64,000 nt of DNA from Chloroflexota bacterium (GTDB lineage: Bacteria; Chloroflexota; Dehalococcoidia; UBA2979): contig VXOS01000053.1 of NCBI GenBank assembly GCA_009839925.1, positions 2,447 through 66,446 on the forward strand, in the 5' to 3' direction. How positions within the stretch are numbered: the first letter of the stretch is position 1; every line of letters begins with the position of its first letter. Below are positions 1 to 64,000 of this stretch, one piece after another. The notes beneath the pieces are model-generated. The model had not been told where the DNA came from. It searched no databases and worked only from the letters and a program-made list of their open reading frames with translations. A program made the position numbers and the translations under genes.

Positions 1-1487
<1,487 letters not shown>

Positions 1488-1495
<8 letters not shown>

Positions 1496-2501
1496 CCAGT
1501 TCGTGCAGCAGGTCGGTCATCAGCCGGGCAAAGTAGCGAACGCGCGGGATGGTGTGCCCGTAGTGCATCCGCGTCGGGCCCAGCACCGCGACGGAGCCGA
1601 CCGCCCCGCCGGGCTCGCCAAAGGCCGAGATGACCATCGTCCAGTCGTGCAACCAGCTCCGCTCGTTCTCATCGCCGATCAACACGCGCGCGCCGGGGTC
1701 GGGGCTGTGCGGCGGCCGCAGCGCACCTCGCAGCTCGTACGCCTCGAGGTGCTCCACCGCGTCGAGCATGCGATCGGTGGTGGAGAACTCCGGCTGCGCC
1801 AGTGCCGCCCGGATGCCTTCGATGAAGAGCTGGGCCGCGCTCGCGCCCTCTGCCACGAGATCGGCGATCTCAAGCGTGAGCCGGCGATCGTCGTCGTCCT
1901 CGAACTGCGGGGCGATCGTGCGGATCCGCTCGGAATCGGAAAGCGAGAGGCGATCGTTGAGGCGCGAGGCGCGGGCAAGCAGCTCCGGCTGACCCTCGTC
2001 CTCCGGCACGGCGACGATCCGTTCCTGGATGCTCCCGTCGTCCAGCACACCCACCAGCAGCGCGGCGCCCGGCCGCAGGTGGACCAGTTGCGCCTGCCGC
2101 AAGTGCGGCACCGGACGCTGCGGACGCGCGACGACGGCAACGTTGCCAACCGCCGCCGCGAGGACGGAGGCCGCAAGCTGCAACCACTCATCGAGACCCG
2201 GCGCTACCTGGTAGAACTGGTGCTCGATCGTCCGGCGCTCGTCGGCGCCGATCGGCTCCTCGGCCATCAGCTCCTCAACGTAGAAGCGATAGCCCGTGTT
2301 GGAGGGGATGCGGCCGGCCGAGGTGTAGGGGTGCGTGATGTACCCCTCCTGCTCGAGGGCGGCCAGCTCGTTGCGCACGGTTGCGGTGGAGACGTCGAGG
2401 TTGTGGCGGTCGACCAGCGCGCGCGAACTCACCGGCGCAGCCGTGCCGATATACTCGTCGACGACGAGATTGAGGATGTCCGCCCGGCGCTGAGTAAGCA
2501 C
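1488..2501 (-). CDS. hrcA: Heat-inducible transcription repressor HrcA
   Basis: HrcA-like winged-helix N-terminus (LTQRRADILNLVVDEYIGTAAPVSSRALV) and full-length similarity. Preferred start is GTG (complement of 2499-2501), preceded by GGAGGG. The ATG at 2543 in the ORF track would be translated from the CIRCE operator itself and is rejected. Confidence 0.85.
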
Positions 2502-2530
2502 GGGCCCTCCATCCCGACTAACCCCACGGA

Positions 2531-2557
2531 TTAGCACTCTCATAGGGAGAGTGCTAA
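2531..2557. promoter_or_regulatory. CIRCE operator (HrcA binding site), perfect match TTAGCACTC-N9-GAGTGCTAA
   Basis: Sequence ttagcactctcatagggagagtgctaa read directly. Perfect 9-bp inverted repeat with a 9-nt spacer, immediately upstream of hrcA-grpE-dnaK. Confidence 0.92.
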
Positions 2558-2619
2558 CACACTGGATTCTAGCGGCCAGACGCCCGACTGGTCAACGCTC
2601 GGACGGGCCCGGAGAGCGC

Positions 2620-3192
2620 ATGGACCGAGATCCGGACCCCCAGGCCGCCGCCTCGCCCGCCGCCGACGATCCCGTTCGCGCGGACGAGGCCCGCGACGCC
2701 TTTTCCGAGCTCTATGAGGCGCACGCCGGCCGCGTCTACCGCTACCTCCTGTCCCGCACGAGCAGCGTCAGCGACGCCGAGGAACTGACCTCGCGCACCT
2801 TCACCAACGCCTTCGCCAGCCTCGGCAGCTACCGCGGGCGCGGCAAGTTCGAGTCCTGGCTGATGACCATCGCGCACAACCTGCTGGCCAACTGGTACCG
2901 CGACCGCGGCCGCAGGCCGCAGGCAGCCCCGCTCGACGAGGCGCTCGCCGTCCCCTCGGACGCGCCGGGACCGGAGTCGGCGCTTGAGGCGCTCGAGGAC
3001 ACACAGCGCGTCCGCGACGCGGCGGCGGCGCTCGCGCCCGACCGCCAGCGCCTGATCACGCTCAAGTACGTCGATGGCCTGACGAACGCCGAGATCGGCC
3101 GCATCCTCGGCCGCAGCGAGGGCGCCGTGAAGGCCCTTCACCACCGCACACTGCGCCAGCTCGCCGCGGCGCTCGCAGCCGACTCGGAGTAG
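2620..3192 (+). CDS. ECF-type RNA polymerase sigma factor (sigma-70 regions 2 and 4)
   Basis: Region 2-like YRYLLSRTSSVSDAEELTSRTF and region 4 HTH DGLTNAEIGRILGRSEGAVKALHHRTLRQL. ATG at 2620 is preceded by GGAGAG. Divergent from hrcA. Confidence 0.7.
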   Translation: MDRDPDPQAAASPAADDPVRADEARDAFSELYEAHAGRVYRYLLSRTSSVSDAEELTSRTFTNAFASLGSYRGRGKFESWLMTIAHNLLANWYRDRGRRPQAAPLDEALAVPSDAPGPESALEALEDTQRVRDAAAALAPDRQRLITLKYVDGLTNAEIGRILGRSEGAVKALHHRTLRQLAAALAADSE

Positions 3193-3280
3193 GCGCACAG
3201 CCCTCCTCCGGGCGGCAGGGTGTGGCGGCAGCCGCGCCCGCTCGCTACGATCGCGAAACCCCGGAAGGGCTGCGCCGATC

Positions 3281-3928
3281 ATGGACGTCAACTGGCTCGG
3301 ACACGCCTGCGTGCGGCTGCGCACGCGCCAGGCGGCCGTGGTGATGGACCCGGCGAGCAGGGACGCCGGCTTCGACATGGGCCGGCCCGGCGCCGATATC
3401 GTCACCATCAGCCGCCACCACCCGCACCACTCGCACGCTACCGGCGTGCGCGGCCAGCCAATCATCATCGACGGCCCCGGCGAGTACGAGATCGAGGGCG
3501 TCCAGCTCTTCGGTCTGCCCAGTCCGTTGCCTCGCGACGGCGGGGACGCGCCGAGCGAGCGCAACACCGCCTACGTCGTCGAGGCGGAGGGTCTGCACGT
3601 CGCCCACCTCGGCAGCGGCTGCACGCCGCCGCGCGAGGACGAGGCCGGGCTGTTCAGCAACATCGACATCCTGATCGTCCCGATCGGCGGGGATGAGTCG
3701 GTCGCGCCGGAGCGGGCCGCCCGGACCGTGCGCGATCTTGAGCCGACGATCGTGATCCCCGTCGGCTACGACGGGCCCGCGGCCGTGGGCGAGCAGCCTG
3801 CCGCGCTGCGCGCCTTCCTCGACGCCACCGGCCTCAGCGGCGGCGAGCCACTGGCGCGGCTCAGCATCCGCCCGCGCGGGCTCGGCGAGGAGCAGCGCGT
3901 CGTGCTGCTGGAAGCCTCGCGCCGCTAG
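3281..3928 (+). CDS. Metal-dependent hydrolase, MBL fold (UPF0173-like)
   Basis: MDVNWLGHACVRL start and a His-rich HHPHHSH metal-binding motif typical of beta-lactamase-fold hydrolases. Confidence 0.55.
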   Translation: MDVNWLGHACVRLRTRQAAVVMDPASRDAGFDMGRPGADIVTISRHHPHHSHATGVRGQPIIIDGPGEYEIEGVQLFGLPSPLPRDGGDAPSERNTAYVVEAEGLHVAHLGSGCTPPREDEAGLFSNIDILIVPIGGDESVAPERAARTVRDLEPTIVIPVGYDGPAAVGEQPAALRAFLDATGLSGGEPLARLSIRPRGLGEEQRVVLLEASRR

Positions 3929-3949
3929 CGATCTTCCGAGGCGGAATCG

Positions 3950-5110
3950 TCAGTCCGGCAGGTAGAGCAGCGGGTTGCGGCGCACGCCGTTGACCTTGAG
4001 TTCGAAGTGCAGGTGCGGGCCGCTCGTGCGCCCGGTCAGGCCGGCATGGCCGAGGACAGTCCCCGCTTCGACCGCGTCCCCGTGCTTCACCGCAAAGTTG
4101 CGCAGATGCGCGTAGAGCGTCGTGAACCCGCCCCCGTGCGCGACCTCGACGTACAGCCCGTAGGAGCAGCATGCGGCGCCACCCACGAAGACCACCGTTC
4201 CGGCGGCCGACGCCCTGATCGGCGTGCCCACCGGTGCGCTGATGTCGATCCCCAGCGGGTGGCTGGGACCGAAGTACGAAGTGATCACGTTTCTGGTGGG
4301 CCAGCTGAAGTTGTAGCGCCACTTCGCTGCCGCGATCAGGCCGGGAGTTGGCTGCGAGGGCTGCGCGAGGCGGCCATTCGGCACGAGAATCGTCGTACCC
4401 GCGACGATGCCGCCATCCCTCCCGAGCTCGTTCGCCTCGATGATATCGACGACCTTGGCGTCGTACTCCTCCGCGATCTCGAGCAGTGTCTCGCCGTAGC
4501 GCACGCCGTGGAGGATCCCCGGCCTGCTCGGCATCTGCAGCTCCGCCCCGACCCGCAGGAAGTCCGCGTCGGTAATGACGTCGATGTTGTTCCAGAGGAT
4601 GTAGTAGCCGGCGAGGTCGAAGCGTTCGGCGAGGCCGCTGACCGTGTCACCCGGCTGCACCTTGTAGCGGTACAGCAGTGGCTGCCGGACGAGTTCGCCT
4701 TCGTCGGCGAGGGGAGGTGCGACCGGCGGGCTGGCCACGTCGCTCGTACTCGCTGCATCGGCCGCCCAGGCGCCATCGATCATCGGATCCGCCCGCCCGA
4801 CAAACCCCCAGCGTGTTGGCGGGGTCTCCGGCCGCGGCGGGATCGGCCGCGGAACGGCCGCCGGCAGCGCGGCAGGCCGCGCCCAGACGGCCACGCCCGC
4901 AAGGCCCGGCAGCGAGATCTGCGAGGCCCTCAACGCCGGCCCTGGCCGGGCTGGACTCGCGGCTCCCGGGAAGAACCCCGCGATCAGGACGCCGGCCAGG
5001 ACGAGCGCGACGACCACGGCGCTCGGCACGGGCAGCGCAGCCGCAATCCGCGAATCACCATCGCCGCCGATCCGCGGGCGCTGCTGCAGCCGCAACTCGC
5101 GCCCGTTCAC
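3950..5110 (-). CDS. Membrane-anchored LysM-domain M23 family metallopeptidase
   Basis: N-terminal TM helix, Pro-rich linker, two LysM-like repeats (YKVQPGDTVSGLAERF; HGVRYGETLLEIAEEYD) and a C-terminal M23 domain (HPLGIDISAPVGTPI...GPHLHFEL). Confidence 0.8.
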   Translation of the reverse strand: MNGRELRLQQRPRIGGDGDSRIAAALPVPSAVVVALVLAGVLIAGFFPGAASPARPGPALRASQISLPGLAGVAVWARPAALPAAVPRPIPPRPETPPTRWGFVGRADPMIDGAWAADAASTSDVASPPVAPPLADEGELVRQPLLYRYKVQPGDTVSGLAERFDLAGYYILWNNIDVITDADFLRVGAELQMPSRPGILHGVRYGETLLEIAEEYDAKVVDIIEANELGRDGGIVAGTTILVPNGRLAQPSQPTPGLIAAAKWRYNFSWPTRNVITSYFGPSHPLGIDISAPVGTPIRASAAGTVVFVGGAACCSYGLYVEVAHGGGFTTLYAHLRNFAVKHGDAVEAGTVLGHAGLTGRTSGPHLHFELKVNGVRRNPLLYLPD

Positions 5111-5302
5111 CCGGCGCGGGAGGACGGGTCCGATACTGGTGATGCACCCCTCCTCCGGTTAGACGCTGTGGCGCGAAGACGACGCTTTCAACCCTTCGGC
5201 CAACGATACACGCGTGGGCTCCGGACTGGATGTTCGTCACGCCGGCAGCTGTCGCCAGCCGCCACGCGGCAGCGACACCCTGGTGCGAGGGCGACCGATT
5301 CG

Positions 5303-6613
5303 TCAGGGCAGGTAGACCAGCGGGTTGCGGCGCACGCCGTTCAGCTCGATCTCGAAGTGCAGGTGCGGGCCCGTGGTGCGCCCCGTCAGCCCGGCGAAGC
5401 CGAGCACGGTGCCCGCCGTGATCTCGTCGCCGCTCGCCACCGCGAAGCTCGCGAGGTGGGCGTAGAGCGTCGTGAATCCGCCGTCGTGCTGGACCTCGAC
5501 ATAGAGGCCGTATGAGCAGCAGCGCGTGCCTCCCACGAAAATCACCGTGCCGTCCGCCGCCGCCTTGATTGGCGTGCCCACCGGCGCCCTGATATCGATC
5601 CCCAGCGGGTGGCTGGGACCGAAGTACGAAGTGATGATGTCCCTGGTGGGCCAGATGAAGTTGAACTCCGAACTCGTCTGCGGCGACACGGCAACCACGC
5701 GCGACGGCGCCGGTGTCGAGGCGGCAGGCGGGCGGACCACGGCAGCAGGCCTCGTGACGATCCGCCCACCCGGCACGAGAATCGTCGTGTCCGCGAAAAT
5801 GCTGCCCTCCCGGTCCAGCCTGTTCACCTCGATGATGTCGACGATGCTGGCGTCGTAGCGCTCGGCGATCTCCAGCAACGTCTCGCCGTAGCGGACGCCG
5901 TGGAGGATGCCGCCCACGCTCGGGACCTGGATCTCCTCGCCCACGCTGAGGAAATCCGCGTCCGGGATGATGTCGATGTTGTTCCAGAGGATGTAGTTGG
6001 CCGTGATGCCGAAGCGCTCGGCGATCCCGGTCACGGTATCGCCCTCCTGCACCTCGTAGCGGAAGAACAGCGGGCGAGGTTGTGTCTCGCGTTCCTGGAG
6101 TTCCGTCGGGGTCGGCGCAGCCACGGCTGCCCGGATCGCCGTCCTCGCGAGGTCGACCTCGGAGGCGGATTCGGACTGATCCGCTGACGCAGCCGCCGCA
6201 GGCCGACCCGTCTCGGCCGAGCCCGGGTATGTGAGCAGCGAGTTGACGAGCGGCGGCTCAATGGGCTCCGGGGCGGACACCGCAGGCGCCGCCGGCTGCT
6301 GCCAACTCGTCGCGCCCGCCATACCCGGCAATGAGATCTGCGAGGTCCTCAGTCCGGGGTTCGGCTGCGTGGAACTCACCGTCACCGGGAAGAACCCGGC
6401 GATCACGACCAGGACCAGCACCAGGCCGACGAACGCCGCATAGATCGCCGGTGGCGCCACCGGTAGCCATGAGAGCCGGGCGGCGGCGATCTGCCGGCGC
6501 TGCGACAAGCGAACCTCACGCCCCGGCTTCGGGCGCGGTCGGGGAAGCACGGGGCCGATACTGCTGATGCGCGCCTCCTCCGGCCGGAGGCGACCACCCC
6601 CAGGGCCGCGCAA
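5303..6613 (-). CDS. Membrane-anchored LysM-domain M23 family metallopeptidase, tandem paralog of 3950-5110
   Basis: Same architecture and high similarity to the neighbour (YEVQEGDTVTGIAERF; HGVRYGETLLEIAERYD; HPLGIDIRAPVGTPI...GPHLHFEI). Confidence 0.8.
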   Translation of the reverse strand: MRGPGGGRLRPEEARISSIGPVLPRPRPKPGREVRLSQRRQIAAARLSWLPVAPPAIYAAFVGLVLVLVVIAGFFPVTVSSTQPNPGLRTSQISLPGMAGATSWQQPAAPAVSAPEPIEPPLVNSLLTYPGSAETGRPAAAASADQSESASEVDLARTAIRAAVAAPTPTELQERETQPRPLFFRYEVQEGDTVTGIAERFGITANYILWNNIDIIPDADFLSVGEEIQVPSVGGILHGVRYGETLLEIAERYDASIVDIIEVNRLDREGSIFADTTILVPGGRIVTRPAAVVRPPAASTPAPSRVVAVSPQTSSEFNFIWPTRDIITSYFGPSHPLGIDIRAPVGTPIKAAADGTVIFVGGTRCCSYGLYVEVQHDGGFTTLYAHLASFAVASGDEITAGTVLGFAGLTGRTTGPHLHFEIELNGVRRNPLVYLP

Positions 6614-6735
6614 ATCAACCGTCCAGGTAAGCGATCTACCCGACGGGGAAACAGGATTTTAGCACGAGGCCCGGTGGCCGGCCGCCGCGCGGCGGCGTGG
6701 AGGAGATCGCGGGCGTGCCACTCGGCCTTGCGCCG

Positions 6736-8250
<1,515 letters not shown>

Positions 8251-8527
8251 GCGCGTTGTGCGCCGTCCTGTTCGACGGCATCCAAAACCGGGGACAAGTG
8301 GACGTGAAGCATTCTACCTCACCAGACCGCAAGTTGCACAGTGCGATGCACACCTTGGCCACAGCGCGAACGACGACCACACCCTGAGCAAGACAGGGAG
8401 TCGTTGGCAGCTCTCGACGCGCACGCCCGATCCGTCGCACGGTCCAGACGAGGTTCGCAGTGCAGATCGTTCCGGAAGGGCGTAGCCTGAGCAAGGCGAC
8501 GCGGCGGGGCGCCGGAAGGTCGCCTTC

Positions 8528-10285
8528 GTGCACGAACACGCACTCGTTGGCGAACTCGCCATCATCGGCGTGCTGGCCGTGGCGACAGCGCTCGGGCTGC
8601 ACCGGCTCGGGCTACCCGCAACCATCGGCTTCCTGATCACCGGCAGCATCGCCGGCCCGCACGGCCTGCACCTCGTCAGCGACACCGATCGGATCATGCA
8701 GATCGCCGAACTCGGCGTGATTCTGCTGCTCTTCGCGATCGGCCTCGAGTTCTCGCTCTCCCGGCTGCGCTTCATCTGGCGCACCGTGGCGATTGGGGGC
8801 TCGCTGCAGGTCGGCGCTACGGCGGCGGCGGCGCTCGCGATCCTCGTGATTGCCGGCGACAGTGTCGAACGCGGTCTCGTCTTCGGGTTCATCGTGGCGC
8901 TTTCGAGCACGGTGGTCGTGTTGCGCGTGCTGGCGGTGAGGGGCGAGCTGGCCGCCCCGCACGGGCGCTTCACCGTCGGCGCGCTGATCTTCCAGGATCT
9001 GCTGATCATTCCCCTCACCCTTCTCGTCCCGGTCCTCGCCGGCGGCGACGGCAGCCGCTTCCTGCTCGATGCGGGTTGGGCGCTGCTCCGCGCCACGCTC
9101 GCGATGGCGATCTTGTTGGGTGTCGCCCGCCTCCTGATCCCGCGGCTGTTCGCGGCGGTGGACGCCACGCGCACACGTGAGGTGTTCCTGTTGACCGTGA
9201 TCTCGGTCGCCCTCGGCTCAGCCTGGCTGATGAACCAGCTCGGGCTCTCCGTCGCGCTGGGCGCGTTCCTCGCCGGCCTGCTGCTTGCCGATACGGACTA
9301 CCGGCATCGCGCCACCAGCGACATCATCCCGCTGCGCGATGTCTTCACGAGCTTCTTCTTCATCTCGCTCGGCATGCTTGTCGACTGGCGGGTGTTCGTG
9401 GAGCAGCCGCTCCTCGCGCTCCTGATCGTGCTTGGCCTGGTTCCCGGAAAGGCGCTGATCGCCTCGCTCGCCGCGGTCGCGATGCGCTACCCCGCACAGG
9501 CGGCGTGGCGCGCCGGCTTCTACCTCGCCCAGTTCGGCGAGTTCGGCTACGTGGTCCTGATCCTCGGGGCGAACGAGGGCCTGATCACCTCCGACGAGGT
9601 GCGCCTGATCGTCACCACCGGCGTGCTCAGCATCATGCTGTCGCGGCTGCTCATGCGCTGGACCGGCGAGATGCATGCGGGCGAGGTGCTGCTCCGGCCA
9701 CTCGAGCGGCTGCTGCGCGTGCGCGGAATCGACGAGCCGACACCGGATGACGCCGCCCTCTCCGGGCACGTCATCATCGCCGGATTCGGCATCGCCGGCC
9801 AACTGCTGTCCCGCACGCTGGCGCAGGTAGGCATCCCCTACCTCGTCCTTGAGCTCAACGCGGAGACCGTACGAGACGCCCGTCTGGGCCACGAGCACGT
9901 CTACTACGGCGACGTCACCAGCCAGGAGGCCCTGGTGCACGCGCGGATCACCCACGCACGCGCCCTGGTGCTCCTCATCAACGACCCACCCGCCGTGCGG
10001 AGCGCAATCATCGCCGCCCGCGAGGAGAGCCCGGTCATCCCGATCCTCGCGCGCACCCGCTACGTCGCCGAGCGCGGGCAGCTCCTCGCTCTCGGCGCCA
10101 ACCAGGTGATCTGCGAGGAGCTCGAGAGCGGCGTCGAGATGTCCGCCAACGTGCTGCAGGTGCTCGGGCTCGATCCCCCGGCGATCCGCCACCAGATCAG
10201 CGATGCGCTGAGCGCCGCCGACGGCGTCGACCTCAGCGGCGGCAGCGGCGACTGGATCGAGGCGCTGGGCGACCGACCGCGCTAG
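8528..10285 (+). CDS. Kef-type K+/H+ antiporter (CPA2 family) with C-terminal RCK/TrkA-N domain
   Basis: Twelve hydrophobic segments, then a Rossmann GHVIIAGFGIAGQLL and an RCK-like C-terminus. GTG start at 8528. Confidence 0.75.
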   Translation: MHEHALVGELAIIGVLAVATALGLHRLGLPATIGFLITGSIAGPHGLHLVSDTDRIMQIAELGVILLLFAIGLEFSLSRLRFIWRTVAIGGSLQVGATAAAALAILVIAGDSVERGLVFGFIVALSSTVVVLRVLAVRGELAAPHGRFTVGALIFQDLLIIPLTLLVPVLAGGDGSRFLLDAGWALLRATLAMAILLGVARLLIPRLFAAVDATRTREVFLLTVISVALGSAWLMNQLGLSVALGAFLAGLLLADTDYRHRATSDIIPLRDVFTSFFFISLGMLVDWRVFVEQPLLALLIVLGLVPGKALIASLAAVAMRYPAQAAWRAGFYLAQFGEFGYVVLILGANEGLITSDEVRLIVTTGVLSIMLSRLLMRWTGEMHAGEVLLRPLERLLRVRGIDEPTPDDAALSGHVIIAGFGIAGQLLSRTLAQVGIPYLVLELNAETVRDARLGHEHVYYGDVTSQEALVHARITHARALVLLINDPPAVRSAIIAAREESPVIPILARTRYVAERGQLLALGANQVICEELESGVEMSANVLQVLGLDPPAIRHQISDALSAADGVDLSGGSGDWIEALGDRPR

Positions 10286-10304
10286 GCGAGGTCCGGCCGA
10301 ACGC

Positions 10305-10772
10305 TCAGAACGGCTTGTAGATCGCGAGCCACGTCATCACTGGCACGGTCAGCACCATCAGCGTGCCGAACACGACCGGCACGCGGTCGTTGATCGCGTC
10401 CTCGAGTTCCTGGCTGGTCTCGCCTCGCTTCTTCGCCTGCAAGGCCAGCAGCCGCACCCGCCGCAGACCGACGCCGAGCAGCGGGAGGAAGATGAAGACG
10501 TCGACCGCGTAGATCAGCTCGAGCGCCAGCAGCCAGCCGGTAGTCACGAGGTTGATGTTCTCCGCGGCCGCCCAGGCGAAGCCGGTCAGCCCCGTGGCCA
10601 GCAGGCCGGACAGCAGCCAGCGCGTCTCGTTCTGCTGCGCCTCGGTCAGCAGCGTCGCGCGCAGGTTGATGTCGGAGGTGCCCCAGGCGCGCCAGACGGC
10701 GACCATCACCGAGCCGAGCCCGGCCATCATCCAGAACAGCGCCAGCACGTGTAGCAAGCGGAACAAGGTCAT
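10305..10772 (-). CDS. Hypothetical integral membrane protein (4 TM, DUF-type)
   Basis: 155-aa ORF with four hydrophobic helices; no recognisable catalytic motif. Confidence 0.45.
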   Translation of the reverse strand: MTLFRLLHVLALFWMMAGLGSVMVAVWRAWGTSDINLRATLLTEAQQNETRWLLSGLLATGLTGFAWAAAENINLVTTGWLLALELIYAVDVFIFLPLLGVGLRRVRLLALQAKKRGETSQELEDAINDRVPVVFGTLMVLTVPVMTWLAIYKPF

Positions 10773-10820
10773 CGCGGCTCCGCGATCCAGGCGCGCCCGT
10801 CTCGACTCAGGGCGTGACGC

Positions 10821-12461
10821 TCACGAGGACGCAGCCTGCGAGGCCGCCTCCCGCGCGGCGCCCGCGCGGTACTCCAGCGCCGCACCGACGAAATCGCGGA
10901 ACAGCGGCTGCGGGCGCAGCGGCCGCGAGGTGAACTCCGGATGGAACTGCGTCCCCAGCATCCAGGGATGATCGCGCAGCTCCATGATCTCGACCAGCTC
11001 GCCGTTCGGCGAGCAGCCGGAGGCGATCAGGCCGTGCTGCTCCAGCACCGGCAGCAGCGCGTTGTTCACCTCGTAGCGGTGGCGATGCCGCTCGCGCACC
11101 TGCTCCCGCCCGTAGGCGGCGGCGGCGTGCGTACCCTCGACCAGCCGGCACTCGAAGCCGCCGAGGCGCATCGTCCCGCCGTAGTCCTCGATGCCGCGCT
11201 GCTCCGAAAGCAGCGAGATCACGGGGAACGGGGTCCGCGGATCGGCCTCCGTCGTGTTGGCCTCCGGCATTCCGGCCACGTTGCGGGCGAACTCGCAGAC
11301 CATCATCTGCAGCCCGAGGCAGACACCGAAGTAGGGGATGCGCTGCTCACGCGCGTACGTCGCGGCGGAGATCTTGCCCTCCAGCCCGCGGTCGCCAAAA
11401 CCCGGACAGACGAGGATGCCGTCGACCTTGCCGATCGCCTCCTCCGGCGGGCGGGTGTCGAGCTCCTCCGAATGCACCCAGTGGAAGCTCATGCGCGCGC
11501 GATGGAAGACCGCGGCGTGGATCAGCGCCTCGCGGATCGAGAGGTAGGCGTCGTGCAGCTCCACGTACTTGCCGACCACGGCGATGCGCACCTCGGAGTC
11601 GGGGTTGCGCAGCCGCTGGACGAACTCACGCCAGTCGTCCAGATCGGAGGAGGGCGTCTCGATGCCGATGCGCCTCAGCACCAGGTCGGCGAGCCCGCAC
11701 GCCTCGAGGACCAGCGGGATCTCGTAGATCGAGTCGGCCGTCTGCAGCGGGATGACCGCCTCGCGCTCGACGTTACAGAAGAGGCCGATCTTCTCGCGCA
11801 GCGCCTCGGGCGCCGGCTGGTCGGCGCGAGCGATGATCACGTCCGGCTGGATGCCGAACGAGCGCAACTCGCGCACGGAGTGCTGCGTCGGCTTGGTCTT
11901 CAGCTCGCGCGTCGAGCCGATGTAGGGCAGCAGCGTGACGTGAATCGAAGCCGTCGCGTCCACGCCGAGCGTGTGCCGCATCTGCCCGATCGCCTCGATG
12001 AACGGCTGGCTCTCGATGTCGCCGATGGTGCCGCCGACCTCGACGATCACGACTTGGGCGTCCAGCGCGCTTCCCGCCTCGCGGATGCGCCGCCGGATCT
12101 CGTTGGTGACGTGCGGGATCTGCTGGATGGTGCCGCCGAGGAAATCGCCGTGCCGTTCCTTGCGGATCACCTCCTCGTAGATCTGGCCCGAGGAGGTGGA
12201 GTTGGCCTGCGTGAAGTTCTCGTCGAGGAAGCGCTCGTAGTGTCCGAGGTCCAGATCGGTCTCGGCGCCGTCGTCGGTGACGAAGACCTCGCCGTGCTGA
12301 TAGGGCGACATCGTGCCGGGATCGACGTTGATGTAGGGGTCGAGTTTGAGGACGGAGACGCGGAGGCCGCGGGCGCGCAGGATGCGGCCGAGCGAGGCGG
12401 TGACGATCCCCTTGCCGACGGAGCTCACGACGCCGCCCGTGACGAAGATGTACTTCGGCAT
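10821..12461 (-). CDS. pyrG: CTP synthase
   Basis: MPKYIFVTGGVVSSVGKGI N-terminus and a glutamine amidotransferase C-terminus (GVCLGLQ). The ORF-track start at 12488 adds 9 non-conserved residues; the canonical start is preferred. Confidence 0.9.
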   Translation of the reverse strand: MPKYIFVTGGVVSSVGKGIVTASLGRILRARGLRVSVLKLDPYINVDPGTMSPYQHGEVFVTDDGAETDLDLGHYERFLDENFTQANSTSSGQIYEEVIRKERHGDFLGGTIQQIPHVTNEIRRRIREAGSALDAQVVIVEVGGTIGDIESQPFIEAIGQMRHTLGVDATASIHVTLLPYIGSTRELKTKPTQHSVRELRSFGIQPDVIIARADQPAPEALREKIGLFCNVEREAVIPLQTADSIYEIPLVLEACGLADLVLRRIGIETPSSDLDDWREFVQRLRNPDSEVRIAVVGKYVELHDAYLSIREALIHAAVFHRARMSFHWVHSEELDTRPPEEAIGKVDGILVCPGFGDRGLEGKISAATYAREQRIPYFGVCLGLQMMVCEFARNVAGMPEANTTEADPRTPFPVISLLSEQRGIEDYGGTMRLGGFECRLVEGTHAAAAYGREQVRERHRHRYEVNNALLPVLEQHGLIASGCSPNGELVEIMELRDHPWMLGTQFHPEFTSRPLRPQPLFRDFVGAALEYRAGAAREAASQAASS

Positions 12462-12557
12462 CAGCCCTCGGATGGTTGGGGAGGACACGGACCATATTCC
12501 GCGCGCGGCGCGAAGGTGTCAACGATCGCGAGGTGTGGGAGCGTCCCAATGCACTCC

Positions 12558-12948
12558 CTACGGATCGCCCGTGTAGTCCTCAATCTCGCCCAGGGCCGGT
12601 ACGCGCCCGATGCCCCAGAGGATCACGTCACGACTTCGCTCGAAATCAGCATGGAACTCGAACCAGACCATGCACTCCGGCACGTTCGGAAATCCGGGCT
12701 CTGTGAGGAGCAACCCCTCACGGATCGGTCCGTCACCTGCAACAACCCTGATCCGTGGGTGCTCCAGGCCCTCCCGGTACGCCTCGATCTCGCGATCGAG
12801 GACGTGCTTGATGCCGCGGTCGAGCAGATGTCCCCGCGCCACGGCTGCCGGGGCCACCGAGCCAAGTTGCTCCGAAAACTCGGGCGTTACCTCGAAGTGG
12901 TGTGTCCAGCGGCCAGGCGGCTGCTCACGAGGAAGATCTCTTGGCACG
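12558..12948 (-). CDS. Uncharacterised ~130-aa protein translationally coupled to the Panacea-domain gene; candidate toxin (PanT-like) partner
   Basis: In-frame GTG (VPRDLPREQPPGRWTHHFEV...) overlaps the stop of the upstream Panacea gene by about 20 nt. Codons are visibly less GC-rich than neighbours (e.g. aga gat ctt cct, gag ttt tcg gag caa ctt). No recognisable family by eye. Confidence 0.35.
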
Positions 12949-13551
12949 TCGTTCCGCCAGCGCCCGCTGCCAGGCCGCGACCTCGGTCGGCGTGGGCTGG
13001 CGGTCCGAGATGTACACGGTTTCGTAGGGGATCTCCTCGCGGTCGCGCGCGAGCCTCCACCCCGCCTCGAGGTGCGACAGCGCGCTGACTTGCGACGCAT
13101 TGAGCTCCCGGAGGTCGGCGAGCACCGCATCTACGATGGCAAGTTCGGCGGGATCGAGGACCTCGCTTGCTTCCGACCCTCGCAGTGGGCGGATCACCTT
13201 CTGCGGGCGATTGAAGTAGCGCCGCTCGAAGCGTTCGAGTTCCCCCCCCGCCTCCATTGAGCGCAGGGCTGGAAGCAGTTCCCGGGGGGCAGGTCCTCTG
13301 TCCAGGCGCTGGTACGTAGCCCCGGTGATCGACTCGCCGAGCATTCCGAACGCCTTGAAGTCGCTGAAGTACAGGATCTTGTTGAGCTTCGTGGCGCCGA
13401 AGCGCGGATCCTCCTCCGACTCCTCGGCCACATAGAGAACGAGTTCCCGAAACTTACTGCTGTCGAAGGTCCTGGCCAGTGCCTCCTCCGTTATCGTGAC
13501 TGTGTGCCACCAACACGACCAGCCTCTTGCACGGCTAACCCGTAAACACAC
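12925..13551 (-). CDS. Panacea-domain (DUF4065, SocA/GepA-like) protein; putative PanA-type antitoxin
   Basis: ELVLYVAEESEEDPRFGATKLNKILYFSDFKAFGMLGESITGATY matches the DUF4065/Panacea core (KLxKLLYF...). GTG start at complement of 13549-13551; no internal Met until residue ~70. Confidence 0.6.
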   Translation of the reverse strand: MCLRVSRARGWSCWWHTVTITEEALARTFDSSKFRELVLYVAEESEEDPRFGATKLNKILYFSDFKAFGMLGESITGATYQRLDRGPAPRELLPALRSMEAGGELERFERRYFNRPQKVIRPLRGSEASEVLDPAELAIVDAVLADLRELNASQVSALSHLEAGWRLARDREEIPYETVYISDRQPTPTEVAAWQRALAERRAKRSSS

Positions 13552-13561
13552 TCTAGCCGTG
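13530..13561. promoter_or_regulatory. 8-bp inverted repeat (cacggcta-N16-tagccgtg) abutting the Panacea gene start; candidate autoregulatory operator
   Basis: Read directly from the sequence. The arm nearest the gene lies 3 nt upstream of the GTG start; the other arm lies inside the first codons. Confidence 0.3.
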
Positions 13562-13691
13562 TCTCACCACAACTGCCAAGGGCGGATCTCACGCAACCAT
13601 CGGCATTTCTTGCCGATGCTGTACGCCCGCCGTAGGCTGAGCCGCGTGCGTTCGAGGGCCCCCGAGGCCCCGCGACTAGAGAGGCGCACAG

Positions 13692-14975
13692 ATGCCACCC
13701 GCCGAGGCGATCCAGCCGCAGATCAGCACGCTCCCCAACGGCCTGCGCGTCATCACCACCCCGGTCCCCACTGCCCAGAGCGCCAGCGTCGCCTTCTTCG
13801 TCGGCGTCGGCTCGCGCGACGAGGACCCGCGCACCAACGGCGTCTCCCACTACCTGGAGCACATGCTCTTCAAAGGCACCTCGACGCGCCCCACCGCGCC
13901 GGAGATCAGCGAGGCCATCGAGGGCGCCGGCGGCGCCCTCAACGCCTACACGACGCGCGAGCTGACCTGCTACTGGAACAACATGCCCTTCGAGCGCGCC
14001 AGCACCGGCGTCGAGGTGCTGGCCGACATGATCCAGCGCTCCCTGCTCGACCAGGAGGAACTCGACCGCGAGCGCACCGTCGTCCAGCAGGAGATCCGTC
14101 GCGGCCACGACGCCCCGGCCTCCCGCGCCGCCGAGCTGATGGTGCGCGCCGTCTACGGCGACCAGCCGATCGGCTGGCCCGTCACCGGCTCGATCGAGAC
14201 GGTCGAGGGGCTGGCTCGCGACGACTTCGTTTCGCACGTCGAGCGCTTTTACGGCGCGGAGAATACGGTGCTGTCCGTCGCCGGCAACGTCACGCACGAG
14301 TGGGTGACCGAGGCCGCGGCGGAGTGGTTCGACGGCCTGCGCGACGGGGCCGCCCGCACACCTTCGGCCGCCGAGCACGGCCTCCCCGACGAGCCGATCA
14401 TCATCGAGGAGCGGGAGATCGAGCAGACCAACATCCGCCTCGCCGTGCAGGGCCCGGCGCGCCGCGACCCGGACCGTTACGCGCTGGCGCTGCTGCACAC
14501 CGTGCTCGGCCGCGGCATGTCCTCCCGGCTCTTCCAGGAGGTGCGCGAGCGCCGAGGGCTCGCCTACTCCGTCGCCTCGGGCGTCGCGCAGCACAAGGAC
14601 ATCGGCTCCTTCATCGTCAGCGCGGGCGTCTCGCGCGATGAGCAGGAGGAGGCGCTGCAGGTGATCGTCGGCGAGCTGCAGCGCGCCGCGAACGAGCCCG
14701 TGAGCGACGAGGAGTTGCAGCGCGCAAAGGACTTCGCCGCCGGCACCTTCCGGCTCTCGATGGAGACGCCGATGGCGCTTGGCCAGCACTTCGGCTCGCA
14801 GCTGCTGCAGGACGGCGAGATCGAGCTGCCGGGCGACACCGTCGAGCGCCTCCGTGCGGTCGAGGCCGGCGACATGCAGGCCGTCGCGCAGCGGCTGTTC
14901 GGCGGCGAATACGCGCTCGCCGTCGTTGGCCCCTCGGCCTCGGCGGATCGCCTGAGCGCGATCCTCGCTGCCTGA
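13692..14975 (+). CDS. M16 family zinc peptidase (insulinase/PqqL-like)
   Basis: Inverted zinc motif HYLEHMLFKG (HxxEH) and the two-domain M16 architecture. Confidence 0.8.
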   Translation: MPPAEAIQPQISTLPNGLRVITTPVPTAQSASVAFFVGVGSRDEDPRTNGVSHYLEHMLFKGTSTRPTAPEISEAIEGAGGALNAYTTRELTCYWNNMPFERASTGVEVLADMIQRSLLDQEELDRERTVVQQEIRRGHDAPASRAAELMVRAVYGDQPIGWPVTGSIETVEGLARDDFVSHVERFYGAENTVLSVAGNVTHEWVTEAAAEWFDGLRDGAARTPSAAEHGLPDEPIIIEEREIEQTNIRLAVQGPARRDPDRYALALLHTVLGRGMSSRLFQEVRERRGLAYSVASGVAQHKDIGSFIVSAGVSRDEQEEALQVIVGELQRAANEPVSDEELQRAKDFAAGTFRLSMETPMALGQHFGSQLLQDGEIELPGDTVERLRAVEAGDMQAVAQRLFGGEYALAVVGPSASADRLSAILAA

Positions 14976-14985
14976 GCCGGCCACG

Positions 14986-15627
14986 ATGAGCGCCCCTCGC
15001 ACGAACCTGATCCTGCTGCCGGGCGCACCCATCGCTGCCACCCGCGCCGACGCCGTCACCACCTCTCCCGACGCAACCGCTGCTGCACGCGCGGCCGGCG
15101 TCCCGATCCATGTCCGCCTCGCCCACCCTCGCGAGGGCCTGCTGCGCGAGCAGCTCGAGGGACTCGACGGCCCGGTTGCCTGCGTCCTGCTCGCCGCAAC
15201 CGCGCAGCCTCAGGATCTGCGAGCCGCCGATGTCGAGCTGCGCCGCCACGAGCTTCACCGCGGCCTCGACGCGGGCAGCATCGGGCTCATCCCGGAGATC
15301 GGGAGCGCGGCAGCGATCGAGCGGCTACCGCAGCTGCTCGCCGCCGTCGACCGCATCGCGAGCGTCGGTCTCGACATCGAGGCGGTCGCGGCCGACCTCG
15401 GTGCGCCCGACGCGCGCGGCGATGCAGTGCAGGCGCCGGTGCTGGCTCGGGTCGCCCTCGCGGCGAGCGCCACAGGGCTGCCCTGGACCGTTGGGGCGCT
15501 TGGCTTCTCTCCCGGCGATCGGGCGCGGCTCGCGGCTCGCGCCCACGCGCTCGGAGCGGCTGGCGTCTACGTGCTCGCCGAGTCCGAGGTCGCGGGCCTC
15601 AACGCGCTCTTCGCCGCCGGCTCCTAG
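14986..15627 (+). CDS. HpcH/HpaI aldolase / citrate-lyase beta (CitE)-like family protein, short form
   Basis: The C-terminal two thirds follow the CitE/HpcH pattern (IGLIPEIGSAAAIERL...ALGFSPGDRARL...AGVYVLAESEVAGLNALF). The N-terminus is degenerate and shorter than canonical CitE. Confidence 0.4.
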   Translation: MSAPRTNLILLPGAPIAATRADAVTTSPDATAAARAAGVPIHVRLAHPREGLLREQLEGLDGPVACVLLAATAQPQDLRAADVELRRHELHRGLDAGSIGLIPEIGSAAAIERLPQLLAAVDRIASVGLDIEAVAADLGAPDARGDAVQAPVLARVALAASATGLPWTVGALGFSPGDRARLAARAHALGAAGVYVLAESEVAGLNALFAAGS

Positions 15628-15636
15628 CTTCGGCCG

Positions 15637-16140
15637 CTACTCGATCCGTCCCAGCCGCCGCAGCAGCGCGCGGATCTCGCCCACCACACGGCGGTGGCGC
15701 CGCCCCAGCGTGCGCCGCGCACGCGCGACGTACGCGCCTCCCGCGGCATCGAGGAGCTCGCTCGCCAGCGCGGCCTCCACCTCGTCCCCGTCCTCCCAGC
15801 GCGCTCTGATGCGGCCGGCGGCATCGACGCGCACCACGAGGTCGAGCAGCAGATCGAGGTAGCGCACCTCGTCCCCCTCGATCGCGACGTCCCGCAGCAC
15901 GTCGAAGCGGCTCAGCACCTCGCGGCCCGCGTCCGGCGCACCGGGCGGGCGCACGATGTGGTAGCAGCCGTAGGGGCGGCGCGGCCAGAAGCAGCCGTAG
16001 GAGTCCAGCGAGTTCTCGCCACGTTCGATGCGGTAGAGCACGAGCAACAGGCTCGGGCTGCGGTGCACCAGCTCGGTCGCGAAGCGCTCCTCGCTTCCGT
16101 CGAGCTTGCGCTTGACCTCGATGATCTCGCCCTCGGCCAT
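15637..16140 (-). CDS. DUF402 family protein (FomD/Sa1684-like putative nucleoside di/triphosphatase)
   Basis: FATELVHRSPSLLLVLYRIERG...YHIV pattern resembling DUF402 proteins. Confidence 0.45.
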   Translation of the reverse strand: MAEGEIIEVKRKLDGSEERFATELVHRSPSLLLVLYRIERGENSLDSYGCFWPRRPYGCYHIVRPPGAPDAGREVLSRFDVLRDVAIEGDEVRYLDLLLDLVVRVDAAGRIRARWEDGDEVEAALASELLDAAGGAYVARARRTLGRRHRRVVGEIRALLRRLGRIE

Positions 16141-16184
16141 CCAGCCCGACCCCTCGGCGCTAGACTACGAGACGGGAGGCCGCG

Positions 16185-16895
16185 ATGACCTCAGGTGCTG
16201 CGCGCAGCGCCGTTGTGACGGGAGCGAACCGCGCAGACGGCATCGGCCTCGCCCTCGTGCGCGAGCTGCGCGAGCGCGGCTGCGCGCCCGTCGTGGGCAC
16301 CTACCGCGATCCGGCCACCAGCGACGCACTGCTCGCGCGGGCGGCCAACGATCCCGCCGTGCTCGCGGCGGAGCTCGACGTGACCTCGGGCAAGTCGGTC
16401 GCGGCCTTCGCCCGCTGGTGCGCGGAGCACCTCGAACGGGTCGACCTGCTGGTGAACAACGCCGGTCTGGGCAGCGTGCCCGGTTCGATCGTGACCGCGC
16501 CGATCGCGGAGCTCGAACAGCAGGTGCAGGTGCACGGCGTCGGGATGCTGCGCGTGACGCGCGCGCTGCTGCCACTGATGGGCCCCGGCGCGGTGGTGCT
16601 CAGTATCTCGTCCAGCCTCGGCAGCATCGCCGAGATGAACGCCGGCTCCACCTACTACGCGCCGGCGAAGGCCTTTCAGAACGCACTCACGAGGCAGCTC
16701 GCGGCGACCGTGCGGCGCGACGGCGTGATTGCCTTCTCCGCCAGCCCGGGCTGGGTCGCGACCTCGATGGGCGGCGCGGGGGCGCAACTGACGCCCGAGG
16801 AGTCCGCGCGGCAGCTCGCCGATCTGCTGCTCGGCGCGGGGCCAGAGGACGCCGGCACGTTCCGCAGCCTCGATGGGGGTGTGATCGCCTGGTGA
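16185..16895 (+). CDS. Short-chain dehydrogenase/reductase (SDR) family oxidoreductase
   Basis: N-terminal Rossmann motif AVVTGANRADGIGLAL and the catalytic S...YxxxK arrangement (YYAPAKAF). Confidence 0.8.
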   Translation: MTSGAARSAVVTGANRADGIGLALVRELRERGCAPVVGTYRDPATSDALLARAANDPAVLAAELDVTSGKSVAAFARWCAEHLERVDLLVNNAGLGSVPGSIVTAPIAELEQQVQVHGVGMLRVTRALLPLMGPGAVVLSISSSLGSIAEMNAGSTYYAPAKAFQNALTRQLAATVRRDGVIAFSASPGWVATSMGGAGAQLTPEESARQLADLLLGAGPEDAGTFRSLDGGVIAW

Positions 16896-16911
16896 GCCGC
16901 GCCGGCAGCGG

Positions 16912-17682
16912 TCACTCGAGAACCACGAGCCAGGCGATCAGCGGGTCCGGGCCGCCGTTCGGATCCGGGTCGAGCCCGACGGCGACCCGGTCGCCCGCTC
17001 GGAGCTCGTGCGGGCCCGCGACCACGAGGTAGCGGGCGCCCGGTGCATCCCTGGCGCTGACTCGATCTCCGAAGACCAGGTCGCCCTCGGGTATGGCATG
17101 GTCGCCCTCGAGATCCTCGAGCAGAATCGAGGCGCCCTCGACGGCAACGACCGTGCCGCTCACGACCGCCTCGCCGGCCCAGCGCATCACGCCATCGCCG
17201 CCGATGTGCACCCGGTGCGCCCCGCCGAGGGCGTCCCGCAGCACGACGCGGAAGCCGGGCGTCAAGACCGCGGCGCAAGCGACACCCGGCTGCGCAACGC
17301 CAAGGCAGGCGTCGGGCCAGACGACCGCCTCGGCGACATCCACAAGGAGGTCGGTCGCCGCTGCGCCCAGCCACTCGGCCATCAACTCGATCGCATTGCC
17401 TGTTACAAGCTCCAGCGGTTGCCCGTCGCTCGCCAGCTGATCGCCGCTCGGCGTGGCGGTCGCAATCGCGGTCGGACCCTCCGTCGCCGAGGGCGCTGTG
17501 GTCGGCGTCGGCGGAACGGTCGGCGCCGCGGTTGGCGTCGCCGCCGCCGTCTCGGTCGGCGCTGCCGGGCCGGAAGCCGTCGGGGAGTCGGCAACGGGGC
17601 TCCGAGGCGGCGGGCTCTCCGTGGAGGAGCACGCCGCGAGCAAGAGCACGGCCGCAAGCGCGAGCGACAGCCGGGCGATCAT
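16912..17682 (-). CDS. Secreted lipoprotein with Thr/Pro-rich linker, function unknown
   Basis: Start MIARLSLALAAVLLLAACSS (signal peptide plus LAAC lipobox), preceded by GGGGGAAG. The ORF-track extension to 17850 has no support. Confidence 0.55.
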   Translation of the reverse strand: MIARLSLALAAVLLLAACSSTESPPPRSPVADSPTASGPAAPTETAAATPTAAPTVPPTPTTAPSATEGPTAIATATPSGDQLASDGQPLELVTGNAIELMAEWLGAAATDLLVDVAEAVVWPDACLGVAQPGVACAAVLTPGFRVVLRDALGGAHRVHIGGDGVMRWAGEAVVSGTVVAVEGASILLEDLEGDHAIPEGDLVFGDRVSARDAPGARYLVVAGPHELRAGDRVAVGLDPDPNGGPDPLIAWLVVLE

Positions 17683-17840
17683 CGGTGCTTCCCCCAATCC
17701 CCAGCTTCGAGGATAGTGCGGCGCGGCCTGCGGTATCATGTCCGGGACACCGCGCATCGGCGACGGCGCCGCGCGCGGTGTGTTCGTGCGCCTCGCCGTG
17801 AGGGGCGCGGGCCAGCAGCACGCGGACGCGAGGACAAGCG

Positions 17841-19157
17841 ATGCCGGCAACGGTCATCATCGGCGGACAGTGGGGCGACGAGGGCAAGGGCCGCGTCGTC
17901 GACTTCTTCGCGCGGAGCTGCTCCGTGATCGCCCGCTACTCGGCGGGCAGCAACGCCGGCCACACCATCGTCAACGAGCTCGGCAAGTTCGGCCTGCACC
18001 TCGTGCCCGCGGGCATCTTCCACGCGGACACCACCTGCATCATCGGCAACGGCGTGGTCGTCAACCCGCAGACGCTGATCGAGGAGATCGAGATGCTCTC
18101 CAGCCGCGGCGTGGACACCTCGCGCGTGCGGCTCAGCGACCGCGCGCACGTCGTGATGCCGTGGCACCTCGCGATCGACAAGCTGGACGAGCAGCTGCGC
18201 GGCGAGCGTGCGATCGGCACGACCGGCACCGGCACCGGCCCCGCCTTCACCGACAAGGCCGCGCGGCTCGGCATTCGCACGATCGACATCGTCAAGCCGG
18301 AGGCGCTCGAGGAGAAGCTCAGCTTCATCCTCCCCTACAAGAATCGCGTCATCACGGAGCTGTACGGCGGCGAGCCGTTCGATTACGACGAGGTGCGCGC
18401 CGACTACCTGGAGTACGGCCGCCAGCTTCGCCCCTACGTGACCGACACCGCCGCGCTCGTCCAGGACGCCCAGGACCGCGGTGAGCAGATCCTGCTCGAG
18501 GGCGCTCAGGGCACGCTGCTCGACCTCGACAGCGGCACCTACCCGTACGTCACCTCGTCGCTTCCTACCTCGATGGCGGCGGGCGCCTGCCTCGGCGTCG
18601 GCGTCGGCCCGACGGCGATCGACCGCGTCGTCGGTGTCTACAAGGCCTACCAGACGCGCGTCGGCGACGGGCCCTTCCCAACCGAGCTGTTTGACGACGA
18701 CGCGCGGTTGCTGCGCGACCACGGCGTCGACCAGGGCACCGGCGAGTACGGCACGACGACCGGCCGCCCCCGGCGCTGCGGCTGGTTCGACGGCGTGCTC
18801 GCCGGTTACACGGCGCGCCTCAACGGCGTGACCTCCGTCGCCCTCACCCGCCTCGACGTGCTCGCGCAGTTCGAGCGCGTCAAGGTCTGCGTCGGCTACG
18901 AGCTGGACGGCAAGCGACTCGAGAGCCTGCCGCCCGCGCTCCTCGAGGCCTCCGCCGTACGCCCCGTCTACGAGGAGCTGCCCGGCTGGCAGCAGGACGT
19001 CTCGCACATCCGCCGGCTCGTCGACCTGCCACCCGAGGCACGACGCTTCGTGCGCCGCATCGAGGAACTGATCGGCGTGCAGGTGGACATGATCTCGGTC
19101 GGGCCGGAGCGCGAGCAGGCGATCGTGACGCGCGACATCTTCGGCGTGCCGCTCTAG
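17841..19157 (+). CDS. purA: Adenylosuccinate synthetase
   Basis: MPATVIIGGQWGDEGKGRVVD P-loop and full-length PurA similarity. Confidence 0.9.
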   Translation: MPATVIIGGQWGDEGKGRVVDFFARSCSVIARYSAGSNAGHTIVNELGKFGLHLVPAGIFHADTTCIIGNGVVVNPQTLIEEIEMLSSRGVDTSRVRLSDRAHVVMPWHLAIDKLDEQLRGERAIGTTGTGTGPAFTDKAARLGIRTIDIVKPEALEEKLSFILPYKNRVITELYGGEPFDYDEVRADYLEYGRQLRPYVTDTAALVQDAQDRGEQILLEGAQGTLLDLDSGTYPYVTSSLPTSMAAGACLGVGVGPTAIDRVVGVYKAYQTRVGDGPFPTELFDDDARLLRDHGVDQGTGEYGTTTGRPRRCGWFDGVLAGYTARLNGVTSVALTRLDVLAQFERVKVCVGYELDGKRLESLPPALLEASAVRPVYEELPGWQQDVSHIRRLVDLPPEARRFVRRIEELIGVQVDMISVGPEREQAIVTRDIFGVPL

Positions 19158-19193
19158 GCGGCGCCTCGAGGGAACGCGGAGAGGGGAACGACG

Positions 19194-19715
19194 ATGGAAC
19201 ACCTGCTGCCCGGGTTTCACGTGCTGTTCGCTGCCCTGCTCGTCGGAGGTCAGGTGCTGCTCGCCTTCGCCGTCATCCCCTCCACCTGGCTGATCGAGGA
19301 CGAGGGGCTGCGCCGCCGCGTCACGCTCGTTGTGGCGCATCGCTTCACCTGGATCGTCGGGATCTCGCTCGTCGGGCTGGTCGTGACCGGGCTCGCGCAG
19401 TTCTACACGGACATCTTCGTTCCGCCCGACATCCGCGAGAACCTGACCGAGTACCACTTCGGCCGTGTCTTCATGGTGAAGATGCTGTTCGTCACGATCC
19501 TGATCATCATGATCGCCGTGCACGGCGCGGTGTTCGGCCAGCGCATCGCCCGCATCTCGGACGCCGTGCAGGCAGGCGAGATGGACGCCGGCGATCTCGA
19601 GCATGCGCGCCGGACCTCGCTGGTCTTCTCGACGATCATGGTGCTGGTCTCGATCGTGCTGATCTTCCTCGGCGCCACCCTCGGCAATCACGCCTACGCG
19701 CACAACCCGCTCTAG
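19194..19715 (+). CDS. Hypothetical integral membrane protein (4-5 TM)
   Basis: Hydrophobic helices throughout; no clear family. Confidence 0.45.
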   Translation: MEHLLPGFHVLFAALLVGGQVLLAFAVIPSTWLIEDEGLRRRVTLVVAHRFTWIVGISLVGLVVTGLAQFYTDIFVPPDIRENLTEYHFGRVFMVKMLFVTILIIMIAVHGAVFGQRIARISDAVQAGEMDAGDLEHARRTSLVFSTIMVLVSIVLIFLGATLGNHAYAHNPL

Positions 19716-19719
19716 CAGC

Positions 19720-20271
19720 GTGAGCGCAGCCACCGAGGCGCCACGCCGCCTGCGCACGCTGCCCGACCTGCTGCGCCCCGGCCTCGACCTCGTCTTCGTC
19801 GGCATCAACCCCGGCGAGCGCTCGGCGCGGCTCGGCCACTACTACGGCCACCCCGGCAACGCCTTCTGGCCCGCCCTCTCGGTGAGCGGCCTCGTGCCGG
19901 AGCCCGTCGGCCCCGAGGACGACCGCCGCCTGCCTGCTGACCACGGCATCGGCTTCACCGACGTCGTGAAGCGCGTGCAGACGGACAGCACGCGCGTGAG
20001 CGACGCGGAGCTGCGCGCATCGGCCCCGGCCTTCCGCCGGCGCATCGCCTACGCCTCGCCGCGCGCGGTCTGCTTCACGACGACGCGCGCCTTCGACGTG
20101 CTGCATCCGCGCACGCGGCCCTCGCGGAGCTGGGGCCGCCAGCCCGTGCAGGTCGCGTGCGCGGACGCCTGGGTGATGCCCTCCACGTCCGGCCGGGCAG
20201 CCGGCTACCGCGACGAGGCGCACCGCGTGCTGCGCGAGCTGGCGATCCACCTCGGGCGGGTTGCCTCGTGA
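19720..20271 (+). CDS. mug: G/U mismatch-specific uracil-DNA glycosylase (Mug/TDG family)
   Basis: The GINPG motif (LVFVGINPGERSARLGHYYGHPGNAFW) is diagnostic of the Mug/TDG family. Confidence 0.7.
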   Translation: MSAATEAPRRLRTLPDLLRPGLDLVFVGINPGERSARLGHYYGHPGNAFWPALSVSGLVPEPVGPEDDRRLPADHGIGFTDVVKRVQTDSTRVSDAELRASAPAFRRRIAYASPRAVCFTTTRAFDVLHPRTRPSRSWGRQPVQVACADAWVMPSTSGRAAGYRDEAHRVLRELAIHLGRVAS

Positions 20272-20783
20272 GCGAGGAGCGGCGCTACCAGCCGGACGAC
20301 GACTGCCCGCTGTTTAGCGAGCGCCTCGAGGAGCTGCTCGTCGCCGTCACGCGCGGCGAGTCACCGAACGCCGGGCGTTTCTGCGGCTACTGCTACCACC
20401 CGCTCGGCGAGCGCACGCGGTATTGCCAGCACTGCTCCATGAGCACGGACGAACGCGCCCCGGTGGACTCCGTACCCGAGGAGATCATCGAGATGCTGCG
20501 CGCGCAGCGGCAGACGGAGAGCCGGATCGTAAACGCCTTCGCCTACACGGGACTGATCATCGCCGTGCTCGGCGGGCTGGCGCTGGTCCTCGGCGTCCCG
20601 TTCCTGCGCGCCAACCTGATCTGGGCGACGGTCGTGTACGCGGTCGTCCTGCTGATCGGTGGGCGCGGGCTGGCGGGCTTCCTCGGCGGCTACTACGGCG
20701 ACCGCATCGGCTACGAGCGCGCCCGCCGCGCCCTGCGCGAGCGCTGGGCGGAGTGGGTCGTCGAGCGGGACGGCGAAGCCTAG
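20268..20783 (+). CDS. Zinc-ribbon-containing membrane protein, function unknown
   Basis: GTG start overlaps the mug stop (GTGA). CxxC...CxxC ribbon (CGYCYHPLGERTRYCQHC) followed by two TM helices. Confidence 0.45.
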   Translation: MSEERRYQPDDDCPLFSERLEELLVAVTRGESPNAGRFCGYCYHPLGERTRYCQHCSMSTDERAPVDSVPEEIIEMLRAQRQTESRIVNAFAYTGLIIAVLGGLALVLGVPFLRANLIWATVVYAVVLLIGGRGLAGFLGGYYGDRIGYERARRALRERWAEWVVERDGEA

Positions 20784-21676
20784 ACCGCTGCCGTCACGTC
20801 GATGCGGTGCTTCGCGAGCTCGGCGCGGATCGCGGCCTGCGAGGCTTCCGAGGGCGGGAGCAGCGGCAGCCGCGGCTCGCCGGCTGTGACGCCGACCTCG
20901 TTGAGGGCGAACTTCACGGGGATCGGGTTCGACTCGATGAAGAGGATGTCCATCAGCGGCAGCAGCCGCTCGTGGAGCGCCTGCGCGTCGTCCTGCCGCC
21001 CGTCGGCAGCCGCCGCAACCATCTGGTGGATCTGGTCGCCGATCAGGTGCGAGGCCACCGAGATCACGCCGTAACCGCCCATCGCGACCAGCTGCGCCGT
21101 GTCGCCGTCATTCCCGGACCACATGCGGAAGCCCTCGGGCGCGCCCTCGAGGATAGCGGCGATCTGGGCGAAGTCGCCCGACGCCTCCTTTACGCCCACG
21201 ATGTTCGGCGACTCGGCGAGCCGCAGCGTCGTCTCGGCGGCCATGTTGAGCGAGGTGCGCGAGGGCACGTTGTAGAGGATGCAGGGCAGCGGCGTGGCCT
21301 CGGCGAGCGTCGTGAAGTGACGCACGAGGCCCTCTTGCGGCGGCTTGTTGTAGTACGGCACCGTCAGCATCAGCGCGTCCATGCCCGCGTCCGCACCCTG
21401 CGTCACCAGCTCCAGCGACTCGCCTGTCGAGTTCGTCGAGGCGCCCGCCACCAGGCCGGCGTCCGGTCCGACCGCCGCGCGCACCGCGCGCCAGACCGCG
21501 ACCTGCTCCTCCATGCTCAGCGAGGGCGCTTCGCCCGTGGTGCCGGTAATCACGAGGCCGTCCGAGCCGGAGGCAAGCAGCGCCCGCGCGAGGCGGCCCA
21601 GCGCCTCCTCGTCGACGCCGTCGTCGTTGAAGGGCGTGACCATGGCCGTGAGCACGCGTCCGATCTCGTTTGTCAT
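20780..21676 (-). CDS. dapA: 4-hydroxy-tetrahydrodipicolinate synthase
   Basis: TAMVTPF...GTTGE motif family; full-length DapA similarity. Confidence 0.9.
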   Translation of the reverse strand: MTNEIGRVLTAMVTPFNDDGVDEEALGRLARALLASGSDGLVITGTTGEAPSLSMEEQVAVWRAVRAAVGPDAGLVAGASTNSTGESLELVTQGADAGMDALMLTVPYYNKPPQEGLVRHFTTLAEATPLPCILYNVPSRTSLNMAAETTLRLAESPNIVGVKEASGDFAQIAAILEGAPEGFRMWSGNDGDTAQLVAMGGYGVISVASHLIGDQIHQMVAAAADGRQDDAQALHERLLPLMDILFIESNPIPVKFALNEVGVTAGEPRLPLLPPSEASQAAIRAELAKHRIDVTAAV

Positions 21677-21737
21677 GGCACACCTCCGCCGGGTTCTGCC
21701 TGGATGGGTGGGCGCAATGCGCCCGCCTGCCGGTCTG

Positions 21738-22778
21738 TTATAGCCCTCTGGCCTGGAGTTTGCCCCGCCGGATCAGCTCCTCGGCAATCTGGAGGGCGTT
21801 CGTGGCCGCGCCCTTGCGCAGGTTGTCCGTCACGCACCAGAAGGCGACGCCGTGCTCGACCGAGCTGTCGGCGCGCAACCGCCCGACGAAGGTGCGGTCG
21901 TCGCCCTCGCTGATCAGCGGCGTCGGGTAGACTGCCTCGGCCGGATCGTCGAGCAGCTCGAGGCCGTCCTGCGCCTCGATCGCCTCGCGCAGCGCGTCGA
22001 GCGGCGCGGGGCCGTCGAATTCGGCGTGGACCGCCTCGGCGTGCCCGACCATCGTCGGCACGCGCACGCAGGTGGAGGAGAAGGCCAGCTCCGGCAGGTG
22101 GAGGATCTTGCGCGTCTCGTTGCGCATCTTCGCTTCCTCGCGGGTGTAGCCGTCCTCCTCGAAGTCATCGACGTGCGGCAGCACGTTGAGGGCGATCTGG
22201 TGCGGGTACTCCTGCGGCGCGGGCAGCGGGCCGCCGCGCCCGTAAGCGCGCAGCTGCAGCGCCAGCTCTTCGACGGCGGCGGTGCCACTGCCGGAGACGG
22301 CCTGGTACGTAGCGGCGGTGACGCGCTTCAGCGGCGCGACCTCGCGCAGCGCGTGCAGCGCCATGGCGAGCGGGGTGGTGGTGCAATTGGGGATCGAGAT
22401 AATGCCCTCGTGCCACTCGACGTCGTCGCCGTTGACCTCGGGAATCACGAGCGGGACGTTCGGCTCCATGCGGAAGGCCGAACCGTCGTCGATCAGCACC
22501 CCGCCCGCCTCGGCGATCCGCGGCCCCCAGTGCCGCGAGGCCGCGGCGGTCGCCGAGCAGAAGACAAGGTCCGCGCCCTCGAGCGTGTCTTCGCCCGTCA
22601 CCTCGACGGTGATCATCTCGTCGCGGAAGCGCAGCTCGCGGCCGGCCGAGCGCTCGGTCGCGAGCAGCCGCAGCCTCCCGATCGGGAAGTCCCGCTCGGC
22701 GGCCACCTCGAGGAACACGGCCCCGACCGCGCCCGTCGCGCCGATGACGGCGACATCGAGTCCAGCGCTGCTACTCAT
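21738..22778 (-). CDS. asd: Aspartate-semialdehyde dehydrogenase
   Basis: VAVIGATGAVG Rossmann motif and the active-site IPNCTTTPL motif. Confidence 0.9.
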   Translation of the reverse strand: MSSSAGLDVAVIGATGAVGAVFLEVAAERDFPIGRLRLLATERSAGRELRFRDEMITVEVTGEDTLEGADLVFCSATAAASRHWGPRIAEAGGVLIDDGSAFRMEPNVPLVIPEVNGDDVEWHEGIISIPNCTTTPLAMALHALREVAPLKRVTAATYQAVSGSGTAAVEELALQLRAYGRGGPLPAPQEYPHQIALNVLPHVDDFEEDGYTREEAKMRNETRKILHLPELAFSSTCVRVPTMVGHAEAVHAEFDGPAPLDALREAIEAQDGLELLDDPAEAVYPTPLISEGDDRTFVGRLRADSSVEHGVAFWCVTDNLRKGAATNALQIAEELIRRGKLQARGL

Positions 22779-22818
22779 GGCTCGATCATATCGCGTGGCG
22801 TGCGGGGTGCGCGACGCC

Positions 22819-23610
22819 CTACGCCAGTCCGATCAGCGCGTCGAGGCCGTAGACGAGGCTCTCGCGCTGCATTACCTCGCGGACGGCGAGCAGCACGCCG
22901 GGCATGAAGGAGTCGCGGCCCGTTGAGTCGTGGCGCAGGGTCAGCGTCTGGCCCGCGCCGCCGAAGATCACCTCCTGGTGCGCCACCAGCCCCGGCAGCC
23001 GCACCGAGTGCAGCGCCACACCACCCAGTTCGGCGCCTCGCGCGCCCTCGACCGCCTCGAGCTCCGAGCTCCGGTGCATAAAGTCGCTGCCGCGCGCCTC
23101 GCGCATCAGCTGCGCCGTGGCGACGGCCGTGCCGGAGGGCGAATCGACCTTGCCGTCGTGGTGCAGCTCGATCACCTCCACAGCGTCGAAGTGCGGCGCG
23201 GCGAGCGTCGCGAGGTGCATCAGCACCACCGCGCCGAGGGCGAAGTTGGGCGCGACCACGCCGCCGAGGCCGTGCTCCGCGAGGCGCTCGCGCAGCGTCG
23301 CGACGAACTCGTCCGGCTGGCCCGAGGTGCCGATCACCGGACGCACGCCGTGCGCGAGGCAGGCCTCGGCGAGCGTCGGCGTGAACGCCGCGTTCGTGAA
23401 GTCGACCACCGCGTCCGGGCTCAGCTCTCCGAGTAGCGCCCCGGGGTCCGGGGACAGCGGGTAGGTCGCCCCGCTCGCCGCCTCGATCTCGCCCGCTTCA
23501 CCTGCGAGCGGCTCGACGATGCCGACCGGCTCGATGTCCTCGGCCGCCTCGAGCGTGGCGAGGACCTGCGCGCCCATGTTGCCGCTTCCGCTGACCACTG
23601 CCCGGATCAT
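22819..23610 (-). CDS. dapB: 4-hydroxy-tetrahydrodipicolinate reductase
   Basis: MIRAVVSGSGNMG start preceded by GGGGG, and a DapB C-terminal domain. The ORF-track start at 23676 adds 22 aa of non-conserved sequence. Confidence 0.85.
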   Translation of the reverse strand: MIRAVVSGSGNMGAQVLATLEAAEDIEPVGIVEPLAGEAGEIEAASGATYPLSPDPGALLGELSPDAVVDFTNAAFTPTLAEACLAHGVRPVIGTSGQPDEFVATLRERLAEHGLGGVVAPNFALGAVVLMHLATLAAPHFDAVEVIELHHDGKVDSPSGTAVATAQLMREARGSDFMHRSSELEAVEGARGAELGGVALHSVRLPGLVAHQEVIFGGAGQTLTLRHDSTGRDSFMPGVLLAVREVMQRESLVYGLDALIGLA

Positions 23611-23705
23611 CGCCTGCCCCCTGTCCGCGCCGCGCGCCCGCAACGACTGCGCCCCGCCTGTCGGGGCGGGGCGCAAGTGTAGCGACTCAGTTCTGGGCCT
23701 CGCGG

Positions 23706-24050
23706 CTACCAGCGGCGACCGCCGCCTCCGCCTCCACCGCGGCTACCGCCGTCGCGGCCTCCGCCACCTCGGCCTCCGCCGCCACCGTCGCGACCTCGAC
23801 CGCCGCCCGAGCCGCCGCGGCCTCCGCCGTCGCGACCACGGCCGCCGCCGCCACGGCCTCCACGACCGCCGCGACCCTCGCCGCCGCGGTTGCCACCACG
23901 GCCTCCGCCGTCGCGACCACGGCCGCCGCCCGGGCCGCCGCGGCCTCCGCCGCCGCCACCACCACGGCCGCGACCGCCGGCGAAGGCGGGCTCGCGCTCC
24001 GGCTCGTCGGCGCCGTCGGCGAGGCCGACGCGCTCGCTGCCGTCCTCACC
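23706..24050. repeat. Periodic GC-rich coding repeats (ggcctccgccgtcgcgaccacggccgccgcc recurs) encoding the PNPase GR-rich tail
   Basis: A repeated 31-nt block at about 23818 and about 23900, plus shorter ccgccgcc periodicities. These are coding on the minus strand, not a CRISPR array. Confidence 0.6.
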
Positions 24051-26138
24051 TTCGCGAAGGCGGGCGAGGTTGATGCGCCCGAGGTTGTCGATCTCGATCA
24101 CCTGGACGCGCAGCACGTCGCCCTCGGAGACCTCGTCCTCGACACGGTTGACGTGGTAGTCGGCCAGGTCGGAGATGTGCACCAGGCCGTCCTTGCCCGG
24201 GAGGATCTCGACGAACGCGCCGAAGGCCATGATCCGGCTGACGGGGCCCTCGTAGACCTCGCCGACCTCGATCTCCTTGGTCAGCCCGCGGATGGTGTCG
24301 ATCGCCTTGCGGACGCCCTCGGCGTCGGTGCCGGCGACGAGCACGGTGCCGTCGTCCTCGACGGTGATGTTCGATCCGGTCTCTTCCTGGATGGCGTTGA
24401 TGACGCGGCCGCCCGGGCCGATCACCGTGCCGATCTTCTCGCGGTCGATCTCGATCCGCTCGACGCGCGGGGCGTACGGAGACATCTCCTCGCGCGGCTC
24501 CGCGATCGCGTCGAGCATCACCTCGAGGATCGTCATGCGCGCCTCGCGCGCACGCTCGAAGACCGTCTCGAGCAGTCCGTCCGGCAGCGACTGCAGCTTG
24601 ATGTCGAGCTGCAGCGCGGTCACGCCGCGCTCCGTGCCGGCGACCTTGAAGTCCATGTCGCCGAGGCCGTCCTCGATGCCCGCGATGTCCGTGAGCAACC
24701 GGTACTCATCGCCGTCGCCGGTGATCAGCCCCATCGCGATGCCGGCGACGGGCGCCGTGATCGGCACTCCCGCGTCCATCAGCGCCAGGGTCGAGCCGCA
24801 GACCGACCCCATCGAGGTCGAGCCGTTGGACATCAGCGCGTCGGAGACGACACGCAGCGCGTAGGGGAACTCCTCGCTGTCCGGGAGCACCGGCTCCAGC
24901 GCCCGCTCGGCGAGCAGGCCGTGGCCGATCTCGCGGCGGCCGGGGCCGCGCAGGAAGCGCGCCTCGCCGACCGAGTACGGCGGGAAGTTGTAGTGGTGCA
25001 TGTAGCGCTTGAACTGCGTCGGCGCGAGCGTGTCGAGGCGCTGGCGGTCGCCGAGCGGGCCGAGCGTGGCGACCGAGAGGATCTGCGTCCCGCCGCGGCG
25101 GAACAGCCCGCTGCCATGCGCACGCGGCAGCAGTCCCACCGAGGAGTGGAGGCCACGCACCTGCTCGATCTCGCGATCGTCGGGGCGCAGTCCGTCATCG
25201 AGGATGCGCCGCCGCACCAGCTTCTTGATCTCGCCTTCGACGGCGTTGCGCACGGTGCGCGCGTTGAGCTCGTCGTCGCCGATCGCCGCGTAGACCTCCT
25301 TGCCGAGCGCGTCGACACCGCGCCAGCCCTCACCCTGTACGGCGGCCAGCATCTCGGCGTCGCGGCCGACGAGCGCCTCGGCGACGCGCTCCTCCAGATC
25401 CGTGTCCGGGGCGGGAGGCTCGAACGCGGCCTTCTCCTGGCCGAGCGCCTCGGAGATCTCGCGCTGCAGCGCGTTGAGCTTCGCGATCACTCCCTGGGCG
25501 TACTCGATCGCCTCGATCACCTCGGCCTCGGGCACCTCGCTGGCGCCCGCCTCGATCATCACGATCGAGTCCTCGGTGCCGGCGACGATCAGGTCGAGGT
25601 CGGACGCCTCGATCTCCTCGTAGGTGGGCAGTGCCTTGAACTCGCCCTCGACGCGCGCGACGCGCACCGAGGAGACCGGGCCCTCGAACGGGATGCTGGA
25701 GAGGCCCAGCACCGTCGAAGCGGCTGTCGTGCCGAAGACGTCGGCCGGGTTCTCGCGGTCGGCCGAGAGCGTGGTGAGCACCACCTGGATCTCGCGGCGG
25801 AAGCCCTTGGGGAAGAGCGGGCGGATCGGGCGGTCGGTCATCCGCGCGGCGAGGATCGCCTCGTTGCCGGGCCGCCCCTCGCGACGGAAGAACGAGCCGG
25901 GAATCTTCCCGATCGCGTACATCCGCTCCTCGAAGTCGATGGTCAGCGGGAAGAAGTCGATGCCCTCGCGCGCATCGTCCTCGGCGACCGTCGCGAGGAT
26001 CATGGTGTCGCCGTAGCGCACGGTGCAGGCGGCGGCGGCGTTGAGGGCCAGCAGCCCCACGCCGACGGTGAAGGGCTTGCCCTCGATCTCCGTGCTGAAG
26101 GTTCGCTCTTCGGTCTCAAGTCGCTGAGCGTTGGTCAT
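23706..26138 (-). CDS. pnp: Polynucleotide phosphorylase (PNPase) with a ~110-aa Gly/Arg-rich (RGG-box-like) C-terminal tail
   Basis: Two RNase PH domains, then KH and S1 domains (GEVYEGPVSRIMAFGAFVEI). After S1 comes [34 protein letters not shown]...GGGRRW. Start MTNAQRLE is preceded by GAGGAAGG. Confidence 0.9.
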   Translation of the reverse strand: MTNAQRLETEERTFSTEIEGKPFTVGVGLLALNAAAACTVRYGDTMILATVAEDDAREGIDFFPLTIDFEERMYAIGKIPGSFFRREGRPGNEAILAARMTDRPIRPLFPKGFRREIQVVLTTLSADRENPADVFGTTAASTVLGLSSIPFEGPVSSVRVARVEGEFKALPTYEEIEASDLDLIVAGTEDSIVMIEAGASEVPEAEVIEAIEYAQGVIAKLNALQREISEALGQEKAAFEPPAPDTDLEERVAEALVGRDAEMLAAVQGEGWRGVDALGKEVYAAIGDDELNARTVRNAVEGEIKKLVRRRILDDGLRPDDREIEQVRGLHSSVGLLPRAHGSGLFRRGGTQILSVATLGPLGDRQRLDTLAPTQFKRYMHHYNFPPYSVGEARFLRGPGRREIGHGLLAERALEPVLPDSEEFPYALRVVSDALMSNGSTSMGSVCGSTLALMDAGVPITAPVAGIAMGLITGDGDEYRLLTDIAGIEDGLGDMDFKVAGTERGVTALQLDIKLQSLPDGLLETVFERAREARMTILEVMLDAIAEPREEMSPYAPRVERIEIDREKIGTVIGPGGRVINAIQEETGSNITVEDDGTVLVAGTDAEGVRKAIDTIRGLTKEIEVGEVYEGPVSRIMAFGAFVEILPGKDGLVHISDLADYHVNRVEDEVSEGDVLRVQVIEIDNLGRINLARLREGEDGSERVGLADGADEPEREPAFAGGRGRGGGGGGGRGGPGGGRGRDGGGRGGNRGGEGRGGRGGRGGGGRGRDGGGRGGSGGGRGRDGGGGGRGGGGRDGGSRGGGGGGGRRW

Positions 26139-26229
26139 GCTCGCCTTCCTCGGGTGCGCGCGCATGTGGCCGCCCCGCTCTGTCGTAGCTGCTGGTAACT
26201 GGATGTGGTGATGCGGTCTCGCTCCCTAC

Positions 26230-26252
26230 TCCCGACGCGCGCGCACGGCGCG
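26230..26252 (-). terminator. Perfect 9-bp stem hairpin (gacgcgcgc-N5-gcgcgcgtc) between rpsO and pnp; rpsO terminator / pnp leader processing hairpin candidate
   Basis: Read directly. It lies in the 139-nt rpsO-pnp intergenic region, where RNase III-processed hairpins are classically found. No U-tract follows, which is common in high-GC genomes. Confidence 0.4.
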
Positions 26253-26304
26253 CGTCTTGCGTGCAATCAGTTGCGCCGGGAGGGGGAAGGGGCGGCAGGG
26301 TGCG

Positions 26305-26571
26305 CTAGCGGCGCAGCCCCAGCCTGCCAATGAGCGTGCGGTAACGCCCCACGTCCTTCTTGCTGAGGTAGCGGAGCTGACGGCGGCGCTGGCCAACGAG
26401 CTTCAGCAGGCCGCGCCGCGTGTCGTAGTCGTGCGTATGCGTGCGGAGGTGTTCCGTCAGATGGTTGATGCGATCGGTGAGTAGCGCGACCTGCACCTCG
26501 GGGGAGCCGGTGTCTCCCTCGTGTGTCTGGTACTCGGCAATGAGGTCGCGCTTGCGCTCCACGGAGGTCAT
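26305..26571 (-). CDS. rpsO: 30S ribosomal protein S15
   Basis: [69 protein letters not shown] is near-consensus S15. The upstream extension in the ORF track is not supported. Confidence 0.9.
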
Positions 26572-26791
26572 GCGTTGGTTCTGGTCTGTCCTTGTTCTGC
26601 TGCTATGTCCACCACGCCTGCACACACGCTCCGGTCTTCCCCGACCGGGCGATGAGCCGCTCGCTCCCTCCGGCGCCTGCCGTCGGGTCGGGCGCATCCT
26701 CGCGCCCGCGGCTCCGCAAACACGCTACCACGCAGTTTCCGCGAGGGGCAATGCTGCAGCGCACGGCGCCGCGGCGCGGTCGCCGCGACTC

Positions 26792-27652
26792 CTACGCCCC
26801 CGACCTGAGCCCTCGGGTCGGGCGCTGTGCGGGTCGCGGCAACGACGGCCGGGATGGGACCATCCCGGCCCACTTCCCCAGCCAATAGCGGATCACCGGG
26901 TAGCCACCCCGATGCAGCGCCAGCGTCAGCCCCAGCGCCACGCCGCACACGACCAACCCCGCGAGGCCGTCGAAGATGTAGTGGTTGCCCGTCCCCACGA
27001 CGGCGATCGATTGCAGCACGAAGGTGACGATCGAGGCCGCGCGCAGCCACGGGTTGCGCGTCGCCGCGAACACCCCGACGGCAAGCAGCAGTGCCCAGCC
27101 GACGTGCAGCGACGGCACCGCCGCGAAGGGATTCACGAACGGCTGCAGCGACTGCGCCTGGTAGGAGAGGTTGTCGTAGACCGCGAGCGTGTCGATGAAG
27201 CCCCATTCGCTCAGGAAGCGCGGCGGCGCGACCGGGTAGAGCCAGTAGATCACGAGGCCGATCCCGCCCGAGATCAGGATCGAGTCGCGCGTCAGCGTGT
27301 AGGCGCTGCGGCGCTTCCAGAACATCACCAGCGCCACTCCGACGATCAGCGGGAAGTCCATCCAGAAGTAGACGAAGTTCAACGCGCGCCGCAGCAGCTC
27401 GTACTCCAGCACCCAGGCCTGGAACGCCGGCTCGACGAACAGTCCGTACGAGTACTGCAGGTTCACGATCCAGTGCGCGTTCGCGAAGGCGTCGGCCGTG
27501 CGATCCACCACCGCGCCGCGCACGAGGAAGTAGAGCAGGAACCCGAGCGCGACGAGCCCCAGCTCCGAGGCGTCCCACCAGCTCAGGCCCTTGCGCCTCG
27601 GATCGGTCGAGAGGAAGAGATAGCGCGCAAGGCGCGCTCGCAATGCGTTCAT
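26792..27652 (-). CDS. PAP2-superfamily integral membrane protein (inositol-phosphorylceramide-synthase-like PAP2_C)
   Basis: Start MNALRARL, six TM helices, and a C-terminal PAP2 motif region (PSLHVGWALL...GNHYIFDG). Confidence 0.55.
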   Translation of the reverse strand: MNALRARLARYLFLSTDPRRKGLSWWDASELGLVALGFLLYFLVRGAVVDRTADAFANAHWIVNLQYSYGLFVEPAFQAWVLEYELLRRALNFVYFWMDFPLIVGVALVMFWKRRSAYTLTRDSILISGGIGLVIYWLYPVAPPRFLSEWGFIDTLAVYDNLSYQAQSLQPFVNPFAAVPSLHVGWALLLAVGVFAATRNPWLRAASIVTFVLQSIAVVGTGNHYIFDGLAGLVVCGVALGLTLALHRGGYPVIRYWLGKWAGMVPSRPSLPRPAQRPTRGLRSGA

Positions 27653-27782
27653 CGCGATGCCCTCGTACCTGTGTCCCCGCTGGCCCGGCCGCCTGCCCGC
27701 ATGCCGCGCCGTGCAGCAATGATAGCGTACGATCACACGCGTTCGTACTCGCATATCCCAAGGCTGCGAAAGGAGCCCCCCG

Positions 27783-29285
27783 GTGGAGATCAACGTCACA
27801 AGCGGTGACCTGGCGGACCAGCACGTCGACACGATCGTCGTCGCGTTGCCCGAGGAAACGCGCCGCCTCGGCGGCGCGGTGGGCGCGCTCGACCAGGCGC
27901 TCGACGGCGCGATCAGCGCGCTGCTGCGCTCCGGCGTGGCGCCGGGGCGCGCGAACGAGGCCACGCCGATCGCCACCGGCGGCCGCATCCCCGCCGCCCG
28001 CGTCGTGGTGCAGGGCCTGGGCAAGCGCGCGCAGCTGAGCCCCGACCGGCTGCGCAACCAGACCGCCGGCCTGGCGCGCGCCCTGCGCAGCCTGGACGCC
28101 GGCAGCGTCGCAATCTCCACGCAGAACAGCGCCCGCGCCACGAGCGACGCCGAGGAAGCCGGACGCATCCTCGCGGAGGCCTTCGAGCTCGGCCTCTACC
28201 GCTTCGATCAGCACCGCACCCGCGCGCAGGACAAGCCCCGCGGGTCGGTCACGGCCCTGACCATCGTGGAGACCTCGGCGCGCCGCGCTCGCGCGGCGGC
28301 GCAGGGCGCCGAGCGGGGCGCAATCCTCGCCGAGGCGCAGAACTTCACGCGCGACCTCGCCAACGCGCCCGCCAACCTGATGACGCCGAGCGACGTCGCC
28401 GAGCGCGCCCAGGCGCGAGCCGACGAGGTGGGCCTCGAATGCGAGGTGATCGAGCGTGCCGCGGCCGAGCGGATGGGCATGAACTCCTACCTCTCGGTGG
28501 CGCAGGGCTCGCAGCAGCCCCCAAAGTTCATCGTGCTGCGCTACCGCGGCGGTCGCGGCCGCCGCAGCGTCGGGCTCGTTGGCAAGGGCATCACGTTCGA
28601 CACGGGCGGCATCTCGCTCAAGCCGCCGGCGAACATGGAGCGGATGAAGGGCGACATGAGCGGCGCGGCCGCGGTGATCGGCGCCATCGGCGCCATCGCC
28701 CGCCTCGAGCCCGCCGTCAACGTGACCGCGCTCGCGCCCTGCACCGAGAACATGCCGAGCGGGACGGCGACCAAGCCCGGCGACGTCTTCTACGCGATGG
28801 ACGGACAGTCGATCGAGGTGATCAACACCGACGCCGAGGGCCGCCTCGTGCTCGCCGACGCGCTCGCCTACGCGAAGTCGCAGGGCTGCACGCCGCTCGT
28901 CGACGTGGCGACGCTGACCGGGGCGATGGCGATCGCGCTCGGCAACGTGCGGGTTGGCGTCTTCGCCAACAACGACCGGCTCTACGCCGACCTCGAGCGC
29001 GCCGCGGCGGCCTCGGGCGAGCGGCTCTGGCGCTTCCCGCTCGACGACGAGTACGACGAGCAGATCCGCTCGGACGTGGCCGACATCAAGAACACCGGCG
29101 GCCGCGGCGCCGGCTCAATCACCGCCGCGAAGTTCCTGCATCGCTTCGCCGGCGACACTCCCTGGGCGCACTTCGACATCGCCGGAGTGATGGACGCGGA
29201 CCGCGACCGCGGGGTGCTGGTCAAGGGCAACGCCGGCGCCGCGACGCGCACGCTCGTGCACTACGTCCTCAACCGCGCGCGCTAA
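27783..29285 (+). CDS. pepA: Leucyl aminopeptidase (M17 family)
   Basis: NTDAEGRLVLADAL and the preceding Lys/Asp metal-ligand motifs (VGKGITFDTGGISLKP). Confidence 0.85.
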   Translation: MEINVTSGDLADQHVDTIVVALPEETRRLGGAVGALDQALDGAISALLRSGVAPGRANEATPIATGGRIPAARVVVQGLGKRAQLSPDRLRNQTAGLARALRSLDAGSVAISTQNSARATSDAEEAGRILAEAFELGLYRFDQHRTRAQDKPRGSVTALTIVETSARRARAAAQGAERGAILAEAQNFTRDLANAPANLMTPSDVAERAQARADEVGLECEVIERAAAERMGMNSYLSVAQGSQQPPKFIVLRYRGGRGRRSVGLVGKGITFDTGGISLKPPANMERMKGDMSGAAAVIGAIGAIARLEPAVNVTALAPCTENMPSGTATKPGDVFYAMDGQSIEVINTDAEGRLVLADALAYAKSQGCTPLVDVATLTGAMAIALGNVRVGVFANNDRLYADLERAAAASGERLWRFPLDDEYDEQIRSDVADIKNTGGRGAGSITAAKFLHRFAGDTPWAHFDIAGVMDADRDRGVLVKGNAGAATRTLVHYVLNRAR

Positions 29286-29328
29286 GGCGCGGCACGGGCA
29301 CGCGGCCGGGCGGAGCTGCGAGGAGAGG

Positions 29329-30678
29329 CTAGGCGACCTCGCGGGCGCGCTCGACCAGCTCGCGCAACGTCGCGATGTCACGCTTCGTCTCGGGGTCGAC
29401 CTGGACGGAGCGCTCCATCTTGCTCCAGCCGTGGTGGACCGTGGAGTGGTCGCGGCCCCCGAGGGTCTGCCCGATCTCCGCGAGCGAGCGGTGCGCAAGT
29501 TCGCGCATCAGGTACATCGCGAGCTGGCGCGGGTAGGCGACGCGCTTCTCGCGGCTCTTGGACAGCAGCGCCTCGCGGTCGATCTCGAAGTAGCGGCAAA
29601 CCACGTCCAGGATCGCCTCCGGCGAGGGCGGTAGCCGCGGCTCCGTCGGGTCAAGCGAGGCGAGCGCGGACTGCACGAGCGCAGGCTCGATCGGCTCGCC
29701 GGTGAGGCGCGCGTAGGCGACGACGCGTGTCAGGGAGCCCTCGAGCTCGCGGATGTTGCTGGTGAAGCGCCGTGCGATCACGTGCAGCGCGTCGTCGTTC
29801 ACCCGCACGCGCTGCTCCTCCGCCTTTGAGCGCAGGATGGCGACGCGCGTCTCGAGGTCGGGCGCCTGGATGTCGGCGATCATCCCCCACTCGAAGCGCG
29901 ACTTCAGCCGCTCCTCGAGGTCGGGAATCAGGACCGGGCTCTTGTCCGAGGTGATGACGATCTGGCGTTCCGCCTCGTAGAGGCTGTTGAACGTGTGGAA
30001 CAGCTCCTCCTGCGTCGCCTCCTTGCCGCCGACGAACTGAATGTCGTCGATCAGCAGCGCATCGGCGGAGCGGTAGCGCGCACGGAACTCCTCCTGCGTG
30101 CGCTGCTGGATGGCGGTCACGAGGTCGTTCGTGAACTGCTCCGCGGAGATGTACGTGATCTGTCGGCCGGCGCGGACCAGGCGGTGCCCGATGCCCTGCA
30201 GGAGGTGCGTCTTGCCGAGGCCGACCGCGCCGTAGAGGAACAGCGGGTTGTGCAGCGTGCCGGGAGAGTCCGCGACGCCCTCGGCGGCGGCGAACGCGAG
30301 GTGGTTCCCGGGCCCGACGATGAACGTGTCGAAGACGTAGCGGGTGTGCAGCCGTGGACGCGGGTAGACGGGCCCGGCAGGCTCGGCCGCGCCACCGCGC
30401 TGCAGCAACGGGGAATCGTCCGCCGGGGCGCGCAACGGCTCGAAGGCGACCTCCATGGGCCGATCGGCGATGTCGGTGAGCGTGCGAACCATCAGCGGCC
30501 GGAGGCGCTGTTGCAGCCACTCGGTGACGAATTCCGAGCGCGTGCCGATGATCAGCGTGGAGCCGTCGACGCGTACGCCCTCGGTGTCCGCTAGCCAGGT
30601 TTGATAGTTCGCTTCGGAAACATGCTGCCGGAGGTAGCGCAGTGCGGACTGCCAAAGCTGCGCCGGGTCTTGTTGCAC
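29329..30678 (-). CDS. dnaA: Chromosomal replication initiator protein DnaA
   Basis: Domain I (LWQSALRYL...), AAA+ Walker [16 protein letters not shown], and the domain IV HTH ([34 protein letters not shown]). Preferred start is GTG (complement of 30676-30678) with GGAGG 9 nt upstream; the alternative ATG is at 30741. Confidence 0.9.
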
Positions 30679-30741
30679 CCTCGTGGCCCTCCGGCGCTCC
30701 AGCGACAGCCCGGCGCAGCCCTGCGCGCCAGGTGATCGCAC

Positions 30742-31081
30742 CCCGTGCGGATGTCAACGAGCAATGCACACGTGTTGGCAAACACGCGGACGCGACCTGA
30801 TGCCCCGCCGTGTCTATCCAGGGCCAGCCACACCCTCGCCCCCGCGATTCCAGCTCCGGGGGTGACCCTTACGTGATTTCAATGCCCTTGGCAGACGGGA
30901 GGCTAGCGAACCGACAGGCTCCGCGACAAGCCTGTTATGTGAGTACCGCGCCGCTTTCCCCAGCACTCGCCGCTCTGCAGCCTGATGTTGGGATGAACTG
31001 TGTATAATCCGCGCTCTCGGAACACCCCTTGCCAGCCCGGCAGCACACGCCGATCGCGATCGCCCACCGCACCCGCCTCAC
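30742..31081. promoter_or_regulatory. dnaA upstream intergenic region; candidate oriC / dnaA promoter region
   Basis: A 340-bp non-coding region at the point where coding-strand bias flips (minus-strand genes to the left, plus-strand to the right). It contains the palindrome cgtgtt-ggca-aacacg (30765-30782), a near-consensus DnaA box TGTGtATAA (revcomp TTATaCACA) near 30997-31005, and locally AT-richer stretches. Confidence 0.3.
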
Positions 31082-31870
31082 TTGCCCCGGAGCCGAACCT
31101 TGCTTCTCGCCATCGACATCGGCAACACCAGCATCTCGATCGGCGCCTACGACGGAGCGCAACTCGTCCTCCGCGCTCGCCTGCCCACCGACGCCGCCCG
31201 GCCCGCCGCAGAGTACGAGCGCGGGCTCGTCGCCGCCCTTCGCGATAGTGGCGTCGAACCCGCGCGGATCACCGGCGCCGCGCTCTCCTCCACCGTCCCG
31301 GCCCTCGAGGACACGTTTAGGGCGGTCTGCCGCAGCAGCTTCGGCTGCGTCCCGCTCGTCGTGGGCGCAGACGTGCACACCGGTATCCCGATCCGCTGCG
31401 ACGAGCCGCACGAGGTCGGAGCGGACCGCATCCTGCACGCCGTCGCCGCGCTCGCCCGTCACGCCCCGCCCCTGATCGTGGTGGACCTCGGGACGGCGCT
31501 GGTTGTCGATGCAATCTCCGCGGACGGGGACTACCTCGGCGGCACGATTGCCCCCGGCATCGGGATCGCCTCGGAAGCACTCTTCGAGCGCGCGGCCAAG
31601 CTGCCCAACGTCGCGATCGAGCGCCCGGGCATGGCCGGCGTGATCGGCCGCAACACCGAACACTCGATGCAGTCGGGTATCGTGTACGGCTACGCGGAGA
31701 TGGTGTGCGGCATGGTGCGGCGCTTCCAGGCAGAGATCGGCCCGCAGGCCACGGTGATCGCCACCGGCGGCTACGCCCCGGTGATCGCCGACGCCGCCTG
31801 CTGCATCGACGCCGTGGAGGACGACCTCAACCTCGAGGGCCTGCGCCTGGTCTACGAGGCGAACCGGTGA
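31082..31870 (+). CDS. coaX: Type III pantothenate kinase
   Basis: LLLAIDIGNTSISIG N-terminal motif and a CoaX fold; TTG start. Confidence 0.85.
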   Translation: MPRSRTLLLAIDIGNTSISIGAYDGAQLVLRARLPTDAARPAAEYERGLVAALRDSGVEPARITGAALSSTVPALEDTFRAVCRSSFGCVPLVVGADVHTGIPIRCDEPHEVGADRILHAVAALARHAPPLIVVDLGTALVVDAISADGDYLGGTIAPGIGIASEALFERAAKLPNVAIERPGMAGVIGRNTEHSMQSGIVYGYAEMVCGMVRRFQAEIGPQATVIATGGYAPVIADAACCIDAVEDDLNLEGLRLVYEANR

Positions 31871-33081
31871 CCGCGCCCCTGAGCGGCCGCACGATCGTGC
31901 TCGGCGTCAGCGGATCGATCGCCGCCTACAAGTCCGTCGAGGTCACGAGCCGCCTCGTCCAGGCGGGCGCCGAGGTCGAGGTCGTGATGACCGAGGCGGC
32001 CACGAAGTTCATAGGACCATTGACGTTCCGGGGGATCACCGGACACGAGCCGTTCGTCGATCTCTGGGCGACGGCCGGGCCCCACGCCGAACCGCACGTC
32101 GCCCTCGGGCGAAGCGCCGACCTGTACCTGATCGCACCCGCCAGCGCCTCGACGATCGCGCGGATCGCGCACGGCATCGCCGACGACTTCGTCTCGCTGA
32201 CCGCGCTGGCGATGCGCGCGCCGGTGCTGATCGCGCCCGCGATGGACGCACAGATGTGGGCGAACCCCGCGACGCAGGACAACGTCGCGCTGCTGCGCGC
32301 GCGCGGAGTCGAGTTCCTCGGTCCCGTCGAGGGCCGGCTCGCGTCCGGCGAGGTGGGCGCCGGACGCCTCATGGAGCCCGCTGCGATGGTGGACCACGCC
32401 CGGGCGCGCATCGGACGCGAGTACGGCGACCTCGCGGGCACGCGCATCGCCGTCACCGCAGGCGGCACTCGCGAGCCCGCCGACCCCGTGCGCTTCATCG
32501 GCAATCGCTCAACCGGCAAGATGGGCCACGCCCTTGCCGAGGCGGCGTGCGACCGTGGCGCCGAGGTCGTGCTGATCACCAGCGCCGAGCTCGCAGCCCC
32601 CGCAGCGGCCGAGGTCGTCCACGTCGAAACCGCCGAGCAGATGCTCGGAGCGCTTCAGCAGCACGTGCCCGGCTGCGAGGCGCTGATCATGGCGGCCGCC
32701 GTCGCCGACTATCGCCCCGCCGAGTCGCTGCCTCACAAGCAGAAGCGCGGGGGCCTCGAGCACTGGAGCCTGGACCTGGAACGCAACCCTGACCTCATCG
32801 CCTCGATCCAGCGCGAGGGCCTGATCAAGGTCGCCTTCGCCGCGGAGACGGACGACGTTCTCCGGAACGCCGCCCACAAGCTGGTTGCGAAGGACGCGCA
32901 TCTCATGATCGCGAACGATGTCAGCGCGAAGGACGCCGGCTTCGCCGTCGACACGAACCGCGTCGTCATCCTCGACCGCGACGGGGGCTGCGACGAGCTG
33001 CCATTGCTCTCGAAGTACGACTGCTCACATCGGATCCTCGACCGCCTCGCCCCCCTGCTGGCCCACTCCGCAGATGCGTGA
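31867..33081 (+). CDS. coaBC: Bifunctional phosphopantothenoylcysteine decarboxylase / phosphopantothenate-cysteine ligase
   Basis: Flavoprotein N-domain (IVLGVSGSIAAYKSVEV) and CoaB C-domain (TAGGTREPADPVRFIGNRSTGKMG). GTG start overlaps the coaX stop (GTGA). Confidence 0.85.
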   Translation: MTAPLSGRTIVLGVSGSIAAYKSVEVTSRLVQAGAEVEVVMTEAATKFIGPLTFRGITGHEPFVDLWATAGPHAEPHVALGRSADLYLIAPASASTIARIAHGIADDFVSLTALAMRAPVLIAPAMDAQMWANPATQDNVALLRARGVEFLGPVEGRLASGEVGAGRLMEPAAMVDHARARIGREYGDLAGTRIAVTAGGTREPADPVRFIGNRSTGKMGHALAEAACDRGAEVVLITSAELAAPAAAEVVHVETAEQMLGALQQHVPGCEALIMAAAVADYRPAESLPHKQKRGGLEHWSLDLERNPDLIASIQREGLIKVAFAAETDDVLRNAAHKLVAKDAHLMIANDVSAKDAGFAVDTNRVVILDRDGGCDELPLLSKYDCSHRILDRLAPLLAHSADA

Positions 33082-33088
33082 CCCGCGC

Positions 33089-33109
33089 CCGCCCGGCGCC
33101 TGCGGGCGG
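33089..33109 (+). terminator. 7-bp stem hairpin (ccgcccg-gcgcctg-cgggcgg) 8 nt after the coaBC stop; candidate terminator
   Basis: Read directly; no U-tract follows. Confidence 0.3.
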
Positions 33110-33419
33110 CTTGTGGACAACTCCCGCTCGGCTGTTTGCAGGCGTCCCGTAACGCGCCAGCTCCGGCCACGCTCCCGGCCCGCTCCGAATCGGCCGCCTT
33201 CTCCTCCGCTCCGGCTACCCACGATGTGATCACGAGTGTTGGCTCTTATGCCGCACCTCGCCCACGCTCTCCTGACCGATTCTTGCAACGACCGCGGCCG
33301 TGCGGTCTGCTTCTCCACGCCGCCCACAGCGCTACTACTACGGCGTTCCCGCATCCACATCACCGGCTCCCCCCGTGCTCCCGTGGACAAGCACCCTCGT
33401 TTCGTGTGGAGTAGATCCC

Positions 33420-34718
33420 GTGATCGATCAGGTTGAAATCGAAGTAGTTGCCGGAAAGGGCGGCGACGGGATCGTCTCGTTCCGGCGAGAGAAGTTCGTG
33501 CCGCACGGTGGCCCCGATGGTGGCGACGGCGGTCGTGGCGGCGCCGTGGGGCTCGTCGCCGACCGCTCGATCACGGGACTCGGCGCCTATCGCGCCAGCA
33601 GGGTCAGGGCCGCGCAGCATGGGCAGCCGGGAAGCTCGGTACAGCGCCGAGGCGCGTCCGGGGAGGATCTGTGGCTGCCGGTGCCGCTGGGTTGTGTCGT
33701 GTGGGACCTGGACTCCGGCGAGGCAGTGGTTGGGGAACCCGGCGCAGAGGAGCGGCGGCCGTTTGCCGATCTCGCGGAGAACGGCGCGCGGGCGATTGTT
33801 GCGAGGGGCGGCCGCGGCGGCTGGGGCAACAAGCGATTCGCCACGGCGACCCGACGCACGCCGAGGTTCGCGCAGCGCGGGATGGCCGGCGAACGGCGGA
33901 GGCTGCGGCTCGAGTTGAAGCTGCTTGCCGACATCGGTCTCGTGGGGTTGCCCAACGCAGGCAAATCGACGCTGCTGGGCGCTTGGTCGGCGGCGCATCC
34001 GAAGGTGGCGCCCTATCCCTTCACAACGCTGGAGCCCGAGCTGGGCGTCGTCGAGCTTGGCTACGACTCGTTCGTCGCGGCGGACATGCCGGGGCTCATC
34101 GAGGGCGCGAGCCAGGGGGTGGGGCTGGGGCACGAGTTCCTGCGCCACATCGAGCGTACGAGGGTGCTGGTGCATGTCCTCGATATGGCGCGGGACGACC
34201 CGTTCGCCGACCGTGAGCTGATCGACCGCGAGCTGGCGGAGTTCGGGCACGGCCTCGCCGACAAGCCGCAACTGCTGGCCCTCAACAAGATCGACGACCC
34301 GGACGCCCGGGCGCACGTCGAGCTCTTGGAGGAGCTGCTGGACGCGCAGGAGACGCCGTGGCTGGCTGTCTCGGCGGCCTCGCTGGAGGGCACGAGGCAG
34401 CTCGCGGAACGGGCCTTCCAGTTGCTCCGGGAGCAGCTGCTGCGCGAGGAGGCCGAGGTTGCGCCGCCGCCGCGAGTCGAGCCGCGCGAGGTCCGGCGCG
34501 AGCGCTTCCAGATCGAGCGTGACGAGTTGGGGGGCGTCGTGGTGCGCGGCCGCACTCCCGAGTGGCTCGCGGCGACGTTCGACCTCGAGGATGACGAGGC
34601 GCGCGAGGAGCTGCTCGACCGCCTGCGGCGGCTCGGACTGGCGCGCGCGCTCTCTCGCGAGGGCGTGACGCCCGGCACGACCATCCACGTCGGCGCTGTA
34701 GCGCTGGTCTGGGAGTAG
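33420..34718 (+). CDS. obg: GTPase Obg/CgtA
   Basis: Obg fold N-terminus (VDQVEIEVVAGKGGDGIVSFRREKFVPHGGPDGGDGGRGG), G1 motif GLVGLPNAGKST, and a C-terminal OCT/TGS domain. GTG start with GGAG 9 nt upstream. Confidence 0.9.
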   Translation: MIDQVEIEVVAGKGGDGIVSFRREKFVPHGGPDGGDGGRGGAVGLVADRSITGLGAYRASRVRAAQHGQPGSSVQRRGASGEDLWLPVPLGCVVWDLDSGEAVVGEPGAEERRPFADLAENGARAIVARGGRGGWGNKRFATATRRTPRFAQRGMAGERRRLRLELKLLADIGLVGLPNAGKSTLLGAWSAAHPKVAPYPFTTLEPELGVVELGYDSFVAADMPGLIEGASQGVGLGHEFLRHIERTRVLVHVLDMARDDPFADRELIDRELAEFGHGLADKPQLLALNKIDDPDARAHVELLEELLDAQETPWLAVSAASLEGTRQLAERAFQLLREQLLREEAEVAPPPRVEPREVRRERFQIERDELGGVVVRGRTPEWLAATFDLEDDEAREELLDRLRRLGLARALSREGVTPGTTIHVGAVALVWE

Positions 34719-34723
34719 CGGCG

Positions 34724-35332
34724 ATGCGCATTGGCGTCCTCGGCGGCACGTTCGACCCGCCGCACCTCGCGCACCTCGTGCTGGCCGCGGCCGCGAGGCG
34801 CGCGCTCGGCCTTGAGCGCGTGGTGCTGGTGCCGGCGGGCGACCCCTGGCGCAAGGCGGGGAGCGGCGTATCGCCGGCGGCCGATCGCCTGGCGCTGACG
34901 CGCGCGGCCGTCGAGGGCAGCTCGCCCTGGGCCGAGGTCAGCGAAATCGAGGTGCGGCGGCCGGGCCCCAGCTACACCGCCGAGACGCTCGAGGAGCTAC
35001 AGGCGGAGGCGGCCGGCAACGAGTGGTGGTTCATCCTCGGCTGGGACGCACTCGCCGACCTGCCCGACTGGCAGCGGCCGGAGCGCATCATCGAGCTGGC
35101 GCGGCTCGCCCTCGCCGAGCGAGGCGACGAGGCGGGCGGGAGCGCGCTCCCGCCCGCGACGGTCGAGGCGTTCCCGGACCTGGCCGAGCGCGTCGACCGC
35201 GTGCCCATTCCGCGGCTGGACGTGTCCGCCTCGGAGCTGCGCCGCCGGCTGCGCGACGGTGAGCCGACGGCGCCGCTGCTGCCGCGCGGCGTGAGGGAGC
35301 TGATCGCGGAACGCGGGCTCTACCGCGCCTGA
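34724..35332 (+). CDS. nadD: Nicotinate-nucleotide adenylyltransferase
   Basis: MRIGVLGGTFDPPHLAHL (HxGH-type nucleotidyltransferase motif). Confidence 0.85.
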   Translation: MRIGVLGGTFDPPHLAHLVLAAAARRALGLERVVLVPAGDPWRKAGSGVSPAADRLALTRAAVEGSSPWAEVSEIEVRRPGPSYTAETLEELQAEAAGNEWWFILGWDALADLPDWQRPERIIELARLALAERGDEAGGSALPPATVEAFPDLAERVDRVPIPRLDVSASELRRRLRDGEPTAPLLPRGVRELIAERGLYRA

Positions 35333-35338
35333 CGCGCG

Positions 35339-36031
35339 CTACGCGTCCTCCGGCGGCCGCCCGAAGAGGATCGAGGCGCGCGGGACCGGCGGGAACAGGA
35401 ACGGCCGCAGGCCCGCCTCGATGGCGAACGGGAAGCCCGCCTCCTGCGCGAAGCGCAGCAGCGTGCGTCCCGAGCGCAGCTGCGGCGATCGCACATGGCG
35501 GCCCAGCCAGCGCCGGTTCCAGGCATCGAGGAAGCGCCGCCCGGTCGACGCGAACTCCCAGATCAGCGCCAGCCCGCCGGGCGCGAGCACGCGCCAGACC
35601 TCGTCGAGCAGGTCGCGCAGGCCGTCGTCATCGAGGTGCTTCACCAGGTAGCCGCAGAGCACGAGGTCGAACGCGCCCGATGCGATCGGCAGGCTCGTCG
35701 CGGACCCCTGCACGAGCGCGGGCGGCCGTGCCGCTCCCGCCGCGTCGCGCTGCGCGTGGCGCAGGATCGCTCGCGAGAAGTCGAGACCAACGGGTTGGTG
35801 GTCGAAGCGAACGCGGCCATCCATGAAGCGCAGCACCGAGGCGCGTCCGCAGCCGATGTCGAGCACGCGCAGGTTCGGCTCCATGTTCAGCTCGTCGGGC
35901 AGTCGCAGCAGCGGGCCGTTCATCACGAACGCGCCCTGCGGGCCGAGCGCCCAGCGCAGCCCCGTTGCCGCCAGCCCCGGGCGGCTCAACAGGTGCTCGT
36001 ACTCGTGGAGGCGGGCGCGCTCGAAGCTCAT
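35339..36031 (-). CDS. Class I SAM-dependent methyltransferase
   Basis: Motif I LRVLDIGCGRASV and motif post-II region LAPGGLALIWEF. Confidence 0.65.
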   Translation of the reverse strand: MSFERARLHEYEHLLSRPGLAATGLRWALGPQGAFVMNGPLLRLPDELNMEPNLRVLDIGCGRASVLRFMDGRVRFDHQPVGLDFSRAILRHAQRDAAGAARPPALVQGSATSLPIASGAFDLVLCGYLVKHLDDDGLRDLLDEVWRVLAPGGLALIWEFASTGRRFLDAWNRRWLGRHVRSPQLRSGRTLLRFAQEAGFPFAIEAGLRPFLFPPVPRASILFGRPPEDA

Positions 36032-36062
36032 GTGTGAATCGTGGCACGCCGGCGATCGGCGC

Positions 36063-36548
36063 TCAATCGCCGGTCACGGGCGGCCCTGGCTCGCCGAGGT
36101 CGAAGGAGAGCCGCACATGCGCGTCCTGCGCCGCGGCCCAGTCGCACATCGCCGCCAGCTCCCCGAGCCGCGGCGCGAGGTCCTCGTAGCCCTCGAGCAG
36201 CTCGTTGAGCTGGCGGTCGCCGGCCGTGGTCGCCGCCGCGACGGCGCGGCAGCAGTCGGCGAGGGCTGCCGGGTCCTGCCACATCCGCTGTAGCTCGCGG
36301 CGGTCCGCTTCGTCCTCGACGCGGCGGTCGGCGTAGCGCAGCAGCGGGCGCAGCGCGACCTTGTGCAGCGTCTCGATGCGGCTCGCGGCCTTCGCCAGCT
36401 CGTGCTGCGCCCCGAAGCGCAGCGAGAACGCCCACGAGGCGAAGTACAGCACCACCGAGGAGTCTCCCCCGAACGCGATCGGGCAGGCCTCGTCCGTGTC
36501 GAACTCGACGTGGAGGGGCGGCAGGGCGTGCTCGGCGGGGCTGGTCAT
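36063..36548 (-). CDS. Hypothetical protein cotranscribed between gyrB and the methyltransferase
   Basis: 161-aa ORF with GC3-rich codon usage; no recognisable motif. Confidence 0.4.
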   Translation of the reverse strand: MTSPAEHALPPLHVEFDTDEACPIAFGGDSSVVLYFASWAFSLRFGAQHELAKAASRIETLHKVALRPLLRYADRRVEDEADRRELQRMWQDPAALADCCRAVAAATTAGDRQLNELLEGYEDLAPRLGELAAMCDWAAAQDAHVRLSFDLGEPGPPVTGD

Positions 36549-36565
36549 GCCGGGTGTACGGGCCG

Positions 36566-38626
<2,061 letters not shown>

Positions 38627-38888
38627 TCAGTCCGTGCGAGGGCTACGGGAGGGCGTACCCGCGCCGCCGCGGTGCGCCCGGATCACGCCCGTCGGGGAGG
38701 CGGACTTCGCGCCAGGCGAGGAGGCCTTTCGCGGGGAAATCACGTGGCGGAGCGGCTGCGTTGGACCTGATGTTCCCGGCACTTGCATAGTATAGCCGAT
38801 CAGCGCCGATCGCGCTTGAATCCCGGGGGCCTCGGACGGTCCGGTGGCGGGCGCCGAAGGCTCGGAACGACAACGGAAAATCGCTGGT

Positions 38889-39341
38889 ATGACACGGCAA
38901 CCCGACCGCATCTCAGCCCCCCCGATCGGCGTCGTGCGCAACGGCGAACGCGACCCCGCTCGCCAGGACTGGGCGCGCGTCCGCAGCCGCATCGAACTGC
39001 ACCCGGAACTCGCCTCCGCCCTCGACGGCCTCGAGGGCTTCTCGCACGTGATCGTCGTCGGCTGGCTCGACCGCATTCCGAAGCAGCTGCGCGAGCGCCG
39101 GCAAGCGCATCCCGGCGGCGACGAGCGGCTGCCGCTGCTCGGCGCGCTCGCGCTGCGCGGCGGCGCGCGCCCCAACCCGATCGCGGTCACGGTCTGCCGG
39201 CTACGCTCGGTCGGTGACGCGACAGTCGAGGTCGAGGGCCTCGATCTGGTCGACGGCACGCCGGTGCTCGACATCAAGCCCTATATCGCCGCCTACGACT
39301 CGGAACCGGACGCAACGCTGCCGGACTGGGCGCAGGGCTGA
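38889..39341 (+). CDS. tsaA: tRNA (adenine37-N6)-methyltransferase TsaA/YaeB family
   Basis: IGVVRNGERDP...FSHVIVVGWLD...VLDIKPY, the hallmark motifs of the TsaA/UPF0066 family. Confidence 0.7.
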   Translation: MTRQPDRISAPPIGVVRNGERDPARQDWARVRSRIELHPELASALDGLEGFSHVIVVGWLDRIPKQLRERRQAHPGGDERLPLLGALALRGGARPNPIAVTVCRLRSVGDATVEVEGLDLVDGTPVLDIKPYIAAYDSEPDATLPDWAQG

Positions 39342-39345
39342 GGCG

Positions 39346-39732
39346 ATGTGGAGGCTGCGCGTGCTGGCGCTCGGGGCGGTCCCGGGACGCTGTCCGGGCT
39401 GCCTGCGTGTCTCGATGTTTCGCGGGTTCTACGAGTTGCACGAGACGTGCCGCATTTGCGGCGTCCGCTATGAAGGATCGGATGGGGCGTGGCTTGGCGC
39501 GATCGCCCTCGGCTACGCCATCGGGGCGCTCTTCGTGGTGGCGCTGGGGATGGCCGAGCTGGTCTGGGGGCCGATCCGCGCGCTCGGCCTCGACCCGCTG
39601 TGGACGATCGCGATCGCCAGTCTCCCCGTGACGGCGCTCGGCTATCGCCCGGCCAAGGGCCTCTGGTTCGCGCTGCTCTACCTCGGGGGATTCGTGGTGC
39701 CCGACGGAATCGCCGAAGGCGATCCCCCGTAG
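39346..39732 (+). CDS. DUF983-type zinc-ribbon membrane protein
   Basis: CPGC...CRIC ribbon followed by two TM helices. Confidence 0.45.
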   Translation: MWRLRVLALGAVPGRCPGCLRVSMFRGFYELHETCRICGVRYEGSDGAWLGAIALGYAIGALFVVALGMAELVWGPIRALGLDPLWTIAIASLPVTALGYRPAKGLWFALLYLGGFVVPDGIAEGDPP

Positions 39733-39792
39733 CAGCGCGCCGCCGCCTCCGTAGACGTTGCGCCAGCCCGCGACCCGTCCGAGGCTGACGGC

Positions 39793-40881
39793 ATGGACAT
39801 CGCGATCGTCGGACTGCCGGGATCGGGCAAGACCTCGCTCTTCAACGCGCTGACGCGCGGCGAGGCGCAGGTTGGCGCCTACAGCTCGCGCCTGGAGCCG
39901 AACCTCGGCGTGGCCGCGGTGCCCGACGAGCGGCTCGATCGCCTCGCCGTGCAGGAAGGCTCGAAGCGCGTCACGCACGCCGAGCTGCGCCTCGCGGACT
40001 ACCCCGCCAGCTTCGATGCGTCCGGCATCGAGGGGCAGCGGCTCCAGGATCTGGCGCAGGCGGACGCGCTCATCCTCGTCGCCCGCGCCTTCCAGAACCC
40101 CGCCGTGCCCGCACCCGAGGGCGGCGTGGACGCCGGTCGCGACATCGAGGCGATGCAGCTCGAACTGACCTACGCCGACCTCGCGCTGATCGAACGGCGC
40201 ATCGAGCGGATCGAGCCGGAGTTGCGGTCGCTGCCGGCTGCCGAGCGGGGGGCGCTCGAGCAGGACCGGGCGTTGCTGCTGCGCCTGCGTGAGGCCCTCG
40301 AGGCGGGGAGCGCGCTGCGCGCCATCGAGCTCACGGAGGGCGAGCGCCGGCTGCTCGCGAGCTACCAGTTCGCGACGCGCCGGCCGCTGCTGATCCTCGT
40401 CAACGTCGACGAGGACGACCTGCCGCACCTCGAAGCGATCGAGGCGGACTACGCGCAGCGGCACCGGGCGCCCGGCGTCGGTGTCGTCGCGCTCAGCGCG
40501 CGCATCGAGGCGGAGCTGGCGCAGATGGAGGCGGAGGAGGCGGCCGCGTTCCGCGGCGAGCTGGGCCTGCCGGAGCTGTCGCCGCTCGACCGTGTGATCC
40601 GGGAGACGTACGACCTGCTCGGCGTGCTTACCTTCCTCACCGCGAGCGACCGCGAGGCGCGCGCCTGGACACTGCGGCGGGGCGGGACTGCCCTCGAGGC
40701 GGCCGGCCGCATCCACAGCGACCTCGAGCGCGGCTTCATCCGCGCCGAGGTCGCCCGCTGGGACGAGTGGATCGAGGCGGGCAGCGAGGCGCAGCTGCGC
40801 CGCCAGGGCCGCCTGCGCACCGAGGGCCGCGACTACGTGGTGCAGGACGGTGACGTGGTGCACGTGCTCTTCAATGTCTGA
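39793..40881 (+). CDS. ychF: Ribosome-binding ATPase YchF
   Basis: MDIAIVGLPGSGKTSLFNAL P-loop and a C-terminal TGS domain (DYVVQDGDVVHVLFNV). Confidence 0.9.
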   Translation: MDIAIVGLPGSGKTSLFNALTRGEAQVGAYSSRLEPNLGVAAVPDERLDRLAVQEGSKRVTHAELRLADYPASFDASGIEGQRLQDLAQADALILVARAFQNPAVPAPEGGVDAGRDIEAMQLELTYADLALIERRIERIEPELRSLPAAERGALEQDRALLLRLREALEAGSALRAIELTEGERRLLASYQFATRRPLLILVNVDEDDLPHLEAIEADYAQRHRAPGVGVVALSARIEAELAQMEAEEAAAFRGELGLPELSPLDRVIRETYDLLGVLTFLTASDREARAWTLRRGGTALEAAGRIHSDLERGFIRAEVARWDEWIEAGSEAQLRRQGRLRTEGRDYVVQDGDVVHVLFNV

Positions 40882-40926
40882 GCACGTCACGAGGCGCGGC
40901 GATATGATCGTTGGCGTGAGGCGAGA

Positions 40927-41802
40927 ATGAGCGAACCGCAGGCAGGCGAAACCAGCGACGACGTGCGCGCGCGTTTCGTCGAGGAAGTCGAAGCCGCCCT
41001 CGGCGGTGGGCCGGCCGTCGCCGTCGCGACGGTGATCGACCCCGGCGAGCAGGACGGCCTGCAGCTCGGCGCGAAGCTGCTCGTGCGCGCCGCCGGCGGG
41101 ACGCTCGGCGCCCTCGGCTCCCCCGCGATCGACGAAGCCGCGGCGGAGGCGGGCCGCGCTGCGCTCTCCGCCCGCCCGCGCATCGAGGCGCAGACGGTCT
41201 ACGTGCGCGCCGGCGGCGAGCTCGTCACGCGGCGCTCGCGGGCGCGGGCCGGCGACGGCCGGCTCATGCTCGAGGTCTTCGAGGCGCCCGGCCGCCTGCT
41301 GATCGTCGGGGGCGGGCACATCGGACTCGCCCTCGCCACGATCGGTTCGACGCTCGGGTTCCAGGTGACCGTGATCGACGACCGCGAGGAGTTCGCGAAC
41401 CGCGAGCGCTTCCCGATGGCCTCCGAGGTGATCGCCGGGGAGGTAGACGAGGAGCTGGGCAAGGTCGCGATCGACGGGCGGACGTACGCGGTGATGGTCT
41501 CGCGCGGCCACCAGGTCGACGAGCTGGCGCTGCGCCACACGATCGGGCGCGGCGCTGCCTACGTCGGCATGATCGGCAGCCGCCGCCGCACCGGCACGGT
41601 GATCCAGCATCTCATCGATGAGGGCTTGCCGCGCGAGGATCTCGAGGCGGTACGCACGCCGATCGGGCTCGACATCGGCGCGGAGACGCCCGAGGAGATC
41701 GCGCTCGCCATCCTCGCGGAGATGGTGATGTTGCAACGCGGCGGCAGCGGCTCGCCGATGCGCGAGGTCAAGGGTCGCGCCCCTGCCGGGCAGGACGCGT
41801 AG
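40927..41802 (+). CDS. xdhC: XdhC/CoxI family molybdenum cofactor insertion accessory protein
   Basis: N-terminal XdhC_CoxI domain and a Rossmann-like C-domain (RLLIVGGGHIGLALATIG). Confidence 0.7.
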   Translation: MSEPQAGETSDDVRARFVEEVEAALGGGPAVAVATVIDPGEQDGLQLGAKLLVRAAGGTLGALGSPAIDEAAAEAGRAALSARPRIEAQTVYVRAGGELVTRRSRARAGDGRLMLEVFEAPGRLLIVGGGHIGLALATIGSTLGFQVTVIDDREEFANRERFPMASEVIAGEVDEELGKVAIDGRTYAVMVSRGHQVDELALRHTIGRGAAYVGMIGSRRRTGTVIQHLIDEGLPREDLEAVRTPIGLDIGAETPEEIALAILAEMVMLQRGGSGSPMREVKGRAPAGQDA

Positions 41803-41870
41803 CGCGGCGCCGCGCGCTGGTAGACTGTATCGACGCGACCGGCCGGGAGCCGGGCGGGACAAGGAACACG

Positions 41871-42188
41871 ATGGCAGACGCCGAACTGTTCGCCGAGATT
41901 CGTGAAGCGCAGGGGCGCGGGGAGCGCCGCGTGTTGGCGACCGTTGCCGACGCGCGCGGGTCGACGCCTCGCAGCCCCGGTGCGCAGCTGCTGCTGCGCC
42001 CGGACGGCAGTTTCCGCGGCACGATCGGCGGTGGCTGCGGCGAAGCCGAGGTCTGGCAGGAGGCGATGGAGACGATGGCCGACGGCCAGCCGCGCATCGT
42101 CACCGTCGACCTGACCGAGGACGTCGAGGGGGACGACAAGATCTGCGGCGGCGTGATGGACGTATTCATCGAGAGGATCGCGGACTAA
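41871..42188 (+). CDS. Stand-alone XdhC/CoxI N-terminal-domain protein
   Basis: VLATVADARGSTPRSPGAQLLLRPDGSFRGTIGGGCGEAEV resembles the XdhC_CoxI N-domain only; no Rossmann domain. Confidence 0.5.
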   Translation: MADAELFAEIREAQGRGERRVLATVADARGSTPRSPGAQLLLRPDGSFRGTIGGGCGEAEVWQEAMETMADGQPRIVTVDLTEDVEGDDKICGGVMDVFIERIAD

Positions 42189-42272
42189 CGGCGGGGGTTG
42201 CCCGCGGCGGCTGCGTGGTACGATTCGGCGCCCGTCGGCACGGCGGATGCGGCGCAACGAGGAGGCTGACCG

Positions 42273-42518
42273 ATGATCGGTGGACTGGGCTGGCAGGAGT
42301 TGCTGATCATCCTCGTGATCATCGCCCTGATCTTCGGGGCGACCCGTGTCGCCGACCTCGGCGGCGCGCTCGGGCGCGGTATCCGCGAGTTCCGCCAGGA
42401 GGCGGCGCGCCCCGATGACGAGGAGGAAGAAGAGGGCTCCGAGACGGCTTCCGCATCCGACGGCGGCTCGGCGTCCGACGAGTCGGAAGCCTCCAGTGAC
42501 AAGGAGTCATCCGGCTGA
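42273..42518 (+). CDS. tatA: Sec-independent protein translocase TatA/E with acidic Ser/Glu/Asp-rich tail
   Basis: MIGGLGWQELLIILVIIALIFGATRVADLG TM helix plus amphipathic helix, typical of TatA. Confidence 0.8.
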   Translation: MIGGLGWQELLIILVIIALIFGATRVADLGGALGRGIREFRQEAARPDDEEEEEGSETASASDGGSASDESEASSDKESSG

Positions 42519-42670
42519 CCTCGTTCCCACGAGGCTGAACGCGAGAACCAGGCCCGGCGTAGAGGTGCGCCGGGCTTTCGCTTGTCCGCCAGCCCCCGTT
42601 TCGTACCATCGATGTAGTGCGATTCGCCGAGGGCCGTACAGGGCGGCCCCTGCGCGACGCCCGGAGTGAT

Positions 42671-44101
42671 ATGGCCGCGCTCGCAACCATGACCAACAAG
42701 CTGCGCACCGGCGCCGCGCTGATCGCCGGCGCGGCCGCCGCCGAGGCCTCGCGGCGCCTCGGGCGCGGCGGGGGGACGGCGTTGCCCGGCCTCGTCGCGG
42801 CGACGATCGCGCCGGACATCACGGCGCAGCTCGTGCGCCGCGCCGGTGCGGGCACGGTCGTGGTGACCGGCACCAACGGCAAGACCACCACCGCGCACCT
42901 GCTCGCCGAGTGCGCCCGCGCGGCAGGCAGCGAGGTGATCGCCAACCGCTCCGGCTCCAACCTCGAACGCGGCATCGTCTCCGCGTTCCTCGCGGATCGC
43001 GGCAACGGCGCCCGCGGGCGCCTCGGCGTGCTCGAGGTGGACGAGGCGGCGCTGCCGCCGCTGCTGCCCGCGCTCGCGCCGCGCGCGATCGTCTTCCTCA
43101 ACCTCTTCCGCGATCAGCTCGACCGCTACGGGGAGGTGGACTCCGTCGCCGAGGGCTGGGAGCGGATGCTGATCGCCGACGCCTCGGGCGCCACGCTGGT
43201 ACTCAACGCGGACGACCCCTCGATCGCGCCGCTGGGGGACGCCGCACGCGGGGAGGTGGTGACGTTCGGGATCGAGGATGACGGCATCGCCCGCGACGGC
43301 CCCGATCACGCCTCGGATGCGCGCTTCTGCCGCTGCGGCGCGCCCTTCCGCTACGACGCGATCTTCGTCGCGCACGCCGGCCGCTGGCGCTGCGATGCCT
43401 GTGGCCGCTCACGGCCCCGTCCTCTCGTCGCGGCGCACGAGATCGAGCAGTTCGAGGACGGCTCCCGCTTCGTGCTCGATCTCGCTGGGGAGCGCATCGA
43501 GGTTGAGTTGCCGCTGCAGGGCCTGTACCCGATCTACAACGCGCTTGGCGCGGCGGCGGCGGCGCACGCGCTCGGCCTCGTTGCCCCAGTCGTCGCCGGC
43601 GCGCTCGCGGGTGCGGGCCCGGCGTTCGGACGGCAGGAGCGCTTCCAGTTGCGCGGGCGCGAGCTGCGGCTCTGGCTGGCGAAGAACCCCGCGGGCATGA
43701 ACGCCGTGCTGCGCGCCCTCACGGCTGCCGGGACGGCTGCCGGAGAAGCACCACAACCGAGGCTGCAGATCCTCGCGGCGCTCAACGACGGCATCCAGGA
43801 CGGCCGCGACGTCTCCTGGATCTACGATGCCGACTTCGAGCTGCTCGCCGGCCACGCGGCGAGCGTCTGCGTCACCGGCGATCGCGCCGACGACCTGGCG
43901 CTGCGGCTGCGCCTCGCCGGGGTGCGGGTCGACCTCGTGCAGCCGCATCGCGCCTCGGCGCTCGACGAGGCGCTGCACCGGCTGCCGCCCGGGGAGCGTC
44001 TCGAGGTGATCACGACGTACACGGCGATGCTGCAACTGCGGGAGATCATCGCGGCCGGTAGCGGCGTCGCGCCGTACTGGGAGCGGGAGCGGCAGCGATG
44101 A
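42671..44101 (+). CDS. murT: Lipid II isoglutaminyl synthase subunit MurT (Mur ligase domain + DUF1727)
   Basis: VVVTGTNGKTTTAHLL Mur ligase P-loop, Cys4 ribbon CRCGAPFRYD...CDACGRS, and a DUF1727 C-terminus. Followed by gatD. Confidence 0.8.
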   Translation: MAALATMTNKLRTGAALIAGAAAAEASRRLGRGGGTALPGLVAATIAPDITAQLVRRAGAGTVVVTGTNGKTTTAHLLAECARAAGSEVIANRSGSNLERGIVSAFLADRGNGARGRLGVLEVDEAALPPLLPALAPRAIVFLNLFRDQLDRYGEVDSVAEGWERMLIADASGATLVLNADDPSIAPLGDAARGEVVTFGIEDDGIARDGPDHASDARFCRCGAPFRYDAIFVAHAGRWRCDACGRSRPRPLVAAHEIEQFEDGSRFVLDLAGERIEVELPLQGLYPIYNALGAAAAAHALGLVAPVVAGALAGAGPAFGRQERFQLRGRELRLWLAKNPAGMNAVLRALTAAGTAAGEAPQPRLQILAALNDGIQDGRDVSWIYDADFELLAGHAASVCVTGDRADDLALRLRLAGVRVDLVQPHRASALDEALHRLPPGERLEVITTYTAMLQLREIIAAGSGVAPYWERERQR

Positions 44102-44874
44102 GCGCAGCGGCGGACCGGCCCGCGATCCGCGTCGTCTGGCTCTATCCGGAGCTGATGAACGTCTACGCCGATCGCGGCAACGTGATCGCGCTCGAGGCGC
44201 GCTGCGCCGCGCTTGGCGTGGGCTGCGAGGTCACTCGCGTCGGGATCGGCGATCCGCTGCCGGAGGAGGCCGACCTCGTGCTGATCGGCGGCGGCCAGGA
44301 TCGCGAGCAGCGCCGCGCCGCGCCGGACCTCGCGCGCCACGCCGGCACGCTGCGCGCCTGGGTCGCCGAGGACGCCGCGATGCTCGCCGTCTGCGGCGGC
44401 TTCCAGCTCTTCGGCCGCTGGTACCGCACCGCCGAGGGCGAGGAACTGCCCGGCGTGGGCGTCTTCGACGTGACTACCGTCGCGCCGCCGCGCGACGAGG
44501 AGCGCTGCATCGGCGACGTGCTCGCGCGCTCCACCCTCGAGGGCATCGGCGAAGTCGTCGGCTTCGAGAACCACGGCGGCCGCTCCTACCTCGGACCGGG
44601 CGTGGAGCCGTTCGCGCATGTCGAGTTCGGCTACGGCAACAACGGCGCGGACGGGGCGGAGGGCGCGCGCGTGCGCGAGGCGATCGGCACCTACCTGCAC
44701 GGCTCGCTGCTGCCTCGCAACCCCGCGCTCACGGACCACCTGATCCGCGCGGCGCTGCGCCACCGCTACGGCGAGGAGCCGGAATTGCCGGAGGCGCCGG
44801 ACCCGTTCGCGGCCCGCGCGCACCGCACGGCCGCGGCCGTCGCTCGACGGCGCAGCCGCCGATCGGAGGCGTGA
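44098..44874 (+). CDS. gatD: Lipid II isoglutaminyl synthase glutaminase subunit GatD (CobQ/CobB-type amidotransferase)
   Basis: Catalytic Cys in AVCGGFQLFG and a His in the C-terminal YLHGSLLPRNP region. Start overlaps the murT stop. Confidence 0.8.
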   Translation: MSAAADRPAIRVVWLYPELMNVYADRGNVIALEARCAALGVGCEVTRVGIGDPLPEEADLVLIGGGQDREQRRAAPDLARHAGTLRAWVAEDAAMLAVCGGFQLFGRWYRTAEGEELPGVGVFDVTTVAPPRDEERCIGDVLARSTLEGIGEVVGFENHGGRSYLGPGVEPFAHVEFGYGNNGADGAEGARVREAIGTYLHGSLLPRNPALTDHLIRAALRHRYGEEPELPEAPDPFAARAHRTAAAVARRRSRRSEA

Positions 44875-44953
44875 CGGCCGGCCCGAGGTTTGACGCCCTG
44901 CGCATGCGCCCCCGATCCTGTGATCGGCGGGGGCTGCACGGAGGCGCGGCCCG

Positions 44954-45859
44954 TTGACTGCGACAGGTTCCAGGCTCTCGCGACGCAGGTTCCTCAGGCG
45001 CACCGTCCTCGGCGTCCTGCTCGGGGGCGCGCTGATCGTCGCCTGCTCTCGCTTCCGCCCGGACGACGAAGAGCCGCCCGAGGTCGTCGCCCACACGCCG
45101 ACGCCGACACCAACCCCCACCGAGCCGCCGACGCCGACCGCGACGCCTACGCCAACGCCGCGGCCGCTGCCGACGCGCAGATCCCGGCCGGCCACGCCGA
45201 CTCCGATCCCCGCTTCCGATCCCACACCTGTCACGCCGACGCCGTACCCCTCGACGCTTGATCCCGAGGACCTGCGCGGCTTCACCGTTCCGATCGAGGG
45301 AGGCTGCCTGCCGGATTCGGACCGGCTGATGCCGAACGCGCCGCGTGAGTACCGCAACGGCTTCCACGAGGGCGTCGACTGGTACAACGGACTCGCCTGC
45401 GCCGCCGTCTCCGAGGGCACCCCGGTGATGGCGATGTACCGCGGCATCGTGATCCGCGCCGACCTCGACTACGTCGAGATCACGATCGAGCAGATCAACG
45501 AGTTCGCGGAGCGCACCGCCGAGAAGGGCTACACCGAGGAGCCGATCCTCGACATCTACCGGGGGCGGCAGGTCTGGATCGACCACGGCAACGGCGTCGC
45601 CACCCGCTACTGCCACCTCAGCGTGATCGCCGAAGGCATCGAGGAAGGCGTCGAGGTCGAGCAGGGCCAGCTGATCGGCGGCGTCGGCGAATCCGGCACG
45701 CCGGAGGCGATCACGGCGCCGGGCACGGAGCTGCACCTCCACGCCGAGGTGCGCATCGGGGACTCGTTCCTCGGCGCCGGCCTGCCGCCCGAAGAAGTGC
45801 GTGCGCTCTACGTCAAGCTGTTCGGTCTTGGCGAGGACGAGTCCGCCTCGGGAGGCTGA
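44954..45859 (+). CDS. M23 family peptidase, Tat-signal lipoprotein with Pro/Thr-rich linker
   Basis: SRRRFLRRTVLG twin-arginine motif, LIVACS lipobox, a PTPTPTPT linker, and the M23 core (HEGVDW...HGNGVATRYCHL...ELHLHAEV). TTG start. Confidence 0.75.
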   Translation: MTATGSRLSRRRFLRRTVLGVLLGGALIVACSRFRPDDEEPPEVVAHTPTPTPTPTEPPTPTATPTPTPRPLPTRRSRPATPTPIPASDPTPVTPTPYPSTLDPEDLRGFTVPIEGGCLPDSDRLMPNAPREYRNGFHEGVDWYNGLACAAVSEGTPVMAMYRGIVIRADLDYVEITIEQINEFAERTAEKGYTEEPILDIYRGRQVWIDHGNGVATRYCHLSVIAEGIEEGVEVEQGQLIGGVGESGTPEAITAPGTELHLHAEVRIGDSFLGAGLPPEEVRALYVKLFGLGEDESASGG

Positions 45860-45916
45860 CGAGGCCGCCGCGCCGTACACTGCCGCTAGCGCACGAGCTC
45901 ATGCGAAGGGGGCGCG

Positions 45917-46783
45917 GTGCCGATCCTCTCGATCGAGATCCCGTGGGATCCGAACATCACGCAGATCGGCGGCCTGCTGCTGACCTGGCACGGGCTGTTC
46001 ACCGCGATCGGCATCTTCGCCGGCGTGCGGCTCTCCCTGACCCTCGCGAAGGTGGTCGACTACGACTATGACGACGCCTACACGCTCGCCCTCGTGGGCG
46101 TGCCGAGCGGGATCGTCGGCGCCCGCCTGCTCTTCGTCTTCGAGCACTGGGATTCGTTCAGCGGCGATCCGGTGGCGATCCTGCGCATCACCGAGGGCGG
46201 CATCTCGATCTGGGGCGCGATCCTCGGCGGCGTGATCGGCGGGCTGGCCTTCGGGCTCTGGAAGGGCTACCCGGTCGCCCGAGGACTGGACCTCGCCAGC
46301 TTCGGCATCATCCTTGGCCAGGCGATCGGCCGGCTCGGCGATCTCGTGAACGGCGAGCACCTGGCGAAAGCGAGCGAGCTGCCCTGGGCCGTCTTCTACA
46401 CCCACGAGGACTCGCCCGCGTTTGTGCACTCGCTGCTCGTCGGTCCGCACCATCCCGCGACGACCTACGAACTGATCGGCGACCTCGTGATCCTCGGGGC
46501 GCTGTTCGTGCTGATGTTCGGCGTGCTCTGGCGGAAGCCGGGGCTGACCTTCTTTGCCTACCTGATCGGCTACGCGGTGATGCGCTTCTTCCTCACCTAC
46601 CTGCGCATCGACTCCAGTGAGACGGTGCTGCTCGATCTGCGCGTCCCGCAGCTCGTCTCCCTGCTCACGGTGCTCGCTTCGCTGCCCGCGATCTGGTACT
46701 TCGCGACACGCGAGCCGTTCGAGGAGCCCGCTCCGCTCCAGCGCCTCCCGCTGCTGGGTCGCCTGCTCGGCGCGGAGCGGTGA
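45917..46783 (+). CDS. lgt: Prolipoprotein diacylglyceryl transferase
   Basis: LTWHGLFTAIGIF and the GxxxxGARLxxV signature (SGIVGARLLFVFEHW). GTG start. Confidence 0.85.
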   Translation: MPILSIEIPWDPNITQIGGLLLTWHGLFTAIGIFAGVRLSLTLAKVVDYDYDDAYTLALVGVPSGIVGARLLFVFEHWDSFSGDPVAILRITEGGISIWGAILGGVIGGLAFGLWKGYPVARGLDLASFGIILGQAIGRLGDLVNGEHLAKASELPWAVFYTHEDSPAFVHSLLVGPHHPATTYELIGDLVILGALFVLMFGVLWRKPGLTFFAYLIGYAVMRFFLTYLRIDSSETVLLDLRVPQLVSLLTVLASLPAIWYFATREPFEEPAPLQRLPLLGRLLGAER

Positions 46784-47052
46784 CGGAGGTCGTCCTCTTC
46801 AGCCGCGAGGGCTGCAGTCCCTGCGTCCACGCCGGTGACGCCCTGCGCCGTCTCGGCCGCGAGTTCGCCTTCGAACTGCGCGAGCGGGATGTCGACGCCG
46901 ACCCGGCGCTCGCCGCCCGCTACGGCGATCGAGTGCCGGTGATCGCGGTCGAAGGCCGCGAGGTCAGCGAGGGCCGGATCGACACCGGTGCGGTGCGGCG
47001 CGCCCTTGCCGAGGCAGGGCGCGCTGTTGACAGCAACAGCGGTCGTTCATAG
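46780..47052 (+). CDS. Glutaredoxin-like protein (DUF836/YruB family)
   Basis: CSPC redox motif in VVLFSREGCSPCVHAGDAL. GTG start overlaps the lgt stop. Confidence 0.55.
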   Translation: MTEVVLFSREGCSPCVHAGDALRRLGREFAFELRERDVDADPALAARYGDRVPVIAVEGREVSEGRIDTGAVRRALAEAGRAVDSNSGRS

Positions 47053-47272
47053 CCTCGATTCACGCAGCGCGCCCGCGTTGCGTGACATGGGCGTAGAGGC
47101 AGGAACGCGGAACGACACGATGAGCGAACGACAGCTCCCGCTCCTCGCAGCCGCCGCCGTGCAGCGCCCCGATCGGGGCCACATGGTGATGCGCTAGCCC
47201 GCCCGCCCCGCGAGAGCCGGGGCTAGCGGGCAGCCTTGCATCACCCCGAACCGAGCCCGGAGCATTCCCGCC

Positions 47273-48532
47273 ATGTCCTTTGAACGTTCACTGCGCTGCC
47301 GCGAGTGCGCGCGCGAGTTCCCGCTCGCCGCGGCCTTCTTCTGCGAGTTCTGTTTCGGCCCGCTCGAGGTCGCCTACGACTACGACGCCATCGCCGCCTC
47401 GATCTCCCGCGAGTCAATCGCGGCCGGGCCGGCCACGCTCTGGCGCTACGCCGATCTGCTGCCCGGCGATCCCGAGTACCGCGTGGACCTCGGGGCCGGC
47501 TTCACCCCGCTGCTGCGCGCCGACAACCTGGCGGCGGCGCTCGGCCTCGATCGCCTCTGGATCAAGAACGACACGGTCAACCCGACGTGGTCGTTCAAGG
47601 ATCGCGTGGTCGCCGTCGCGATCGCCAAGGCGCGCGAGTTCGGCTACACCGGCATCGCCTGCGCCAGCACGGGCAACCTCGCGAACTCCGTCGCCGCGCA
47701 CGGCGCCCGCGCCGGCATGGAGACGATCGTCTTCATCCCGCACGACCTCGAGGAAGGCAAGGTCGTCGGCAGCGGCATCTACGACCCGACGCTCGTGATG
47801 GTCGAGGGCTCCTACGACGACGTGAACCGGCTCTGCACGGAGGTCGCGCAGTCCAAGCCGTGGGCCTTCGTCAACATCAACGTGCGGCCCTACTACGCCG
47901 AGGGCTCGCGCACGCTCGGCTTCGAGGTCGCCGAGCAACTCGGCTGGCGCACGCCGGACCACTGCGTGGTGCCGATGGCCTCGGGTTCGCTCTTCACGAA
48001 GATCTGGAAGGGCTTCAACGAGCTGCACGAGGTCGGGCTGATCGACGAGCCGCGCACCCGCATGTCGGGCGCGCAGGCGGCCGGTTGCTCGCCGATCGCA
48101 ACCGCCTTCGAGGAGGGCACGCTGAACTTCCGGCCGCAGAAGCCGGACACGATCGCGCGCTCGATCGCCATCGGCAACCCGGCGGACGGCTACTATGCGC
48201 TCAAGACGCTGGAGGAGACGAACGGCGTCGCGGCAATGGCGACGGACGCGGAGATCGTCGAGGGCATGAAGCTGCTGGCCGAGACCGAAGGCATCTTCGC
48301 GGAGACGGCGGGCGGCACCACCATCGCCTGCCTCAAGCACATGGTGGAGCGCGGCCAGATCGCCCCCGGCGAGGAGACCGTCGCCTTCATCACCGGCGGC
48401 GGCCTCAAGACCACCGAGGCGCTGCAGGGCGGGCTCGCCAGCCCGCTGCATGTGCCCGCCCGTGGCGACGCGTTCATCGAGGCCTACGAGGCGCGGCTGG
48501 CGCCCGCCGCGACCACGGCAGGAGGCGCATGA
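47273..48532 (+). CDS. thrC: Threonine synthase-like PLP enzyme (ThrC family; possibly a MetM-type O-phosphohomoserine sulfhydrylase given its neighbours)
   Basis: N-terminal Cys-rich ribbon (CRECAREF...CEFC), PLP lysine motif SFKDRVVAV, and a full ThrC fold. Immediately followed by a NIL/ACT-like protein and a CysO-like sulfur carrier. Confidence 0.8.
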   Translation: MSFERSLRCRECAREFPLAAAFFCEFCFGPLEVAYDYDAIAASISRESIAAGPATLWRYADLLPGDPEYRVDLGAGFTPLLRADNLAAALGLDRLWIKNDTVNPTWSFKDRVVAVAIAKAREFGYTGIACASTGNLANSVAAHGARAGMETIVFIPHDLEEGKVVGSGIYDPTLVMVEGSYDDVNRLCTEVAQSKPWAFVNINVRPYYAEGSRTLGFEVAEQLGWRTPDHCVVPMASGSLFTKIWKGFNELHEVGLIDEPRTRMSGAQAAGCSPIATAFEEGTLNFRPQKPDTIARSIAIGNPADGYYALKTLEETNGVAAMATDAEIVEGMKLLAETEGIFAETAGGTTIACLKHMVERGQIAPGEETVAFITGGGLKTTEALQGGLASPLHVPARGDAFIEAYEARLAPAATTAGGA

Positions 48533-48777
48533 TGGCGAGCAGACCGGTCCGCTTTACGTTCTCGCCCGAGCTGATCCAGGAACCCCTGATCTACCTGCTC
48601 GGCCATGAGTTCAAGGTCATCACCAACATCCGCATGGCCGACGTCGACGCGCGCGTCGGCTGGGTCGTGCTCGAGCTCGAGGGCGAGCCCGACGAGATCG
48701 ATCGCGCCATCGCCTGGGCCGAGTCGAAGGGCGTGCGCGTGGACCAGGCGACCCTCGGCGACGTCGTCGAGGGCTAG
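48529..48777 (+). CDS. Small NIL/ACT-like domain protein translationally coupled to the thrC-like gene
   Basis: 82 aa; ATGA overlap with the thrC stop. Sequence ...LIYLLGHEFKVITNIRMADVDARVGWVVLELEG... follows a ferredoxin-like beta-alpha-beta pattern reminiscent of NIL/ACT domains. Confidence 0.45.
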   Translation: MMASRPVRFTFSPELIQEPLIYLLGHEFKVITNIRMADVDARVGWVVLELEGEPDEIDRAIAWAESKGVRVDQATLGDVVEG

Positions 48778-48829
48778 CGAGCCGCAATCCGCCCGGCGAG
48801 CCGGGCCCAATAGCGAGAGGACCGCTGCG

Positions 48830-49105
48830 ATGGCAGTGAACGTGCGAATCCCAGCCCCGCTCCGCACCCTGACCGGCGACCAGGAGCTCGTGAGCGCCGA
48901 CGGCGCGACGCTGGCCGACGTGGTCGAGCAGCTCGAGGCGTCGTATCCCGGCATGCGCGAGCGGCTCTGCGAGGACGACGGCGAGCTGCGCCGCTTCGTC
49001 AACGTCTTCGTCAACGGCGAGGACGTGCGCTTCCTCTCCGGCCTCGCCAGCGAGCTGTCCGAGGGCGACGAGGTCTCGATCGTTCCGGCGGTCGCCGGAG
49101 GCTAA
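48830..49105 (+). CDS. MoaD/ThiS-family sulfur carrier protein, CysO-like (C-terminal GG)
   Basis: MAVNVRIPAPLRTLTGDQ...RFVNVFVNGEDVRFLSGLASELSEGDEVSIVPAVAGG* follows the mycobacterial CysO pattern. Confidence 0.75.
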   Translation: MAVNVRIPAPLRTLTGDQELVSADGATLADVVEQLEASYPGMRERLCEDDGELRRFVNVFVNGEDVRFLSGLASELSEGDEVSIVPAVAGG

Positions 49106-49146
49106 CCGCCCGCTCGCTGCACGGGGGGTGAGGATAAGAGGCCGCG

Positions 49147-50319
49147 ATGACCGGTTCGACGATCACGGACCTTCGCTACTACCTGGTCCACCCCACGCCG
49201 CCCGAGACCGGGCAGCCTGATCGCTACACGGCGGGCAAGAACCTCTGCTTCGTGCGCCTCGAGACCGCCGACGGCCTGCACGGCTGGGGCGAGTGCTACA
49301 CGCAGTCCGATCGCGACATCCAGATCACCGCGCACCTCGAGGCGCTGCGGCGCTACATCGAGGGTTGGGACGCCGCGCGCATCAAGCCCTGGACCGACGC
49401 GATCTACAACGACTTCGGCAACCGGCGCGGCGCGATGGATCTCTACTCTGCGATCTCCGGCGTCGAGCAGGCGATGTGGGACCTCGCGGGCAAGCGCGCC
49501 GGCATGCCCGTGCACCAGTTGCTCGGCGGCGCGGTCCGCGACCGGCTGCGCGTTTACGCCAACGGCTGGGCGCGCATGGACGACCTCGATGACCTGCAGG
49601 CCCGGGCGCGCGCGATGGCCGATCGCGGCTTTACCGGGCTGAAGTTCGACCCGGTGCCGGGCAAGTGGCGCAGCTACGTGGGCATGCCGGAACTGCGCAC
49701 CGCCGCCGATCGCGTCCGCGCGGTGCGTGAGGCGGTCGGTCCCGACGTCGACATCCTCGTCGAGGTCCACCGGCGGCTGAGCCCCTCGAACGCCGTGCGG
49801 CTGGCGAAGCTGGTCGAGGAGTACGAGCCGTACTGGTTCGAGGAGCCGGTCTGGGCGGAGAACATCACCGCCCTCGCCGCCGCCACGGCGCAGATCAACA
49901 TCCCCACGGTCACGGGCGAGGAGCTCTACACCAAGTTCGAGTTCCGGGAGGCCTTCGAACAGCGCGCCGCCGACATCATCAACCCGGACGTGGCGAACGT
50001 CGGCGGCATCAAGGAGCTGACGGAAATCGCGGCGATGGCCGAGGCCTACTTCGTCGCCGTCAGCCCGCACAACTACAACTCGACGACGGTAGCGCTGGCC
50101 TCGACACTGCAGGCCGCGGCGACGATGCCCAACTTCATCATCACCGAGTACTTCGTGAACTTCGAGCCGTGGGGCCGGGAAGCCGCGACGCCGGCTTTCG
50201 AGGTCGAGGACAGCCACATCGCCCTCCCCACCGCGCCGGGCCTCGGCATCGACCTCGACGAGGAGGTGCTGAAGGCGCATCCGGCGCGGGAGTTCCCCGT
50301 GCGCACGATCGGCGACTGA
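49147..50319 (+). CDS. Enolase-superfamily enzyme (mandelate racemase / muconate lactonizing enzyme family; galactonate dehydratase-like)
   Basis: N-terminal capping domain plus a TIM-barrel metal-ligand region (FDPVPG...VEVHRRL...FEEPV). Confidence 0.75.
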   Translation: MTGSTITDLRYYLVHPTPPETGQPDRYTAGKNLCFVRLETADGLHGWGECYTQSDRDIQITAHLEALRRYIEGWDAARIKPWTDAIYNDFGNRRGAMDLYSAISGVEQAMWDLAGKRAGMPVHQLLGGAVRDRLRVYANGWARMDDLDDLQARARAMADRGFTGLKFDPVPGKWRSYVGMPELRTAADRVRAVREAVGPDVDILVEVHRRLSPSNAVRLAKLVEEYEPYWFEEPVWAENITALAAATAQINIPTVTGEELYTKFEFREAFEQRAADIINPDVANVGGIKELTEIAAMAEAYFVAVSPHNYNSTTVALASTLQAAATMPNFIITEYFVNFEPWGREAATPAFEVEDSHIALPTAPGLGIDLDEEVLKAHPAREFPVRTIGD

Positions 50320-50342
50320 CTGTTTCCGGCAGCCTGATCCGG

Positions 50343-50480
50343 CTCCCTCTCCCTGGGGAGAGGGCGGGGGTGAGGGGGAGGACTCCCGCGCGCCTCCGAA
50401 CGCCCCGTGGCGCAGGGCAATCCCGGACGCCGGACCCTCCCTCACCCTGACCCCCTCCCCCGGGGAGAGGGGACCGGGAG
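50343..50480. repeat. Nested GC-rich inverted repeats (ccctctccc-tgg-ggagaggg palindromes inside a ~38-nt imperfect inverted repeat with ~55-nt spacer); MITE/REP-like or structured RNA
   Basis: Read directly. Arm 1 is ccctctccctggggagagggcgggggtgagggggagg; arm 2 is ccctccctcaccctgaccccctcccccggggagagggg. The reverse complement of arm 2 matches arm 1 with a few mismatches. Confidence 0.5.
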
Positions 50481-50660
50481 GGATGCGCTCGCTGCCCTGA
50501 GGAGAGGGTTCGCAACGGCCTCCCCTGGATTCCGGCTTTCGCCGGAATGACGGTTGTGCAAAGGTTCCCGAGGGGAGGGTTGGGGTGAAGGCCTGAGCCC
50601 CGCCCCGGCCCCGGTCCGCGAACCCGGACTGGGAACGATCGATGCGGACGGAGCTGGCCA

Positions 50661-52058
50661 ATGACCGATGATCTCGCTTACGCAACGATCGAGGAACTCG
50701 CCCCGCGGATCGCCTCAGGGGCGCTGTCGCCGGTCGAGCTGACGCAGGCCCAGTTGGACCGCATCGAGGCGCACGACGGTCGGCTCAAGAGTTACGCGAC
50801 CGTGATGGCTGATTCGGCGCTGGCGGAAGCGCAGCAGGCCGCGGACGAGATCGCCGCCGGCAACTATCGCGGTCCGCTGCACGGGATTCCGGTCGCGGTC
50901 AAGGACCTCTGCTACACGACGGGCGTCCGCACGATGGGCGGGACGAAGGTGCTCGAGGACCTCGTTCCCGACTTCGATTCCACGGTCGTCGCCCGATTCA
51001 AGGACGCCGGCGCCGTGATGCTGGGCAAGCTCAACATGACCGAGGGCGCGATGGCCGGATACAACCGCGCGCGAGAGGTGCCGGTGAACCCCTGGGACGC
51101 CGGACGCTGGACCGGCGTCTCCTCCAGCGGCTCCGCTGTGGCGACGGCGGCCGGGCTTTGCTACGCGTCATTGGGCAGCGACACCGGCGGCTCCATCCGT
51201 ACGCCGTCCGCGGCCTGCGGCATCGTCGGCCTGAAGCCGACCTGGGGACGCGTGAGCCGCTACGGCGTGATCGACCTGGCGCAGTCGCTCGACCACGTCG
51301 GCCCGATGTGCCGCTCGACCTGGGACTGCGCCGTCACGCTCGAGGCGATCGCGGGCGACGACCCCAACGATCCGACCACGCTGCCCGAGCCGGCCCCGGC
51401 GATGCTCGACGGGATCGAGGATGGCGTTGCGGGTATGCGGATCGGCTACGACGAGCGCTACGCGACCGAACCGGTCATCCCGCCAATCGCCGAGGCCGTC
51501 GCCGCATCGGTCGAGCTCCTGGCCTCGCTGGGCGCGGAGATCGTCCCGGTGCAGCTGCCCGACTTCGAGCCTTACATGGCCGACCTGGCGACGCTCTGCT
51601 CGGTCGAGGCGCTGCACGCGCATCTCGACAACTATCCGGACCGGGCCGACGACTACGGCAACTGGTTCGCCGCCTGGCTGGAGCTGGGGTCGTCGTTCAG
51701 CGCGACCGACTACGCCGACGCCTGCATCCGCCGCGAAGAGCTGCGCGGCCTGCTGGCTCGGGTCTTCGCCGGCATCGAGATGTTGGCCTGTCCGGCCCAG
51801 GGCACGCTGCCGCATCGGGTGACCGAGGACATGATGTACGACGACACGCCGGGAGAATTCCGGTGGTCGCGGCTGCAGTACACGGCCCCCTGGGACATGA
51901 ACCGCGCCCCGACGCTGACGCTGCCCAACGGCTGGAGCGATCGGGGGATGCCAATGGCGCTGCAGCTCGTCGGTCCGCTGGGCAGCGAACAGGCGCTCTG
52001 CCGGGCCGGCTACGCCTACGAGCAGGCGACGGACTTCATGCGCAACCCGGAACTCTAG
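50661..52058 (+). CDS. Amidase signature (AS) family amidase
   Basis: [33 protein letters not shown] signature with the Ser-cisSer-Lys triad (K in VKDL). Confidence 0.8.
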   Translation: [465 protein letters not shown]

Positions 52059-52133
52059 CGCGGACAAGCGGCGACCGATCGCTCGGGAGCGGGATGGGCC
52101 CATGAATCAACGAGCAATGCCGGGGGCAGTCGA

Positions 52134-53219
52134 ATGAAAGTAAGCAACTGGACCACCCGCGTCCTGGAGGCCCCGGACGTCAACCCGCTCATCGTCGGCG
52201 TCGACCAGCCCGGCACGCGGGAGTTCGTCACGCTGGAACTCGATACGGACGAGGGCGTGCAGGGCATCGGGATCACGTTCTTCGGCGCGGCGCTGACCCC
52301 CGCCCTGCGCACGGCGGTCGACAACCTCTGCGAACTGACGGTGGGCGAGGACCCGCTGCAGGTCGAGGCCGTGACCGACAAGCTGTGGCTCGCGGCGGGC
52401 GGCGCCGGCCCCGAGGGCATCTTCAGCCTCGCGATCTCGGCCATCGACATCGCGCTGTGGGACATCAAGGGGAAGGCGCTGAACCAGACGGTGTGCTCCC
52501 TGCTTGGCGGCCACCGCGACCGGGTGGTGACGTACGCCAGCGGCGCGCTGGGGCGGCCGATGAGCATCGAGTACCTGGCCGAGGCCGGTCCCCGGCTGGT
52601 GGAGCAGGGCTTCAGGCAGATGAAGACGCAGATGGGCGCCGAGCCGACCGCCCGGCGCGAGGTGGCCCGCATCCGCACGCTGCGCGACGCCGTCGGCCCG
52701 GACATCGACCTGATGTGCGACATCAACCAGCTCTGGGACGTGAACCAGGCGATCGCGATCGGATCGCGTGTCGAGGAGTACCACCTGTTCTGGCTGGAGG
52801 ACGTGGTCGTCCGCGACGACTACCAGGGGCTGGCGCGGGTGGCCGACGCGCTCACCACGCCGATCGCCGCCGGAGAGTACGTCTACGGCATCCGCCCGTT
52901 CCGGCACATGCTGGAGCAGCGCTCGATCGACATCGTGATGGTTGACCTGCTGCGGGTGGGCGGGTTCACGCAGTTCCGCAAGGTGGCGGGGATGGCCGAG
53001 GCCTTCAACCTGCCGGTGGTCAGCCATCTGATACCCGAGTTCCAGGTGCACAGCATCGCCGCGATTCCCAACGGACTGACGGTGGAGTACATGCCCTGGA
53101 CGCTGAGGCTGTTCGAGGAAACCCCGGCCATCGAGGACGGGGAAATCGTGGTGCCGGACAAGCCGGGTCTGGGCCTCGCATTCGACCAGGACGCCCTCAA
53201 GCGGTACCAGGTGAGCTGA
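52134..53219 (+). CDS. Enolase-superfamily enzyme (mandelate racemase/muconate lactonizing family), second copy
   Basis: KxK motif (DIKGKAL) and metal ligands DINQLWD...EDVV...DLLRVGG. Confidence 0.75.
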   Translation: MKVSNWTTRVLEAPDVNPLIVGVDQPGTREFVTLELDTDEGVQGIGITFFGAALTPALRTAVDNLCELTVGEDPLQVEAVTDKLWLAAGGAGPEGIFSLAISAIDIALWDIKGKALNQTVCSLLGGHRDRVVTYASGALGRPMSIEYLAEAGPRLVEQGFRQMKTQMGAEPTARREVARIRTLRDAVGPDIDLMCDINQLWDVNQAIAIGSRVEEYHLFWLEDVVVRDDYQGLARVADALTTPIAAGEYVYGIRPFRHMLEQRSIDIVMVDLLRVGGFTQFRKVAGMAEAFNLPVVSHLIPEFQVHSIAAIPNGLTVEYMPWTLRLFEETPAIEDGEIVVPDKPGLGLAFDQDALKRYQVS

Positions 53220-53226
53220 CGAACGC

Positions 53227-53254
53227 TTGGCTCGACAGGGCAATGTGCTAGAAT
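53227..53254 (+). promoter_or_regulatory. Candidate sigma-70-type promoter with extended -10 (TTGGCT-N16-TGcTAGAAT) for the rrf2-cysK operon
   Basis: Read directly, about 40 nt upstream of the Rrf2 start. A partially palindromic ttgagcaacttactcgacaa follows and could be the Rrf2 operator. Confidence 0.35.
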
Positions 53255-53292
53255 GTTGAGCAACTTACTCGACAATAGCGGCGGTCGGGTCC

Positions 53293-53739
53293 ATGTGGCT
53301 GAGCAGGAAGGGCGACTACGGCGTTCGCGCGCTGATTGACCTCGCGCTCCATGACGGCGAGGGGCCGGTCCAGCGCGCGGGCATCGCCGATCGCCAGGAG
53401 ATCCCGGAGTCCTACCTCGATCACCTGATGGCGCTGCTGCGCCGCGGCGGCTTCGTGCGCAGCGTGCGCGGCCCCGGGGGCGGCCACCTGCTGACCCGCC
53501 GCCCCGAGGAGATCTGCCTGCTGCACGTGATCGAGACCCTCGAGGGCTCCGTCGCGCCGATTTCCTGCGTCGAGGATGGCGAGGACTGCACCCACGACTG
53601 CGGTCTCTGCGCCCAGCGCCCCGTCTGGGAGGAGATCTACCAGGACATGCGCCGCCGCCTCGGCGCGGTCAGCATCGCCGACCTCGCGGAGCGCGCGCGG
53701 GCGCAACAGCACGCCCGGGCCGCGCACTACTCGATCTGA
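53293..53739 (+). CDS. Rrf2 family transcriptional regulator (IscR/CymR-like) with Cys ligands
   Basis: MWLSRKGDYGVRALIDLAL winged-helix N-terminus; Cys cluster CVEDGEDCTHDCGLC suggests an Fe-S sensor. Confidence 0.8.
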   Translation: MWLSRKGDYGVRALIDLALHDGEGPVQRAGIADRQEIPESYLDHLMALLRRGGFVRSVRGPGGGHLLTRRPEEICLLHVIETLEGSVAPISCVEDGEDCTHDCGLCAQRPVWEEIYQDMRRRLGAVSIADLAERARAQQHARAAHYSI

Positions 53740-54692
53740 TGACGGCGACCGCGCGCACCAGCGAGGGTCGCCGCGCCCAGCCGGCGATCGCCGACTCCGT
53801 GCTCGACCTGATCGGCGTGACGCCGCTCGTGCGGTTGCACCGCGTCGTGCCCGAGGGCTGCGCCGAGATTCTTGGCAAGCTCGAGTCGCGCAACCCGGCC
53901 GGCTCCGTGAAGGATCGCATCGCGCTGAGCATGATCGAGGATGCCGAGCGCGACGGCCTGATCGCGCCGGGCGACACGATGGTCGAGCCGACCTCCGGCA
54001 ACACCGGCATCGGCCTCGCCATGGTCTGCGCGCGCAAGGGCTACCGGCTGATCCTGACGATGCCCGAGGACATGAGCGTCGAGCGGCGGCGCCTGCTCGA
54101 GCGTTTCGGCGCGGAGTTGCGGCTTACCCCGGCGATCGAGGGCATGACGGGAGCGGTCTACGCCGCCCGGCAGCTGTCCGAGGAGCACGGCTACTTCATG
54201 CCGCAGCAGTTCGATAACCTCGCCAACCCGCGCGTCCACCGCGAGACGACGGGCCCCGAGATCATCGAGGCCACCGGCGGCGCGCTCGACGCGTTCGTCG
54301 CGGGCGTCGGCACCGGCGGCTCGATCACCGGCGTCGGCGAGGTGCTGCGCGAGGCCGTCGCCGACGTGCGCATCGTCGCAGTCGAGCCGTTGCGCTCGCC
54401 GGTGCTCCAGGGCGGACGCGCCGGGCTGCACGGCATCCAGGGCATCGGCGCCTCGTTCGTGCCGGGCGTGCTCAACCGCGAGATCTATGACGAGGTGATC
54501 AGCGTGCGCGACGAGGATGCCTACGCGATGACGGAGCGGCTGACCCGCGAGGAAGGTCTGCTCGTCGGGATCTCGGCCGGCAGTAACGTCTGGGCCTCGA
54601 TCGAGGTCGGCAAGCGGCTCGGGCCGGACTGTCGCGTGGTGACGATGCTCTGTGACACCGGCGAGCGCTACCTGAGCGTGGCGCTCTCGTGA
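53739..54692 (+). CDS. cysK: Cysteine synthase A (O-acetylserine sulfhydrylase)
   Basis: PLP-lysine motif NPAGSVKDRIAL, then TSGNTGIGLA and the GVGTGGSITG loop. Start overlaps the Rrf2 stop. Confidence 0.85.
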   Translation: MTATARTSEGRRAQPAIADSVLDLIGVTPLVRLHRVVPEGCAEILGKLESRNPAGSVKDRIALSMIEDAERDGLIAPGDTMVEPTSGNTGIGLAMVCARKGYRLILTMPEDMSVERRRLLERFGAELRLTPAIEGMTGAVYAARQLSEEHGYFMPQQFDNLANPRVHRETTGPEIIEATGGALDAFVAGVGTGGSITGVGEVLREAVADVRIVAVEPLRSPVLQGGRAGLHGIQGIGASFVPGVLNREIYDEVISVRDEDAYAMTERLTREEGLLVGISAGSNVWASIEVGKRLGPDCRVVTMLCDTGERYLSVALS

Positions 54693-55906
54693 GCAGCAGG
54701 GAACTGAGCAACACGCAACTGGGCAACAAGCGACAGGGAACGGATCGGGGACACATGGCAGATCAGCAGGAAGGACGGCGATCGGAGATGGCGGTCAGCG
54801 TCTACATCCCTCAGCCATTCCGCAGGTTCACGGCCAACCGCGAGTACGTCGAGGTGGACGGCGGCGACGTCGCGGGCGTGCTCGACGCGGTGAACGCGCG
54901 TTACCCCGGCTTCGACATGCTGGTCTACGACCGCGAGCGCCGGGTGCCCGCGCACATCAACATCTACGTCAACAACCAGGAGATACACGAGCTGGACGGC
55001 ATCTCGACCGCCGTCGGCGACGGCGACCAGATCGCGGTCATCCCCGCGCTCGCGGGCGGCGCCGCGCCCAGCACGGCGCTCACCCCGGACGAGGCGATGC
55101 GCTACTCGCGGCACATCATCATGCCGCAGGTCGGATCGATCGGGCAGCGCAAGCTGCGCAACGCAAAGGTGCTGATCGTGGGCGCGGGCGGCCTCGGCTC
55201 TCCCGTCGCGATCTACCTCGCGCTGGCCGGGGTCGGCACGGTCGGCCTCGTCGACTTCGACGTGGTGGACCTCTCCAACCTGCAGCGCCAGCTGCTGCAC
55301 CAGACCGAGGACGTCGGGCGCACCAAGCTCGATTCGGCAGTGGACACGCTGCACGCCTACAACCCGCACGTGCGGGTCGTGACGCACCCGGCGCCGCTGC
55401 ACTCGGAGAACGCGCTGGAGATCATCGGGGACTACGAGATCATCGTGAACGGCGCGGATAACTTCGCGACGCGCTACCTGGTGAACGACGCCGCCTACCT
55501 GCTGGGCAAGACGCTGGTCGACGGCTCGATCCTGCTGTTCGACGGGCAGGCCACGGTGTTCAAGCCCGGCGAGGGCTGCTACCGCTGCCTCTACCCCGCG
55601 CCGCCCCCGCCCGGCCTCGTGCCCTCGTGCGCCGAGGCGGGCGTGCTCGGGGCGATCACCGGCATCGTCGGCTCCATCCAGGCGACCGAGGTGTTCAAGC
55701 AGATCCTGGACATCGGCCGGCCGCTCGTCGGGCGGCTGCTGCTCATCGACGCCTTGACCATGGAGTTCCGTGAGATGAAGCTGCGGCGCGACCCGGCTTG
55801 CCCGCTCTGCGGGGACGAGCCGAGCGTGGTGGAGCTCATCGACTACGACGCGTTCTGCGGCTCGCCGCCGCTCGAGGCCCCGACGGCCAACGGCGGCGGA
55901 CACTAG
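54689..55906 (+). CDS. moeZ: Fusion protein: N-terminal CysO/MoaD-like ubiquitin-fold domain (ending ...PALAGG) joined in frame to a MoeB/MoeZ/ThiF E1-like adenylyltransferase, no rhodanese domain
   Basis: Residues ~34-124 MAVSVYIPQPF...IAVIPALAGG align with the two stand-alone CysO-like proteins. The ORF continues without a stop into AAPSTALTPDEAMRYSRHIIMPQVG...GAGGLGSP...CxxC...CPLC. The true start is probably ATG at about 54755 or 54791, not the GTG at 54689. Confidence 0.7.
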   Translation: MSSRELSNTQLGNKRQGTDRGHMADQQEGRRSEMAVSVYIPQPFRRFTANREYVEVDGGDVAGVLDAVNARYPGFDMLVYDRERRVPAHINIYVNNQEIHELDGISTAVGDGDQIAVIPALAGGAAPSTALTPDEAMRYSRHIIMPQVGSIGQRKLRNAKVLIVGAGGLGSPVAIYLALAGVGTVGLVDFDVVDLSNLQRQLLHQTEDVGRTKLDSAVDTLHAYNPHVRVVTHPAPLHSENALEIIGDYEIIVNGADNFATRYLVNDAAYLLGKTLVDGSILLFDGQATVFKPGEGCYRCLYPAPPPPGLVPSCAEAGVLGAITGIVGSIQATEVFKQILDIGRPLVGRLLLIDALTMEFREMKLRRDPACPLCGDEPSVVELIDYDAFCGSPPLEAPTANGGGH

Positions 55907-55954
55907 GGCACGCGGCGCGTTCATCGGCGACGGGGAGGGAGCCGGTCTTGGAGG

Positions 55955-56223
55955 TGCGGGTCAACGTGACCTCGGTCATCCAAAAGACCGTCGGCGGACA
56001 GCGCGAGCTGACCGCCGAGGGCGGCACCGTCGCGGAGCTGATCGACGACATCGATCGGCGCTACCCGGGATTCCGCGACCAGCTCGTCGACGAAGGCGGG
56101 CAGCTGCACCGCTTCGTCAACGTCTACCTCAACGACGAGGACGTGCGCTTCATGGAGGGCGCCGCGACGGCGCTGAGCGAGGGCGACGAGATCTCGATCC
56201 TGCCAGCGCTGGCCGGCGGCTAG
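55955..56223 (+). CDS. cysO: Sulfur carrier protein CysO (MoaD/ThiS family, C-terminal GG)
   Basis: VRVNVTSVIQKTVGGQ...QLHRFVNVYLNDEDVRFMEGAATALSEGDEISILPALAGG* closely follows mycobacterial CysO. GGAGG overlaps/precedes the GTG start. Confidence 0.8.
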
Positions 56224-56238
56224 CGGCGGAGGATTGTC

Positions 56239-57207
56239 GTGAGTGAGGCGGCAGCGCGGCAGACCGGCCGGACACCGGCCGGCAGCGTGCTCGACCGCAT
56301 CGGCGGGACGCCGCTGGTCGACATCTCCGTGCTGTCGCCCAACCCGGACGTCAGCATCTACGCCAAGCTCGAGGGCGAGAACCCGACGGGCTCCGTCAAG
56401 GACCGCATCGCCTGGTGGATGGTCTCCGCTGCCGAGCAGGACGGCCGCCTCGAGCCGGGCCAGACGATCCTCGAGCCGACCTCCGGGAACACCGGCATCT
56501 CCCTCGCCATGATCGGCCGCCTGCGCGGCTACCCCGTGAAGGTGGTGATGCCGGACGCCGTCACCCGCGAGCGCGTCGAGCTGCTGGAGAGCTTCGGCGC
56601 GGAGATCCTCTACTCGCCCGGCGACCTCGGCACGAACGGATCGGTGCGTGAGGCGGAGCGCATCCACGCCGAGCACCCCGAGTGGTTCATGCCCTTCCAG
56701 TACGAGAACGAGGACAACCCGCGCGCCCACTACGAGAGCACCGCCCCCGAGATCATCGAGGACCTGCCGGGCACCGATGTCTTCGTCGCCGGCCTCGGCA
56801 CGGGCGGGACGCTGACCGGCGTCGGTCGGCGGCTCAAGGAGCACAACCCGGCGGTGCGCATCGTCGCCGCCGCCCCGCACCCGGGCGACCTGGTGCAGGG
56901 CCTGCGCAGCCTCGAGGAGGGCTACATCCCGCCCGTGCTCGACGAGTCCGTGCTCGACGGCCGGATCGTCGTCGACTCGGCGACCTCGTTCCGGCTGACG
57001 CGTGAGCTGACGGAGCGCACCGGCATCTTCGCCGGCGTCTCCAGTGGAGCGGCGGTGCGCGCCGCGCAGCGCGCGGCGGAGCGGATGCGCAGCGGGAAGG
57101 TGGTCTGCCTGCTGGCGGACAGCGGCTGGAAGTACCTGTCCTCTGGCCTCTGGACGCAGGACTACGACGAGATCGAGGAGGACGTAAACACGACGCTCTG
57201 GTGGTAG
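56239..57207 (+). CDS. cysM: CysO-thiocarboxylate-dependent cysteine synthase CysM (O-phosphoserine sulfhydrylase type)
   Basis: PLP motif NPTGSVKDRIAWWM and the fold II family. Gene order cysO-cysM with Mec+ nearby mirrors M. tuberculosis mec-cysO-cysM. Confidence 0.8.
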   Translation: MSEAAARQTGRTPAGSVLDRIGGTPLVDISVLSPNPDVSIYAKLEGENPTGSVKDRIAWWMVSAAEQDGRLEPGQTILEPTSGNTGISLAMIGRLRGYPVKVVMPDAVTRERVELLESFGAEILYSPGDLGTNGSVREAERIHAEHPEWFMPFQYENEDNPRAHYESTAPEIIEDLPGTDVFVAGLGTGGTLTGVGRRLKEHNPAVRIVAAAPHPGDLVQGLRSLEEGYIPPVLDESVLDGRIVVDSATSFRLTRELTERTGIFAGVSSGAAVRAAQRAAERMRSGKVVCLLADSGWKYLSSGLWTQDYDEIEEDVNTTLWW

Positions 57208-57257
57208 CCGGAGCGTCGACGACCGGCGGCGCTATCGCCGGGAAAGGGGAACACAGG

Positions 57258-58082
57258 ATGGCTGACAAGCTTGTAACGGCAGACTGGGTCGCCGAACACG
57301 GCGCCGATGCGAACGTGCGCCTCGTCGAGGTGGATGTCGACACCGGCGCCTACGACGAGGGCCACATCGCTGGCGCCGTCGGCTGGAACTGGGCGACGCA
57401 GTTGCAGGACCAGGTGCAGCGCGACGTGATCTCGAAGGGCGACCTCGAGGAGCTGCTCGGCGCCTCCGGGATCGGCAACGACACGCACGTGGTGCTTTAC
57501 GGCGACAACAACAACTGGTTCGCGGCCTACGCGCTGTGGCTGCTGGAGCTGTACGGCCACGAGCAGGTCTCGCTGATGGACGGCGGCCGCGTGAAGTGGA
57601 TCGCCGACGGGCGCGAGATCACGACCGACGCGCCCTCGGTAGGCCGCGCCAGCTACTCGGCGTCGGAGCAGGACGCGGGCCTGCGCGCCCAGCGCGACGA
57701 GGTGCTCGCGGCGGTGGCGGCGCAGGCGCCGCAGCTGGTGGACGTGCGCAGCCCGGCCGAGTTCGTCGGCGAGATCATCGCCCCGCCCGGCCTCCCGGAG
57801 ACGGCGCAGCGCGCCGGGCACATCCCGGGCGCGATCAACGTGCCCTGGGCGCGCGCGGTCAACGAGGACGGCACCTTCCGCAGCGCCGACGAGCTGCGCG
57901 AGATCTACGGCGGCGCCGGCGTCAGCGCGAGCGATCCGGCGATCGCCTACTGCCGCATCGGCGAGCGCTCCTCGCACACCTGGTTCGTGCTCAAGTACCT
58001 GCTCGGCCACGAGGACGTAAAGAACTACGACGGCTCGTGGACCGAGTACGGCTCGCTCATCGGCGTGCCGATCGAGACCTAG
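57258..58082 (+). CDS. Thiosulfate/3-mercaptopyruvate sulfurtransferase (tandem rhodanese domains)
   Basis: Two rhodanese modules; active-site loop CRIGERSS. Confidence 0.8.
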   Translation: MADKLVTADWVAEHGADANVRLVEVDVDTGAYDEGHIAGAVGWNWATQLQDQVQRDVISKGDLEELLGASGIGNDTHVVLYGDNNNWFAAYALWLLELYGHEQVSLMDGGRVKWIADGREITTDAPSVGRASYSASEQDAGLRAQRDEVLAAVAAQAPQLVDVRSPAEFVGEIIAPPGLPETAQRAGHIPGAINVPWARAVNEDGTFRSADELREIYGGAGVSASDPAIAYCRIGERSSHTWFVLKYLLGHEDVKNYDGSWTEYGSLIGVPIET

Positions 58083-58107
58083 CCCGGAGCCGGGGACGGC
58101 GCGCGCG

Positions 58108-58491
58108 ATGGCCGAGAGCGACAGCGGGGCGCGAGGGTCGCAGCGCGCGATCGTCGAGCGTGCGATCGCGCGCTCCGAGTACGGGCTGCTGACGCTGCGC
58201 TTCCGCGCCTCCGTGCTCGACCGCTACCGCGAACGGGCGGACGCGCGGCTGATCCGCACGCGCACGGTCGGCCGCATCGCAATCGTGCGCGGCTGGTCGA
58301 TCGACGCGGGGATCGCGCCCGGCGAGGAGGAGATCGAGGTGTTCGCGTCGGACTTCGCCGAGCGCCTGCCCGAGTCGGAGCGCGCGCACTGGCTCGACCA
58401 TCTCGCGGGCCAGCCGTCGAGCGCCAACTTCGCGCTGATGCGCCTCAGCGGAAACGCCTGCATCGACGACGGCGAGCCGGAGGCCTGGTAG
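58108..58491 (+). CDS. Hypothetical 127-aa protein between the rhodanese and Mec+ genes
   Basis: GC3-rich codon usage, plus strand, 3-nt gap to mec. No recognisable motif. Confidence 0.4.
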   Translation: MAESDSGARGSQRAIVERAIARSEYGLLTLRFRASVLDRYRERADARLIRTRTVGRIAIVRGWSIDAGIAPGEEEIEVFASDFAERLPESERAHWLDHLAGQPSSANFALMRLSGNACIDDGEPEAW

Positions 58492-58493
58492 CG

Positions 58494-58925
58494 GTGCCGC
58501 GGATTCCTCGCGCCATTGCCGACGCGATCATCGCGCACGCCCGCGAGGACCTGCCGAACGAGGCCTGCGGCCTGGTGCACGCGAAGGACGGCCAACCGGT
58601 TTCCGTGCATCGCGTGACGAACGTGGCCGCCAGCCCCTACCGCTTCGAGATGCACGGCATGGAGCAGATGCGGCTGGAGCAGCAGCGCGACGAGCGAGGC
58701 GAGACGCTGTTCGCGATCTACCACTCGCACGTCGCATCGGCGGCCTACCCCTCGCAGACCGACGTGCGGATGGCGTTCTTCCCGCCCGGCGAGACGGATC
58801 GCGAACCGGCCTATCCGGGGACGTTCTACCTGCTCGTCTCGCTCGCCGAGGATCCTCCGCCGCTGCACACCTACTACATCCACAAGGGCGGCGTGATCGA
58901 GGAGATCCCCGCCGAGATCGTCTGA
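58494..58925 (+). CDS. mec: JAMM/MPN+ metalloprotease Mec+ (CysO-cysteine peptidase)
   Basis: JAMM motif E...HSHVASAAYPSQTD (HxHx7Sx2D) and N-terminal EACGLV. Confidence 0.8.
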   Translation: MPRIPRAIADAIIAHAREDLPNEACGLVHAKDGQPVSVHRVTNVAASPYRFEMHGMEQMRLEQQRDERGETLFAIYHSHVASAAYPSQTDVRMAFFPPGETDREPAYPGTFYLLVSLAEDPPPLHTYYIHKGGVIEEIPAEIV

Positions 58926-58942
58926 CCGCCGGAGCGTCCTCG

Positions 58943-59815
58943 ATGCCTTCCGAAGCGCCTGTGCAGCCACCCCCGCCGATCAAGATCGGCGGACACTGCT
59001 TCGAGTGGGGGCAGCGCAGCTACGTGATGGGCATCGTGAACGCCACGCCGGACTCGTTCTCCGGCGACGGCGTGCTCGACCCGGCCGCCGCCGCCGACCG
59101 GGCAGCGCGCATGGTCGAGGACGGCGCGGACCTGATCGATGTTGGGGCGGAGTCCACCCGGCCCGATCACCAGCCCCTCGACGCTGCTGGCGAGTGGGCG
59201 CGCCTCGCGCCCGTGCTGCGCGCGCTGCGCGAGGCAGTCTCCGCGCCGATCAGCATCGACACCGCCAAGGCCTACGTCGCCGAGCGCGCCTTCGACGCGG
59301 GCGCCGACGCGCTCAACGACGTGCACGGCCTGCGCGCCGACCCGGCGCTCGCGTCGCTGCTCGCAGCGCGCGAGCTACCCGCCGTTCTGATGCACAACCA
59401 GCGCGGCCGTCCCCCGGTCGGCGACGTGATCGCCGACGTGCGCGCGGGCCTCGAGGAGTCGCTCGCGATCGCCGAGGCGGCGGGCGTGCGGCGCGAAATG
59501 CTGATCCTCGATCCGGGGTTCGGGTTCGGCATCGGGCCGCAGCAGAGCCTCGAGCTGGTGCGCCGGCTCGGCGAGCTGCGGTGCCTGGGGCGGCCGCTGC
59601 TGCTCGGCAGCTCGCGCAAGTCCGCGATCGGCTGGGCGCTCGGCCGCGAGCAGGAGCCGCCCTCGACGCGCGCCGCCGGGAGCGCCGCGACGGTCGCGCT
59701 CGCCATCGCTGCCGGGGCCGACATCGTGCGCGTCCACGACGTGCGCGAGATGGCCGATGTCGCGCTCGTGACGGACGCGGTCCTGCACGGGCGGCGTCGC
59801 GGGGATCCGGCATGA
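58943..59815 (+). CDS. folP: Dihydropteroate synthase
   Basis: MGIVNATPDSFSGDG and DVGAESTRP motifs; pterin-binding TIM barrel. Confidence 0.85.
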   Translation: MPSEAPVQPPPPIKIGGHCFEWGQRSYVMGIVNATPDSFSGDGVLDPAAAADRAARMVEDGADLIDVGAESTRPDHQPLDAAGEWARLAPVLRALREAVSAPISIDTAKAYVAERAFDAGADALNDVHGLRADPALASLLAARELPAVLMHNQRGRPPVGDVIADVRAGLEESLAIAEAAGVRREMLILDPGFGFGIGPQQSLELVRRLGELRCLGRPLLLGSSRKSAIGWALGREQEPPSTRAAGSAATVALAIAAGADIVRVHDVREMADVALVTDAVLHGRRRGDPA

Positions 59816-60345
59816 CCAGCGGAGCCGAGGAGCGGCGGGTCTACCTCGGCATCGGCGGCAACCTCGGCGACCGCGTCGCCGCGCTGCGCACGGGTCTCGA
59901 ACGGCTCGCCGAGGCGGGCGTGGCCGTCGAGGCGGTCTCCTCGCTCTGGGAGACGGAGCCGTGGGGCGGGCCGGCCTGCGCGGACCCCGCGCCGCCCTAC
60001 GCGAACGCCGCCGCCTGCGTGCGCAGCGCGCTCGAACCCCTCGCACTGCTGCGCCTCTGCAAGCGCATCGAGGTGGCCGCGGGCCGCGATCTGGACGCCC
60101 CACGCAACAGTCCGCGGCCGCTCGACCTCGACCTGCTGCTCGCCGATGACCTGCGCATCGAGAGCGAGGAGTTGCGAATCCCGCACCCCCGGATGCACCA
60201 GCGCGGCTTCGTGCTCGTCCCGCTCGCGGAGATCGCGCCGGACGTGATGCACCCCACGCTGGAGCGCTCGATCGCCGAGCTGCGCGACGCCGTGGGCCTC
60301 GAGGGCGTCGAGCCGCTTGCGCCCGTGGGCTGGGAGTCCGGTTAG
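59812..60345 (+). CDS. folK: 2-amino-4-hydroxy-6-hydroxymethyldihydropteridine pyrophosphokinase
   Basis: RVYLGIGGNLGDR...ETEPWGG...RPLDLDLL HPPK motifs. ATG overlaps the folP stop. Confidence 0.85.
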   Translation: MTSGAEERRVYLGIGGNLGDRVAALRTGLERLAEAGVAVEAVSSLWETEPWGGPACADPAPPYANAAACVRSALEPLALLRLCKRIEVAAGRDLDAPRNSPRPLDLDLLLADDLRIESEELRIPHPRMHQRGFVLVPLAEIAPDVMHPTLERSIAELRDAVGLEGVEPLAPVGWESG

Positions 60346-60373
60346 CTCTCCAGCAGCCGCTCGCGCAGCCGCG
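60344..60373. repeat. 30-nt direct repeat copy A (agctctccagcagccgctcgcgcagccgcg), identical to 60815-60844
   Basis: Exact 30/30 identity found by direct reading. Copy A abuts the folK stop; copy B is the last 9 codons plus stop of the phosphatase gene (…RLRERLLES*). Confidence 0.85.
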
Positions 60374-60399
60374 GGTGACCCGCTGCGCGCCCCCGGCCG

Positions 60400-60756
60400 C
60401 TAGCTGAGGGCGTCGAGCCGCTCGACGAGTTCGCCGACATGGGTGAGGTGATCCTCGACCGTGTCGCGATCGAGCCAGCCTTCGTAGGAGTTGGTGTGGA
60501 GGGCGGCAGCGATGCCGAAGCTGCTGCGCAGCTCACCGTCGCCCGTCTCGTCGACCAGTCGTGTGACTGTCCGGAAGAGATCGCGGTGGCTGTGGTGGGG
60601 CCAGCCGCGGGTCTCGGCGGCGGCCTTGACCATTTGCGCGGCCGCACCCCAACCCTTCTCCGAGGCTTGGCGCAGGTCGTCCTCGGCGAGGTAGCTCCGC
60701 GCCCTCGCAAGGAACTCGTGGCCAGTGTCGCTGTAGGTGCTCCCGTTGCTGGTCAT
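60400..60756 (-). CDS. HEPN-superfamily protein, PaREP1-like
   Basis: MTSNGSTY...LRQASEKGWGAAAQMVKAAAETRGWPHHSHRDLFRTV... resembles the PaREP1 family (QASEK.W.A....KA.AE..G....SH). No nucleotidyltransferase partner is nearby. Confidence 0.5.
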   Translation of the reverse strand: MTSNGSTYSDTGHEFLARARSYLAEDDLRQASEKGWGAAAQMVKAAAETRGWPHHSHRDLFRTVTRLVDETGDGELRSSFGIAAALHTNSYEGWLDRDTVEDHLTHVGELVERLDALS

Positions 60757-60812
60757 GGCCTGATTGTAGCACCGCGCGAGGCGCTGCCATGGCACGAGGG
60801 CGCGCGGCCCCC

Positions 60813-61556
60813 TCAGCTCTCCAGCAGCCGCTCGCGCAGCCGCGCGATCAGGGGCTCGTCGACGCCGCCGAGGGCGAGCAGCGCCTCGGTCGAGTCGTAG
60901 CGCTCGTCGATGCCGCGCAGCAGCGACTGCATGGTGTCGGGCGTGGCGTCCAGCATCTCGCGTGTGAGCTCGGTGCCCCACGCCTTGCCACGCTCCGCGA
61001 TCTGTTCGTCGCTGAGGTCGCGCCACATCGTCAGGTACTCGCGGGTCAGCGCGTAGTCCTCGACGATCGTCTCGTCCGGCACGCCGAGCAGGCGCAGCAG
61101 CAGCGCCGCAGTGACGCCCGTGCGGTCCTTGCCGCCTTCGCAGTTGAAGGCGACGGCCTTGCGTTCGTCGGCCTCGGCGATCGCGGCGAAGACCGCGCCG
61201 ATCGCCGCCACCGCTTGCTCGACGCCTTGCAGGTAGTCGAGGCCGGGCCCCGAGGGGTCGCGCATCGTGACGCGCCCGTAGGGCACGTGGCGGTGCTCGA
61301 CGCCGTGCTCGTGCAGCGAGGAGATGCCGTGCCGCTCCAGTTCCTCGTTGGTCCGCAGGTCGAGGACCAGCGCCAGGTCAAGTCCGAGCAGGCGCTGCAC
61401 GTCGGCGCGCGTCGTCTGGGAGAGCGTGCTGGTGCGGAACACGGTGCGCCAGCGCACGCGGCGGCCCTCGCGCGTCTCGTAGCCGCCGAGGTCCCGGAAG
61501 TTGCTCACGCGCTCGAACGGGAGGCGACGCTCGAAGGTCTCCGTCGGGTCGGTCAT
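60813..61556 (-). CDS. Protein tyrosine/serine phosphatase (Y_phosphatase3-like, CX5R)
   Basis: Active-site CEGGKDRTG and a general acid region upstream. Start MTDPTETF. Confidence 0.7.
   Translation of the reverse strand: MTDPTETFERRLPFERVSNFRDLGGYETREGRRVRWRTVFRTSTLSQTTRADVQRLLGLDLALVLDLRTNEELERHGISSLHEHGVEHRHVPYGRVTMRDPSGPGLDYLQGVEQAVAAIGAVFAAIAEADERKAVAFNCEGGKDRTGVTAALLLRLLGVPDETIVEDYALTREYLTMWRDLSDEQIAERGKAWGTELTREMLDATPDTMQSLLRGIDERYDSTEALLALGGVDEPLIARLRERLLES
60815..60844. repeat. 30-nt direct repeat copy B (3' end of the phosphatase gene)
   Basis: See copy A. The two copies bracket a 441-bp segment holding only the HEPN/PaREP1-like gene. Confidence 0.85.
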
Positions 61557-61780
61557 GGGCTGCCGCCCGACGGCTCGTCCTCGGCGTCCCACTCGGCGTA
61601 GGCCATGGTGTAGCCGAGCCAGAAGGCGAGGGCGGAGAGCGCGGCGACGCCCGCGCCGACGGGCAGCGCGAGCGCGGCGTAGGAGCGCCTCGAGGCCGCG
61701 CCGAGGAAGACGAACAGCTGCAGGATCGCGCCCGCCATGAGCAGCAGTCCGAGCCGCCGCGAGCGGTCGGCGTCGCTCAC
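61553..61780 (-). CDS. Small two-TM membrane protein, 4-bp coupled to the phosphatase gene
   Basis: 75 aa, two hydrophobic helices, overlaps neighbours by 4 nt on both sides. Confidence 0.4.
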   Translation of the reverse strand: MSDADRSRRLGLLLMAGAILQLFVFLGAASRRSYAALALPVGAGVAALSALAFWLGYTMAYAEWDAEDEPSGGSP

Positions 61781-61983
61781 GGGGAAGCCTCTGCCAGCTC
61801 CGGCGGCAGCAGATTGGGGATGCCGTCGTCGATCCGGTAGCGGTAGTCGCAGGCGGCGCAGTACAGCTCGCCGCGCACGATCTCCTCGCGGCCCTGCGCG
61901 TCGCTCTCCGCCTGCTCGACCGTCAGCGTCAGTTCGGTCTTGCAGACGGGGCAGGCGAGGATCTTCAGCAACTCGTGACGCAT
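61777..61983 (-). CDS. Trm112/YcaR-like (UPF0434) zinc-ribbon protein
   Basis: KILACPVCKTEL...LYCAACDYRYRIDDGIPNLL is the Trm112p-like family signature. Confidence 0.65.
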   Translation of the reverse strand: MRHELLKILACPVCKTELTLTVEQAESDAQGREEIVRGELYCAACDYRYRIDDGIPNLLPPELAEASP

Positions 61984-62116
61984 CGGACCTCCGTGGCGCG
62001 CCTCGGCGCGGCGGCGCTCAATGATAGGTGCTGCAAACCGCGGGTGCTCGCTGGTGGCCGCCGTGCCGCCTCACTAGACTCGGAGATCCGAGGGCGCGAC
62101 GGACGGGGCTGGCCCG

Positions 62117-62794
62117 ATGGCAGAGCGGATCCCGCTGCAACGCGCCGTCGCCGTGATCGGGGACGACAGCGTCGCGATCCGGCGCTCGCGGGCACAGCTG
62201 GTTGCCCCGCTGATCCAGCTCGCGCTGGCCGCAGGGTCGGTCGCGTTGATCGTCGCCTTCCTCGATGCCCTGCCGCTGGCGCTGCTGATGGTGCTGCTCG
62301 TCGTCGCGCTGCTGATGGGGCCAATCGCGACGCTCGGGTTGGTCTACAACGTGATCGGCCGCTCCGTGCTCCTGGAGCGGCAAAAGCAGTCCGTGCGCTG
62401 GCAGCAGGGCCTGCTTGGACTCGGCATCGGCACCGACGAGCTCGTGCCGTTCTGGCGCATCGACCACATCGCCGTCGAGGGCGACTACGAGGCGGAGCTG
62501 GAGAGCGGCGAGCGGCAGGACCTCGTGACATGGGAGGTCGAGCTGGTGAAGGACAACGGCAAGCGGCTGACGATCGGCACGGTCGTCGCCGCGCGCCCGC
62601 TCGCGGACGAGGGTCTGGCGCGCGCCAACCGCCTCGCGGAGGCGATCGCCGAGCGCAGCGACTCGGAGGCGCGACTCGCCGCGCTGCCGGAGGAGGCGGA
62701 CGAGGAGGCCGCGCCGCCGGACGCCGCGCGGCCGCGGCGGCGCCGCCGCATGGTGCGCGCCGGCGCGGCTCCGCCGGAGGTGAGCGATGAGTGA
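62117..62794 (+). CDS. Hypothetical membrane protein with acidic C-terminal tail
   Basis: Three hydrophobic segments, then a soluble domain and an EEADEEAAPPD tail. Confidence 0.45.
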   Translation: MAERIPLQRAVAVIGDDSVAIRRSRAQLVAPLIQLALAAGSVALIVAFLDALPLALLMVLLVVALLMGPIATLGLVYNVIGRSVLLERQKQSVRWQQGLLGLGIGTDELVPFWRIDHIAVEGDYEAELESGERQDLVTWEVELVKDNGKRLTIGTVVAARPLADEGLARANRLAEAIAERSDSEARLAALPEEADEEAAPPDAARPRRRRRMVRAGAAPPEVSDE

Positions 62795-63218
62795 GGAGCC
62801 GCTGGAGCGCCAGCTCCTGCGCGAGGCGCGCACGATCGCCGTCGTCGCGCGCTCGGCGCGCACCGATCGCCCCTGGCACGACATCGCCGGCTATCTGATC
62901 GAGGCCGGGTACCGTGTCTACCTCGTGAACCCGCTGCTCGGCGAGGCGCACGGGCGGCGCTGCTACGACAGCGTTGGCGAGCTGCCGGAGCGCGTCGACA
63001 TCGTCGACGTGTTCCGCCTGCCGTGGGAGACGCCGGAGGTTGTCGAGGACGCGATCGAGGCGGAGGCGGGCGCGGTCTGGCTGCAACTCGGCATCGTGCA
63101 CGACGGGGCGGCCGCTCGCGCACGCGATGCGGGCCTGCGGGTGGTGATGGATCGCTGCACGAAGGTCGATCACATGCGGATGCATGCGGACGCAACGGGG
63201 GGCGGTACGCTACACTGA
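62787..63218 (+). CDS. CoA-binding domain protein (YccU family)
   Basis: TIAVVARSARTDRPWHDIAGYLIEAGYRVYLVNP pattern of CoA_binding_2. Confidence 0.65.
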   Translation: MSEEPLERQLLREARTIAVVARSARTDRPWHDIAGYLIEAGYRVYLVNPLLGEAHGRRCYDSVGELPERVDIVDVFRLPWETPEVVEDAIEAEAGAVWLQLGIVHDGAAARARDAGLRVVMDRCTKVDHMRMHADATGGGTLH

Positions 63219-63253
63219 CGATCTCCCCCGACCGGTAGCGGAGAGGGGCGCGC

Positions 63254-64000
63254 TTGATTCCGAGCCTGCGCGAATCCTGCGGCGTGATGGGCATCTTCGC
63301 CCCCGGCGAGGATGTGGCTCGACTCACCTTCTTCGGCCTCCACTCCCTGCAGCACCGCGGGCAGGAGTCCGCTGGCATCGCCACCGCCAACGGCGACCCG
63401 GAGGTGCAGCGCTTCGCCGAGATGGGCCTGGTCACCCAGATCTTCCACGAGGAAGTCCTGTCCGACCTCCAGGGCACCCACGCGATCGGCCACACGCGCT
63501 ACTCGACCACCGGATCGAGCACCCACGCGAACATGCAGCCGCTGATCGTCTCCGGCCCGCACGGCGAGCTCGCGCTCGCGCACAACGGCAACGTCGTCAA
63601 CGCGGACCTGCTGCGCAGCGACCTCGTCGATGCCGGGGTCGAGTTCCAGACCGGCACGGACTCCGAGGTGCTCGCGCAGCTGCTGGCCCACGCTTCGGGC
63701 GGCACCTGGGAGCAGCGCTTCAACTACGTGATGCGGCGCGCCTCCGGGGCCTACTCGCTGACACTGCTGACGGCGGACGCGCTGTTCGGCGTGCGCGATC
63801 CGCTCGGCATCCGCCCGCTCTGCCTCGGGCGTCTCGGCAATGGCTGGGTGGTCGCCTCGGAGACCTGCGCGCTGGACACGCTGGGCGCGGAGTTCGTGCG
63901 CGAGATCGAACCCGGCGAGGTCGTGCGCATCGACGAGGCCGGCGTGCAGTCCTGGACCTTCGAGGGCGAGCGCCCCGCGGGCCCCTCGCTCTGCCTGCTG
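63254..64000 (+). CDS. purF: Amidophosphoribosyltransferase (N-terminal part; gene continues beyond window)
   Basis: Short propeptide, then the catalytic N-terminal Cys in CGVMGIF. Ntn-glutaminase domain motifs follow (HTRYSTTGSS, DSEV). TTG start. Confidence 0.9.
   Translation, partial: MIPSLRESCGVMGIFAPGEDVARLTFFGLHSLQHRGQESAGIATANGDPEVQRFAEMGLVTQIFHEEVLSDLQGTHAIGHTRYSTTGSSTHANMQPLIVSGPHGELALAHNGNVVNADLLRSDLVDAGVEFQTGTDSEVLAQLLAHASGGTWEQRFNYVMRRASGAYSLTLLTADALFGVRDPLGIRPLCLGRLGNGWVVASETCALDTLGAEFVREIEPGEVVRIDEAGVQSWTFEGERPAGPSLCLL

Follow-up and report, generated by a model that had tools for sequence, protein, structure and literature searches.

A repeat-flanked PaREP1-family gene between folK and a phosphatase gene in sponge-type Chloroflexota

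Some integrative elements duplicate the 3' end of the gene they enter, using tRNA genes or protein genes as att sites, and integrase-less remnants and satellites exist, for example cargo-only units lying between repeated partial att sites in genomic islands. Integron cassettes usually have no promoter of their own. The PaREP1 proteins were originally described as archaeal (crenarchaeal), and PDB entries 2q00 and 2jpu are the solved structure of the family, from Sulfolobus. PaREP1/PaREP8 (PF05942) corresponds to the HEPN-T clade of Anantharaman et al. 2013 (PMC3710099), in which PaREP1 has a conserved histidine and no arginine at the position of the HEPN Rx4-6H motif (Table 1 of that paper); in Pyrobaculum, PaREP1 is tied to strain-variable regions (PMC3558965). 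HEPN proteins are also known as integron cassette cargo, as in the 'integron-associated HEPN' (PDB 3jrt, cited in PMC3710099).

The locus described here lies in a 64-kb stretch of DNA (hereafter the window) from a sponge-type Chloroflexota bacterium, and the comparison drew on 10 lineages, all of them metagenome assemblies. Its PaREP1-family gene resembles the described family in its HMM match, its 2q00-like fold, its conserved histidine without arginine, and its multicopy, tandemly arrayed and strain-variable occurrence. It differs in being bacterial (Chloroflexota, with other members in sponge and marine metagenome bacteria) rather than archaeal, in falling into a narrow subfamily whose helix-2/insert loop bears an invariant GW-H-x2-H motif, and in standing as a lone promoter-bearing gene between housekeeping genes, not in an operon with MNT or REase genes. 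The PaREP1 branch of HEPN, then, is an expanded, strain-variable family in sponge and marine Chloroflexota and in other bacteria. As in the HEPN-MNT type II/VII toxin-antitoxin systems, the product is a small, strain-variable, accessory HEPN-fold protein; unlike them, it had no MNT or other partner in any of the 8 loci covered, and it lacks the canonical Rx4-6H motif.

With integrative elements the locus shares a direct repeat of the target 3' end, a reconstituted target, a precise empty state and tandem stacking, whereas the insert here is 441 bp long with no integrase in its neighbourhood, dyad symmetry is absent from the repeat, the relic copy is free to decay, and a single founding event with homologous recombination is better supported. 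Integron cassettes and CALINs are likewise ~0.5-kb single-ORF units in same-orientation arrays with a recurring short element between them; here, however, the recurring element is the coding end of a neighbouring gene and not a structured attC, the cassette has its own promoter, and a search for IntI/attI found no integrase within 5-6 kb in six related loci. IS and MITE elements differ in turn, as the cassette has no terminal inverted repeats and the duplication (at least 30 nt here, 17 nt at the paralogous locus L086) is not of a short fixed length.

The flanking genes and the 30-nt repeat

The left flank is folK (HPPK; 59812..60345, plus strand; Pfam PF01288, E 1.7e-33), whose synteny with folP is kept in all relatives, and the right flank is a Y_phosphatase3 gene (60813..61556, minus strand) assigned by Pfam PF13350 (E 3.8e-55) and by its orthologues, with the CX5R motif C-EGGKD-R. 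The two genes are convergent and the cassette lies exactly between both. An earlier note on this DNA had pointed to a perfect direct repeat at this place, and we found the 30-mer AGCTCTCCAGCAGCCGCTCGCGCAGCCGCG at 60344-60373 and 60815-60844, 30/30 identical and in exactly two copies, with no third copy in the window even when 3 mismatches were allowed. Across the window it is the sole perfect non-paralogous direct repeat of at least 20 nt within 5 kb. Nor is it a widespread genomic repeat: in 1.24 Mb from 171 fetched loci it occurred at this locus only. We rejected the 30-mer as a cassette-borne att site on its absence elsewhere in these 171 loci, which include more than 70 loci of PaREP1 paralogues.

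The genome has ~72% G+C and a strong codon bias, which inflates the number of short repeats. This composition would favour reading the repeat as chance or as an assembly artefact, a reading we consider effectively refuted, given that 0/100 dinucleotide shuffles gave two matches to AGCTCTCCAGCAGCCGCTCGCGCAGCCGCG, that 0/332 control intervals had an exact flanking repeat of at least 15 nt, and that the same architecture was present in six independent assemblies from different samples.

The copy at 60815..60844 (R_B, minus strand) is, as the note had held, the true and functional 3' end of the phosphatase gene, comprising its last nine codons (RLRERLLES) and the first base of its TGA stop; LIxRLRERLLE is a conserved C-terminal motif in 17 phosphatase orthologues. 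The other copy (R_A, 60344..60373, assigned to neither strand) is 30/30 identical to R_B and abuts folK as a non-coding relic of the phosphatase 3' end: it starts one base inside the folK TAG stop (60343-60345), an overlap of 2 nt, and its minus strand reads RLRERLLES followed by TAA. When mismatches were allowed, the similarity between the repeats went on for another ~18-23 nt inside the end of folK, giving 53 nt at 81% identity for the window and 46 nt at 80% for L001, which suggests that the original duplication may have spanned ~48 nt. The secondary structure of the repeat and its junctions did not go beyond that of shuffled sequences (z -1.5 to +0.1), a search of Rfam gave no matches, and no terminator-like sites were found; an attC-like or dif-like structure was rejected on these results.

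The cassette and its PaREP1-family product

One credible gene lies within the 441 nt that separate the copies, in agreement with the earlier note, namely a minus-strand PaREP1-family gene (60400..60756; 118 aa plus TAG stop; Pfam PF05942). Downstream of it, a 3' untranslated segment (60374..60399, minus strand) was homologous in all filled loci in a multiple alignment, and its junction with R_A fell at the same base in every one of them. Upstream, a 5' segment (60757..60814, minus strand) carries the cassette's own promoter as predicted by a promoter scan (1 site found vs 0.0 expected), consisting of a -35 ATGGCA (60785-60790), a 16-nt spacer and a TG-extended -10 TACAAT (60763-60768). The -10 box is conserved as TACAAT or TAGAAT in L001, L002, L085, L168, L172, L086 and L087, and since it ends 6 nt before the PaREP1 ATG, the mRNA would be leaderless. 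The last 2 nt of this segment (TC) supply two bases of the phosphatase TGA stop. We found no terminal inverted repeats in the cassette; with a longest inverted match between its ends of 8 nt, transposon-like ends were ruled out.

The 118-residue protein matched PF05942 with an E-value of 2.1e-21 and 76.4 bits (cutoff 24.4) over profile positions 7-115 of 115. An AF2 model (pLDDT 95.8) has five predicted helices and shows the up-down four-helix HEPN core, in which an insert separates helix 2 from helix 3. In Foldseek it ranked 2q00_A first (TM 0.80, rmsd 2.5 A) and also matched the HEPN structures 2hsb (TM 0.87), 1ufb, 3o10, 1o3u and 1wol, and a profile search against the PDB identified 2jpu/2q00 with an E-value of 0.006. 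Profile and fold together support the PaREP1/HEPN likeness that the earlier note had read from the sequence. The signature QASEKGWGAAAQ...GW.H..H...LH.NFYEGW is invariant in the alignment. Within it, H87 (LHTNFYE) lies at the end of the predicted helix 75-92 (core helix 3), a placement made by position in the model and not by a structure-based active-site alignment, and the invariant R50, H54 and H57 sit in the helix-2/insert loop. The canonical Rx4-6H motif lacks its arginine, with no conserved R 4-6 residues upstream of H87 in the family alignment.

The most likely role of the product would be to bind RNA or nucleotides as a HEPN-type member of a conflict or stress system, and it may be a non-canonical RNase that relies on the invariant His54, His57 and His87; a role as an RNase toxin or defence module is conjecture. 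The residues H54, H57 and H87, together with the promoter, give concrete targets for testing. The note had described the gene as lacking a minimal-nucleotidyltransferase partner, and indeed none adjoins it here or in any related locus; the neighbours are folK, the phosphatase gene, Trm112 and other housekeeping genes (the window, L001, L002, L085, L168, L172, L086 and L087). Searches with the protein gave 0 defence families in PADLOC-DB 2.0 at E up to 1, no match in PHROG (E 0.21) and no homologue in IMG/VR contigs, and a search for records identical to the PaREP1 protein of the window returned none. In all, 1242 family homologues were found and the family is multicopy per genome: a single 3.22-Mb contig bears 8 or more distinct copies, as lone genes wedged between housekeeping genes, and tandem copies stand in L085, L107, L140 and L146. 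Other close homologues were named as Acidimicrobiia or 'bacterium' MAGs, and NCBI already lists bacterial proteins of this sort as 'PaREP1 family protein'. A candidate second copy in the window, a weak tblastn match at 3422-3610, was discarded, since the 215-aa ORF in which it falls is unrelated.

Empty, single and double occupancy in relatives

A scan of GTDB genomes with the phosphatase profile gave L003 as the only true orthologue among the matches listed, and the other orthologous loci came from exact-protein look-ups. The empty site predicted in the earlier note was found in L083/L084, near-conspecifics with flanks of 97-98% nucleotide identity to the window: they equal the window minus exactly 471 nt (60374..60844, equivalently 60344-60814), and read folK-TAG, one 30-mer and then cgatcag.... 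L003, L169 and L171 are empty as well, and the position of R_A is ancestral, as the single copy of L083, L003, L169 and L171 lies exactly there. L001, L002, L168 and L172 have one cassette with identical junctions, and L085 has two in tandem, with R present three times at intervals of 471 nt. Its second cassette is chimeric, with 95% identity over the N-terminal half and 57% over the C-terminal half, which shows recombination among paralogues. Both junctions fall at the same positions in the window, L001, L002, L085, L168 and L172, whose cassettes also have homologous non-coding ends. Seen empty, singly filled and doubly filled in related genomes, this one site appears to display precise loss, tandem gain and concerted evolution.

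In a neighbour-joining tree of the flanks (bootstrap 98-100%), L169+L171 form an empty outgroup whose phosphatase has R plus TAG at its end; the empty L083 and the filled window are sisters, as are the empty L003 and L085 with its two cassettes. We infer from this a polarity of one gain and two losses. A fresh insertion in this genome is thus probably not the explanation, as five other species-level lineages share the cassette and its junctions and the tree favours an old gain. In L001, L002, L085 and L168, R_A starts CTAGCGC, the 'ER*' end of the outgroup, while R_B reads 'EG' plus TGA, so that R_A is a fossil of the gene end before insertion. This ER-type R_A, common to four lineages, and the identical junctions argue for one founding event. 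Independent deletions of 11-13 nt in the R_A of L085, L002 and L172 indicate that it is not under selection, and in most lineages R_A is a decaying relic.

The copies share lineage-specific bases: position 4 is T in both copies of the window and C in both copies of L172, and position 20 is A in both copies of L001 but differs between those of its sister L168 (R_A G, R_B C). From these three single-base coincidences we infer gene conversion between R_A and R_B. Occasional conversion would account for the 30/30 identity in the window, and explains the perfection of the repeat better than recency does. The single copy of L003 is 'EG'-type at position 4, so a simple R_A x R_B crossover would be insufficient there unless conversion came first. 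On the other side, 30/30 identity that matches the single copy of the conspecific would also be expected of a very recent insertion with de novo target duplication.

The history that we favour, though with some reserve, is a single old insertion, after which the repeats mediated precise loss, tandem gain and gene conversion. The cassette is a 441-bp single-gene accessory unit, in which a 118-aa ORF, probably leaderless, stands between its extended -10 promoter and a short 3' stretch; it would have entered an ancestor of this Chloroflexota clade where the folK and phosphatase stops overlapped (CTAG). The founding event would have duplicated 30 nt or more from the end of the phosphatase gene, possibly ~48 nt including the folK end, and because of this duplication both flanking genes would have stayed intact. 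The phosphatase would then have ended in the distal R_B with a new TGA stop from the cassette edge, and the folK-proximal R_A would have turned into the non-coding relic. As substrates for ordinary homologous or slippage recombination, the direct repeats would allow precise deletion of the cassette, restoring the empty site (L083/L084, L003), and unequal exchange giving a tandem array (the two cassettes of L085), with the copies occasionally converting one another. Read in this way, the locus is an unusually clean record of a small accessory gene entering a packed chromosome with its neighbours undamaged, in which the short direct repeats left by the insertion then govern the fate of the cassette. 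It appears to represent accessory-gene turnover and not a new kind of system.

We also considered a single origin with spread between related strains or species by allelic homologous recombination through the folK and phosphatase flanks, so that the occupancy pattern would reflect gene flow; a variant could involve a single anchor and homology-facilitated illegitimate recombination. Filled and empty sites occur within one species and the second L085 cassette is chimeric, both consistent with such spread. Between lineages the cassette is 93-98% identical in nucleotides, more than the phosphatase gene beside it (80-83%) and slightly more than folK and folP, but the phosphatase is fast-evolving in all comparisons, empty-empty pairs included, so the contrast may reflect selection and not transfer. 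Over several genome pairs cassette dS was 0.09-0.17 vs 0.27-0.46 for phosphatase and folP, with folK intermediate and ~83 synonymous sites only, and more recent horizontal spread of the cassette could produce this; the sliding-window identity profile, however, had no clear import tract from the cassette into the flanks. At the paralogous locus L111 most differences between the flanking 186-nt duplicates are synonymous, which makes the duplicate ambiguous and would be expected if one copy were donor-derived. Allelic spread does not by itself account for the identical R copies, and we consider it quite improbable as the explanation of this locus.

Other PaREP1 loci and the question of mobility

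The earlier note had proposed a site-specific or microhomology-mediated cassette insertion with target duplication. Of this, the insertion that duplicates the phosphatase 3' end and the empty site hold, while neither a site-specific recombinase nor a structured att site was found: the insert (one 118-aa ORF) and the neighbourhoods encode no tyrosine or serine recombinase, and within 5-6 kb of the examined loci there is no integrase or transposase except an unrelated IS481-like element in L168. These results bear on a more active alternative, in which the cassette would be mobilised in trans and inserted repeatedly at this site and at other gene ends, with the filled lineages as several independent events. 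We consider this unlikely. In this view the window repeat would mark a recent insertion, arising either by a long target duplication or by recombination of a cassette-borne R with a chromosomal R (att/attC-like). The identity of the window repeat to the empty site of its conspecific, the lineage-specific bases present in both copies of the window, L172 and L001, the two cassettes at one site in L085 and the cassette dS below that of the flanks all fit such mobility, as does a multicopy family with at least 8 lone genes among housekeeping genes in a single 3.2-Mb genome. Set against them are the lack of a linked recombinase, cassette ends without inverted repeats, a repeat and junctions without significant structure or an Rfam match, and the shared ER-type fossil with identical junctions. 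If the cassettes were actively mobile, they would point to a new mode of gene-end-targeted insertion.

The PaREP1 paralogues elsewhere give evidence in both directions. At L086, a perfect 17-nt repeat made of unique local sequence flanks an unrelated paralogue at 481-nt spacing, a geometry similar to that of the window, and exact flanking repeats of at least 17 nt were present at 3 independent PaREP1 loci vs 0/332 control intervals; together these hint at an insertion mechanism that makes target duplications. L086 is, however, the only clean second case among the surveyed loci, R-like sequence flanks no PaREP1 paralogue, and at ~60/70 PaREP1 loci flanking repeats do not exceed chance. The idea that PaREP1 genes generally carry a flanking duplication was rejected accordingly, with most of the 70 surveyed loci at chance level, and L107, L140, L146 and L156-L164 were rejected as target duplications, their repeats being neighbouring tandem paralogues. 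The broadest form of the mobility reading would make PaREP1 genes an unrecognised class of recombinase-less, trans-mobilised single-gene cassettes that home to gene boundaries, duplicate 17-50 nt of target so that the flanking genes stay intact, and stack into hot-spot arrays, with the folK/phosphatase site as an active hot spot; this we regard as highly doubtful.

A further short match links folK and the cassette. The 17-mer GAGGGCGTCGAGCCGCT, at 60301..60317 in folK, is repeated at 60406-60422, antisense of the last PaREP1 codons. It was found in folK of filled and empty relatives alike and in every cassette, and is a possible microhomology left from the founding event.

The repeat at the folK/phosphatase junction

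The 30-mer AGCTCTCCAGCAGCCGCTCGCGCAGCCGCG (R) occurs in the window at 60344-60373 (R_A, on the folK side) and at 60815-60844 (R_B, at the 3' end of the phosphatase gene), and as the earlier note had reported, the two copies are identical at 30/30 positions. A third copy was absent from the 64-kb window with up to 3 mismatches tolerated, two matches to R were found in 0/100 dinucleotide-preserving shuffles, and R was the sole perfect non-paralogous direct repeat of at least 20 nt within 5 kb in the entire window. The phosphatase gene (Y_phosphatase3, Pfam E-value 3.8e-55, with a CX5R motif) lies at 60813-61556 on the minus strand, and R_B is its end, i.e., the last nine codons (RLRERLLES) plus the first base of the TGA stop. 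R_A opens at the second base of the TAG that ends folK (59812-60345; HPPK E-value 1.7e-33) and on the minus strand encodes RLRERLLES followed by TAA; both readings bear out the earlier claim that the same peptide end is present in frame at the folK stop. Similarity between the copies reaches, with mismatches, 18–23 nt deeper into the end of folK, extending over 53 nt at 81% identity in the window and 46 nt at 80% in the relative L001. When other copies of the 30-mer were sought in 171 fetched loci (1.24 Mb, including more than 70 PaREP1 paralogue loci), R-like sequence was confined to the folK/phosphatase locus.

The PaREP1 gene and its product

The 441 nt between the repeat copies (the cassette) contain a single credible gene (60400-60756, minus strand) encoding a 118-residue protein, which the earlier note had described as HEPN/PaREP1-like. 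It matched Pfam PaREP1 at 76 bits (cutoff 24, E-value 2.1e-21), and a profile of 26 family members matched 2jpu/2q00, the only solved PaREP1/8 structure, at an E-value of 0.006. An AlphaFold2 model built from the 26-member alignment (pLDDT 95.8) had five helices; its best PDB matches were 2q00 (TM 0.80) and a series of HEPN proteins, namely 2hsb (TM 0.87), 1ufb, the HEPN domain of sacsin, 1o3u, and 1wol, and on these matches the HEPN-fold claim holds. The protein belongs firmly to the PaREP1/HEPN-T family. Published accounts present this family as an archaeal, repetitive one that forms tandem arrays and is tied to variable regions (PMC3710099, PMC3558965), and NCBI already uses "PaREP1 family protein" for similar bacterial members.

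Anantharaman et al. assigned Parep1/8 to the HEPN-T clade and noted that it retains the His of the Rx4-6H motif, located at the end of core helix 3, while the Arg is missing (PMC3710099). In our model H87 of the invariant LHTNFYEGW occupies this position, and the family alignment has no conserved Arg upstream of it; instead R50, H54 and H57 (GW-H-x2-H), in the loop following helix 2, are invariant or almost so. RNase activity is therefore possible for the modeled protein, although not implied. In none of the loci examined does PaREP1 adjoin a nucleotidyltransferase gene, a lack that the earlier note had pointed out for the window, or another small partner gene. This is not a HEPN-MNT toxin-antitoxin pair. 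PADLOC-DB and PHROGs gave no match to the 118-residue protein, IMG/VR contigs held no homologue, and a toxin or defence role is not established. Within the cassette there is also a promoter-like site (ATGGCA and a TG-extended TACAAT separated by a 16-nt spacer; 1 found vs 0.0 expected) whose -10 box ends six bases ahead of the PaREP1 ATG. Every orthologous cassette has a TACAAT/TAGAAT box at a matching distance, as do the paralogues L086 and L087, and we infer that the gene is leaderless and independently transcribed.

Empty, single and double sites

PaREP1 is a large multicopy family (1242 matches, with at least 8 different copies on one 3.22-Mb contig), and orthologous loci were gathered by exact-protein look-ups and one GTDB scan. 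The relatives L083/L084 have a phosphatase protein 97% identical to that of the window and flanks 96.6–98.0% identical in nucleotide sequence, making them essentially the same species, and their sequence, ...gggagtccggtTAGCTCTCCAGCAGCCGCTCGCGCAGCCGCGcgatcagggg..., consists of the left flank of the window, one 30-mer and the right flank. This is the empty site expected from the insertion with target duplication that the earlier note proposed, and that structural inference is correct. The cassette is also absent between folK and the phosphatase gene in L003 (Chloroflexi bacterium SB0661_bin_43, a MAG), L169 and L171, and in all these empty sites the two genes have overlapping stops within a palindrome, CTAG or TTAG. 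A single cassette is present in the window, L001, L002, L168 and L172, while L085 has two in tandem (471-nt spacing, three R copies; PaREP1 genes at 5800-6156 and 6271-6627); in L170 the phosphatase gene is not adjacent to folK. No filled locus differs in the base at which the junctions, R_A/GGTGRCC... and ...CTC/AGC of R_B, fall, and homology among these loci extends to the non-coding ends of the cassette.

Neighbour joining on the flanking sequence (Trm112 to phosphatase, with folK added; bootstrap 98–100%) resolved (L169, L171), L002; (L172, (L001, L168)); ((L085, L003), (window, L083)). Empty L083 is thus sister to the filled window and empty L003 to filled L085, and the most parsimonious reading is one gain and two precise losses. 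The phosphatases of empty L169 and L171 end in an arginine codon plus TAG. In L001, L002, L085 and L168, R_A starts CTAGCGC, an outgroup-type "ER*" end, and R_B has "EG" plus TGA, indicating that R_A is a fossil of the pre-insertion gene end. Deletions of 11–13 nt, lying between short repeats internal to R, struck R_A independently in L085, L002 and L172, as expected for a non-functional relic. Moreover, position 4 is T in both R copies of the window and C in both copies of L172, and position 20, which is a synonymous third position, is A in both copies of L001, whereas in its sister L168 it is G in R_A but C in R_B. As each of these three lineage-specific coincidences has about a 1% chance under independent mutation, the comparison indicates gene conversion or unequal exchange between the copies. 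Such exchange would explain the 30/30 identity in the window with no need for a fresh insertion, and the recency implied by the earlier note is not established.

The fossil end, the relic deletions and the shared bases together support a single old founding insertion, which would have been followed by recombination between R_A and R_B. The L085 array would then be the reciprocal product expected of unequal exchange at R, its second cassette having turned chimeric afterwards: compared with the first, the folK-proximal gene (P0008) is 95% identical in its N-terminal half and 57% in its C-terminal half, the closest relative being P0034 (71%), from another paralogue lineage. In our view the locus documents well how an accessory gene turns over through flanking repeats where two stop codons overlap.

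The 17-mer GAGGGCGTCGAGCCGCT is found at 60301-60317 in folK and again, without mismatch, at 60406-60422, antisense to the final PaREP1 codons (ERLDAL), its positions interleaving with the 30-mer pair. It is also in folK of the empty-site relatives and is kept in all filled loci, and may be a microhomology trace of the founding event, although no specific model accommodated it. Elsewhere in folK (60255-60270), six substitutions clustered in 12 nt bring local window-L083 identity down to ~91%, and the window has HPTLER where all relatives, including 97%-identical L083, have HPLLGR or similar. The called folK of L001 (200 residues) continues across R_A into the PaREP1 3' end due to a 1-nt deletion near its 3' end (~6419-6470), which reflects a true frameshift or else a mistake in the long-read assembly.

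Mobility, other PaREP1 loci and nearby insertions

A recent insertion in the window lineage, duplicating its target de novo, would also leave a perfect repeat, and in several pairs dS was lower in the cassette (0.09–0.17, over only ~83 synonymous sites) than in the phosphatase and folP (0.27–0.46); folK was intermediate and the phosphatase fast-evolving in every comparison. Because of this contrast, the possible recent insertion and the repeat-flanked paralogues described below, we retain two other explanations. An active cassette mobilised in trans is unlikely, as there was no recombinase within 5–6 kb of any locus, no terminal inverted repeats were found on the cassette, and R had neither significant structure on folding nor an Rfam match; the site-specific mechanism of the earlier note is likewise not established. 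Spread by allelic recombination is slightly more doubtful, a sliding-window profile having revealed no obvious import tract. That the locus reflects a genuinely new mode of cassette mobility we consider improbable. In its layout the cassette is reminiscent of what gene-end-integrating elements leave behind once their integrase is gone, although the recombinase that defines these elements was not found within 5–6 kb, and its likeness to integron cassettes is superficial, with neither a recombinase in that range nor attC.

Among 70 PaREP1 loci surveyed, most had a flanking repeat at chance level, and three independent loci stood out: folK/phosphatase (30 nt in the window, 24 nt in L001), L086 and L111. 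None of 332 control intervals had a flanking repeat of at least 15 nt. In L086 a lone PaREP1 paralogue, with a glycosyltransferase gene on one side and metG on the other, is bracketed by a perfect 17-mer, GCAGGTGGCCCTGCGGG (3914-3930 and 4395-4411, 481-nt spacing), that is locally unique and hairpin-forming. The L111 gene is flanked by a 186-nt duplicate (638-823 and 1284-1469, 81% identity) of sequence from the 5' end of a 2Fe-2S (NuoG/FdhA-like) gene lying downstream. Most differences between the duplicates are synonymous, so that instead of a target duplication this may be a copy that is functional or came from a donor; an open frame of 71 residues persists in the upstream copy. The remaining apparent matches were tandem paralogues, not target duplications. 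In the metagenome loci L107, L140, L146 and L156, PaREP1 paralogues stand in tandem, with two to four or more per array, and in the low-GC L156 group every copy has an N-terminal extension, putatively ribbon-helix-helix-like.

In L168, an IS481-like element with an rve-type transposase (4262-5245; element ~4225-5345) sits precisely at the CTAG in which the stops meet, the folK/R_A boundary, with a GCTAGC target duplication, so the overlapping-stop palindrome has also been targeted by a second kind of insertion. L002 carries an ABC transporter block (SBP_bac_5 and two permeases, 1439-5141), missing from the window and other relatives, between a small membrane-protein gene and the phosphatase gene. 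Within the window, in-frame tandem repeats in a long ORF at 23689-23988 (14 overlapping copies, periods 9–21 nt) and a 9-nt periodic GCGGCCCTC run at 8044-8169, also in-frame within a long ORF, are low-complexity coding repeats unrelated to the cassette. Two pairs of diverged paralogous gene segments (74–80% identity, members within 1.4–2.5 kb of one another) lie at 3957-4665/5307-6057 and 53876-54270/56364-56761, the latter pair falling in PALP/cysteine-synthase-like genes of the ThiS/ThiF/JAB sulfur-carrier cluster upstream of folP.
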